Below are positions 1 to 64,000 of a DNA stretch of 64,000 nucleotides, in pieces. The position numbers and the translations under genes were made by a program. Source of the stretch: Podarcis liolepis (Eukaryota); the NCBI GenBank assembly GCA_965112155.1, contig OZ218103.1; one strand, written 5' to 3'. The number at the start of each line of letters is the position of its first letter. Positions within the stretch are counted from its first letter, which is position 1. The notes below the pieces were generated by a model. That model saw only the letters and a program-made list of their open reading frames with translations. It searched no databases and was not told the origin of the DNA.

Positions 1-1392
1 GCACACTTACTTGTGATGGGAATAAGCCCTATAGACACAGTGGGGCTCACCTTTGAGTAAACATGCCGTTGACTGAGCTGTTAATAAAGGTGTGAGCCTA
101 AGCTGTTCAATGGTATTTACTCACTGGTAAGTCATAGGTTTGGGAGAGAACTAAATAAACAGTTTGGATCTAAACTTACCTGTTTAAAAATATATTATTG
201 ACTCAGCATGCACAGTTTAGTTATACTCAGATGCACCGTATTCTTTTGTCAGTTTCCTCATTTAAACAGGACCTGCGTTAAGCGTTGTGATAATTGGTTC
301 ATTAAAAACAGACACCCATTAATGAGAAAGGGATAATAGCTTTAATGCACAGGGGAAGTGATAGTGTAAGGCACATGTCCTTATTCTGAAACCCTAACAG
401 CTTATTCCTTTTACTAATAAGATTGGTTTATTGTGACTGCATGTTTACAAATCCCATGCATAAGTTATTGACAGGCTCTGAAATGCCGTTAGGAAGGCAC
501 ACTGCTCTCGAAACATTGGAGCCTGGCCTTATATTTGCCCAGATACTCTGGGCACAACCAAATGTCATTCTGCTGTGGTATCAATATTTGAGCAGATCTG
601 CTTGTAAATGGCCAGTTCTAGGCATAAATGTTTCACAATTGTGACAGATAAACTCAGCCCTGCACCCAGTGAAAGCTTCTCTGGATGTTAGCCATGACTT
701 TACAAGAAGCCTCTGCTGAGACAGCAGGAGGAGGAATAAATGTTCATTTTGGCAAAGTTAACAACTACTTCTGTGGTGCTGGGGCAACCCACAAGACCTC
801 CTCTCCCTTGGAGATTATAGCCATCCTTCCTCATACTGCAAGCTAAGCAAGCTTGATCCAAGTTCAGAATTTGGACAAAAGATTGATAACGACTCAGGTT
901 TGTTTGTTTGTTTGAGAAAAACTGTGTGACTTGTTTTTTAACATCACCTGAGATGAATGTAGGATTGATTTAGGTAAAAAATAGAAACTGGAAAACCACA
1001 CAGGTGCAGAACAAAAAATAGATGAACAAATAAGGAATGAAATGTGATAAACTTGATACGTGTTTTGAGTATCAGTCTTCATCATTCCTTATTTGTTCAG
1101 CTACTGTATTTTATGCTTGGGAACCTGAGTCAGGCCATTAGTGCATGTAGCTCAGTATTATCTACACTGGCTAGCAGCAGCTTATCAGAATTTCTGATGT
1201 CGTCTCTCCCAGCCCTACATGGAGATGCCATGTTTTTACATTTTTTGTTGCAAATGGACTTGCAATGGAAAATTTCTGTGGTGCCTCACTTCCCTTGATG
1301 TCCTAAGCACATGCTTATTTTTCTTAATCCAAGCCTGGGTAGGTACCCTAAAGGTTGATTATCTGATGTTGATCCATGGCCCTGAATTAGGG

Positions 1393-1888
1393 CAGGGTGG
1401 GGAACCTGTGGCCCTCCAGATCTTGTTGGACTCCAACTCTCACCAGCCACAACCAGCATGGCCAATGGTCAGAGGATGGGAGCTGTATTCCAGCAAGTGT
1501 ACCAGCTCAAAGGGACTGAGCCCTTTAGGCCCTCCCTATATTTTTGGGGTTGGGGCTGCCCTCACTCCATGTTCCAGAGGTGAAGCATGGAGCCAACTGT
1601 GGTGCGGCTCCAGTCACTGGTTCCTTCTCCTCTTCCTACTATGGAGGGGAAGGAGGGTTGAAGCAGTCTCCTGCTGGAGGGGGCACCAGGAGGAAGTGAA
1701 GAAGGAGCCACCAGCCAATGAAGGCACACAGCCGCCACATTTGTCTCCACCCTGGCTACTCCCAACGTCCTGACATCACGCGTGTGACATTGGGATGTCA
1801 CAACATGACGCGCATGGCATCCCCCCCGACAAATCGCCCTCATAAGCTGGCACCTCTGATCTGGAAAACCATGTTCCTCTCTCCTGGC
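1393..1888. mobile_element. Short hAT-type MITE (CAGGG..GGGAACCTGTGGCCCTCCAGAT family) interrupted by a second GC-rich hAT-like MITE (~1494-1858)
   Basis: Starts cagggtggggaacctgtggccctccagat, like the copies at 36716 and 57090. The host end resumes at 1859 (atctggaaaaccatgttcc). The insert ends agctggcacctctg. No clean TSD. Confidence 0.55.
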
Positions 1889-3099
1889 CTAAATTGTTGT
1901 AGGGTGATACTGTTTGTTTCTGTATTTATTACATTGTGTAAGGGGCTTTGCAATTTGTTGACAGGATGAACCAAATATAAGAACCTTGCACTCATAATAG
2001 GGCAATATTGCAGCATGAAGTATGCAAGAAAGAAGGTGTATGTCTTAAGCAGAGGTAGGAAGGCAAAAAGCATTAAGGTGAAAAACATTCCAATGATGTT
2101 AGGAAGAACTTGCAAAAATATTTCACACAGAATGGGAAAGTATCTAATGGATGGATATCACTTTTAAAAGAGTGAACAATGGGAAAGGCTTACAATAATA
2201 TTTCACAAATTGGAAAGAAAAGGTCTCTTAAAAGTGGTAACATTTGAGATGAGTGGCACAGTCATTTATGAAGCACTTAGAGCTTAAATTTCCCCCAGAC
2301 AAAAGTTCTGTCATTCTTGCAAAGTGCCTCATGATGACATATAATGTGGGCAAAGTGGCATGCACACATACCCAAAGGAGAGCAGGAACAGCATCATAAA
2401 AAGGCTTTCTATTGACACAAGATAATAAGGGATGATAACTCTAACTCTGCTTGCAAATCTATTGTCCTCTAAGAGGCTTGCTCCTTTCCCATCATTAAAA
2501 AAGAAATCTGCAAAAAAGGTGCAACATTTGTGATTTATGCTATTATTCTGAAAGTTTGATATAATATCGTCTTAGCTAGATTAATGATATATTCCTGTGA
2601 AAAGCATAGTTAGGTTTAAGACTCTTGTTAACCTCATCTGGTGTAGTTGGATCCTGTTCACTGTAAATAAAGAAATTGCAACACTGGAGTTTACTAATGG
2701 TGTGGGTGTGTGGGTGTGGGTGTACACACACACACACACGAAATCAACCAAAGCCCTCTTGAAGTGTTCTTCATCCATGTTAAATAAATGCACAGGGAGC
2801 CCCCAAGAGCAAACATGCTAACTCCACTCCAGCACCCTGCACAAGTTGGAGGGTGGCCTTCTGAAATGGAGAGCTTCCTATAATTGTATAGACTCCCCAT
2901 GCATTTTAGAACCTTGGTTTTTCCACAAGTACAGAAGGAGCCACCAGCACAAGAAGTTTGCCCTCCCATTCGTGGAGGGCAACTGGAATGGTGACAGTAA
3001 GTGGAGACACTAAACTTGTCCCCACATCCCCTCTCAGATGTTTACTTCTATCAGAAAATGAACATGTGGAAAGGGCTTGGGAACCATAGTGGATAGCAC

Positions 3100-3182
3100 A
3101 TCTGTGGCTTCTATTTATGTGTGACCTGGGAATGGTCACCAGGTCACACCTTCCCGTTTCCCATCTGTAAAATGTGAACAAT
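3100..3182 (+). mobile_element. Ancient CORE-SINE (MIR-like) fragment
   Basis: tgtgtgacctggg...gtttcccatctgtaaaatg resembles the MIR/CORE domain. Confidence 0.5.
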
Positions 3183-4668
3183 ATTTCATTGATCTTTATA
3201 GGCTGCTTTTCTTATATATGACCCAGTTCTCTATTCATGTTGATCACTCACTCATAAAATGAACAATCAATGCTGTATCTTCATTATGTGCTAAACAATT
3301 TTCAAGCACAGGAATATATAATATGTGTTGCAATAATTTAAGTTTGAAGGTTTAAACAGCATAGATAGATGACTTTTGGTCCCTATTAGACAAAATATTC
3401 CCCTCAAAACTATTAATTAGATTGGTCATTAGATAATCTAATTGCTAGATAATATTCCTTCTTATCAAAAGGCAAGCTATGATACACTATGCCTTATAAC
3501 GACAGTGACTTTAGAATAGCTTTGTCAAGTGTGGACAAAAAGAATGCTGGTATTTGGGTGTGGTATGCGGACCAGGCCAGAGGGAGCGTAGGGTTAGAGC
3601 CAATGGCCCAGCCTGAAGCAGGTTCAGTTGCAGCTCAAATGTTTCAGGTATAAGGGAGATATGTGGAGTCAGGGGCAGAGAGCAGCAGTCAAGAGATTAG
3701 CATAAGCATTTGAGGGAAGAAACTATCTGAGTAGTAATGATTGCACAGAGTTTTTCACCTGGGAGAAATACCAGAATTAAAAGGGCATAGCCCCCACAAA
3801 AGGTTTGTGTAATATGTGCTTACAGGAAGTCCCTGGTTACCCCTGCCACCAAGCAGCACATCTGTACATGATAGAAGTCCAACACAGTTCTGCTTAACAC
3901 AATCCAGATTCCAATTGTGCCATATGTACGAAGCAAATAGTTGAAAGTCTGTAACTCAGACTAGTTTATTTGGATCATTTGGCAGAAGGAGTTTTGTCTG
4001 TTGGCTGGATGTTAATTGTATGTTTTCAGTGTGTACTTCTGTGAAGACATAATCTTACTTGTAAAAAGGTAGGAGAGTGTTCAGCCAGCACAGGTTTGAT
4101 GATGTTGGGGTTTGTTGCTTTTACAGAGCATTGGAAGTATTTTATTTTCTCTTTGCTGGCTTTCATATTCAACAATAGAGTCAAGTGTTTTTAATCAATA
4201 TTAAAGGAAGATTTTAGCTATTCTCTCCAGAAACTATTTGGAACCAACATTAGGTAACTGTGTTGCCAGACCCAACTTCTGTTACAGCATGGAAATAGTC
4301 TCAGTTGGGGAAAGAACAAAAACAAGTCTTCATACTTGCAACAAAGATTCATTACTTTGTAATACAAAAGGGGAAGAACCATCAAAAACCTGGGTGGCTA
4401 TCAAAGTGCTTAACTTTATGGTACCCGATCAAGATAAAATAATTGTTCTACCTAACACCATTACACTGACATTTTTCTACACTCATGCCACTTAATGAAA
4501 ATAAAGGGTCACTTCTCCCTTTATAATGAACTACATCTTCAATATTTCAGAAAGATTTTTATGTCTCATCTCCACTACTGGGTTGTAAAATTCATGCCAC
4601 TCCTCTGAGAGTCACTGGGCAATGGGCAGAAAGACAGAAATGGCAGGCAATATTTGGGCTGCAGTATG

Positions 4669-4837
4669 CAGTGGCGTAGCGTGGGGGGTGCAGGGGGGGC
4701 CGGCCGCACCGGGCGCAACATCTGGGGGTTAGGGTTGGGGGGCGCAAATCCACGGGTTAGGGGGCGCAAATCCACGGGTTAGGGGGCACAAATTACTTGC
4801 CTTGCCCCGGGTGCTGACAACCCACGCTACACCACTG
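4669..4837. mobile_element. hAT-superfamily MITE, 169 bp, young
   Basis: 17-bp terminal inverted repeats (TIRs) cagtggcgtagcgtggg / cccacgctacaccactg with 1 mismatch. Perfect 8-bp TSD gcagtatg at 4661-4668 and 4838-4845. Internal tandem units gggggcgcaaatccacgggtta. Confidence 0.9.
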
Positions 4838-4854
4838 GCAGTATGTGTTCTGTT

Positions 4855-5162
4855 GGGACACAGGTGGCGCTGTGGGTTAAACCACAGAGCCTAGGACTTG
4901 CCGATCAGAAGGTCAGCGGTTCGAATCCCTGCGATGGGGTGAGCTCCCGTTGCTCGGTCCCTGCTCCTGCCAACCTAGCAGTTCGAAAGCACATCAAATT
5001 GCAAGTAGATAAATAGGTACCGCTCCGGCGGGAAGGTAAACGGCGTTTCCGTCCGCTGCTCTGTACGCCGGCTCCCTCGGCCACTAAAGCAAGATGAGTG
5101 CCGCAACCCCAGAGTTGGTCGCGACTGGACCTAATGATCAGGGGTCCCTTTACCTTTACCTT
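4855..5162 (+). mobile_element. Sauria SINE (Squam1) with an internal deletion
   Basis: Head gggacacaggtggcgctgtgggttaaacc, B-box ggttcgaatccc, (ACCTTT)n tail. TSD tatgtgttctgtt at 4842-4854 and 5163-5175. Confidence 0.92.
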
Positions 5163-5523
5163 TATGTGTTCTGTTGCAGATTGGCTGCTGTGATGTTGTA
5201 ATTCTACTTGGGTGTTGTGCTAGTCCTGGTGTCAGCAACCTTTTTCAGACGTGGGCTGGTCCACCATCCCTCAGACCATGTGGTGGACCGGACTATATTT
5301 TTGGGGGGAAATGAACGAATTCCTATGCCCCACAAATAACCCAGAGATGCGCTTTAAATAAAAGGACACATTCTACTCATGTAAAAACACCAGGCAGGCC
5401 CAAAAATAACCCAGAGATGCATTTTAAATAAAAGGACACATTCTAATGTAAAAGCATGCTGATTCCCAGACCATCCGCAGGCTGGATTTAGAAGGTGATT
5501 GGGCCTTAGTTTGCCTACCCATG

Positions 5524-5861
5524 CTTATGACGAACAGCTGAGGGAGTTGGGCATGTGTAGCCTGGTAAAGAGGAAACTGAGTGGAGCTATGATAGTCATC
5601 TTCAAATATCTAAAGGGCTATCAAATGAAGGTGGAGCAACCTTGTTTTCTCCCCCTCAGGAGGGTATGACCTGAACCAATAGCTTAAAGTTACAAGAAAG
5701 TGATTCTGACTAAACATCAGAAAGAACTTTCTGACAACGAGAGCTGTTCAACAGTGAACAAACTTCCTTAGGAGGTGGTGGACTCTCCTTCATTGGAAGT
5801 TTTAAAGCAGAGGTTGGATGGCCATCTGTCATGGATGCTTTAGTTGAGATTCCTGATTGCA
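5524..5861 (+). mobile_element. CR1 LINE 3' fragment (end of ORF2 and part of the 3' UTR)
   Basis: Closely parallels the CR1 at 36105-36604 (atgatagtcatcttcaaatatctaaagggc; tttaaagcagaggttggatgg). Confidence 0.88.
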
Positions 5862-6018
5862 AGTAGATAAACAGGTACCACTCCAGCGGGAAGGTAAACG
5901 GCATTTCCGTGCGCTGCTCTGTACGCCGGCTCCCTCGGCCACTAAAGCGAGATGAGTGCCGCAACCCCAGAGTTGGTCACGACTGGACCTAATGATCAGG
6001 GGTCCCTTTACCTTTACC
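5856..6018 (+). mobile_element. Sauria SINE 3' half
   Basis: About 160 bp nearly identical to 4998-5160, with the (ACCTTT) tail. Confidence 0.9.
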
Positions 6019-6066
6019 CACGGGCCTTAGGTTGCCTACCCCTGTGCTAGTCCATGCTTTGCAATC

Positions 6067-6142
6067 CTGCCTGAAACTCTGGAAAGCTCCTGCCAATCAG
6101 CGCAGATAATACTGAGCTTGACAGACCAATGATATGATTCAA
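6067..6142 (+). mobile_element. Squam2-like SINE 3' fragment
   Basis: ctgcctgaaactctggaaagctcctgccaatcagcgcagataatactgagc resembles the Squam2 body. Confidence 0.5.
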
Positions 6143-6394
6143 GTTTCAATAACTCATTCTTGGGCAGATGCCAGGTACCTGGATCCTTCACAGAACCCAC
6201 TGTTGACACCTGCCCAATGACTCCCTTTTCCAGTACTCCAGTGAGTGATGGGGTTGTTTGCAGCCACCATTTAATCTCTGTACAATGCCCCCAGAGTACC
6301 CCAAGAGTACCTCTTTGGGGCCACTGTTTAAATTTCCCAAATGTTATAGAGCTGGTTATTAAAATCTGAGCTAAAGATCGGGATATCAGCTGAA

Positions 6395-6599
6395 GTTGTT
6401 GTTGTTGTTTAGTCGTTTAGTCATTTAGTCGTGTCCGACTCTTCGTGACCCCATGGACCAGAGCACGCCAGGCACTCCTGTCTTCCACCGCCTCCCACAG
6501 TTTGGTCAAACTCATGTTGGTAGCTTTGAGAGCACTGTCCAACCATCTCGTCCTCTGTCGTCCCCTTCTCCTTGAGCCCTCCATCTTTCCCAACACCAC
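6395..6599 (-). mobile_element. Bov-B (RTE clade) LINE, 5'-truncated 3' end
   Basis: ORF 6417-6599(-) LGKMEGSRRRGRQRTRWLD...WRALVHGVTKSRTRLND is the characteristic Bov-B ORF C-terminus. (CAA)n tail on the minus strand. Confidence 0.93.
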
Positions 6600-6600
6600 G

Positions 6601-6680
6601 GGCCTTAAGTAAGGTACTCTGTCTCAGCCTCAGCCCCCTAGTCTGCAATATGGGGGATAATAATACTGACTTAGCTTATG
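6601..6680 (+). mobile_element. CORE-SINE fragment adjacent to the Bov-B insertion
   Basis: ctcagcctcagcccc...tctgcaatatggggataataatactgac resembles the CORE domain. Confidence 0.5.
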
Positions 6681-6714
6681 TGTTTGTAGTTAAGCACATT
6701 ACAGGTTTGTTGTT

Positions 6715-6900
6715 AAGTACAAGGTGTCCACACCTTAAAGTCAGAGGAAGCTTGACTGGTGGTCCTCATGCAGAACGAGAACTGGTGGAAGGACCTTTTT
6801 GGTGGTAACTCCACATCTGTTGAACACTCTGCCCAATGAAGTGTACCTAGCCACACCGTTGTTTTCATCTAGAAAGTAAGTAAAATGTATTGCTTCTGGT
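6715..6900 (+). mobile_element. L2 LINE 3' remnant
   Basis: aggacctttttggtggtaactccacatctgttgaacactctgccc resembles the L2 ORF2 3' motif (RAFSVAAPxLWNxLP). Confidence 0.55.
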
Positions 6901-7371
6901 AGGGACTGTGATGGCAGGGACCGTGACTATAACAATTTATTAGTACTGGTAGTTTGATTTTGATGCTTGTATTATGAGCTGCATTGAGATAATTGTTTTT
7001 AAGTTCTTGTGTTGTAAACTGCCCCATGGCCTTTGGGTGAAGCCCAGTTCATTTCTTAGTAAATAAATTGCAACTTGATCATGTATGCAAAGCATTTTGA
7101 TTGAGCATTTCAAAACAAAATGAAAGTAAGCAAACACCAAGCAGGAGGAGGAGGATGGGTGCTCTGGTACATTTGAAAGAAATGCAAATGGTAGCTTCAA
7201 ATGGTCCCAACACTCCCAACATGGGAGGCATGAGCAGAAGTAGGTTCCACCAGAGGGCACAATGCCAAGCACCTCCTCAAACCTGGAGCCAGTCCTGAAT
7301 ATAAGGCAGCATACTATGTTCCTATGCTACATCAACTGTCAGTACCCCACTGGAAGCATTTGGTAATTGTC

Positions 7372-7492
7372 TAGGGCTTTTTTTCAGCTAGAACTCACCG
7401 GGATTCAGTTACGACACCTCTCAGATGGGTGCCATTACCATTCTAATGGAATGAAGGAGGTGTTCATGATGAGTTCCGAACCTCTTTTTCCA
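7372..7492. mobile_element. hAT-type MITE, right end truncated
   Basis: tagggctttttttcagctagaactcacc...gagttccgaacctctttttc, a common lizard MITE pattern. Confidence 0.5.
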
Positions 7493-9136
7493 CTGCTAAA
7501 AAATGTTAAGACATCAGTAGCCTGTAAATAATAATGTTTTCTCTAATAACTGTATTGATGAGTGGATGCTATTGGGACGCTCTTGTTTTTTACTGCACGG
7601 CATAGAGAACATGGGAAAGAGTGTTTTGAAACCCTGAAACTCTATATCTTCCCAGGTTGTGAACATCTGCACTAGAGTATCCTCGGGCTAAAAGTGGCAT
7701 TAACATTTGTGTTTCACCCAAAGAATGGGACTATTTAAATTCATGGGTTTGGGGGGGGGGGCTGGCGGCTTGTTTTTGACTCAGACACCTCAAGCTAATA
7801 CACCCAGTCTGAACTGTGAGTCTTAAACAGATGACAGAAAATGAATTATTTCTTTGGACCCTGGGGGACCGTCTGTAATAGAACAAGGTTTGCACAATTT
7901 ATTCCTGGATAAAGAAATACCTCCTTTTATCTTCCTTTCTATTTTTCCGGTTCGCTGCCAAAATTGCCTCTATAATATATAATTTTTTTAATTTAAAAAT
8001 TCATTTTCATTTTTCAAGACATAGGGAGCTCACCACCAGATAAGGAGCTCCATCTGTCTTGAAGAAAAAGGATACAGGATTTTTGTGTCACTAATCCGGT
8101 AACGTCTTAAATGATTGTGCCACTTAGAAATGCTTTCTTCATATTTATGAAATGATTATTTGACAGAGAGAGACATTTAATATTGTTAAAATAATTACTG
8201 TGCCAGTTTAATACATCAGTTTGAATTGTTATCAGGCAAACTATGAAATGTGGGATAATTTCATAAATAATTATAAAGCCTTTTACGAAATGGCACCTTA
8301 ATGCAAAGCATTGTTGCTAATCCTTTTTTTTATTCACAAACACAGAAATAACAATTAGATTTATGAAATGAAGAAGGGCTGTATGTGGCACAAGAGAGAG
8401 TAGGCAAGAGTACAAGGCTGGAGTCCATCTTCTACTACATGTAAATCTCACCACTGGGAGAAAGGAAGCATCAGACCTTAAACTAATGTCCATCACCTTG
8501 TTTTTCAATACATAGATTTTTATATCACAGTTTGCCTGCAGCTTTACTGAGATCCAGCTGAGATTCTGTTTCTCTAGAAGTTAAAAAAAAACAAAACAAA
8601 AAGCCATTCTCAAGTTTTTTATGGATGGCTGCTCTGACTTCAACAGATATGTGACATTATCCAGTGCACTCTCATTCATAGTGACCTTTTACTAGCTATT
8701 TTTAGGGGAAACTACACAACACTTTATAGTAGCTAGAAGGGAGTGGTTAGAAGGCTGCCTTGATATGAAACCATGTACAAATATTTTATAATGAAATGTT
8801 GACCACTCAGAGTAGTTTGTCCATATATTTTCACACCATGTATTGTAAAACAATAAAACATCATATAATTGATATTAACAGACTCACAACATAACAAAAT
8901 AAGTGAAGATGGCTCAGCACATGCAAATTTACTACCAATAAGAACTATCCCAAAATAAAAGGATTTTCAAAGCATGCTTTAAATGCATAGCCTGCATCCT
9001 AAGCACACTTAACTGAAGTTCAAGGAAGTAGAGTTTGCTATCCATTTCTCTACCCTATAACTATCTGCAACCTCGGGGGGGGGGGGTCAGAGGGAATGTA
9101 TGGGGTGGGCTGCTGTGGGAAGGAAGGAACAAGAAA

Positions 9137-9295
9137 CAGGAGTGCCAACTTGGCCCCACAACCATGGGTTTCCAGAATTGTGGGTGCCATTCAGCATGCA
9201 TGGCCCTGGCACAAAAAATTATAGATGCCCGGACACTTCATGGGGAATTTTGTGGGTGCTTGAGCACCCAGGGCCCCAGGGAGTTGGTGCCTATG
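9137..9295. mobile_element. hAT MITE (CAGGRGTGCCAACT family)
   Basis: Ends caggagtgccaact / agttggtgcctatg. Similar to 13680-13794. Degenerate 8-bp TSD acaagaaa / acagggaa. Confidence 0.7.
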
Positions 9296-10111
9296 ACAGG
9301 GAATATTCCTTCTGTAAATGCCCTTATCTTGGGATCCTAGACATAGAGAACAATGAAGCCTTCAGAACCAAGCAGCACCCTAACTTGAAACTGTAATCAA
9401 ATTGATATTGTCTTTGGACAATGGTTCAAGCTTTCCACCCCCACCCCCACCCCCGGGATGGTATAGGAGGTGGGAGCTGAGTGATTTCAGCATACTGGGC
9501 GGCCCTTCGGACCAATGGCTTCATGTAGATTTCAAAAAGCATGGGTGACAAAATGGAACCCTGCAGTACCCCATAGGCAAAAGGTCATGGGGGCAGAGTA
9601 CCATTCTCTCAGTATAAACTTCATGGGTCAATGCTTCAGGAAGTGTCAGAGCCACCAGAGCTGATTTCATTTGCTGCCCGGAAGTAAGAGCAGAGAAGCT
9701 CTCTTGACCTCCTTTCTCCATTTTTACTTTTGTTTTTCAAAAACTATTTCCCTCCCATTGGAAACATTAGGAGGGAAATGAATGGGATTTATTTATGCCA
9801 CCACCTGGGATGATGTAATTTTTTTCTGGGTTTGAGGGCATGTTGGAGGACCAGGAAGGTATTAGATCCTTCATATCAAGCCTTCCTCTAGTTCTCTGCC
9901 TACATGCACCCAAACCTCCTCTGACATAGCCTGCATCCTAAGCGCACTTAACTGAAGTTCAAGGAAGTAGAACTTCCTTAACTGAAGTTGAAGGAAGCAC
10001 CTTTCTGGTGCTACATCACTGCTACAGTGTCAGTAGGGCCAGGGGCATGAAAGTTTCCACAGTGGAGGAGAGGGGGAAGTTGACATTAAATCTTCCTCTC
10101 CTACATCAGAT

Positions 10112-10164
10112 CTCTCTCTGTCTGTCTGGTCTGTCTGTCTGTCTAGCTAGCTAGCTAGCTAGCT
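10112..10164. repeat. Compound microsatellite (CT)/(TCTG)n followed by self-complementary (CTAG)n
   Basis: Read directly from the sequence. Confidence 0.9.
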
Positions 10165-10572
10165 ACTTTACTAATATTTGGACATAGCCTGTGATTATTA
10201 TACTTGCGTTTTGATGCCCTTATACTCAAATTAAAATAAAAATCCTTATGTGTCCCATATCCATTTTGTCTACTGCCAGAGCCTGAAACTGCTAGTAAGG
10301 TCTGATTCAGTACTTATTTGGGAGAAAATGTACCACCAAATGGTTAGATTTCTTGTCTAGTGTAAACCTCCTCGTTGATTATATACAAGCTTCTACTAGT
10401 CTGAAAATAACTCAGCAGGTTCTACTGATTTTAACTTTGAATTTGGTGTCTGTCTTCAAAATAACATTTAGTGGCTGCTTTCACAGTCAGTTCTTCTGTT
10501 CTATAAGTTTTAAAGTTGATACTTGCTTAATATGACACCAAGTAGTTAGTATAGGTGAGACAACCCTGGGAA

Positions 10573-10763
10573 CTGGGGTGCCAACTTGAATAAAATATTG
10601 GGGGGCAGCAGGTAAGCAGCACCCTGTATAATTGATCACATGTTGTAGTGCATGCACACAATTTGAATGACAATGCCCATCAACTTTGGGGAGGCCTGGA
10701 CCCCTGAAATATTTTATTGTGGGGGGCCAAAGACCCATTGACCCGTAGGAGTTGGCTTCTATG
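10573..10763. mobile_element. hAT MITE
   Basis: Ends ctggggtgccaact / agttggcttctatg, with ctgggaa repeated on both flanks. Confidence 0.75.
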
Positions 10764-12595
10764 CTGGGAATATGGCTGAAGGGTTTTTTTATATAAAAAA
10801 AATCCCTCATAAATGGAAATCATTAGTGCCCCACGAACAGTCCTCACTTCAAGATTGCCTGGCACTTCCCATAAGTCTCATATCTGGCCCAGAAGTTCTA
10901 ATGCTTTCTTTCTGCCAACACTACTGCTGCTGCTACTAACCACCCCACTGTGGACAAAGGCTGTGAGTGAGCAAGTAACCCTATGAATCAGCCAGGTTCC
11001 TTCCTGTCCTTGCTTTTGCGAAATGGAATCGTAGCCATAAGGTGACTAGTTTAAATTCTGTACACACTGGGAAATCAATGCAGAAGGTAATCCAATGAGC
11101 CTTTCCTTGTCTGGCAATCAACCCAGAAGTTCAAAACTGGCCAGGCCAGCCACAAACCAGTAATCCTAGTGCCTTCCAGGTGGTGTTGCCCTACTACCAT
11201 CAGCCTCAGCCAGCATAGTAATCAGAAGTGTATTGCAGGGTGCTGTAGAATTTGCATTAGTAGGACTATTTTCTTTCACACTAAAAACCAAAGGAGAGAA
11301 TGATGAGGGCTAGAAACATTTGGTTTTTTAAGACCGCTGAGATTCTCAGGTTGCCAAACTTCTGCAACAGACTTTATTTTCCTCCCCCAATAATGGTCAC
11401 AGGTTCTCTAAATGAAACCCAGGAGGAATTGCATATTTTGAAAGAAGTTTAGATGCTGTGCTTAACATTATTCATGGGTTTTTCATGGAGGAAGCAAATG
11501 TTAATTTTTGTGTTAAAGAAATGTGTAAGGTTTTTTTTTAGTTTTATTATTTTAGTAATGGTTTTCTCCTGATTTGCAAGAGAGCATCTGGAACTGTCAG
11601 CTGAGCAGTACATCACATCTTGGTGACGCTGTCACTGAGAGACATGGTGGAACAAAAACAAAAGAGGTGACAAATTGTGCCCCCCCTTCTCATAATTAGC
11701 CAAAATATCTCAGTATGAAGCAAAGCATGGCTCTTAATTAAGAGGCAGGCGGGAAGTTATTTTTCAAAAAATTGCTGTTCTCTCCCCCAACCCTCAAATA
11801 ATTATATTTGCAAGGGAGAATTATATTTCAGTTAGATGCACAGACTGAACGCCCAGTCCCCAGTGTAGCAATTAATATTTCACACCTGCTAAGCAGAGCG
11901 GTGGCAGAAGGAGAGAGGGGAATAGCATTGAAAAGGGAAGGTTGAAATGTGAGGGTCCAAGGTTTTTTAAGTGTGAAGTAGCAAAAAACTAAATGCCTTT
12001 TGTCACACAGCGAACTGTGAGGTGATACCATTGTTACTGAAGCCTGGACAGTGGGAAGAGGCTTTGTAAAAATGAATGTCTGTGAAATAACGATTTGGAA
12101 GGAAATAGCCTCTGAGCTGGAGCATCTATAAGGATCAGATGGAACATCAGCTCTGAAATGAAAGGAAAAGCTTTCTGAAGATAGGTTTTATGATCAGCAA
12201 AAAGTACTGTGTGCGGTATCCTGAAGCCCTCATAGTCACTTGCTTCATTTTACCACATTGTTTGAGTGCTTTGGGATTTAAATACCACTTTCTTCCCAGA
12301 CAACCCCCTCCATGCACATGCTTCATCACCCCATGATATAGGATGTGCTGTAAGCCTCATTAAATGGCAATTTGCACAAGCAATAGGGAAGCTTGTATTC
12401 CAAGCAGAGTGATAGAGGGGGAAGGCCCCACATGGCCCATGTTAACAGTCCCACAGACAGCCGTCAAACTCAATGTCTGCACCTCAGACATGTTACCTCG
12501 CAAGTATCTTGTGTACTTCTGGTTTATGTTTCTTGTTTCTCCCATAACCGTAGCCTTGGACTCAAACAGAAACCATACATTGCTCTCAAACATTG

Positions 12596-12643
12596 CTCTG
12601 TCTCTGTCTGTCTGTCTGTCTGTCTGTCTGCCTCTGTCTGTCT
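12596..12643. repeat. (TCTG)n microsatellite
   Basis: Read directly from the sequence. Confidence 0.9.
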
Positions 12644-13101
12644 CGTTTGCTGCTTTACCTCTAGGTCACATCACTGCCACTTTCAACTCTAAACTCAAGC
12701 TTTGTCCTAACTATCTCTGAGTTGTGGGAGGGATCTCACAATGAACCCATTTCCTTTGCTTCCCAACAGCCAGGCTATCACCTCAACAGAGGAAACTAGC
12801 CTGGCTTATCTTTTAACACTTGCTGGATCCAGGGGCTTGAAGGATCTCACCTGCAGCCTACTTCCCAACACACCACCCCAACTCATAACAATATAGACTT
12901 TTTGCAGCTTCCACTTCTAATCTGACATATGCCATTTTCTTTTGGATTCCTCTGTAGAGAAGTCTTCAAGGTTTCTCTAGACTTCGGTCCAACAAAAATG
13001 TATTGAATCTCAGTTAACAGGGGAAGAGTGAAAGCATTTATACTGTAATCTGTGTATAATCCCCAGAGCATGCAGAATCAAGATACCTAGACAAATAGAT
13101 A

Positions 13102-13111
13102 GTGTGTGTGT

Positions 13112-13151
<40 letters not shown>
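13102..13151. repeat. (GT)n microsatellite
   Basis: Read directly from the sequence. Confidence 0.95.
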
Positions 13152-13153
<2 letters not shown>

Positions 13154-13679
13154 CAACAGAAATATATTGTGGACATAATCTAAGGAACTTCTAAATTTCA
13201 CTTTGAAATATTGTAAATAAGCTAGAGACTGCCTCTAGTTACTTACTACTGTATGTAGTGAATTTATTTTACATCGATGTCAACCCACTTTTAGCAGTAA
13301 AGTTTACATAATTAGATTGTTTCGTTTTACCTTCTGGTAGCATTTGCTAATGTGAAAATCACCAGAATTATATTTAACCACTTTCCAATATATTTCCATC
13401 TTACTGATGCAGAAACTGAATTACACCTTAGTTAATGTTTATCACTGTGCTAAGCTCAAATGCATCAGAGATGTTGCACATTTCGTGGACTGGTTAAGTC
13501 AATAAGATTAAGCTAGTTTAGACACAGAAGTGGCAATGTGTTTATTTGCTATGTTTATTTTTCTGTCAAGTGCCTACATTGCATCACTCTGAAAACTTGA
13601 TGCTATCATTTTCACAGATACCACATGTCCTTAGCACTATTCAAGCATTATTGCTTCCTTGTAGAGCAAGGGTGGGAGG

Positions 13680-13794
13680 CAAGAGTGCCAACTTGGCCCC
13701 TTGAACATGCATGGCCTTGGCATCAAAATTTGTGGGCATTTGTGGCATCATGGGGAATTTTGTGGGTGCAGGCCCCAGGGAGTTGGCACCTATG
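13680..13794. mobile_element. hAT MITE (same family as 9137-9295)
   Basis: TIRs caagagtgccaact / agttggcacctatg. TSD gtgggagg / gtgggaag. Confidence 0.75.
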
Positions 13795-14154
13795 GTGGGA
13801 AGCCTCTGATCCATGGACCACATCTGGCACAGCACAGGCCCAAATTTGGTTGGTTAGACCACTTTATTCCAACATGTATTTATTTCAACAATTTGTATTC
13901 CACTTAATCACTGTCATCTCTAAATATGTGAAGTCGGTTGTAGGACAGGGAGAGATATGGCTAGATCAGCTGTGCAACCAAGTTCCCCACGGGGACAGGA
14001 TTACAAAGCCGATCCTTGCAGAAAGATTGGCCAGTTCAATACTTGGTGCTTCAATCATAGTTTTGGCAAAGCCTCTTGTGCTGTGGTTCTCAAGTGCCCA
14101 ACAACCAGCTGGCTATCAGATACTTAGGAATCACTTCACAAAAGACTTTGGCAG

Positions 14155-14460
14155 AATCAGGAAAGCAACTAGAGAGGTAGCTGGACTGCAGAATGACAAG
14201 GGAATTGAAAATGTGCTAAATAAGGATGAGGAAATGACAGAAAAACTGAATGACTTCTTTGCACCTGCTTTCACTGTGGAAGATGTAAAACAGAAGACAG
14301 AGATACCTGTGCCTGAACAGATTTTTTTCCTCAGAAGGGAGTCTGAAGCCTCTGAAGTAATAAGACAAATAGCAGTGACGAGAGATGATTATTTAACTTT
14401 ATTAACAATTTCAAAAACAACAAATCACCAGATCCAAATGGCACTGACCCAAAGTTTTTT
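14155..14460 (+). mobile_element. Internal CR1 ORF2 remnant (linker between endonuclease and RT domains)
   Basis: Peptide REVAGLQNDKG...KDEEMTEKLNDFFAPAFTVED...IPVPE matches the CR1 ORF2 pattern (EKLNxFFASVFT). A frameshifted NKSPDPNG (KSPGPDG) motif follows. Confidence 0.8.
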
Positions 14461-14722
14461 GGGGGAGGCACAAAAGAGATCCAGGATTACAAAGTGCAAA
14501 GTCCATCACGTACACTGCCCCTTCTCCTAAAATGTGCAGCTTTAAAAAGTGGGATGGGGATGGGGAATACCCCCCCCCCAAGGAACCCTTTCTTTTCTAG
14601 CAACTGACCTAAAAGTGAATCAAAAGCAACTAAACAAACTCAATGTGCATTGTTTTTCCTGATCAGTTGGTCTCCCCAGCACAGAGGGAAAAGCCAGGAT
14701 TCCTGATTGCAATAGTTCTACT

Positions 14723-14982
14723 GGAGAGCCAGTGTGGTGTAGTGGTTAAGAGCGGTAGTCACGTAATCTGGGAAACCGGGTTCGTGTCTCCGCTCCTCCA
14801 CATGCAGCTGCTGGGTGACCTTGGGCCAGTCACACTTCTGTGAAGTCTCTCAGCCCCACTCACCTCACAGAGTGTTTGATGTGGGGGAGGAAGGGAAAGG
14901 AGAATGTTAGCCGCTTTGAGACTCCTGAAGGGGAGTGAAAGGCGGGATATCAAATCCAAACTCTTCTTCTTCTTCTTCTTCT
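14723..14982 (+). mobile_element. Squam3 SINE (tRNA-derived), full length
   Basis: Head ggagagccagtgtggtgtagtggttaagag (A-box), B-box-like gggttcgtgtc, 3' end aaggcgggatatcaaatccaaac plus a (TTC)n tail. Confidence 0.85.
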
Positions 14983-17515
14983 AATAACTCATAAAGCCTC
15001 TGAGTTCAAAAAACACAGTGGGATAGATGTGTCCTGTGTGTAGCCTTATGACTTATAAAAATACAATTCCTTCACAACTCCCGTGGTTACCAAGGCAACC
15101 ATTCTCTCCCCCACTCCCCAAGATAATGTTGGGATACTGAATATTTCACATCTCTAAATAATAAAAACCCTATGAGAGAGAATCTCCTCACTCTTTTCAC
15201 TGGTCTCTCCAGCAACAAAGTCTGCCAGAAGGAAGGGTTACTAGTTGCCTAGCACAAGGAAATTCTCTTCCAACAAAAACATCTGGATGGCATGCATCAC
15301 AAAAGAGCTAGAATGTCCATGGAGACCCATCTCATGTTGGGGAATCTCCCCATTCCTGGAGGCTCTCCACCATTTTTATTGCACTGAAATCTGCTCATTT
15401 CTTTTTCCTTGCTGAAGCTAAAAATGTTCAGAGATGTGTGTATTAAACCACCCTCAGGATATATTTTCTTCATTCATCATAGCAGCATAGAACTGTGAAA
15501 AATCTCGTTTCTTATGCATTTTTAATGTTCCCCGTTTTACAGAGTTCCATTATAGAGTTCCTACACCAAATTTCAGTCTGTCTTGTGCCACAGAGCAAGA
15601 CAGGGGAGGAACAAGATATCTTACTGAATTAGTGTTTAGTTCTCTGATCATTATATCTGTAAAATGGGTTGTTAAAGTATGGGAAAGTTGGTCTCAAGCT
15701 GTGGTAGGGTGTGTGTGGAGAATAAGCAGATCCTGATTTCTATGTTTGTCTGTGTAAACATAACCTCATTCAACCTAAGATACTTCCCAAACAGCACATT
15801 TGTGGCTTCAAACATTTCTGAAGTCTTCTGATAGTCTTCTGATTAGCAGATTTTTTTTTTTTAACAGAAATGTTCAATTTCTTGGGTAAGGGTTCTTCAC
15901 AGGAAGTGAGCCTTCCCTAGCTGCTAACTGGATGTGAGGTGTGTTTTTTTTCTTTATTGTTGATGATGCTAAAAAACATTTCCCCAAAAATCCAAACCTT
16001 TGCCTGGGCAATAAAAATCTGCCACAATACCTTCCAAGAGAAGGAGTAGGAATATTCAACTAACATTGCATGCTGAGCACCACTGATGCTGCTAATAGCT
16101 TGATTAGCATCCCCATAACACACTTCAGCCATCATTTTGGAATACAGCCATAGTATTTAAAGAATTATAAAATATGAAAGATAAAATGTAAAAAGTGTTT
16201 ATTTTTGCTATTATTGCAGTGCATGTTTCTGGAGGACTCAGATCAGCATCAGTGGTTGTGAATGTGGAAAGTGCAGTTGGTAATTATTTTGGATGAATTA
16301 ATCCAAACTTGTGGTCTAGTGCATCCCCTCTTGCATTGGGAAATGAATAGTTTCCTTATTCTCAGGCATTGCTGATCCCAGGGGCATTTCTGCATTTTTG
16401 AGACACACTTTAGGTCAGAGATGGGGAATCTGTGATGCTCCAGATGTTGCTGTGCTATGGTTCCTATCACCCTGTTTGTTAACCATTCTGCCTGGAGCTT
16501 TTGGGAGACACATGTGAGCTGGTTTTCTGTGGGTTCATCTCATAATGTTACCATAATGTTTAAAGGCCTATGCAATCAACCAAGTCATTATTGCCTGATT
16601 GTTGCCCCCATGCCACCCACAAGCTGGACAGTTATTCTGTGGGAGGAATTGGAGCAACTAGTTGCACCCTTGTGGTAGTGAGGCTTTAAAAGTTACCCAA
16701 ACTATCCTTTGATTAAAAAATAATAATCAGGAAGTGGCTGGGCTCTTGACAAAGCAGGAGTCCATCATCTCTACATGTGATTATAAGGAAAGCATCATGC
16801 AAGAAAACAGTGCCTCCCTATAAAATTGTGACAAAATGAGCTTTTGTGCTGCGCTTCATGTGAGAAGGTAATACTTTTTCCTGCATGAAGATTATTTTAG
16901 TATAGGGGAAATGTCACATATGAAAAGGCTCTGAAAAACAAACAAGCTTTCTGATTGTCATCTGGTTCTAAATAAGACCTAAAAGAATCAAGCAACTCTA
17001 TCAATGCAGATTTAGGTTTTAATTATCCTTGAAAGCAGGTGAGACTAAGAAGACTCATGTGGCATAAATATGCTCCAGGCTCATGATCAAATAACAGAAG
17101 GGATTATAGCAGATGCACACACTTCTGCAGAACTGCACGTTTCTAATGTTCATTACCAGTGAGGGATAAAACCCTAAAGATTTGCAACAGGAAGAGTATT
17201 TGGCTAATATCTGGGGCATTCGGCTCTCTCTAGGTATTTGTGTAGTTCTCATTGCTGCAGTGCTGCAACATCTGAACATCACATTATGCTTAACTTACTT
17301 TACTCACATAACCTCAATGTTGTGGTGGTGCCTAGTTTGCTTTTTACAAATGGAGGAAGAGGGAGAATGAGTGCAATCAAGAGAAATAGGGACTTTTGGT
17401 AAATATAATTGCTCTCACACCAAAGCATACATCGTTTCTCTCTGCTTGGGAAACTTCTTACACTATGACCAGTTCATTCAAGGCTATTATCAGTTTTGTC
17501 GTTGAGCTTCTAATG

Positions 17516-17639
17516 CAGGGGTGCCTAACTTGTTGCCCTCCAGATGTTGCTGGTCTACAACTTCCATTGTCCATTGACCATGTTAGCTGGGGCTGATGGA
17601 ACCAACAACATCTGAATGGCCAGATGTTCTCTTCCCCTG
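17516..17639. mobile_element. Short palindromic hAT-type MITE
   Basis: caggggtgcctaac...ccctccagatgttgctgg...caacatctg...cttcccctg. Related copies at ~16420, 36716-36830, 39590-39810 and 57997-58145. Confidence 0.65.
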
Positions 17640-18224
17640 CTCCAGAGGCTGTTGTAGTGCTCGATAGGTAGGCAAGTTCTAATTTCGCATAGTGAATTTG
17701 ATAACTGAAGATGGGAAGATCTGATAACTGCTCTGGGAAGCAGAAAGAGGGAGTCATCAAACAGCAATCATCTTGTCTCTGACCTGACAGAATTATGTCA
17801 GACTTTGCAGTCAACTGATCTCCTCAGAATCCTTATCAACTGCTTCCTTATTTTCCTCTCACACACATTCAGCGTCAGAGGTTGGCATGCTGTTTACTTT
17901 CCTAAACATATATTAACCACTTTTGAGGGTCACACTATGGAACTGAACCAGGTTTTCCCAGTTCAAGCAGAGCCTAAAAAAGGAAACCCTGCCCCCAAAA
18001 TTATCATAAAATTCTTTTCCAATGATTTTCACCTCACTAGATGTTGAATGAAACTTATTGTTGGTACACATTGTTGGATGAAGGAAACCATAGGCTAAGA
18101 GTTAAAGGTTGGAAGGAGTTGGGACCAAGTCCATTGCATCCTTTAAAAGTATTTTATCCTTTAAAAGTATTAAAATAATAATTCAATACAAAATTCAGAG
18201 AAGGCAAAATTGGGATTTATACAA

Positions 18225-18266
18225 ACATACATACATACATACATACATACATACATACATACATAC
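18225..18266. repeat. (ACAT)n microsatellite at the tail of a probable minus-strand L2 3' end (to ~18400)
   Basis: Repeat read directly. The adjacent ctcagggtggttcacaacata is typical of an L2 tail. Confidence 0.8.
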
Positions 18267-19957
18267 TGCCGTAAACCCGTAGAACTCAGGGTGGTTCACA
18301 ACATAAATTTTACAATATAAAAAATACAAAATTAATAGCAAAAACAACCACCACTACCCAATTATCCCCCCATCCACAACATATTTAAAATAAGCCATTG
18401 GTGACTTGTTTTCCTTCAACTGAGCTGGAGATTCCTGCAGCCCTGCCACTTGAGGACCAGTTGTGACAACCCCCCAGCAAAGGCACACAGTTATCTTCCA
18501 TTCTGCACGGTCCAATGAAGTATTCAGGGCTATTATTCCCTTACTCCATGGGAGAAAATCCTTTCCACTTGATCTCCAGAGGTATAATATTCAGCATGTC
18601 TGCAGCATTCACTTCGCCATAGTGCGGAAGACACTGGGTGGCTTGTTGGCTTGTTCAGTCTGCTGAACAGGTGTTGCTGGCTGTTGATGGACATATTCAA
18701 GGCTCCTGTTCTCCTTTATATTTAAACCAGACTTAGATTGAAGAGTCCACAAATGGAGGGCACTTTCAAACAGAGAACTGTCTTTTGACAGCCCTTCAAA
18801 ATAGAGGACTGTCATCTGTAAGATAGGACAGGTGGCCACCCTAGTTCTATATCATGAAGGGTGCCTGCATGGATAGAAAATGCTCCCTGATTCAGAAGTG
18901 AACCCGCAACACAGGAGGGGCTAAGAGAAGCCACATGACCACAGAGACAGGATGAAACATGCAGCACTTCAACACCTTTGTTATCAGTTTGCCCAAGTAA
19001 TGTGTGAAGAGGGTGAATATTAACAGGTTTGGGCTTAACTACATCCCACATAGGTCTGAAAGCGCAAAGGGAGAGTTGCAGTCCATAGTGGTTTCATGAG
19101 CTATGCTATTCTGCCTTGGTGCTTTCCCCAGATGACACATCTCTGACATACCAATGTCATTTGGCATCACAGCAAGGTTAGGTTGGATCAGCAAGCTGTT
19201 CCCATCACTCTTGACTTTGCCCAGAAAGATCTCATTGGCATCCCTTGTACCTGGTTCTTGACAATCTCTGTAACAGTCAGGGCTCATCAGCCGTCATTGT
19301 AATGCTAGGCTGTGCTTGCAGCAAGGTGGCTGGAGAGAGCACAACAGAATAAATAGGACCCTTTGCTCCCTGATAGGTGCCTGGAAGGCGAAGCCTTCTG
19401 GGGCTGCTTCCTACCACAGCATCGGAATTGGCACTATATAGCTTTTTGATGAGAGCCCTGATTGAATGCCCCCTCTCGTTCATATGTTTTTCCCAGATCA
19501 GGTTCAGCTGCAGAAGGACAATGAAGGGGGAATTGAAGGTTCTCTAAACAAACAAAGCCACATTTCTCCCCTGATGCAAAAGGTGATCTCAGCATTGTGT
19601 TTTGAAATGGCTTTGCTCCCAGTGAATGCCAGCTTGATGTTTTCTGACAGCTATGACAGGCCTCAAACGAGACAATTAATATTTCACAGCTGCCAGGTTT
19701 AGACGGTGACAAGAGAAAAAGGAAAGGGGGAGGGCATTGAGTAGGAGAGCTTGCTTAAAACATGCAAACAAAAACAAAGGCAAAAGTAGTGAGTACTGAA
19801 CTCATAAACAGGCAACTTGATTAATTGTTTTAAATGAATTTTTGCTAACTTTAAAGGGGGGGTACATTTGTCCTCGTGTAACATGTTGCAGCTCTCACCT
19901 CTGTACTGAGAACTAGTGTGGTGAAGAGTGTGGGTAATAAATTGAAAAATGCCCAAT

Positions 19958-20200
19958 TCCAGCATGTTGTCGTGGTTAGAGTGTTGCACTAGGACCTGGG
20001 AGGTCGAGATGCAAATCCCCACTCAGACATGAAACTCAGTGGGTGGCCTTGGGCCACTCACTGCTTTAATGATAGTCACAAAATGTCTCATGTCCAATGG
20101 ACAGAACTAAAGGTGGGGATCAACATGCATACAGCTTAGTCTGAGCTCATTTAAAAAAAAGCGTGCCATCTGATAACTCGTAAATCAGAGTAAGAATTGA
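19958..20200 (+). mobile_element. Old Squam3-like tRNA SINE
   Basis: ccagcatgttgtcgtggttagagtgttg (A-box), gatgcaaatcccc (decayed B-box), gggtggccttgggcc. Confidence 0.6.
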
Positions 20201-23145
20201 CTGAGGTATAAAATACATATTTTGAGGTAGAGAAACTCAAGTCAACATCAGGGCCCATGACATTGAAAAGAGAAAATAATTTATGTTTGTTTACAGTAAG
20301 GAAAGACTGCAGACATGACATCATGGCACCCTCCATCAAGGATGGACAGGGATGATGAATGTCAGAAGAGACAAGAGTTTCACAAAATTGAATTGGTAGA
20401 TGGAAGGGGAAAGAAGAGTGTGTGGGCTGGGGAAGTGAGGAAGGGAAGAAAAACAAGGTATAGGAGACAATCAGACAAACTCATTTTTAGTAATGCTAGT
20501 AGAATCATCAGTTTTAAAAACAAACCACATGCCATGAATTACCATTTCATCTCTGGGCTAGTTTTGTTACACATGAAAGTATAGGTTCTGGTCTTTTCAT
20601 ATTACAAATCTCTGATAACCGCTAAATAGGGAATCCCATCAAGATAGATTGAAGGAAATATCTCTGTTCATGCCTTGATTCTGTTCCTCACTACACTGGC
20701 ATGTCCTCCCCCATCCCTACTTTTTGGTTGGGAGTGAGGAGTTAAGCCAAAGGCCTTGAGGGAAGAATAGGTTTGGGAAGGTATCATTTTTGGCTAGCTG
20801 TAATCTCTGAAGTCACCCCTAATTTCTATATTGTGGAACTCCTGCAATAATTTCCTCTCCATTCTTCTGCGCAGATTTCAATATTTTTCCTCCCATTCCC
20901 CTGTGGTATTGAAACTCTTTTCCCATGGTGTCGTTTGGCATTATTCATATTTGGAATTTTCAGGAGAATAGTGAATTCCTAAAAACCTGCTGAACAACGA
21001 AAGCTTCAGGTTCACACATTGTTCCAATAAAGCATAAGATCTTAGCAGCCTTGTAAATCTCCAGGGTTTCCATTGTATTGAAATGCCAACAGACTTTGTG
21101 GGCAGATTAATCCTGATCACAGTTAACACTGGCACATACCACTCATCTACATAACTGATCAGAGATTATTATTATTTTAAAACTAAACACTGATTGTATG
21201 AATATATATACATATATATGACAGCGGGCAGTGAATTTTTAATGCTTTAGCTCTGATTTCCTAAATGTTAACCCTGCAATTTCAGTAGGTTTCGCACCCA
21301 AGAAAAGATCTTGCTGCCTTCTGTAATTTGCAAGCAATAACCTGAAAGGGCAAAAAGGTCAGAGACAACAGATTCACAAGAAGGGCATTTTTAAAGGTCA
21401 AACAGAGTCCTTGCCTTGAACATGCCGCTCTTGAATCCCAGCAATAGCAAAGGCTCCACTTTTGCCTTTCCCAAGACTGGAGTGGAACCTCCTTCTTCAG
21501 GCAAAGGCTACCATTCCCCAATAGCAGAAATTATGGGTGCCTTGTAACCAACCGTCTTCCCCCCTTTCCAGAAACACATCCAAGTTTCTTCAGCCTTTCC
21601 TGATCTTCATAGTTTTCAAAGTAATTCAACAAGGCGCCACAAAAACATTATTTAAAAAGCCTGTTCTTTCCTAAGGAATTTAGAAGAATGTAAATAATGC
21701 TTCAGCCCCGAAATGAGGAACTGGATCCAGATGGTGCACCATCACGCGAGGGATTTAATGGGCTTCACTCCTAGGTAAATGTGCAAAAGACAGCAGACAT
21801 TAATGGTAAAATTAGAGGGCCATATGACTAAGGCTGAAATCCTAATCTCATTTACCTGGGAGTAAACACCTTTGAGTTCAATAGGACTTATTCCTCAGTA
21901 GGCATGGTAAGCACTGCACTATTAGTTGAATATCAACCTTTGTTCTGTTACTTTGTTATGGCTTTTGCTTAAACAACTAAATCATTCATAGTGTGTGGCC
22001 TTACAGGGGCTGACTATGGTTGCTCAGTGGTGAGATCAGAAGATGTATTTGAGACTGTTTAGTTTAAAAGTGAACTTTATCACACTGCACAAAAATGAAC
22101 TGCTGCCAGTTCTGTTTTTACCATAGAGATCCCACTGACCAAATTTTAAAAGTTAGAGCATATATATCTGCCAGTATTTGAAAATCCAAGATAATTTTTG
22201 GCTCCTGCTGAAGCTGATTTTTCCCAATCTCTGTCACGCATATCAGTCTTCTTAGCCAGAGAGAGAGAGAGAGAGAAAGGGATACGTAAGTCTCCTAATA
22301 GTGTTTTAATTTTTGAGTTGGACTAAACTGGTTTTTGGGGGTCCTCTCCAAGCTTGTGATTTTACAGCTATATGATTGCATTCTACAGAAGAATAATTCT
22401 AAGGAGGTAACGAGGTAACCTGGATGGACAGGCTTGGCCTGGTAGATACACCTGAACTGAAATAATGGACCTTTGCCTTACAGAAGGCTTGGTGAAATAC
22501 AGGTGGTTAGTTGTCACAGAAACTAAAAGTTGGAAAACCTCCTGGAAGAGGACATACCTTCTAAATCTTCTGGCTGTAGGTAATGTCATCAAGGTGTGTC
22601 CATATGAAAGAGAACAATAGTTTGGTAGTCTTGGGAGTGGAGCTGGAAAGAGACAGATTTGCTTTATGTGCAAAACCGACAGCTATGGCTGTGCTATGCC
22701 CCTGTAGAAACCTAATGGAGAAGCAGGATCTGTTGGAATGTTAATGCTGTGAGCCTTCTGTCTTGATATATGTGTGCAGAAACCTTATAACACAGAAATG
22801 TCACCAAACTCTAGTGATTTCTGTTCCAAGGAAACCAAACCCCAAGGTACATGCAGGAACCTCTGAAACCCCTCATTGCTCAGAGGTCACAGGACATGTA
22901 ATGATAGCCATGGTCAAATGAATTATTTTCCACCTTGAAAGGGTTGAGTCCATTGTTCTGTTTACCAGCCTTTCTTTTATTTGGCATTCTTGTTATATGA
23001 TCAGCCTATTAGAAAAGGACAGAAGATAAAAGGCTGTATTCAACTAATCTTTACCCAGAATAAACCCATTGGCATCAATGGCCATTACTAACTTAGGTCC
23101 ATTGGTTTTAATGGGTTTAATATGCATAAAAATTATTGAATATAA

Positions 23146-23289
23146 CAGTGCTTTTTTCTGTCGGGAAGTAGAGGTATACATACCCCTAAACATTTTGTGA
23201 ATCTAAGTTTGGCCTCATTGAGGGGCAGTATTTCAATATGAGCAGGAAAATGAGAGTACCCCTAAACATGTTTAAGGGGGGGAGCACTG
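23146..23289. mobile_element. hAT MITE inserted in a palindromic AT-rich MITE (host ~23031-23298)
   Basis: Ends cagtgct / agcactg, with aata(t/c)aac repeated on both flanks. Host arms ggctgtattcaa ... ttgaata. Confidence 0.7.
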
Positions 23290-23364
23290 AATACAACCCA
23301 GTTTTGCAGCACACCTAACTGAAAGGGCCCTTGGGAGAAGGAGCATGCAGTCAATGCACTAGGG

Positions 23365-23964
23365 CAGAGGTTTTCAACCTTTTTGAGTCCACGGCTCCCT
23401 TGACCAACTATGGCACCCCCATGGGACTCAGGAGCCCAGTTATGTCACCCCCTGCCTGCAGAGCCGGCAGCCTCTTACCCTTTTCGAAAACCGCCCCCTT
23501 GTGGAGTGTTCCCTCAGCTTCCTCTCCTCTCTGCTCTCCTTGGGAGTCCTCCAGGCAGCTGCTGCTGCCATCCCTGGTCTCTGAGCTGCCCTCCCCCCTG
23601 CCCCAAAGTGATGTGCCCTCCCCCCTACCCCACAGGGCCCTGGGACTTGTCTGTCCATTCCCAACAGCCAGGACTGGTGGACTAGTTGGCTTGGCTGCCT
23701 TACCCCCTTGCTTGCTTACTCTGAGGCCCCCTCAGCTCCTGGCAACCAGCACCCCCTGACCAGGGGCATCGTTCGCCTGTGGAGCTTGTAGCCAGGGCCT
23801 CTGCAACAAACAGCTGTGTGCAAGCCTTTGAGAGGCAGAGATGCAAGAGGACATCAGAGGATGGAGGGAAGGAAAGAGGGACAGAGGCCAGTGTTGCCCG
23901 CGTGACCCCTGACCATCCTTCAAGGAACCCCAGGGTGCCGTGGCACGCTGGTTGAAAACCACTG
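23365..23964. mobile_element. Non-autonomous hAT element, 600 bp
   Basis: TIRs cagaggttttcaacc / ggttgaaaaccactg. TSD cactaggg / cactaggt. Confidence 0.88.
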
Positions 23965-24084
23965 CACTAGGTAGCAAAAACTGGTCCTGCAGCCAAGGGA
24001 GATGGAGGAAGCGGCTTTGATTCATAGTGCTTTGCATTCAAACTTCTTCCTCAGGCAAGAGAGAGAAAATGCTCTATTTGAATG

Positions 24085-24177
24085 CCATAATCCTATGGAT
24101 ATTCACTTGGGAATAAAATCCATTGAAAATTGTGAACATTATTTCTGAGTAAACATGCATAGTAGGATTGCACTGTA
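24085..24177. mobile_element. Ancient palindromic ~90-bp MITE-like repeat
   Basis: aatcctatg...taggattgcactgta. Related copies at ~1-80, 21830-21920, 46780-46828 and 50328-50810. Confidence 0.55.
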
Positions 24178-25383
24178 AAAGTGATCTAGTTTTAACCATT
24201 AAATATTTTTTTTGTTTGCATCTATGCAAGAAAGAAGAGGAATATTTTGATGGGTTGGATTAATGGCTTTTAATGGACTGAGTTGAACCGGGGATTTTTT
24301 ATTCTAATATGTGCTATTTGGCTGAATAACAGCAATGATAATTTTCTTTACACCTTATTCATCTATTCATTTCAAAAGCTATTGACAATGTTGTTGCAAG
24401 CTGTTCAAAATGTTTCTTGTGGCTTCCAGTTTTAAAATGAACTATTTGACAAGAGTGGAGTTGTCCAAGTTTGTATCCTAGCATGCCATGTTCAATTTAA
24501 AACAGCAAACCTATTATACCTTCTACAGTTCGGAACAGAACATTTAATTGCCCTCTTGATTTTGTTGTTATCTGATTTGGGAAGTTTGATTTTATTTCCC
24601 AAGCTTGCAAGACTGTGCAGTCTTAATTTAATCTGCTTTCACTTTTTACTAAGGAGAGAGCTCAGCATTCCCCCCTGCCCCCAGATTCAACTGCAAAGTA
24701 GTTGATCCATTGTCTGCTTCAGCCAGTGGGGAAGAGAGAAGTAAGGAGATGAATGGAAGCAGCCGGGGCAGTGTGTGCACAAGCAGCTGCTGCAGAGAGT
24801 TCTGCCACAGTCTTCTTATTCCTTGCTTGCTATTAACATTTCTTATTGAATTTACTGGAAGCCAGAATCACACACCAGATATAGGGGTGGCTTCCTTCCT
24901 TCCTTCCTTCCTTCTGTTCTTTCTTTCTCTAAATAGGGAAGCATATAACTTTAGTACCCTTTGTTTCTGCTGGTATTAAAATTTGCTTTTGAAGGTGAGA
25001 GAGCCCTTTTCTCCTTCTGCTTCCAAGAGTTTGTGATGTGCAAAACAGAAAATCCCCTGACATCTAGGACAGTCCTAGTTGTGAATATGCTGCACACCCT
25101 GCTCCATCTTAAGTTCTCATCCCCAGTAGTGATAGTACTCTGATCTTTGTGCAACACATAAACAGTCTAATAGCAGCAAAGCATATTAATCATTTTTTTC
25201 TGATTCAGTGCACGAATCATAGAGTAAGAAGGGTCCCTAAGGGTCACAGGAGCCAACCGAGGTCCCTTGGGAGCACCCAATAAAATATTTTAGGGGGCTG
25301 CCATTTGACATTTCCCCATGCGCTTTGCATTCCTTGGAGCAGGGGTGGATTAACCATTAAGCAAAACAAGCATGTGCTTAGGG

Positions 25384-25900
25384 CAGAGGCTTTTGACCTT
25401 TTTGAGTCCACAGCTCCCTTGACCAACTACATTCTTTCTGCAGCACCCCTGTGGGGCTCAGGGGCCCAGTTATGCCACCCCTTGCCTACAAAGCTGGCAG
25501 CCTCTCGCCCTTTTTCGAATACCCTTCCTTGTGGAGTGTTCCCTCAGCTTCCTCTCCCCTCCCCTTCCCTTGGGAATCCTCTGGGCAGCAGCCACCACCG
25601 CCCCGGCCTTTGAGCTGTGCTACCTGCCCCAAAAAGAGGTGCCTGCTCACACTGCCCCACAGGGGCCTGGGAAGACAATGCCCAAAACTATACACACAAC
25701 GGAAGTTAGAGAGAAGCAAAAACTATACACACAACGGAAGTTCCCAGCAGACTGTGCTGATATGTAAACAGACATGTGACATGCAATAGTTCCATGTCTG
25801 CAACTACAGGTGGAATGGAATTTTCCAACAGTGCCTGCCTGCCTGCCTGCCTTCCTGGCCTCCCACTTGTCTGTCCATTCCCACCACCAGGGGTGTGCGG
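25384..25900. mobile_element. Second, rearranged copy of the 23365 hAT family (left part; right TIR not seen)
   Basis: The first ~250 bp are collinear with 23365-23620. It carries an extra segment with two copies of aaaactatacacacaacggaagtt. The right boundary is uncertain. Confidence 0.7.
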
Positions 25901-27604
25901 TTGGTGTGCCTGGGATTTGTGGTGCATAGTGATTGGCTGCCATTGTGGTGAGCATCACTGTGGACATGGTGGACACTTCATCTCCTGTTTGCTTCCATTC
26001 CTTTGCTGTGCCACTTCCCATGAGTTATCTATAGCCAGCCTCACAGTTTGTACACACCTGATATGGGCGCCTGCAGCCAGTTCAACTGGCATCTCCCCTT
26101 CCTGAGCCTCCTGACTGAGCTCTAGATCTGGTGTACTTTATGCTGGCTTTACTTACGCCAGCATAATTTACTCCAGCTTCCTATGCTTACGTTTGCCCTG
26201 TAAGCTTCGGTAAATTGTGCACCTATAGCCACTGTTTTCCTGCTTTGCACAGAGGCAACTGGCTTCAAAAGTATTTTAGCAGAAGTAATTTTAATTGATC
26301 AGCATGCTACCCTAACAGGGCATGTGTAGTTGTTGTTGAAGAGAAGCAATGTACCTGAAAGAAGCTGGTGGGGGGAGAGGAGGAGGAAGCCAATTCAATT
26401 GAATGGATGGTGCTTTCTATTTAGAGTGGCATCGGGGCAAGCCATCCGTAAGTCCCCTTGGAAGAATAAACATGCTTTGTGGGTTTCCCCCTCCCCATTC
26501 TCTCTGTAGCAACAGCGTGTAGCAGAGGCAAGTCTCACTGGAGGTTGATGGCTTACAACAGGTCAAGGTTAGTGGAAATGGGCTCCGGGTCTCTGTGCAG
26601 CAGAGCGTACCACATCCATGCTTGTACTCATTGTAACACCAGGTCGTACATGAAAATGAACAGGCTAATATGGTCAGGTGGGTGTTTGGGGGCAAATGGA
26701 GCAAGCAAGGGGAGAAGCTGCCAGAGTTGTCATCCGTCCCCCCCAGCTTATTTGTTTATTTTCTTATTATTTTCATCTTTTGCAGTTTCCTGGAAAATCA
26801 AAGTATTATTTTTTTTCTTGTGAACAACCAGGATGTCTTGACCTTTTCCCCTCCTTTTACAATAAAAACAGAAAGCAAGGAAGCATTTAAGCCAGTGACT
26901 TAAATAAAGCGGCACCTGATTCATAGTTGGTTTCTTTGTTTTGTTTTATGAATTGCAGCCGTCGAAGCTGCAAAGAGCAGTGGAAACCCAGCACAACCCT
27001 TTCCCTGGTGCTATTTTTCTGCTGAAATCTCCCCAGCTGCTTTTTGCTGGGGTATGTATCTACCTATAGATATCTCTACCTATGTAATGCAAAAAGCAGT
27101 TTTGATTTTGACTGGGGAAACAGCACATTTCACCCCATGCTGTTCTTCTCCTTTGGTTTCTAGAGAATAGCTGCATTTTAAAATCAAAAAGAACAAGGGG
27201 GGAAGACTTTCCCAGGGATAAGCTACATGCTACTGAGCTTGTCGTGTCATATGGCCCTCAAGGACGGAAGGGATATATGTTGCAAAGAGAAGAGTTCCTG
27301 TTTAGCCAGCATGCTGACTACTTAAAAAAAACACACTGATAATAAAGGGCACAATAAGACTGCAGTACTTTTAATTTGCAATGGGTGCTTCCACAGAGCA
27401 GTGTTTTGTGGATGTAGTGCTGCTCATGCATGGAAGTTTTCTACAGTGTCCACACAATATTGGCCTCATTGAAATGCTGTCTGATATTATTTTTCCATTT
27501 AACCCACATTTACTGTTTCTGCAAAAGAAAATTAAAAAACAACATGGAAATAGTGCATCTGCATTAAAGAGGGAGGAAAAGTGGATTGTTGTTGGGTTTT
27601 TGGT

Positions 27605-28060
27605 TTTTTGATTACCTGTCCTTCATCCTAATGTCCTAGGGTAGATTAAAGCATTAAAACAATATTAAAACAATATTAAAATCAATTTAAAACAATTTGC
27701 AATCATACAAATAAGGTGAATCCTAAAAACATACACCTCAGATGTCAAAAGCCAGGGTAAAGGAGTACATCTTCAGCATTCTCCTGAAGCTTTATAATGA
27801 AGGTGCCAGATGCCCCTCTGTGGGGAAGGAGTCCCACAGCTTAGGGGTCACCACAGAGAATGCCCTCTCCTGGGCTGCCATCTCTCGATCCTTTGAGAGC
27901 AGAGGAACTACCAAGATGGCCCCCTTTCAGCACTCAAGAGGGTCAGTAGGGAAGGAGTCTGTCTTGTGGGTATTTGGGGCCTGAGTGGTTATAGGTTTTA
28001 AACACTAACATTAGCACCTTGAATTGGGCCCAGAAACAATCTGGCAACCAGTGTAGCTAT
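27605..28060 (-). mobile_element. L2 LINE 3' fragment
   Basis: agcaccttgaattgggcccagaaacaatctggcaaccagtg (reverse-strand HWLPxxxxAQFKVL), plus gtcaccacagagaatgccctc and an AT-rich tail. Confidence 0.8.
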
Positions 28061-30735
28061 TTTTATTTCATTTAGAAAAGTACTTACATATCACCATTTT
28101 GCAAAGCATCAGGGTGGAGATAAATAAATGGATAAATGTGAATGGTCTCAACCAGTCTATATTGTCATATCCAGGATACTAAGATGGTGAGTACACTATT
28201 TCAAAAATAAGAGAATTTAGAAATCTTTGATGCTGACTCCACTAGAGCTGCAGTGTTCTTACAGGAAGGTCATTTGTTTAAGGAGCTGCAGGGATCTAGA
28301 ATAAGGGTCAGTCCTATCAAATAAGAAGCATCTGGCTTCTCTTCTGTTGCATCATGAGAGGTGGCTTTTCCAGCAGAGTGAAAGATTCCCTGGAGTTAGA
28401 TTATGTAGCAAAACAATTAACCTTTTCTCTGTTGGAAACTATTCCTTGCCGATACCTATTAATTGTCATAACCTGTACAGAAGGCAGAACAGCAATGTCA
28501 ATAAAATATACCCTGTATTACTGCGAGTGTTTGGTACAAGTATGACTTTAATGTTTAGCTGCTGAAAAGATGCCAACCATGAGCAAAGAAAGGACAAACT
28601 TGTTTCACCCAGCAAGCATCCATCAGATCTGACATCCATCCTGTATCTCTAGACAAATTAGGAATCATTAATTCTTCATTATGCTGGGGAGTCTTATCCT
28701 ACCTCGAGTATTCGTAATGTGTCTATTATTCTCACCCACTGCAAATACAGTTAACCTCAAGGCCATGGGACATCAAGATAGATGGCAGTCAATGAAAGGG
28801 ACAAGTTAATGGTTCTTCATATGTCTCATTATAGTACACAAGCCCTGAACATTTTGTTTTATTGCAAAATTATTCCGGCATCTGTGAATTCCATATCCTG
28901 TTACAATAAAATATTTGACCTCCTGTGGTGGCCTCACTTAACCTGGAAGATAGTAGCCTGGAGACTGATTCAAAAGATTCCAAGGAAGATGATTTTATGT
29001 ATAAAATGACTACGCAAATGACTATATAAGATACAGCTGACACGGTCCTTTTGCACCGGGGTTTCATGATAATTTTTACACCAAAAAATGTGAAATTCAT
29101 TCCACCACTTTTCACCTTTTAACAGTTAGCTGCCATTGATTTTTGCACTTTGCTTACTGACGACAATTCAGTGTAGTCCATTTTGTCTCTAGCTAAGCAG
29201 TTTTCATTTATCCTGAGGTGTAAACAAGGGAAAGGTGTTTCGTGTATTTTGTGTATCTCATCGTGCAACCAGTTTTTTTTGTAAGTATTTACACTTGTTA
29301 GTTAGAAAAATACTTTTTCTAGTTCAGTGAAGCAAAGTGTGTGAAGTTGGAAGGCAAGCATGTTGGGAAGACTGGTGATAAAATCAGGATTGCATACCAC
29401 AGAAAAAAATGGCAGAGAAAAAAATGACAAATGCTTGGTTTATGTGCTTTGAACACTGTACCAAGGCAGGGGTTGCCAATCTTTTTAGAGCAGTGGGCAC
29501 ATTTTGAATACTGAGAAAATGTCATTGGTACCAGTTACAAAATGGCTGCAATGGGAACATGGCATAATACAACATGGCTGGTGTGCCGACATGGCGCAAC
29601 ACAGAATGAAGGAGAGTATTGTCATTGCTGCTGCCGCCACCACCTAAACAACCTTGTGCTTGGGAAGCAAGGGAAGAAAAGAGAGCAGCAAATAACTGAG
29701 TACCAGTATCGATGGAACTGTCTGGAAATTTTGTCTGACTGGGCTAATAACAAAGGAAAGAAACGTTAAGAGGGACAGGTTGAAAGAGAGCATGCCTTGG
29801 TCAAAGGGAGACAGAGGAATATGAGAGAGTTCACAACCAGAATAAGGAAAAATGGAACAATAACCAACAAATTATACCCAGGGAACTATTGTTATTGGCT
29901 GGCTTATAAACTGAATTAATTAATAAATGGTGTTTTTTTTAATGCATTAAAACTTTAAAATCTTTTCTCTCTCTCTGTGAAGTTTTGTTTAAACCCTCTT
30001 GCAACACCCCCTTCCTATCTTTTGCCCTTCTAATGAGATATTTAACTACTTCGTTTATTTTTTTGTGCACTTTGATTTGTGGAGTTGCTAGGAGCGTTTT
30101 GTTCTATTATTCACCACAGGCTTCTGTGAGTATGTGTGTGCGCATACACATGCAGGCCTCCCCACACACCTGTGCTTAATATGTGTCATCAGAAGGTGCT
30201 TGGCAGTCCGCAGCCTTGCCAACTGCCACTAATATATAAACACATCAGTAAAATATATTGGGTCATCTGATGGTTTGGAAGATCTTTTATTTCTCACTTC
30301 TGTAATCGAAGTAGAAGGGACAGATTGATTTTTCCCCCCCTTCTGCTTCTAGAGAAGAAAGATAGTTCAAATGAGTTGACTGTACTTCAGGTGACAGACA
30401 TTACTAGGGATAAACAACACCAGTGAGTCAAGAATGTTATAATCAATGGGTGAGCAGCTGTTATTCTGTTCAAGTGGTTTTCTTGTGTTGTCTATAGACT
30501 GCTCTCCATCCCTTGTGTTTGGAAGTCCAATTTCCTTTACGTGATACATATTCTGTGTGGATGTCTAAGTGGTAGAAGGGGGGCAGTATACAAGCTGCTA
30601 ATTTGTTGGAAGAACAAATGATGTGGCGCCTATATAAGGCTTTGTGCATAGTGTATTGCACAGCTGCTGTTTGTTGTGGTATTTGGGTGCATAGCATTAA
30701 CATGTAATGTGTTGCTATGGGGCTATGCATTGACT

Positions 30736-31064
30736 GTAAAGGGACCCCTGTCCATTAGGTCCAGTTGTGGCCGACTCTGGGGTTGCAACGCTCATCTTGC
30801 ATTATTGGCCGAGGGAGCCGGCATACAGCTTCCAGGTCATGTGGCCAGCACATGGAAGAGCAGCACACGGAGACGCCGTTTACCTTCCCGCCGGAGCGGT
30901 ACCTATTTATCTACTTGCACTTTGACGTGCTTTCGAACTGCTAGGTGGGCAGGAGTAGGGACCGAGCAACAGGAGCTCACCCTGCCGTGGGGATTCGAAC
31001 CGCCGACCTTCTGATCGGCAAGTCCTAGGCTCTGTGGTTTAACCCACAGCGCCACCCACGTCCC
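30736..31064 (-). mobile_element. Sauria SINE (Squam1)
   Basis: Reverse complement of the 4855 family. tgcattgactgta is repeated on both flanks. Confidence 0.92.
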
Positions 31065-32350
31065 AATGCATTGCATTGCATTGACTGTACTGTACTATAA
31101 ATGGTATACATTTTGGGGTTTGGACTCAAGAGAGCTAGCTGTGCCAGAAGGATTTCTTAAAGCTGATTAAACCTGCTGGCCAAGTCTGGTCATACCTTCC
31201 TGAGGCTGCTGGCGTATGGCTTGAAATAGTGAGGAACAATTTGAATCTTCCTTAACTTTAAGGAAAAACAACAGACTGCAGTTGTCAAGTTTGAGCCAGA
31301 GATTGAGAAAAACCTGGAGACAGAGATTAGTTTGGTCCCTAAACTAACAGCATTTGGGCTGGCTGGGACAGTGAGTTTACTTTGGCTGTTTGTTGGAGTG
31401 CTCTAGGTTTTGCATCCACCTATGCCTAGCTGTAGATTTGTAAATAAATTCAAATATTCCAGTGACTTCCATCCAAAGGAAATTAAACCCATGTACACAT
31501 TGAACCCCTGCAACTGCTCACTGCTCAGAAAAGTAAAGTAAGTGTAGCAATACTGTTTAAGGTAATATTTTGGGAATGTCATAATTTTTAGTACTTGTGT
31601 TGTGCCAAGGAGAGGTCCTGGTTCTAGTGTCCCAGAAAAGATGTCAGGTAACATTGCCAATCCTGTTCCCTACAAATGTCATGCCGTGCACCCTTTTATA
31701 TACTGTGCAAAGGCTTAAACCACGCAGGTGCACCTAGGCAGCTTTGGCCCCTTGTGCAATACAAGTTGCAGCAATAGACAGCTGTAGCTGCACTCATAAA
31801 TGGTGTCAACTAACAACACTTCATTTGCCCATGTCAGAGATTAGATTCAGGCTATAAAGTAGTCAGTTATGAAAGTAGTGTCATACCAAACTCTGCAAGA
31901 AATATACAAGCTTCCATGTTTCACAAATCAGGCATGATTAAAGCATTCTCCAGACTTGCTAACCCATGAGGAAAGATCATGGGGATGAATGCATCAGCGT
32001 CATGCTCCCCTCACCCTCCACAAACTTTTGAAGTGGAGACCACCTATGGTGTTTCCCGGTGTATTTTAAAACCTTCTAAAACGTGTGGGGATCCTCCATG
32101 AATATAGGGGCTCCCCACTTCAGAATTTCAGCCTTCAATTCATGTAGGCTGATGTACGGCTACAGCCAGCATGCTCATTCATTCCCACAGCCCCCATTGT
32201 GCGTTAGCACCTAATCCAAATACCTGATGAGGCCTTCTGTCTATGAGTCTACAAAAACAAACTTGTAGATGAGTTGTTATGTAGAAGCTTGATTCATCAC
32301 ATGTGGCCTGAATCGAGATAATGGATTTAATTGTCTTAGCAATATAGTTA

Positions 32351-32695
32351 CAGTGGTGCCCCGCAAGACGAATGCCTCGCAAGACGAAAAACTCGCTAGA
32401 CGAAAGGGTTTTGCGGTTTTTGAGCTGCTTCGCAAGACAAATTTCCCTATGGGCTTGCTTCGCAAGACGAAAACGTCTTGTAAGTTTGTTTCCTTTTTCT
32501 TAACACCGTTAATACAGTTGCGACTTGACTTCGAGGAGCAACTCATAGAACGTGGTGTGGTAGCCTTTTTTGAGGTTTTTGGTGATTTTTGAAGCTTTTC
32601 CAAAACTTTTCCGACACCGTGCTTCGCAAGACGAAAAATTCGCTAGACGAAAAAACTCACGGAACGAATTAATTCCGTCTTGCGAGGCACCACTG
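32351..32695. mobile_element. Tc1/mariner (pogo/Tigger-like) MITE, 345 bp, young
   Basis: TA TSDs. TIRs cagtggtgccccgcaagacg / cgtcttgcgaggcaccactg. Internal repeats of cgcaagacgaaaa. CpGs retained. Confidence 0.92.
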
Positions 32696-32884
32696 TATTT
32701 GTCTTATCAGTGCCAGTACCAGGAAGCTTATGTTATTATCAACACTGCTTTGTAAATCATCACTACAGTATTTATTTTCATACATTTAGCATTTTATCCC
32801 TAACTTCTGGCCCCACTATTAAAATTTTATATCTTTTACATCAATGCCCATTTATATATCTGCCAATTTGTCATAACCTTCCAT

Positions 32885-33030
32885 GCATCCAATGAAGTGG
32901 ACTCTAGTCCTTTAATGCTTATGCCATAATAAACCAATTAGTGTTTAAGATTGCATAAGAATTAAAGTGTTTTGCTTTAATTTTGCATTTGTTGCAACAA
33001 AACTATCAACAACTACCCCTCTGAAACTTG
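32885..33030 (+). mobile_element. Decayed Penelope-like terminal repeat fragment
   Basis: gcatccaatgaagtggactctagtcc...gcttatgccataataaa...ttagtgtttaag resembles squamate Penelope ends. Confidence 0.55.
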
Positions 33031-34640
33031 TATGTCGCTATTCCAGCTGGAATCGGTCCAGTGAAATAGATATATAATACCTTGTCATTCCTATTCTCTT
33101 GACAGCAAAAACCATGTATACTGAGAAGGATTTGCAGAATGGAAGATATTCCCGTAATTGTAATGGCTGTGTATCTTTTTACGACAGACAGTTGTTGACA
33201 TGTTGGTTAGGAAGTCACAATATGTACATTTTATATGTTTTATTTGAATAATATTTGTAAGAGTTCATAGGCTTTTGACCAACATTGGCCAACAGAATCT
33301 ATGCACAGAAGGAAAAGATGCCACCTATTTTGTATGCCTCTGGGCTGAGCCTGGCACTGACATGCAATACGGTGGGCCTCCTATTGAGCTGCCGGTGCCA
33401 GTAACTCTACATTTCTCTCCTTTCAAGTACTGTCAGCCTCTACTAAGTTTTGCTTGCAAGGTTCATAAAGACTGTCATTCATTGTGGTGTAGCTACATAA
33501 ACACCGATTTGTTGTGCTCTAAATGTTAGTGACTTCACAGCGAAGCTGTTCTAAACAGTAAATCTCTTGTAGAAGAGCCACACTCTCTTTCCTGCTGAAT
33601 GATATTGCCACTGCTTTAGACTGTGCTTACTTTAAATAAACTACAGCTGGAGGGGATCTTCCCCTTTTGAATGATGGATTCTGAGGGGTGTTTTTCTCCC
33701 CCTAATCCTAGTTAATGTTACTTTTCTGACTATGTCAGACTATCCAATTAGGCCTAACGATCAGTTACAAGCACCAGCACACTCAAGTGTTCAGTTTTTC
33801 AGCCTCTTTCTTTCTTAATGCACCCACCATATTAAATTAAACTCTCTTCCAGTCTGCAGCTTTTACAAGCTAAATGAAGAGACTGTACTCTTTCTTTGCG
33901 GCTCTTCATCAGATGCAAGAGAATCGTGTGCCCCTTGACTTTCACAAGGTTATTCAAGAGAATGTTTTTTATTCAGTGACTGGGCCTGAGAGACCTGCAA
34001 GCAAAGGACAGTGTATAGGTGAGGTATTGAGCAAGTGATATAAATTCTTAGGGGTGCTTTTGGCCCCATAATAAAATGGTGGCAAATGTAATCATGCAAT
34101 ATTGACATGGTTATTGCTCAGGTTGTGATTATATCACAGTTTGTATTGTGTTGCAGTTAATGTCCATGTGACCTTTTTATCAGAATTTAACAAGGGCACT
34201 CCAACATGCAAGTTTTTTGTGTTTTTTAAGAGAGCTGGGATGCAAATTTACTGCTCCTCTATTCACATTACTAGAAACGCTAGTGTTCCACTCTTCCCGA
34301 CAATCCATGTTCAGGAAAGCATTCAGGAAAGTAAGAGGAAGGGAAGGACTTCACAGCTCTAGCTTTGCAAATGTGAAAGGGGAGGAAAATGAATTGTCTT
34401 TTTGGAAGAGTCCCTTTTGTGCACTTGCATCTTGATTTGGAAAGGGTGATGTGGGGGCAGCAACAGATTTCGATACAATCCTATATCCAGAATGGAATTG
34501 GAATTGGAAGGAAGCTGCTTTACAGCAATTGTCCTTTATTCTGGGGTAGGAAACCGAAAGATTTGCCTCTGAACTGTGGTCCTGCCCCACAGCTTGAGAT
34601 GCCACAAGTATGATCCATAGGGTAGGCACCACATGCACAT

Positions 34641-34686
<46 letters not shown>
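34641..34686. repeat. (TAC)n microsatellite
   Basis: Read directly from the sequence. Confidence 0.95.
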
Positions 34687-34687
<1 letters not shown>

Positions 34688-34699
34688 CTACTCTTATGG

Positions 34700-34870
34700 C
34701 TTGTACCCCATTGCCATGATATATATTTGGGAAGGGTTAGCACTCACTACTCCGGCTGAAGTATTCTGCACAAGCTGCAACCTCAGGACCAGCCAGAAGA
34801 GAAACCTCATACTGGGCACATTACAGTAGTCTATGATTACCAGCATCTGAACCTGTGAATGTATCACAGC
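34700..34870 (-). mobile_element. L2 ORF2 remnant
   Basis: ORF 34694-34894(-) IDYCN...RLQLVQNTSAGVV matches the L2 pattern LDYCN...KLQLVQNAAAR. Confidence 0.7.
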
Positions 34871-35781
34871 AGGCCTGGGGTTCCAACATCCCATTCACTG
34901 ACTATTTGAGGGTGCAACAGAGACAGCAATTTAGGTCTTTTTTGCTGCCTTTGTCACTATATCTTAGGCATGGTGGCATGCTTTAAACACTGTTCCATTG
35001 GTTTCACACTTGATCTTGCACCACTTCTAGTCCAGCCATCCTCCAGCCTACATCATTGTTTGTAGCTCTGAGGAAAACCAAGGAGCACAACAAGCTCCAT
35101 AGTGTTGAAGTGGGCACCCCCAAGCTGAACCTCATCTCATTGCTCTACAATAAGGTAAGTGCATCAACAAGAACGACAGGAGTTTTATATCAAGACCACA
35201 ACGCCCCTGGTTTGCCACCACAGTGCTAAATCAAATGTGCAGAACGCTTCTGTACAACTGAAAATGAGAATTTGCTGTCAAAAACACTTCCAGCTAGACA
35301 TAAATTTTTGGATAGTGTCCCAGAATGCTCTGGGTGGTCTTTTAAGACTACAGAGCACAGACCACAGTGGGCTATACATTTTGGCAGGGCTATCAGCTTT
35401 TTTCATGTCTCCTGCCAGTGATAGGATGGAAAACATAACCAAAGATTTGTGAGACTTTTCTTGAAAACATGCCATGAAGTAAATAAAGGAGATGAAGAAG
35501 GAAACATTTTGTACTAATGCTGTACAGATGCCAATCTACTTCTTAGTGAGCACCAATACCCCAAGGTAAAATTGGATCGTAAAGCATTCCTCCCCTTGAC
35601 TATGTAATCTGTGTGGAGTAACACTGTGCGTGTGTGTTTTGTTATATCATATGGAGTTATTTGGTTACATATTTATGTTGTTCTTGCTGTTAATGTAATG
35701 TAAGCTGTTTGTCCCAAACCAGCTGAAGTTAATTGACTTTAAGTTCCAATGAGGAGGAGCTCTAAGTACTTACATAACAAA

Positions 35782-35933
35782 GGGCCAGCTCTGGATAGCT
35801 CAGTTGATTAGAGTGTGGTGCTGGTAACACCAAGGTTGCAGGTTTGAGCCCCATATGGGATAGCTGCATATAGGGAGTTGGAATAGATGATCCTTAGGAT
35901 CCTTTCTAGCGCTACAGTTCTATGATTCTATGA
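35782..35933 (+). mobile_element. Short SINE: tRNA-Ile-derived head plus CR1 3' tail
   Basis: tagctcagttgattagagtgtggtgctggtaacaccaaggttgcaggtttgagcccc resembles tRNA-Ile(AAT). The tail ends ttctatgattctatga. Confidence 0.75.
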
Positions 35934-36104
35934 GACTTGTCCTGAAATATGCCATGGAGCAGCTGGAATAAACTGAACATGTTGGACAACATGATCCCCT
36001 CAGAAGAACTGTGGTTTCTGATGGGTTACCTGGGACAAAATGTGACCCATTTGGAGATCGTAGTTGGCTAAGGAAGGGCTTTCCAAAACAATTGGTTGGC
36101 ATGC

Positions 36105-36604
36105 TAAGCAGCCAGTTCTGGGCACCACAATTTAATAAGGATATTGACAAGCTGGAGCGTGTGCAGAGGAGGGGAACCAAGATGATCAAGGGTTTGGAGA
36201 CCAAGCCTTATGAGGAACTGTTAAAGGAACTAGGTATGTTTAGCCTGGAAAAACCTGGAAAAGAGGAAATACATGATAGCCACCTTCAAATATCTAAAGG
36301 GCTGTCACATGGAAGATGGAGCAAGCTTGTTTTCTCCTGCTCTGGAGTGTAGGAGCCGAACCAATGAATTCAAGTTACAAGAAAGATTCCGACTAAACAT
36401 CAAGAAGAACTTTCTGACACTAAGAGCTATTCAACAGTGGAACAGACACTCTTGGGAGGTTGTGGACTTTCCTTCATTGGAGGTTTTTAAGCAGAGGTTG
36501 GATGGTCTTCTGTCTTGGATGCTTTAATTAAGATTTCCTGCATTGCAAGGGGTTGAACTAGATGGCCCTCAGGGTCCCTTACAACTCTACATTTCTATGA
36601 TTCT
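36105..36604 (+). mobile_element. CR1 LINE 3' fragment (~500 bp)
   Basis: [35 protein letters not shown] and [10 protein letters not shown]...FKQRLD are CR1 ORF2 C-terminal peptides (frameshifted). Ends ttctatgattct. Confidence 0.93.
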
Positions 36605-36864
36605 TTGCACAGCCACCTATGGAGGAAAACAGAAGAGTCAAGGGGTTAAGAGGCATGCTCAGAGTGCAAACAAGACTGGGCACCTGGAAAACACCTTGAC
36701 ATCTCCTGTTAAAACAGGGATGGGGAACCTGTGGCCCTCCAGATATTGTTGGATTCTTAATGGCCAGTGGTCAGGTATGATGAAATCTGTAATTCAACAA
36801 CCTCTGGAGGCCACAGATTCCCTACCCTAAGTTAGAAGGATCAAACAGCATAGGAATTGATGCG

Positions 36865-36992
36865 AAAAGACCTCTGCCCAAGACCTCAGAGACCTCCTGC
36901 CACCTTTCAGAGTCAACTATATAACAAAACAACAACTATATTGGGCTAGTTAGACAAACAGTCTAACCTGGTATAAGGCAACTACCTATGAT
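36865..36992 (+). mobile_element. Squam2-like SINE 3' remnant
   Basis: gtctaacctggtataaggcaactacctatg tail. Confidence 0.45.
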
Positions 36993-39337
36993 CTGGGAAT
37001 TCATTCTTGCCCTCCTTGTACCTGTCACACAGCAATGCCAGTCGTGGCAGACAAATTAAGAAAAGAGAGCACCATTTCACTTTCTTAGCACAGAGCAGGC
37101 TCTAAATCCTCCAGATCTCTATTACCAAGGAGATTGCTATGACTAACATATGCTTTCACAAATAGCTTTGATAATCATCACATCACTAACAATGGAATGC
37201 GCCTAGGCTATCTTAGCTGAGATTCTAGCACCCCCTACAGTTTGTCCCTTAATTAGCAGTTTATCACTTTTGTTCTCTTGTGTTATGGTAATTTTAAAAT
37301 GCAATATTAAAAACAGTTTGAAGCAAATTGTTGTTTTTTAAAATGTTGCAGAGATTTTCCTTAGATACTGTACACCATGATGTGCTTCTTTGGATAGACA
37401 TGGTATTTTTTCAGTTAAAGTTGTGAGGTTTTTCCATAGACATGGCTCTGAAGCCTTAATGTGCTTCGGATTTCCTTTAAGGCATTTGCCCTTTTTAACA
37501 GATCCTTGTCCCTTGTCCTTAAATCTTGACGATCTCTCTCCCCAGACAATGTATGATGCTGATGTTGTCCTCTCTTCGGTCACATGCAGGCCTGCAGCAC
37601 CAATCTACACCCTGGAAAAGAGAACAAACCAGTACAGCACTATAGTAACAGAGGACTGTGAGACTTATTTCTTCTGACTTTTCTAATTCTGACTTTAGGT
37701 TTACGAGAGTTCTAACACCTCTTTAAAAGCTCTCAAGTTGGCAGTCATTGAAGGCCGCTCAGTGGTGTGGGTGGCTTTCCTACTTTTCAATGTATTAGTA
37801 CTCTCTTCTTAATCACCCCTCGTTCCCCTTGTCTGCTACTGTCTGCCATACTGTTCTGTGGCTATTCTGTGGTTTAATAATAAGCTGTTCACTGATTTAA
37901 CAATGCTAAGCTGTGTTCAATAGATCCTAGTTAACCCACTGATCAGTGGCCTACCCTCTGAGACAGTCAGTTGATGGATGACAAGAATTCTTCAATTAGT
38001 GTGTTCTTAATAAGCCAACTAGCCCTGCTGCAAAGGCCAATCAAGTTAGGAATTATACAAAGTAGACTTCAGGAACTGTCTTACCAGCAGCATCAGGCTA
38101 AAAAAAAGCCTGAAGCCCAATGATGAAGCACATTCTAGTGGCCATTAACATTTAAGTTACAGAATTCACTATGTTCTGCTTATTGGCTAGACTATCAGAA
38201 TCTTAAATTTGCCTGCAACTGGGAAACAGGCTATTCTTCTCTAATGTTTGCTCATGTAGAAGGGCATGTAGCTGAAATTTTGTTTTCTAGTCTCTCCCTC
38301 ACAAAAAAGCACCTGAAGGTAGGAAGAAAAGCTTGGGTATTTAAAGTTAATAATTAATTTCATTTGTTTAATTAAGTGAATGCATTTGTTTAAAATTAAT
38401 ATTTGTTTTATTATTCTGTGCATGGATACAGAACACTTGCAGGCACACCAGGGATTGGCCCATAGCATTGTATGTTTCCAACAGTGGGAGGAAAAATGCA
38501 GATTATTCCTTTGCCACTCCTGATTACTTCCCTGCCTTGGAGCTTCCCATGGGCCACATGGCAGAGTAGTGGTGGTGGTGGTGAGAGCAAAGCCTGGTGA
38601 ATGCCTTAGTACTCTCTTCTTCACTGCTCATGGCAGCTGCAGTGGCACCAGCAGAATTATGACAATGATGCCACCTGCCACCATTGCAGGGTCAGATTGG
38701 ACCTGGGTCAAAGATGATGGGACAAGAAGATGACATGCTGGATGGACTAGCTCTTCCTGTTTGTTGCCCCATTTTCTATTGGTCCAGATTGTCTCTGCTG
38801 CCAAAGTGCTCTCCAACCATCAGACACTGTTGGCTATTTGCAGTATGGTAGCGCTGCAGAGCTTGCTGGGGAGACCATGCATTAAAAAGGGACTCAAAAA
38901 TAACTTAAACAAGGTTTTAATAAGAAAAACAAAAACTCCATTTACACTAATACATCAACAAACCAGACCCAACCACCAACCCGTCCCCCAGGGTAATGGG
39001 AGAGCTAGGTGCTGCTCCTTATATACTACACCCAATTGCTGACACAGCTTAATCAATACAACTCAGCAGCACCTGCTATGTTTCACAGCTGTAAAGCTAG
39101 GTCTCGTTATTTTGCTCTGGCCCTTGCTCTGGCCCCTTAAAGACATACACATCGAGTGGAACAATGATGAACCTTTACATTTAAAGAAACCATTCAACAG
39201 ACACATGTTAGCCAGAACTAACACAGTGCAGAACTGGCGCAGCAGCCACAATTTCAGGTCCCAGGAAGAAGTCTTGTATGTGTTGAGTGTGCGCGTGCAT
39301 GCGTACGTGTACATACATACATATGAACAAAAGGGTA

Positions 39338-39578
39338 CAGTGGTACCTCTGGTTACAAACTTAATTCATTCCGGAGGTCTGTTCTTAACCCGAAACCGTT
39401 CTTAACCTGAGGCGTGCTTTCGCTAATGGGGCCTCCTGCTGCCACCACACCGCCTGCGCGCAATTTCTGTTCTCATATTGGGGCAAAGTTTTCAACCCGA
39501 GGTACTATTTCCGGGTTAGCGGAGTTTGTAACCCAAAGTGTTTGTAACTCGAAGCATTTGTAACCCGAGGTACCACTA
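39338..39578. mobile_element. Tc1/mariner (Tigger-like) MITE
   Basis: TA TSDs. TIRs cagtggtacctctggttaca / tgtaacccgaggtaccacta. Confidence 0.88.
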
Positions 39579-39934
39579 TATGCTGTTCATGCTCCCATGT
39601 CCCTGACTGTTGGTCATGCTGGCTGGACCTGATGGGAGTAGAAGACCACAACATCTGGAGGACACCAGGTTACAGATTGTTAGCCTAGTGTATTCTTCTA
39701 CCTTGAGTCCCCAGATGTTGATGGTCTACCATTTCCATCATCTTTGTCCATTGGATAAACTAGGTGGGAATAATGAGAGCTGTAGACCAATAACATAAGG
39801 GGATCTAAGATTGTAGAAGCCCTGCTGTGTTTTGAGTTGTGGCCATGCTAATATTGGGCTTTCCTGTGGCATCTACAACTAACTTCCATAGGAAAGGAGC
39901 ACAGACAATGGGCACTCTACTCAAGCCTTCTTGT

Positions 39935-40222
39935 TGTCTAATTGGCTCTGTCTGCTTACCCAAATGTCAGCTTTTGCCATGACGTCATTCATTGGCTAAA
40001 AGCAATGAAGGGCAGGAGTAGCATAACGTCCAAACTTATGGAAACTCAGAACTGTGACGCACATCTTCCATGATGCAATCCCAGGAGAATCACATGACCC
40101 ACACCTTGATGTCACCATGAAAAGAAGCGTGTGTTTTTTTCAAAGTGAGAGTGCAGTGTGAGAGTGTGGCATCCAAAATGGCTGACGCAATCTCATGGGA
40201 AAAGAACAGGGCACAGGTATGG
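39935..40222. promoter_or_regulatory. Candidate non-CpG-island promoter/enhancer rich in bZIP, CCAAT and YY1 motifs
   Basis: CRE ATGACGTCAT 39979-39988; ATTGG at 39941 and 39991; TGATGCAAT 40071; TCACATGA 40090; TGATGTCA 40107; CAAAATGGC 40174; TGACGCAAT 40183. Motif evidence only. Confidence 0.35.
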
Positions 40223-40762
40223 AGTAGGCTATTTTTCTTCAGAGAACAAATGAGGAGCATTGTGGCTGCACATTTTGCCTCAAATCTCTATTTCCACCTG
40301 TGTTGGAAACTTACATTGATTAAAAAGAAAGATGGGAATTTGGGGGCTTATGACTCAGCCAGGAGTAATGCACACTCACCACAGACTGAAGATCTGAAAG
40401 GGGCTGTATTGTGATCTAAATGGCTGAGTGACAATTACTTCAAAACAAACTATTTTTTGAGCCCAGGATGGAGTCAAGGAAGCTCAGCACCACCATCAAA
40501 ACACAACAGTCTGAATCAATTCAAGCTTTAAAATGAGCTTATTTTCCATGGTGAATTTTTGCTCGGTTCCTCTCAGCAGTTTTCACCATTATGGCTGCAG
40601 TCCCAATGAAAGTAGTCCAGACTGCATAGTGTTGCTGTCACAGCAACTGCTCTCAAAGAGCTTTGCACAGAATTCAGCACATTGCTGCTGCTCCAAAAGA
40701 CAAGTGCTAAATAACAGTAGCAACAGGCATGAGGGCACATGATGCAGCTGTCTTGCTGATGG

Positions 40763-40884
40763 TAAGCAGGCTTCTGCCTGGTCAGTACTTGGATGGGTAG
40801 CTATCTGGGAACCCCATGTATGCTGCCTTGACTTCCAGGATGAAAGGAAGGAAGGCAAGATATAAATCTACTAAATAAATAATA
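40763..40884 (+). mobile_element. 5S rRNA-derived SINE-like fragment
   Basis: taagcaggcttctgcctggtcagtacttggatgggtagctatctgggaa resembles the 5S rRNA internal control region. It is followed by a tail aaggcaagatataaat...aaataaataata. Confidence 0.65.
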
Positions 40885-40938
40885 GGGGTAATATTGCCGA
40901 CCAGATATACCAGGATATTGCCGACCAGATATACCAGG

Positions 40939-41435
40939 ATAGCAGCCTGCAGCCCGAGGCCCAGGGAGCGAGGCGCTGCGCACCCCAGGGTTTGGGCAGC
41001 TATCCGCAAGCCTTCGGAGCCCGGCGGGAGTTCCCGCCGGGCTTCCAAGACTTGTGGATAGCAGGGAGCAGCCCAAATCCCGGGGAGCACAGCGTTGCAC
41101 ACCCCGGGTTTGGACAGCTATCCGCAACCCTTCGGAGCCCGGCAGGAGTTCCTGCCGGGTTCAGAAGGCTTGCATTTAGCAGCAAGCTCCAGGAGCGAAG
41201 GTGAGGTCAGGCGCAACCTCGCCCCCGCACCCGGACTCGTTCTGAGCTTCCCCCGCCCCAGCCCCATGGCTAAAATGGAGGCCAAGACAGTGAGCGGGAT
41301 GGATCCTGCTGGCTGTCTTGGCTTCTTTGCTCTTTGGGGCTGGAGTGGAAATATTTTTTTTCTTCATTCCCCCCCCCCAAAAAAAAACTGGGTGCGCTCT
41401 ATGGTCTGGTGCCCCCTATAGAGCGAAAAATACGG
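40939..41435. mobile_element. Right portion of a GC-rich Tc1/mariner-pogo-type non-autonomous element
   Basis: Ends ctatagagcgaaaaatacgg followed by TA. No matching left TIR. Internal ~120-bp tandem units with long inverted repeats. Confidence 0.7.
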
Positions 41436-44400
41436 TAAATCAGGGAAAGGACAAAGTACCTGTTTTACTCTCAGTATAACCAGGAGCTAAATATATAATT
41501 TTCCTCTCCTCTCTTCCTCTCACTTCATTATGTAAAATAGGATTTCCCCATTATCTATTAAGGAAAGCCTATGTGATAATCTCATTAATCACAAAAGACT
41601 TCAAGGAAGGAGCATGAGACTAGATAAGACCAGCACAAAATTAACCTCATCCATGAACTGGTTGTCACTGCTGTGTTTGTGTTGTGGTGATGCCAATAGT
41701 GTGTCTTCTAGTCGCATCTATAATTTTCATAGGGAAGTAAAATTTAATAAATGATTCACTTTTATATTATTGCGAAAACTGAAGCAATAGCAACACCTAC
41801 CACAAGGGGGAAACATTGTGCCATGTAATCCATATTCTAAAACTATAGATATAAATTGAGACACTTGTAGAATTATAATGCAAAGTAACTTGATTCTTGC
41901 CTCCTGCACTAATGTGTGGATCAGAACATAATTGTCCTTTGGATTTCACACTTTTCCCAGTGTTATGATATAGTTCTTGGCAAGAAACAAAACAAAAACA
42001 AAACAACACCAAAATGCATTAAAATGCATATTTTATGGTAAAATACACTTAGAAGTACATTCACTGAGATAAAGTACATATTTAAAATAATATTTGTGAT
42101 AAAATGCATAATTAAATAGATGTTTAGGAATTCTCATGCCATTTTTTTTTAATCAGATACATGCAGAAATAAGACCTAAAGGGCTTTTGAAGGAATACAA
42201 GTGAAATTCACTGGAAAATATGTGGACTAGAAATATATAGATTCATCCATCCCTAAGTATCAAAGGCTGAAATAACTTGTGTTCTGAAAATGAAGCCTGG
42301 GTGAATAGTAAAATGTTCCCTTCTTCAATTTAGTGTGTTCAAGTTCACTATTCTCTTGGTAGCACTAAGAAGATCATTCTGTCTGCATAAGCATTTCTGT
42401 TTGCCCAACAAAACAAGCTACCACCTCCCCTCTCCCCACCGTATTTTCAGGGTTCAGCTGGCACTCCCAAGAGGACTTGGGAAGGGAAAGGAGAAGCCCA
42501 CCACACTCGTAGGAATAATTGCACTGGCTTCTGCTAATGCAACAATTTAGCTGAATGTAGCCCATGGAAATTCATTGGTCAAAATACATTTCTATAGGCC
42601 TTTGTTTTGTTGGTATATAAATGATAGCCACCAGTTTCAGTAACGTCACACATTTATATTTATGGATACTAAGTAACAGACCTAATGTCCAATGTGATTG
42701 GTTGGAAGAAAGTAGGTAGGAGATTTTGGCACTGGGGCAGACAACCATATGTAGAGAGCTTATAAAAGGGGAAATAGGTAAGGCAGTGGGTTTGTATTTA
42801 CAGCAGCACATCTTTAGGGGATATGTATTGATCCCCAGTTCCTGCGCCATTCATTAAAAAAGTCAATAGATAAAAATATATTATGGGAGGGAATAAAGCA
42901 TTTCAGCAAGGAGTAAAATAATGACAAAGTGGTATGAAGAAGGGGAAAGAGAATCTAACTACCTATCAAACCACCTGGACCACTTAATGCAGTTCATTGT
43001 GACAGCTGTAACTGTGTGTTTACACAGATAGGTCTGTTCAGCCAAGGGACAAAAATGCCTGGTGGAAATAATGATCATTTATTTTTGAATGTAATGGATC
43101 CTTTTGCCTGATGGGAATTGAACAATCATGAAAATAAGGCACAAGCCATGTTGATACTGTTAACATTCACCCCTCCCAAACCATCACCCAAGGCATGTCC
43201 TAATTTATGGCCATGTTTTTACTATTTTATGGTTTTACCAAGGCTTCACATGCTCTGGTTCACTTTTTGTTATCCTAGTCCTCGACCCGTCATAGCTCCA
43301 CCACACCCAAGACTGGGGCATCATTTCCTTTTATTCTAATCCAGAGCTGCCCTTCCCTGTGCTGCAGCTTGTGGCATTTAGATCTTTCTCTAATAGTTGC
43401 ATATTATCAATAACATTTGCATCAAAATCTGCTGCTTGTAACTGCAAGATACTTGTCAATATGCTGCGGTTTAAATCTTGATGAACATTGCCAATTTTTA
43501 AAATAATCTTTAAAATATATGGAGTGGCAAACAAGCCATTTATTGAAAATTAAGGTTAAATTAAGCACCCAACATCTATCTCTGGTAATAACTGCCCATT
43601 TTTGCCAGTCAAACTGTTGATGGATGAAATATCGCCGTAATAAATCTAGTGCACGCCTTCATGTGACATCCATAAATGGGTGGAATAAATCGCAATCAGC
43701 AATCTGCACATCAAGTATGGAGAGGCTAAACTGTATGCTAAATTATGAAGCTTATGCTTTAATGATTTTTATTGGTGTTTTGTTGTGATGCTGTTTATTA
43801 TAGTTAAGTACTTTGGACAGTGAGGCATTGGAGAGCAGTCAGTGAAACCAGCCAAGTTAATGGGACTCCCTGACACCTTCCAAATGTACTGATAAATTAT
43901 TAGGGAACCTGACCAGTTAATCTCTGTCTTCCTATTTCTTGTTCTTTTTTGTCACTGTACCTTCAGAAAAAAGAGCACACCTCTTTGTTCCTTTAGCACT
44001 GACCTTTGTGGATAGACTTTGACTAAATCTGACCTCTCTGCTCTTCCTGACTTGTCCTTGTCCTTTTTTATTTGCCAGTGTCCCAGGAAGCAGTATATTT
44101 GACATATAAACAAGGGGGCTCCCCAACAAACTGTTGCATTGTATCCCTGGGTGTGAGCCTGGGGTTGGGAAAAAACAAAAATTAGCATCAAAGGCTAATC
44201 CTTGATCTAACTTGAGTCCATGTGCAAAGCTTGCTTGCTTGTTTAGAACATTTAAAAATGCAGACCAGTCACCATGCAAGTCAATGGAGCACAAGGCTTC
44301 TGCATGCAAATGAGTGCTTGATTTGCCTGGCAGGAGGCAATATTAATAGGTTGCCCTTTACTGCAGCCTGAAAGATATAGGGAACTTTTGCCTGCGAATC

Positions 44401-47378
44401 AGCTAGCCAGAGTTTCGCCTCTGAACTGCAATGTTAGCAATGGATTACTTGGCAGGACCTCTGTATGCTATTCTCTCTCATCACAGCTCTCCAATACTGC
44501 AACATGAGTGCAACAGTATACTGCAGCGCTGGTGGATGCAACTCTCTCAATCTATCCTGCAACGGGGGAGTTAAAAGCAACAGATAACTCTACAAGGTTG
44601 TTGTACCTTCTCAGCTTCAGCCCATGCTCCAGCCTACAACAGAAGCCTTAATACTTCTGGACAGTATTGTAGCCCGAACTGCAATATTCAGTGTGAACTA
44701 CAGTGCATAGCTCCATGGGTTTGTCTTCATGCATTCCCTCCCCCACCCCCACCATCAATTTAAAAGCAAATACTGCTTCTGACTCTACTTGTTGCATGAA
44801 TCAGCTGGAAGGGTGTGTGGGATGGGGTGAAGTACAAAGCAGCACAGTCAGGTGGTTTTCAACAGAGGCATCTAAAATAACTGGATGCTCTGAAGCTTTT
44901 TCTGTATCTTCTTTCCTTCCACCCACTAAAAACAGGTGGCTGGCATCCCTTACCCTGTAAATGTCAGGACTGGTTAGATGGTTTGAAATGCTCACAGGGA
45001 AGTCAAGCAATTAATTCCCCCCCTTCACACATTCTCAGGGGTCTGTCTTGTCAGACAATTCAGCTGTATCCTTAAAGAATTTCACTCCCCTTGCTGTATT
45101 TACCCCCAGGGAATAGCTAGTCTCTCAAGCGAGATTAGGATCACTGTAGGCTTCTTCCTCTTGTATAAAGCCTAAGCAAGCAGGGCTGGGGGAAGGAATC
45201 AACCTATAGATCTGAAGGCCCAGGAAGGGGACGGACAGATGGGGGAGAGTGTTTCCAGGCCTTCACATCTTTACACTGAGTTTCCTGAAATTTAGAATGT
45301 CTCTGAGGGAGACTGCAAGTACTTAAATGAACACTACCTGCTACATACCGGATGAACAAGTTTCCTAACATTTCTGGTATGGCATCTGAAGGTAACTTCA
45401 CACATACACATTCATCACTGACTGAAACATCATGATGACTTGCATGTGCGAAAATGCCAAATGGCACAAATAGATCTTTCATTTTACCTGTCATGACCTC
45501 AAACAGTATTTTTCAATTGAGGTACTTCACACATTCAGCTGTCAGTCTCTGAGTGATGAGATTTGCTTCAGCAAACGTCCTATGTCAAGTGAAATAGGGT
45601 ATACTTGTTTTCATACATTTGTATATCCAGGGATTTATTAAATTTTTATTTTCAGCTTTCAGTCCAGTGGAAATTAAATGTGAACGATGTAAACAGATTA
45701 CAATACACGTCTTGATTTTGCTAGCAGGGAATAAATAATTGTGGAAATCTTCAAAACTTTTCATTTCCCTTACAGCAAGAAAACATATTTGTAGATTTGG
45801 TTTTTGTTTGCTTTTATTTTTTATTTTTATAAATTTTAGAATTACAAATCTTAAGGCCTAAAGCAAGAAATCCTCTGCCAGTCTGATCTATTATGACCCC
45901 CTACCCACTAAGTTATGCTGCTGAAATAAAGGAAGTGGAAAGAAGGGTTCAATCAGTAGTGGTTTGGTTTTGGTACTCAAAACAAATTCCTGGGCTCAGA
46001 ATTCTTTAATTCTATGTGCATACCTTTGGCACCTGATTCTCCTTGATGGATCTTGGTGTTCTTGGTTGTTGTTGCTTTTTTTAAAAAAAGATCCTGCATG
46101 CCTGAAATCTGCTCACCCCATAACAATGATGACTTCAAAGTTGCAGCTGGGTTAGAGTTCCTGTGGAAAGAGGGGACAGCCATTGTTCCTTCAATTACAG
46201 TTTCCTACTCGTGAGACAGTCATATAATGCTTGTTTGTGGTTATGCACTAAATATCGATTCAGTGAATCAACACAGGGCAGGAATGGTGACACACAAATA
46301 CAGCCTGCAATTTCCCATATTATTTAAGTAAATGCCCCTGAAATGTTTCCTTATATTTTCTCCCTTTCACAATACTGTTTTTAAAACTAAGGAGTAGCGG
46401 AGGGGTAAGACTCCAGACAATAAAATACACTCCCTTTGTACATTTGCACACAAAGGCAATTGCTTCAAGATGCCTTTATATATGGCCAAAACTGGCCTTT
46501 AGTTCTCAGAAGCAACAGGAAGTGAACCTCTGAACAATAGCTAATCACCAAAGGTTCCCTGCCTCCCAAACAGATGCTTATCTCCTTCTCCCAGGCTACC
46601 AACTGGGGCTTCCGGAGTCAGCAGAACTCTGAGACAGATTAGTTTCTTACACACACACCAGCCACATCATGTGAGAAGTGTTCAACGGGTCTATCTTTAG
46701 AACTATTTTCCTCAAAATTTTAAAATGATTTTAAAATGCAAACCTAGATACACATGCAAAGGAAAAAGTTTTGTTGATCTCAGGGGAACCTACTTCTGCG
46801 TAAACATGTTTAGAATTGTGTTGCATAGCCTTGAAGTCCATCTGATTAAATGGAACATTTAAGTTCTGGTTAAATTTAAGGTGCTTCAGATTAAGCCAAT
46901 GCAGCAGCCTTCTTTCGAAACCCTTGGTAATGGGGAATATTTAGGGTTCTTCTCCCCCCCCCCCCAGTTCAGTTTTTAACATATCAACAGGAAAGTAACA
47001 CTTTGCACCTTAATGGAACTGTAGCAGCTGAGGTCTTAATTTGTGAATTGTTGGGACAACAATTACCCCCATTCTGACGATGTTTCCATATCAACCTCCC
47101 TGGAGATAAGATTGTTAGCACATCTCTGATGAATGAACACAAACCATAATTCATTCAGTAGTGAGTCCTGTGCCTCCTGTAATACCTACAATTAATATTA
47201 TTAATTTATTTATACAATAGCTTCCATATACACCATTTATTTGGTTTTGTTTGTTCATTTCTATACCGTAAACCTGTGTGTGGGGGGGTGTCAAGAATAT
47301 CAAATAATACCAAAATAACAAGCCACAGAGAACACGACAAATACAAGGTGCTTTACAAAGAACAAGAAGCATAGTATG

Positions 47379-47721
47379 AAGGTAAAGGGACCCCTGACCA
47401 TTAGGTCCAGTCGTGACCGATTCTGAGGTTGCGGCGCTCATCTTGCTTTAATGGCTGAGGGAGCCGGCGTACAGCTTCCGGGTCATGTGGCCAGTATGAC
47501 TAAGCCGCTTCTGGCAAACCAGAGCAGCACACGGAAACGCCGTTTACCTTCCCACTGGAGCGGTTCCTATTTATCTACTTGCACTTTGACATGCTTTCAA
47601 ACTGCTAGGTTGGCAGGAGCAGGGACCGAACAACGGGAGCTTACCCCGTTGCGGGGATTCGAACTGCTGACCTTCTGATTGGCAAGTCCTAGGCTCTGTG
47701 GTTTAACCCACAGCACCACCT
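47379..47721 (-). mobile_element. Sauria SINE (Squam1) with an undeleted body
   Basis: Reverse complement of the 4855 family. TSD gcatagtat at 47369-47377 and 47722-47730. Confidence 0.92.
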
Positions 47722-47999
47722 GCATAGTATAGGAACTGCTTAACTATTTGGAAGGTGTCTACGTCTACTGTGCTAATTGAAAAGCAGACATGGTTTCTCT
47801 GACTCCTGATAATTGGGTTATCTCAGGCAAATTGAGCACAACATTCCAGTTTTCTAGCTAGTACGGGAGCTGCTTAACTGTTTGGGGGATGTCCATGTCC
47901 TCTGCTTTGGGAACCTGTTTTCAGGGCCTTCTAGTAGTCAGTTTGCCCTGAACAAGATTTCAGCTTCCTAGTGGGTGTGCAAGTACCGTAAACATTTGC

Positions 48000-48595
48000 A
48001 GAGCTGAGTAGAGCGCATGCTTCATGTGCAGAAGGTCCCAAGTTCAACCCCCAGCATCTCCAGGTAGGGCTGATGTAGATCCCAGCCTGGAGAGCGGCTG
48101 CCAGTCAGTGCAAAGGGATAGTGTGGGGTTGCCATTGTCCTTGGAACATTTTCTGGAGGGGGAAAACGACCAGGCACCCCCATAACAGACTCCCATCAGA
48201 TCCTGGCTTTGGCATGCAAGGGAGCTGTCAAGGCAGCTTTTTCGCATCCAGCCGCAGCTCCGCTTCTGCTCGACTCTGCTTTAGCTCCACTTCTGATCCA
48301 AGGTTCAGAATGGAGAGATGGTGGCAGAGAGCTGCCGCCCTCTCCTTGGCTAGGCTGCACCGTGCGCAACTCCACAACAGTGGAGAGAGGCTGCCGACCG
48401 TGGCAGCTCCATCCCTGTGTCAAGCCTGACCTGTGTGTGGAGTGATGCTGCAGAGTGCTTCCTCGCACCCAGCCCTGTAGCCCTAGCAGAGAGAGGAGAG
48501 TGGGTGCTGCGTTTCCTTATGGTCTACCACTGAGTCAGCGTAACCAATACTGAGATAGATACACATATATCAACAGTCTGATATGTACCTATATC
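48000..48595 (+). mobile_element. Squam2-like tRNA SINE split by a ~420-bp hAT-like insertion (48111-48532)
   Basis: Head agagcgcatgcttcatgtgcagaaggtcccaagttcaacccccagcatctccaggtagggctg. The body resumes at caatactgagatagat. The insert is flanked by agtcagtg / agtcagcg (8 bp). Confidence 0.7.
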
Positions 48596-50344
48596 CCTGC
48601 CTTTGGGTATTATATATGCTGTGTTTTTATGTCTATAGCTTTTGGAGTTACATTTATACCAACTTTCTGTGTTCTAGGCAGTGTGGAAGTACTGTACTGT
48701 AACCATTTGAGAGAGGGAGTAACCTTCTTGCTCCTTAGTTCCAGGTGTCATAGCTAATAGTTATGTTTGCATGTATACATACTGAACTTTCTTATGGAGT
48801 GAATCAGAACGAAGTGTCACGTTTGTATGGTAAGCAAGGACTGCTGTTGCTGCCTAAGATTTTTATGGAGAATGTTGCAAGGGATTTAGCTTGAGTTCAG
48901 ATACAGCTTCCTTTGTTCCAGCGCAAGTGGGAAGTCACCACCACCAATCCTTTCCTTCTACAACCCTTTTTCTTCCCACACTGCTGGGAGCATTTTGTGT
49001 GTTTGAAAGAACATTACTGCAAAGTTGAGCAATTCACACCTCCTTTCTCAGTTTCTTTCAGGCAGTCCTTGCTGGCTGGTCATCCCTCTCCTTCAAGTCT
49101 TGCTGTAGTCAGTTTTAGTCTTAAAACAAATCTTTAGAAAACTATATTCATTGAAATGTAAGGAGCAGTGTACCAAGCTTTTACCTACCTTCACTTATTC
49201 ATTTTTGTACAATAAGCTGCTTTTACCTAATTCACATAAGAATTACATGAGAAATATTTTGAAAAATGGTCTTTCTAATCTCTTTTTCACTGTTCTTTAC
49301 AATATCCATTTGAAAGCTGCTAACTCTTGAGGCCTTGGGAGTATAATAAGGAATGTCTCCAAAGAAATGACCCTTTCTTCGTGTGGGGAAAAGATTGGGC
49401 CAAAACTATTATGCACCATCTGTCTTGCAGTATTTAGCAAAGGAACTTATAGAAAACATGTTTTCTGGCAGATAAATTCCCAACCATATGTCCATTGCAT
49501 CATTTAGTGTGAAACTAAATAGACTTTTAAATATTTGGACAAAATCCTAGTCTATTTGAATTAGTATTCAACACAAAAGCATGGGAAATCAGTTAAACCG
49601 CCTGCAAGCTCTTAGCACCCTATTACCTACCAACCATTGCTTAGTGTTTATAGAATCAGATTACTTTCTACAAAGATTTGAGGATCTCCAAGGCCAGATT
49701 AAGGTGAATGGGAGCCTGGTGCAGTTTCCAAAACAGGACCACCCCCCTTTCCAAAAAAGGGAACACATGAAATAAGTTACCACAATAAACGTTTTGTGGT
49801 ATCTTGAAGACTAACATGTTTATAATGACATAATCTTTCATGTACTACAGAAAAGAAATGAAAAACAAGGAGCAGATTATGAAGCAAGTGGAAAATCACT
49901 ATGCTGCATCTTTTTCCTTTCTCCTCTGCTTCTTGGCAAAGCAGCGAAATCTGCCTCTCAACACAACCAATACATAGGCAGGCAAGAACAAGAAAGATGG
50001 AAAGGAGCCCACCAAGTCACTTCTTCCCTCCCCCTTCCAAGGGGGCTAGGCTAGAAGTTCACTTTAAAAAGGGAAAAGAAAGCTCAGACTCTGGGCCCCC
50101 TTAGAGGTATAGGTCCGGGCAACTGTAACATGAATATTCAGCTTTGATTATTTCAGTCCATGTTTGTACTGAAAACGGCAAAATAGATTTGGCCTACACT
50201 GGAGCGTCTAACATAAAACATACTAGGTTTTTTTTATTAAAAAATTATGAGTGGTGCTGAAATTGCCTGGCAGTAGATTATGGAAAAACGGAACAAGCTG
50301 TTTTTACACAAACAAATGCACAATTAAGGATGCAATCCTATGCC

Positions 50345-50743
50345 CAGGGCCGTCTTAAGCATATCCAGCACCGAGGTGCAAAGCTCCCTCTGGCGCACCC
50401 CCCAACCCCCATTTCCCGGAGTTTTTTAGGGAGGACAGCACTGCCAGCGGGGCTGGAGGAGGCGGGCAGCAGCTGGAGGGCGGCTCCTCCAGTGGGAGAA
50501 GAGACGGAGGCTGGACGCGGCACCTCCCAGCTCAGCTGGCCACTTTGTGCCGTGGTGGCCACAGCAGACGGAGGCTTCGGATGCGGCGCGGCGCTTCTTC
50601 AGTGCGGCATGGCGGAGGCGGGTGAGGGCAGCAAGCTGATGCTGGGAGGCGCCACGTCCAGCCTCTGCCTCTTCCCTGGCGCCCTCCAGAACTTGGTGCC
50701 CTGGTGCCCCATGCCACTAGCCTCTATGGGTAAGACGTCCCTG
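50345..50743. mobile_element. GC-rich hAT MITE, 399 bp
   Basis: TIRs cagggccgtctta / taagacgtccctg. Perfect TSD cctatgcc (50337-50344, 50744-50751). Nested in a palindromic MITE. Confidence 0.9.
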
Positions 50744-52632
50744 CCTATGCCTGAAGCCCCAATGAATTCAGCTTATCTTCTGAGTAAACATGTATAGGAT
50801 TGTACTGTAAGTTATGAGATGGTTACTTTGGAAAGTACATGGAGCTGAAGAACAAAGTTGGAATAGTGAAACAGTTTCCCACTGCCATTTTCAGCTCTAT
50901 GTGCTTTTAAAGACTCCACTCAGATTCCCACATCCCTAGGAAAAGTCCAGTATGTGTCCATGTGCTTGTTCTCTTTCTGTCTTTTGAGTGCAGGCAGATC
51001 TCATAGGAGGAGGATAGAAGTGACCAGAACCGGTGGCATGCATGGCACTCACTCAAAACTGCAAATGTCATCCCTTTCATTATTGTTGTTGTTGTTGTTA
51101 TTTGTCTATCTGCTGCCTCCAGTAAAACAGGTTGTTGAACCTTGCAAGAAGTATTTACCAGAGGCAAACAGGAATGAATATACCACCAAGAGGAGCAACC
51201 ACTCCTTCACCAGCCTTCAGTTGTGGGTAATATCAGACCATAATAGTTAAGAATTGAATCCTCTGCTTCAGAGGGAATATCTCTGTCTGCTGGAAGCAAG
51301 AGAGCTCAGGTCACCATACTGGGAACAATGGGATCACTATACAAATACCCAATTACTTTAATGCCATTGATTTCAACAGATGCTAATTACAAAGGAAGAG
51401 CCATGTTGTGTATTGCAGTTTCTGCAATACGCAACTGCCCACTGCATGGTTGTATATCTTAATATAGCTACTGGGGGTGAGTTTGCCCCCCACTTCCAAT
51501 TAGGGGTAGAATGAGCATGTGAGAAGGAAGCATGCTGTGCCCACATCCTGGATGAGACTATAGGGGTAGAGTCTTGACCTTTACAGAGCAGCCCTATGCC
51601 ACCGCCCCCACTTTCAGGTACTCATCCATCCTTTGGTTGATAGTGGGGGATATGGTTGATTGCTTTTCATGGGGGCTGGATATAGAAATTCTCTTGGTGG
51701 GACCTTGTTGGGATCTCGGTGGCAATTATTAGGCAATTATTAATTTTTTGCCTACTTCTTATGCCTTTCGGGTGATGCTGTTTTGGGTCATAGGTCCCCA
51801 TCCCCCCCGGTCATGTTAGGGCATTCAGTGGAGGCACCAGCTGGATGAGTGGTGAACACATTGAGGCCCCTGGAGGGTTAAACAAAACCAAGGCATCCTA
51901 TCTCTTAGTAAGGGGACATACTTTGGCTAGGGTGGCTGTCTTCTTGTTGAGTGGAAGAAACTTTCACTATAGCATGTTAAGCAGATGTCTACTAATAAAT
52001 AACACTTATTACTTATTAATAAGTAAATTAAAGTTATCGAGAAAGTTACATTTGAATTACAGTATCTCCACTCACACTAGTGAAGAATAAACTTCCAAGT
52101 GTCTGTATCCTAAAGGCCTATAGGTTGCTTTCTTATCCTATTTTTGGTAGAATGCACTATTTTAATACCTTTTTTAAAAAAGGAAAGGCGAGTCAAGGTC
52201 AGTAGCTATAGTCCGGATGGGCCTGCTATTTTATTCCATTCAAGCCCACACTTCAATGAAATGAGAGAGAATGCCAGGAAATTGGGCAGCATGAACAGGA
52301 GTGACTGAGAGGGGCAGCCAGGAAGAGAAAAGATGTGGGTGACGTGGTCATTATTCTCGGTGCTCCAGACAGGAACTGACATCTGGTTTGTGGAATTCAC
52401 CTTTGCATTTAAATGGCTTTTGCCTTAGCTTTGATTGACGCTTCTGTTACAACTGTGCCTCACTTTCCAGGGAGTAGATGTTGCTTTAGCTGTTCGTTGC
52501 AGCACAGCGACAAAGATGACAGCAAATTAGGCTGCTTGTTGTAAATGAAACCAGTGAGAGCTGGGTGTTTGCTGGAAAAGAATGCTAGTTATATAAAAAC
52601 AGGGGTGGCCAGTTTCTGAATACTCCAAAACA

Positions 52633-52762
52633 AGTTGGTTAGAGTGTGCTGCTGCTAATGCCAAGGTTGCAGGTTTGATCCCCGTATGGGACAGCTTTGC
52701 AGGGGGCTGGACTAGCTGATCCTCAGGGTCCCTTCCAACACTACAATTCTATGATTCTATGA
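52633..52762 (+). mobile_element. Second tRNA-Ile + CR1-tail SINE copy
   Basis: agttggttagagtgtgctgctgctaatgccaaggttgcaggtttgatccccgtatgggaca, followed by the CR1 end ggactag..gatcctcagggtcccttccaac..ttctatgattctatga. Confidence 0.78.
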
Positions 52763-52819
52763 ATTCTTATTTGGTAATTATCCAGAGTCCAGATTACACC
52801 AATTCTTAAAGAATTACAC

Positions 52820-53030
52820 TAGGTGATGATTTGCTTCTGGGCCCAATTCAAGGTGCTGATGCTTAACTTTCAAGTTTGTAAGCAAATTACCTAAAGAATT
52901 TGATCCTTGTACAATACAGTCTTCAACTGAGGCAAGTGCTACCATTGCTAAAGTGTCTTAAACAAGCACAAAGGAGCCTTTTCTGTGGTGGTACTGTGAG
53001 TTTGGCAGGGGCATGAGAAGGTGCCTCTCC
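52820..53030 (+). mobile_element. L2 remnant
   Basis: ctgggcccaattcaaggtgctg and gccttttctgtggtgg, as in the 27605-28060 copy. Confidence 0.6.
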
Positions 53031-53473
53031 CCACATCCCACCCAGACACTTAGATCTGTGAATTAAAGGTTTGTTGATGGCACCACATAATCCCATAGTA
53101 AAGCTTGTTGTGATTCAAGCACATGCTTTTAGCATGCATTATGAACATCTTTATTATGTTTTTATATTCATTTTCTGTACACCACTTGGCTATTCTCTGA
53201 TATTCTCTGTAGAGCAGTTCATAAATTCTGAAACAGAATAAATAAGAATATATTTTTGGCAGCAGGTTAAGAGTTTCTTGTTTACCCACACATTTTAGAG
53301 TGATTACTTTTGTCTTCAGTTCGCTTTTTTGGCTTACAGCTGCTGTCTGTGAATTTTACATTGTTTTGCAGTGGTTATGTTTTCTATTTATTGTTGTTGT
53401 TTTTATTGCATACCACCCTGGAATCCCTTTGGGTAAAAAGTGGTTTAGCATGGTTTGAAAATAAAAAAATTAA

Positions 53474-53476
<3 letters not shown>

Positions 53477-53530
<54 letters not shown>
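53477..53530. repeat. (GAAA)n microsatellite at the tail of an L2-like 3' end (~53340-53470)
   Basis: Read directly from the sequence. Confidence 0.92.
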
Positions 53531-53535
<5 letters not shown>

Positions 53536-54723
53536 TACTGTACAAACTGGCAACCCCCTGATTGGTCTACAATAAAGTTGCCGCCATCTGGAAAGATTTC
53601 ACTGCTATGGAACACATGTGCTCAGGAAACCAATACTCTCAGATATCTGGATGTAGATATATTACATAGTTGTTAGATAAAGAATCCAGAAAAGAGACAT
53701 AACATTAAAGTTGTGTGGAATAGCTCCAGTCCTTACAATGTGAGTGAATCAGTGGACAAACATTTGAGAAAGACCACAAAAAAACAAAAGGCCCAGACAA
53801 AATATCTGATGATCCTACAGCAATCTCTCAAACAGGCAGTTTAGGAAAGGAAAGAGAAAGTGTATGACATGATTTGATAAGGGTTGGTTTCAAACAGGCT
53901 CAAACAACATACATCCGGTGGGCAGATTGTGGTCCTTGGGGGAATTTCAACTTTGGTCTACCATCTCTTTAAAACTGGAAGCTGCTGAGAGCACAGATGC
54001 AAATTGCATCTCTCTCTGCATCTCTCTCAGCGTTTCAGACACATATGGAAACAGGTGCAGCAGTAGAACAAACTTTTACCCTGACTGCAGCTGTGCAAAA
54101 CAAACACAATTTGGTTATAGAGGGCCAATTGGTTTACTCCTGTTTTCTCTCCTTTGTGAAAGAGAGTTCCTTCTTGCTGCGGGGTGGCCTTGGGGAGTAA
54201 AGAAGGCAATAAGACTTTGGGATGAGACAGGCTTGACATTTCTTTTTCCTTTTCTTTTTCTTTTTTTAAAGGAAGATCAGTATTACTTTGATCACTGGAA
54301 TGGGATGCAGGGCAAATGTTCTGGTTTTCTTTCTTTCTTTATCTTAAAGAAGGTATTTTCTGCATCTAGGGTAAAGAAGCTAAGTGAAAGTAAAATAAGG
54401 TTCTAATGCTGTTTATTTAACAAGACTGATCAAGCAGTTACCCTTTGGCTGAGATTGCTTCCACACAACTCGTTTTCTCCAGAACTGACATAATTTGTTC
54501 ACTGCCAGTGCTTCCAGACAGCAATTTATTGTGGAATCAGCACATGTAAGTTTTGTTGTTGTTGTTGTTTGCAATGGCCACACATCATTGTCTTCAAAAT
54601 ACCAGCCTGTATTCTGTCCCCACCTGTAATCCATATTTACATAGGTGGCTACGAGCCACCTATATAGAAGCAGCCACTGACCAATATCCTCTAGGAGCTG
54701 GTAGGAAAGTTGCTAGAAAATTA

Positions 54724-56503
54724 GACTTCCGGGTTGGCGCCATCGCCGAATGGCGGACTCCCTCCGAGCTCCGGAGGGAGTCTGCTCGGCAGGGGCTGGG
54801 TCCTACTGCGCCGGCGACGCGGGGACCCTTAAAAACCACGGGCACGGAGCCCGTGGACATGGGTGACTCGGCTGGCACCATTAGCGCCCTCCTGACTCGT
54901 GAAGGAGCCTTTTTAAAGGCTACGGATCGGGTGCCGGGGAGTGGCGTGGTGCTGTGAGTCCTCTGCTTTCCCTGCCGAGCGAAGTTGCATGCCATTCGAC
55001 GGAGAGCGCTGACTTCTTCTATTGAAAATTCGGACTTTCAACAACAACCCGTGAGTAATCTGGAAACCGGGTTTAAAAGGAGGGGGAATTTTTTTTTCGG
55101 ATTTGGCACGAGCGGGGGAGATCTAAAAAAGGAAGTCAGCCCCCCCCCATTGTAAACATTCTAAAACAAGGACTGGGTAACCAAGGACGAGAGAGAATTG
55201 TATTTTGAATAAAAATTATTAATTCCACGATGAGAAATTATAAGAACTGTGCTGGAGGAGAAGAGTGGAGGGTGAGAAGGAAAACGTAAACCCCCCCCCC
55301 CTGAGAACCGGGGCGATATGTGAGAGAGCCTGGTGAAGAGAGACAGAGACTTTGACAGCTGTCAAAGTAGCTGTCAAAGCTCGGAGAATATAAAGAGGAC
55401 TTCGCCATGAGGACTTTGCTGGTTAATTTTGTTACAATTTGTTACAATTTGGATATAAACTGTTGAAAATAAGGAATAACAATTTGACTTTTGGATTAGA
55501 GGAAACAAAGTTACTATAATCCCCCTAGAGGGGTTTCGGGACACTACAAGAACGGTCGTAAGTGGAAAAATACTCTTGGTATTGTACAGGACTTGTTATC
55601 TCCTGGGAAAGCTGCAAAACTGAAACAGTATTTCGTCTACAGAGGTGTTTACATTAAAGGAGACAATAGAATTTTTCTATTGAAGAAAGGAAGGGACTGG
55701 ACGTAAGTTTTTGTTCCTGAACAACAATAACCTCTGTAGAGGTACCAAATTTCTGAATTAGAACGTTTTAGCAGCGGAACAGGACAAGAAACCTGAGAAA
55801 GTAAGAAAAAAAGAACAAAGGACTGATTACGACATGGAAAGAACAATGGGGAGAGCGTTAAAGACCAAGGAAATTAAAGGCCCTTTGGGGCCTCTTTTAG
55901 ACTGGATGTTTGAAGTTAAATATTAGTAAAATAAATAAATTTAAAAAAAAAAAACCTGTAAGGTGGATCTGGGGAAAAATCTGGCTTGGATTTGAGATCT
56001 CCAGGCTGACAATAGATAGATTGATGGATATGGGGAATTCAAACCGGGGAAGGGGGGGGGAGACCTGGAATCCAAAGGCTGTGCAACTATCTTTTGAATC
56101 TTTTTATATCTTTTATCTTTTATATTTCTATGTAACTTCTTGTATATCATTTTATTTTGACTGGATGTGTTTATTAAAAAAGGGAATTCGTGGAAGGAAA
56201 CTGGGGCGGACCTTGGGGAAAAAACATTTTTTTTCTTTCTGTTAAGGATGAGGGATGATGGAATGATTGTACAATTTAAATTGAATAATGGGTTAAACAA
56301 ATTAAGTTTTAAATTGGGATTGAGAGCTTGTAGAACCAAATTAAGGAAAGGGGAGTACAATTGGGAGGGGGATGGGGGAGTCCCAGAAAGTTGGCAACGA
56401 AAGTAAGGTTTTAAGGGTATTGTATCTTTTTTTTTTCTTTTTTCTCTTTGTATTTCTATTTTTTGTGTTTTGGAAACTTTAATAAATATGATTTTTTTAA
56501 AAA
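54724..56503 (+). mobile_element. Non-autonomous L1-type retroposon, ~1.78 kb, apparently full length
   Basis: Perfect direct repeat aggaaagttgctagaaaatta(ga) at 54703 and 56504. CpG-rich 5' end gacttccgggttggcgccatc. G-rich then T-rich 3' end, AATAAA at 56481, T7A6 tail. No long sense ORF. Confidence 0.85.
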
Positions 56504-57021
56504 AGGAAAGTTGCTAGAAAATTAGAAAGTGCACAGAGAGCTCCTTGACTGCATGTGAGTGTGATTTCTATCACCTTCAGTTTTCTCTGCTTATTGATGA
56601 TGAACCCTTCCATATTCTCAACAAGCAGAGGTCTCATGTGGTGAGTGTAACATGTAGCCAGGCTCTCTAAGATGTTAACTTCTGGCCGTTCATAAGATGG
56701 TTTCCTTTCTGGGTGATCCATGTTTGTTACATGTGTACAAACTTAAACACATGGAACATGAATACTAGCTGCTGATATTCTAAGTGAATATTCAGTGCAT
56801 TTAAACTAAAACGCTCAGAAGAGACATTCAGACATTATTCCCCATTGCATGGATTGCCCCAAAGACGAAGAGCTTTCTGACAGTGACTGCAGTAAGTGAA
56901 TAATGTATAACAGAGGTATGTGTGGTATGAATCCCGGCTGTACAATAAGAAAATTTTCCTCAAATGTTCCTTCATAGCCTCAGAAAGGAGTGACTGAGCA
57001 ACTACAAGTTTTCTAACCTTG

Positions 57022-57340
57022 TGAAACATGGGAAGCTCCCTTATTCTGAGTTGAGACAATTGGTCCACCTTTCTCAGTGCTGTCAACATCAGGTGGGGGG
57101 AGCCAGTGGACTTCCAGGTGTTGCTGAACTACAACTCCCATCAGCATGGGAGCATGGCCCATGGGAGTTATAATTCAAGCACATCCGGAGTTCCAAAGGT
57201 TCCCCACACCTGGTCTTCTCTGGTGAGCCCTGGCTATCCAATGTTTCAGACAGGTGTCTTTCCTAGCCCTACCTGGAGATGCCAGGATTAAACCTGGGAA
57301 CTTCTGCATGCAGAGCAGATGCTCTACCACTGAATGCAGC
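57022..57340 (-). mobile_element. Squam2-like SINE with a nested short hAT MITE (57090-57212)
   Basis: Reverse head cagtggtagagcatctgctctgcatgcagaagttcccaggtttaatcc. Reverse tail ctcagaataagggagcttcccatg. Confidence 0.72.
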
Positions 57341-58212
57341 AGGGAAGGGACCAGTCATAAATAAAGTTATCAAGAACTCTTTGTGGGGAAGATATGTGGG
57401 AACCTGAGAGGCCATCATAAGAAGCTGAGAGCTGGAAGAAATTGTGTATGAGTGTTGTGAGTGCAGGGAGCTGGCAAGTGATTTGTGGTTGAGGAGGGAA
57501 AATGTCAGAATTTGGATCCTTTCAGTTATAAAAATCTTCTGTTCCCATACAGTTCCTTTCCTCCACCCACCCCACCATACAAAGAATCTAAAGCCGATTC
57601 CAACATAATGTTTTGCTCTCACATATTTTGTTTTGAAGTGATCCCAGGAGCTCTTACACATGGAGAGTATTGCCTGGGAATTATAGCTTTCGCTTGATGT
57701 ACTGTGAAAGGTTTCTTAGGCTCCTGCCCAGTGCTGTAAAAAAACAACAACCGAGAATATAAAACAGTATGTGGGAAAAGACCTCTAGCATATTTGGATG
57801 AAAACGAAAAACTTATAAAACTGTGTTGCAAAAACTTAAATTTAAAGTGTAGGTCTATAGGAATGAAAACAATAATCACCTGACAAACAATTTTCACTTA
57901 AAAGTAAGTAACTTTTCCAATGAATTATTCTATTTGACAAAGAGAGATAATCAAATCCATACGAAGGTGACATATGGATCTTTTTATCCTTTCAAGCAGA
58001 GGTAGCCAATGTGATGCTGAATTCCAACACCAGATATTGTTGAACTTTAGCTCCCATCAGCCCTAGCCATAGTAGCTGATGAGCAAGAATGATGGGAATC
58101 GTAGTCCAACAAAAATCTAGAGGGCATATTGTTCCCTATCTAAGGCAAAAAATCTAGAGGGCATATTGTTGCCTATCTAATGCAATTTTAAAGAAAACGA
58201 AACTTTAACCTT

Positions 58213-58365
58213 CAGGTAGGTAGCCATGTTGGTCTGACGCAGTCAAAATAAATTAATTAATTAAAAAATTGTCCAGTAGCACCTTAGAGACCAACTAAGT
58301 TTGTTATGGGTATAAGCTTTTGTGTGAATGCACACTTCAGATACCTTCAGATACCTTCTTCAGAT
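58213..58365 (-). mobile_element. Penelope-like terminal fragment with a degenerate hammerhead ribozyme motif
   Basis: Direct repeat actttaacctt at 58202-58212 and 58366-58376. Minus strand reads gtatCTGAAGA...gtgtgcattcacacAAAAgcttatac. Confidence 0.72.
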
Positions 58366-59982
58366 ACTTTAACCTTGTTCTCATATAATCTTTTGTTTAA
58401 TGATTGGTCCATCAAAAAATGGGCAAAAACTAAAATTAAAAAAACACACACCATTGATCATTTATAGGGTAAAATTAAAACAAAATGAATGTTCTCAGAT
58501 CCAGAGTTCCTAACATTTAGTGGTGCCTTTATTTAGCTGCTTTGTAGCATTACAGGAAAGAAATGCTTTTGAAATGGGGTGGAGAGAATTTGGACAGGAA
58601 GCTAGTGGGCTCCTGGTCTAGCTTTCTATCTTTCCTGCTGTCATACCCACGGGGATAATATGCTGGTGCCACTTTTCTCTGTGTGCTGCGCATATGCATG
58701 AGCAAGCAACATGGACTCACCTCAGGGCATGTGTTGCTTAGCATTATTTACTCCTGTGATGCATTGATACCATGAGAAAAATCTTCTAAACCTAAACTAG
58801 GAGACTTGTTTTTGCTGTATTATTGCAATGCTTCATTTTAATTTAAACTGCTTTTAAAGCCCAAGCTGAAAAGTGCTTAAATACAACAACTCTTAAATAA
58901 AACCTACAGAAATGCTACTGTTTTCGGTTCTACACAAAAAACCCAGTTTCCTAACTGTGAAGCACATGAATAGCTTTGAAGTTTTAGTGAATAACTGGAA
59001 AGATTCTGCTTATTTGAAATGTTTTCCTTCAGTAAAAGAACAATTTACAACCAAACTATGAAAGACAAAAATTTATCAGTTGCATGTTTGGCAACTGATA
59101 AAAGCATCACGTGCCACATTGCTCTTGTTTAATGGCTTGTACTCTGTCCTTTTGCATATACACTTTCTGTGGCCTCTTCACCTGTGTCTGGTCTGGGAAG
59201 ATGCAGACACACAGCAAAAAATGCTAAAGAATTCAGTCCATATTATTATTGGCTATACACTAAAGATGTTATTTAATTCTTGAATTTGTAACATTTATGT
59301 CTGAGAAATTATTATCCTTCGGGATGGTTCCCAGTGGATTTTCTGCTCACCTCATTGACCAAGTATATGTTATATCTTTTGACAATATCAGGAGAGATGT
59401 GATTCCTCAGGTTTATGTCCTTCACCCTTCCCAGTGTAAAGAACAAGGTAGGAAATGGACTGCTTTTAACGAAAGGGCTGGTGCAATGATGTTTTTATTG
59501 TAAGCTATTTGTATGTTTTAATCATATTTTATATACATATAATTTCAATTCTATTAATGTTTAATTGGTTTTTAATTATAGTTTTTTCTATGTTTTAGCG
59601 ATTCTTGTTTTTATATGTAAACTGCCTTGAGTCCCATCAGAAGAAAAGGCAGAGAATGAATGAATGCCACTAGTCAGAGCTACACCATGAGAAACAAGCC
59701 AAATGATTCCTTCGGAAAGACAACAGGAGTCCTTTTCAAGCAACTGTTAATGATAGCCTTTGTAAAGTTCTGATAACATTTATTTTATGCTGTCTCCTGT
59801 TGGTTTTATCTGTTCTATTACTACCGCATTGTGGGTGATATAATTTTGTTGATATAATTGTTTTAACTTTCATTAAACACTGCTCTGGAAACTGCCAGGT
59901 TTAAAAAGCTGCCTATAAATTGAAATAAACAAACAAAGACAATGGATGTGAGTGGGAGGCAGAGTTGTGAACAAAGTAGGCA

Positions 59983-61375
59983 GTTTTATTTATTTAATTT
60001 TTCACCCCATCTTTTCTACAAAGAGCTCATAAGGCATATATATATTCTTCCATTTTGTCTTCACAACCATGATGAGGTGGATTAGGCTGAGACAGTGGCT
60101 GGGTCAACATCATCCAGTAAACTTCATGGCTGAGTAAGGATTTGAACTCGGGGGGCCACCAGGTGGCGCGTTGGAAGATGGCCGACAATAACATCTCTCT
60201 GACCCACATGAGGTAATTAAGGGGCTGCTATGGGAAGTATGCAGTCTTCCTACCCCCCCCCCAGGAGGTGGGGGGCGCTGCCTTGCCAGCGGTGTTCACA
60301 ATGCACCCCCTGATCCGAGAGATGGGGGTGCCGAACACTTGGCAACGAGCCCTCGGTGAAGTCAGATCTTCCTGACACCGATTCCAATTAGCGCGTGCTG
60401 GTTAGCTTCAGCTCGGAATTATAATTGGAAACATACGATTGGAACGAAGCTGAAGCACATATATCAAGTAATGTTCGAGAGATAAGACTGCTGAGTAATG
60501 GATCTCTGTGACCGGGAGTGACGGATGGATAAGTAAATCTTCTGATGAATCACCTCTAGGAGACTGTATGTTTGGAATGAAGGGGTGGGGGTGGGGGGGG
60601 ACTTTTTCTCCCTCTTTGCACGATGTGATATTAATAACCCTTCACCCCAGATAGAAATGAGATCGTTGCGTTTTTATTAATCACAAGCAGAAATTCAAGA
60701 ACTGTGTGGGATGGATTACAACAGGAGAGAGGATTGGTGAACGGTGAGAACAAGGAAAATTTTTATGACGCAGTTAAAAAATGGCGTCTCGCCAAGACAG
60801 GCTTGCCGGAGAAAGAAGGACAGGGGGAGGAGAATCAGGATTGTTTGAAAGAGAAGGAATGTTGGAACGCAAGTTTGTCCTAACAGAGCCTCCTGACTCA
60901 TTTGATTTATTTGGCAAGCCTGAGAAAAATAAAGGACAGACCGAAGATTAATTCTTTTTATGGAAGCGTTGAACAGAGGCTGTCCCTGGGCGATATGATC
61001 TTTGAAGAGTACAAAATCCACACAAGGATGCCTGCCAATCTGCTTGTGAAAATTATCAGAGATCGCAAAGAAAGGAATATACAATAACAACAAGAAGAGA
61101 AAGAAAGTAATAAAGGACTATCTGGATTGAACTGGATAGAACTGTCTAATTAAAGCAGTAATATAAGTGATGTTTGGACTCGTTCGGAGTTTTGGACTCA
61201 TGCGGCGCTTGATGTATGGGTACCCCCAACAAAATTTAAAATTTGGCTGTATAATTTGGAACTAATGTGATTTGGATAATGTGATGTGATTGGCCCGTTA
61301 ATAATTTTTTTTTTTTTAAAGAGTAAGGATTTGAACTCTGCCCTAAGTCCTACTCATTGCATCATGGTAGCTCTA
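59983..61375 (-). mobile_element. Old Squam3-like SINE (59983-60149 and 61321-61375) split by a retroposon
   Basis: Reverse B-box gagttcaaatcc. Reverse head agagctaccatgatgcaatg. Reverse tail with aaataaataaa. Confidence 0.65.
60150..61320 (+). mobile_element. Non-autonomous L1-type (HAL1-like) retroposon, 1171 bp
   Basis: Perfect 18-bp TSD gagtaaggatttgaactc (60132-60149, 61321-61338). G-run plus aagatggccg at the 5' end. A-rich body. aataa + T13A3 tail. Confidence 0.85.
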
Positions 61376-64000
61376 AATGATACCTTACAGCAGTGTTCTC
61401 TTCTGTGTTGTAATTAGCTAGTAGTGACAGCATTTTTACCTGCCACTTGAAAACATTTTTCTGTTAATATTTTCCTTAAAAAAGAGAAAGGATATATTGA
61501 GCATTCATCCTTTGCTCAATTTCATGTCTCTCTTATATATATTTTTAAAAAGACTTTCCCATTGTGGAGAGCATGTCCTCAGGCAAAGTTCACCAGTTCC
61601 TTTTCTATAATATGGGGACAGAACTGTCATAATTGGAAAAGCCCATTGAAACAGCCCAGAATTCAATGAACTGCACTCAATATGGATGAAAAACAGCTGA
61701 TGTGATGGTTTGGAGAAATGCTACAAATCTGTGGAGAAACTCAGGGGAATGTTCTCAAACATTCCTGATCTTTTTTACTGGCAGATTTGGCTATTTCATC
61801 TTTATCCCATTTCAGGGCTAGACTCATTATGAACATGAAAACTTTGTGACGGCAGCAACAGCCTGGGGATCAATACCAGTGGCAGCTTATTTCTTCCAGA
61901 GACGGCCTGCATTTATGAGGAACAAACATTCCTCTCCAATCAATGAAGTCTGAAAACCTTTCTCAGTAAACAGTGGGTAGCAATTAAATGTGAAAGGTCA
62001 ATTATCATCCTTCCCTAAAACTTGCCTGTGCAAACGCCTTTCCTAAAATCTGCTTGTTTTTCTGAAAACAGATTGATTTTTCCCTCAGCAAAAACATGTA
62101 ATAATTTCTCAAGGAGAATTTACAATAAGCCTGAGTTGCAACTCTACAAACACGACAGCAATTACAAGATAATTCCCTGGCTTTTCCACACTACCTGTGG
62201 GTTAATAACAGCAGCCAATAACAGCTGGATCTTTTAAAATAAACTAGTATGGGTAAGAATCTTAGCAAGAGCTGAGGTTTCCAAGCAGATATAGACCTAA
62301 GATCCCATAGAAACGAAATATCTACCTGGGCCCGTTGCCTAACTGATGTGTCCATGGGAATAAATGGCCTTTCATTGAAGGGGAGAGGTAGGTAATCTAA
62401 CTGATTTAAGCAGGATTAGTCAAAGTGGTGCCAACCAGCCAACATGGTGTCAGCATCAGCCAGCATTGACTAAGGGTCAGGGGTGATAGTGCCAAATGGG
62501 TGATAGGGGCCAAATGAAGCCCTTCATGCCTCTCTATCTGGCCCTTGAGACTTTCCTTAGGCTATGCTCCCTCCACAGACCACACCTCTTCCTGCTCTCT
62601 GCCCTCCTTGAATGGAATGTGTTCATGAACGGTGAGAATACCTTGTGCTTGTCTTGACAGAAGATTGCAAGAGATGTGTGTGCACTGTGTAGAAAACCAG
62701 TTCCATACACTTGCCATGCCCACTTATTGTACCTGTCCCCGTTGTTGTTTTTAACAATCTGACATTTTCCTAGGTAGTCTAGAAGCTTTCATAGTTATAA
62801 ACAAACCTTATCTTTCTTATTTTGCTATGTTTCAAAACTGTATTAGACTATAATAAAATTTATGTTTGAAAATACCTAAAAACCACCAATCACAGGGTGA
62901 AGTTTTTATTGTCCTAAGCGCTCTGCAGAGCCAAACAGGAAGGGCATATGGATTAACACCAAAATGGCTTTCAGTGATTCACGGATATGGTCCTCTTGGC
63001 TGACCCCTATAACTATAGTGTTTTGCTACTAGACGATTCTTAAATTAATGGGCCATAGCTGGCTTTGTGTTTTATTTGGGAAACCTGATGTGAGTGGGTG
63101 ACAATTAATTCTGTGGAGGGCAAACCTACAATTGGCATGTACCAGAGATCATTAACATGTTAGTTGTGTAAGTTAAGAGGCTGTGGGAATGAGGGATCTT
63201 ATGCTCTTACTCATGCCCCGCTCCCTGCTTTTAAGTACAAAAACAGGAAGACTATTAAATTCTTAGGGCAGAAACAGTGCCTTGAATTTATGATGTGGGT
63301 GGTATATACCATGGGGTGTTTTTATAATATTAGCTATGTAATGTCAACATGTTCCATGCAAATATCAATGAATGAATATGTGGGGCAGCTCCAGGAGCAG
63401 TTTGGTGTGAGTACCAAAGCAGAGGGTGTGTTAGCTGCAGGAAACTGCACTTCACATTTACCAAATCAATGGGATTAATGATGTGGCTGTCAAGGAGATA
63501 CGTTATGTGATGATGATATCATATTTTTATTTTGCTGGTATGTATGAACTTAAAAGTCAACATGACTTCATGTTTTTGCACAATCTGGGTTTTGTTTGTG
63601 TGAAAACTTCCTTGCAGAAGAACGGTGGTCCCATCTCAGACTTCTGAAGACCACCTTACGTATCATTTGTTTGAAGTGCTGAATGAAAAGTAAGATGCTA
63701 ATGGGCCCCAGCCCTTCTAGTCTGAACACTCTGTTCCTTAATCCTGAATGTGTGGGGATAGACTGGTATTACTCAACAGTCAGAGAAAGGCACTCTGTGC
63801 ATGCTCAGATTGTTTTTCCCCCTTTAGTATTACTTTGTGTGTTCCAGGACACAGCCCTTATACTGAAACTAAAACCTGATTCTGAACCTTTGCATTAATC
63901 AACTCTTGCTTGTATAATACACTGGGATATTTATTAAAACAGGTGGGGAGGGGGAAGTAGCATAAAAATGTCATACAGGTTCTGCTTCCTGAAGTTTACC

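Follow-up and report, generated by a model that had tools for sequence, protein, structure and literature searches.

The window, a 64,000-nt stretch of the Podarcis liolepis genome, carries on its + strand a full-length retroposon of 1,780 nt without an ORF (54724..56503). The element is bracketed by an exact 23-nt direct repeat. The upstream member (54703..54725, +) consists of 21 nt plus 2 nt that double as the element's first bases, and its partner (56504..56526, +) lies immediately downstream of the tail. Because the last two bases of the target-site duplication (TSD) are also the element's own first two, a TSD length of 21–23 nt is correct. A T precedes the A-rich start of the 5' TSD, like in the remaining copies of the family. 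Other exact repeats of at least 20 nt spaced by no more than 8 kb occur at four places in the window; the three inspected proved to be pairs of longer dispersed repeats, and we rejected them as TSDs.

At the 5' end, GACTTCCGG stands at 54724, GCCATC at 54739 and AATGGCGG at 54749. We take the GACTTCCGG start to be ETS-like and the region of the other two motifs to be YY1-like. The first 400 nt are 59% GC with a CpG observed/expected ratio of 0.98, compared with 0.09–0.16 in the flanks and 0.23 in the window. A splice-donor-like GTGAGT occurs at 55051..55056 (+), and towards the 3' end AATAAA at 56481 precedes a T run and a short tail of 5–6 A. The original prediction had named the perfect 21–23-bp TSD, the intact CpG-rich 5' end with these motifs, the donor-like site (as regards its presence only), and the AATAAA with its tail, and all of them are there. 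The longest + strand ATG ORF of this copy is 73 aa. Searches of the element returned no tRNA and nothing near an Rfam gathering score, and inspection of its ends revealed no TG...CA termini.

The element belongs to a multi-copy family. An own-genome search, in which the best 40 of 2,966 candidates were scored, gave at least 44 matches at 83–96%, nearly all spanning the query from about 22 to 1800. Copies begin at the same base, lie in differing flanks and are 1,689–1,883 nt long as aligned. An exact TSD of its own, 9–23 nt in length (median 16), accompanies 49 of the 50 aligned ORF-less copies. This alignment was made without L028, L054, L059, L061, L070 and L093, which are interrupted or deleted, without L067, whose end is misplaced, and without L068, its duplicate. 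L067 and L068 are duplicates of one insertion, and such loci are few. Among the 49 copies with TSDs, 29 have T at −2 and 28 at −1, while 38 have A at +1 and 39 at +3, which is the pattern known for the L1 endonuclease. Thus the expectation of copies that share a 5' end and a length and differ in their TSDs was borne out.

Copy number was approached through two 20-mers of the clade. For the one at position 629 the genome contains 113 exact matches, and 46 of the 50 rows have it; for the one at position 1457 there are 62 matches, and 30 rows have it. Scaling gives roughly 123 and 103 copies, or about 100–125 as a rough estimate, and the two values together indicate few 5'-truncated copies and a mostly full-length family. 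These full-length copies, with no tRNA, 5S or 7SL head of the kind that defines a Pol III SINE, agree with the proposal that the element is neither a 5'-truncated LINE nor a Pol III SINE. Nor is it a single-copy sequence or a processed pseudogene, given its copy number and independent TSDs, or an LTR/ERV, given ends other than TG...CA and a median TSD well above the 4–6 nt of those elements. Nearest-neighbour distances are 1.4–6.1% within the ORF-less clade, which spans up to 22% and contains several subfamilies. Judged from these distances the clade is recent, though not necessarily active today. The window copy had been called young, a term to be limited by its nearest copy being 2.2% different.

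The head of the element connects it to full-length L1s. Its first 22 nt have 116 exact matches in the genome; 23 were already among the whole-element matches, and 60 of the others were examined. These 60 comprise 28 members of the ORF-less clade (five of them interrupted or deleted), 16 sister elements of 1.8–2.0 kb with a similar 5' half, nine L1s or L1 pieces, one separate 2.5-kb derivative and six sites with the short head only. The 6-kb elements that share the 22-mer encode ORF1, an endonuclease (PF03372, E 1.5e-13) and a reverse transcriptase (PF00078, E 1.3e-33), and ORF2 of a local 6-kb element aligns far better with human LINE-1 ORF2p (E 1.9e-87) than with R2 (E 3e-20). DNA similarity between the element and L1s covers the first ~330–450 nt (62–75%) and the last 70–190 nt (63–74%). 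The CpG-island head (54724..55170, +), a candidate internal Pol II promoter, is homologous to the L1 5' UTR (65% over positions 1–446 to L104; 75% over 4–334 to L214). The 3' end (56311..56503, +), including AATAAA, T run and A tail, is homologous to the L1 3' UTR (63% over 1588–1780 to L216, E 6e-12; 74% over 1697–1766 to L085). None of the L1s tested matches the middle 1.2 kb at the DNA level. The alignments show that both ends of the element derive from the L1 clade.

Having two L1-like ends and no ORF2, the element is non-autonomous and L1-derived, as had been proposed. No + strand stop-free frame exceeds 141 aa in 29 copies, and the longest ATG ORF measures 32–110 aa in 50 copies. None of the L1s tested is a close parent: their ends are 63–75% alike to those of the element, and the short lineage branches as the sister group of all L1s sampled. 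Some relatives have ORF2 frames of 1,204–1,266 aa, none of them a close parent, and among 32 L1 loci none combines the full 5' head, ORF1 and an ORF2 frame of ~1,270 aa, the nearest having 373 + 1,204 aa. The 6-kb L1s with ORF1, endonuclease and reverse transcriptase share the ends of the element only at this level. The Pfam Transposase_22 search of the genome gave no match, and its control likewise matched nowhere; the local L1 ORF1p had no Pfam or PDB match. The same genome also holds one-off deletion derivatives (L074, L080, L093, L098). L080 was considered as an intermediate and rejected, as its 5' end groups inside the L1s and marks it as a separate derivative.

The sister elements, 1.8–2.0 kb long, have a single ORF of ~165–230 aa that starts near position 820 and occupies the place of ORF1. 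A protein search with this ORF gave 182 matches, mostly open frames, in several subfamilies with identity down to 52%. Values of dN/dS fall between 0.21 and 0.63 in all 78 pairs of 13 sister ORFs, and the bootstrap interval lies below 1 in seven of seven coding pairs, although in both sets the pairs are not independent. The sister ORF is under purifying selection. Between the ORF-less and the coding elements the head is the most conserved part: the window element is 80–90% alike to a coding sister over the first 500 nt and 46–68% from position 801 on.

Several signals bear on the origin of this short protein. A profile of the sister proteins scores above threshold against 16 local ORF1 frames, with a best E of 3.4e-6 and the similarity falling mostly into two blocks, while reversed controls reach 0.44; hhalign gives a probability of 6% for the sister protein against ORF1, and a comparison with the ORF1 frames of L213, L214 and L216 found no match. 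At the DNA level, a chain runs from the 3' end of the sister ORF to L080 (E 4e-15) and on to the 3' end of ORF1 in L104 (E 1e-7). The protein has no Pfam or PDB match, and its AlphaFold model has a pLDDT of 40 with N-terminal helices only. Its homologues in the protein collection amount to six unnamed Logan proteins and two hypothetical proteins of Podarcis lilfordi, a set that points to lacertid lizards. We infer from the weak but collinear similarity that the short protein may be a shrunken ORF1p. The same relation weakly suggests that the coding elements of the short lineage are HAL1-like.

The window copy retains a trace of this gene. A relic of the ~200-aa, apparently ORF1-derived ORF lies at 55552..56009 (+), where tblastn from 10 of 11 sister proteins finds it (best E 5e-9); it has ACG for ATG, a stop after 23 codons, an internal deletion and frameshifts. 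The statement that the element has no long ORF is therefore true of its present reading frames, the longest being that of 73 aa, but misses the remnant of an ORF that is intact in the sisters. In the start-codon column, the 50 ORF-less copies have ACG in 31, a deletion in 17, ACA in one and ATG in one, whereas all 11 coding rows have ATG. The first stop falls within 23–55 codons in every one of the 50. For the relic, the dN/dS interval spans 1 in eight of nine pairs, with point values of 0.46–0.95 (again, the pairs are not independent).

On a tree built from the 5' 470 nt, with L1s as the root, the ORF-less rows group into a single clade (support 100/99) inside the coding rows. Each of the 200 bootstrap trees requires two changes for the coding rows, and coding monophyly is rejected (AU p 1.4e-9). 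Two basal ORF-less copies keep the full 600-nt span, and later copies have about 430–460 nt. The substitutions shared by the ORF-less copies are not assembly errors. The single clade and its shared substitutions indicate that the ORF was lost once, and that source elements afterwards still yielded new subfamilies. The strongest point of the analysis is, in our view, that the change of a coding half-L1 into a non-coding parasite can apparently be traced here.

Several short motifs are conserved across the lineage. The core GACTTCCGG start recurs in coding subfamilies and in L1s that were chosen independently of GACTTCCGG. The donor-like site at 55051 is inherited from L1, as all 11 coding sisters, most L1s tested and 47 of the 50 ORF-less copies have GT(G/A)AGT. 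Three shortened copies have their junctions elsewhere than at this donor, and four RNA runs of a related species contained no splice joint from it. Specific to the short lineage is the palindrome TGACAGCTGTCA (55353..55364, no strand assigned), which is present in 49 of 50 ORF-less copies and in 10 of 11 and eight of eight coding sisters, and absent from 12 L1 or L1-derived 5' regions and from 20 copies of the unrelated family B described below. It presumably resembles a TGIF/PKNOX/MEIS homeodomain site.

On sequence grounds, the CpG head is likely to act as an internal promoter for Pol II. Reads from RNA of a related species, mostly less than 95% alike to the element, contained no transcription start at the element's 5' end. 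In each bulk run 58–66 reads share one identical upstream flank, which indicates read-through at one locus for part of the reads. The best ORF-less copy carries eight of 10 read variants, and a coding copy six of 10. A sequencing-run search returned 11 rows under eight organism labels that contain 0.20–0.34 of the words, with no RNA run among those listed.

A second retroposon lies nearby at 60150..61317 (+). This 1.16-kb element, family B, is flanked by an 18-nt TSD and has at least 45 genome matches and 60 exact matches to its 5' 20-mer. The original prediction had joined the two elements into one class of medium-length retroposons. The neighbour is indeed a genuine TSD-flanked family, but it has no meaningful similarity to the ORF-less family or to the L1s examined, so that a common class is so far an analogy. 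Among 20 further sites no autonomous partner of family B was found, all being the same short element or altered copies. A guess that family B contains an ORF1 relic was dropped, as tblastn gave it no support.

Looking across the entire analysis, we consider it highly probable that the window element is a gene-less member of a multi-copy family nested within one-gene LINE-1 offshoots of 1.8–2.0 kb, likely transcribed from its own L1-type head and likely moved in trans by L1 proteins. In the history that we propose, an L1 would first have shed ORF2 together with most of the part of ORF1 that binds RNA, and would so have become a HAL1-like element with a ~200-aa, mostly coiled-coil protein; the L1 origin of the ends is evident in the alignments, and the ORF1 origin of the protein is suggested by the similarities described above. 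The short protein would then have been maintained by the purifying selection that is observed in many subfamilies. One branch would next have lost its start codon, acquired stops and subsequently dropped ~140 nt and more, changes that can be read directly from the copies. This branch would have continued to yield the successive subfamilies, with new TSDs, that we see today.

As for mechanism, Pol II RNA would be made from the CpG head, polyadenylated at AATAAA and bound by L1 ORF1p and ORF2p; target-primed reverse transcription would then copy it at T/A-rich nicks. Such L1-driven reverse transcription in trans is what the length of the TSDs, the target bias and the tail point to. We lean slightly towards a broader claim, namely that one genome preserves a path from a 6-kb L1 through a 1.9-kb element, with a selected ~200-aa coiled-coil adaptor without the RNA-binding fold, to a 1.75-kb ORF-less branch that spans more than 20% divergence and has its own homeodomain-type palindrome. 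If so, an ORF-less non-autonomous family would for the first time have been traced to the L1 clade via a HAL1 stage.

The likeliest alternative is a two-tier parasitism, in which the ORF-less clade needs both L1 ORF2p and, supplied in trans, the short protein of the sisters; the latter would be an adaptor that co-assembles with L1 ORF1p. The coding sisters are the commoner group with their 182 matches, their protein is under selection, their ages overlap with those of the ORF-less copies (end branches of 0.016–0.05 and 0.007–0.04, respectively), and both groups have the palindrome TGACAGCTGTCA that L1s lack. Counter to this, long non-coding passengers such as SVA can use the two proteins of L1 (PMC3287187, in the part available), and we hold dependence on the sisters to be possible but doubtful. 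It is less probable still that the lineage is a composite, its short ORF and body being captured host or unknown sequence between L1 ends with no HAL1-type descent. Such an origin would account for a body with no direct DNA match to any L1 tested and for a protein similarity that is weak and in part coiled-coil. It fits poorly with two collinear blocks of similarity that include the C-terminal end and outscore the reversed-sequence control, with the DNA chain via L080 to the 3' end of ORF1, with the position of the ORF in the place of ORF1, and with homologues limited to the unnamed Logan and hypothetical Podarcis proteins.

Descent through a coding HAL1-like lineage, which we prefer, also conflicts with the original idea of an internally deleted L1. 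Two L1-like ends would be expected from one-step deletion of a current L1, and one-off deletions of this kind exist in the genome (L074, L080, L093 and L098, as noted). However, the middle 1.2 kb matches no L1 tested, and the body holds the remnant of the ORF found in the sisters, among which the clade is nested. As a single step, the deletion reading therefore fails. Mobilization by another LINE clade (Tx1, RTE, CR1 or L2) is no better placed, because TSDs of 9–23 nt, an A tail and a T/A target bias fit L1; we regard deletion in one step or a different LINE clade as quite improbable. That the copies are dead sequence, whether segmental duplications, processed pseudogenes, solo LTRs or Pol III SINEs, has next to no likelihood. 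L067 and L068 do represent a duplicated single insertion, but flanks and TSDs differ in 49 of 50 copies, the copies have subfamily structure, and there is neither a tRNA or Rfam head nor a TG...CA end.

L1 proteins favour the RNA that encoded them, and HAL1-type elements are thought to retain ORF1 because of this cis preference. In the available part of a 2018 review, HAL1 is the ORF1-present type of L1 derivative, and elements of this kind are ruled out as the origin of non-coding SINEs by their need for ORF1p (PMC5786205). If our reading is true, the ORF-less branch contradicts this published view. Full L1, short-ORF and ORF-less states coexist with near-identical promoter regions, so that the need for ORF1p in cis, and the RNA features that replace it, become directly testable. 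A second subject worth study is the half-size ORF1p that selection maintains, which might serve L1 ORF1p trimers as an adaptor or a decoy. The clade alone contributes more than 100 full-length CpG-island heads, to which those of the sisters are added; scattered in the genome, they may be mislabelled as L1 fragments or as hypothetical genes (two Podarcis predictions).

Our literature search, with supplements, Repbase, Dfam and most subscription papers outside its scope, found no report of this lizard family or of an ORF-less L1-derived family in reptiles; the available parts of PMC9099904, PMC3520738, PMC5203782 and PMC13756887 contain nothing on the lizard ORF-less family. Repeat libraries in the supplements of lacertid genome papers may contain a consensus. 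In the accessible portion of the 2018 review, ORF-absent bipartite LINEs are named only for RTE, Ingi, Vingi and R2 (PMC5786205), and a 2019 paper, as far as its text is available, describes non-LTR SIDEs as rare and adds CR1 as a source (PMC6740152). L1 is not named as a source of ORF-less SIDEs in the available text of either.

Among known systems, SVA/LAVA of apes resembles the lizard family in being long, non-coding and mostly full-length with L1-type insertion marks. SVA, in contrast, is pieced together from Alu-like, VNTR and ERV sequences, whereas the lizard element lacks a VNTR and takes both its ends from L1 (PMC3287187, same part). Sadhu of Arabidopsis is likewise a moderate-copy non-autonomous retroposon with LINE-type target sites, but Sadhu are plant elements, and for the lizard element an L1 descent via a coding intermediate appears traceable (PMC2848041, available part). 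Also comparable are the ORF-absent bipartite LINEs or SIDEs (RIME, NARTc, Bov-A, RTESINE, Vingi derivatives, R2 SIDEs and Persaeus), which combine LINE 5' and 3' parts, are noncoding and probably consist of a Pol II transcript moved in trans (PMC5786205 and PMC6740152, in part). The ORF-less family shares their LINE 5' and 3' parts, their noncoding nature and their amplification as a unit with independent TSDs. It differs from them in being long (1.75 kb), retaining a decayed ORF and having arisen via a coding intermediate, and its relic body and nested position set it apart from elements formed by direct internal deletion of a partner LINE.

A further near relation is mammalian HAL1, which is also L1-derived, lacks ORF2, and has L1 ends, TSDs and an A tail (PMC5753468 and PMC5786205, in the parts available). 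The lizard coding sisters carry one ORF under selection that may be related to ORF1. Their protein differs in being about half the length of the local ORF1p, with no RNA-binding fold detected. The ORF-less clade differs further in that its host is a lizard and that it has no ORF, yet amplified on. It probably descends from a HAL1-like element and stands outside HAL1 because it encodes no ORF1p.

In the short lineage, which comprises the ORF-less retroposon and its HAL1-like coding sisters, TGACAGCTGTCA lies within a hairpin-like palindrome, after which comes a third half-site (window 55342-55375). This palindrome is conserved throughout the lineage and missing from the L1s, and RNA reads from diverged relatives accumulate over it. 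The 5' head of the ORF-less retroposon also contains an upstream ATG, situated within the YY1-like motif (window 54750 onward). The frame that it opens spans 38 codons in half of the aligned copies (25 of 50), and in 15 others it extends to 68 codons; its length is not conserved among the 50.

Two further, separate L1 derivatives lacking ORF2 and bearing TSDs were identified, one of 2.5 kb (L080) and one of 2.2 kb (L074); in the latter, an in-frame fusion links the initial part of ORF1 to the end of ORF2. At four loci (L093, L094, L098 and L230) the TSD-flanked form is very short, at 316-761 nt; that at L098 is composed of a 34-nt head and an L1-like 3' end. On contig C20, which accounts for a large proportion of the matches for both L1s and coding sisters, five L1 loci (L191-L195) have one TSD in common and are therefore duplicates of a single insertion.

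The unrelated neighbouring retroposon, family B (window 60150-61317; copies L031-L050 and L223-L242), is 1.15 kb long, TSD-flanked and begins with a run of G. It includes a motif that we take to be YY1-like, and an ATG-initiated ORF of ~56 aa near position 625 is retained in most of 20 copies. No autonomous partner was found at 20 further sites. One copy (L241) is split by a ~5-kb insertion that may be an LTR-type element and contains an open frame of 1,374 aa.

Elsewhere in the window we observed a MITE-like inverted repeat (57085-57217) whose 57-nt arms are 74% complementary, and pairs of similar short dispersed repeats (5030-6020, 8980-9990 and 23460-25590), the first pair ending in a SINE-like short tandem tail.

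The coding sisters (1.8-2.0 kb; L111-L160), whose ORF has its counterpart in the window in the decayed relic at 55552-56009, form a large lineage, with 182 matches in a protein search of the own genome (G000). Because one coding sister recurs there with identical scores close to contig ends or on small contigs (C1:23298, C3:125837979, C62, C99, C126 and C162), subtelomeric duplication is suggested. The ~200-aa protein matched no Pfam or PDB family; it is under selection, and its C-terminal end is nearly invariant. Both lineage and protein merit separate study.
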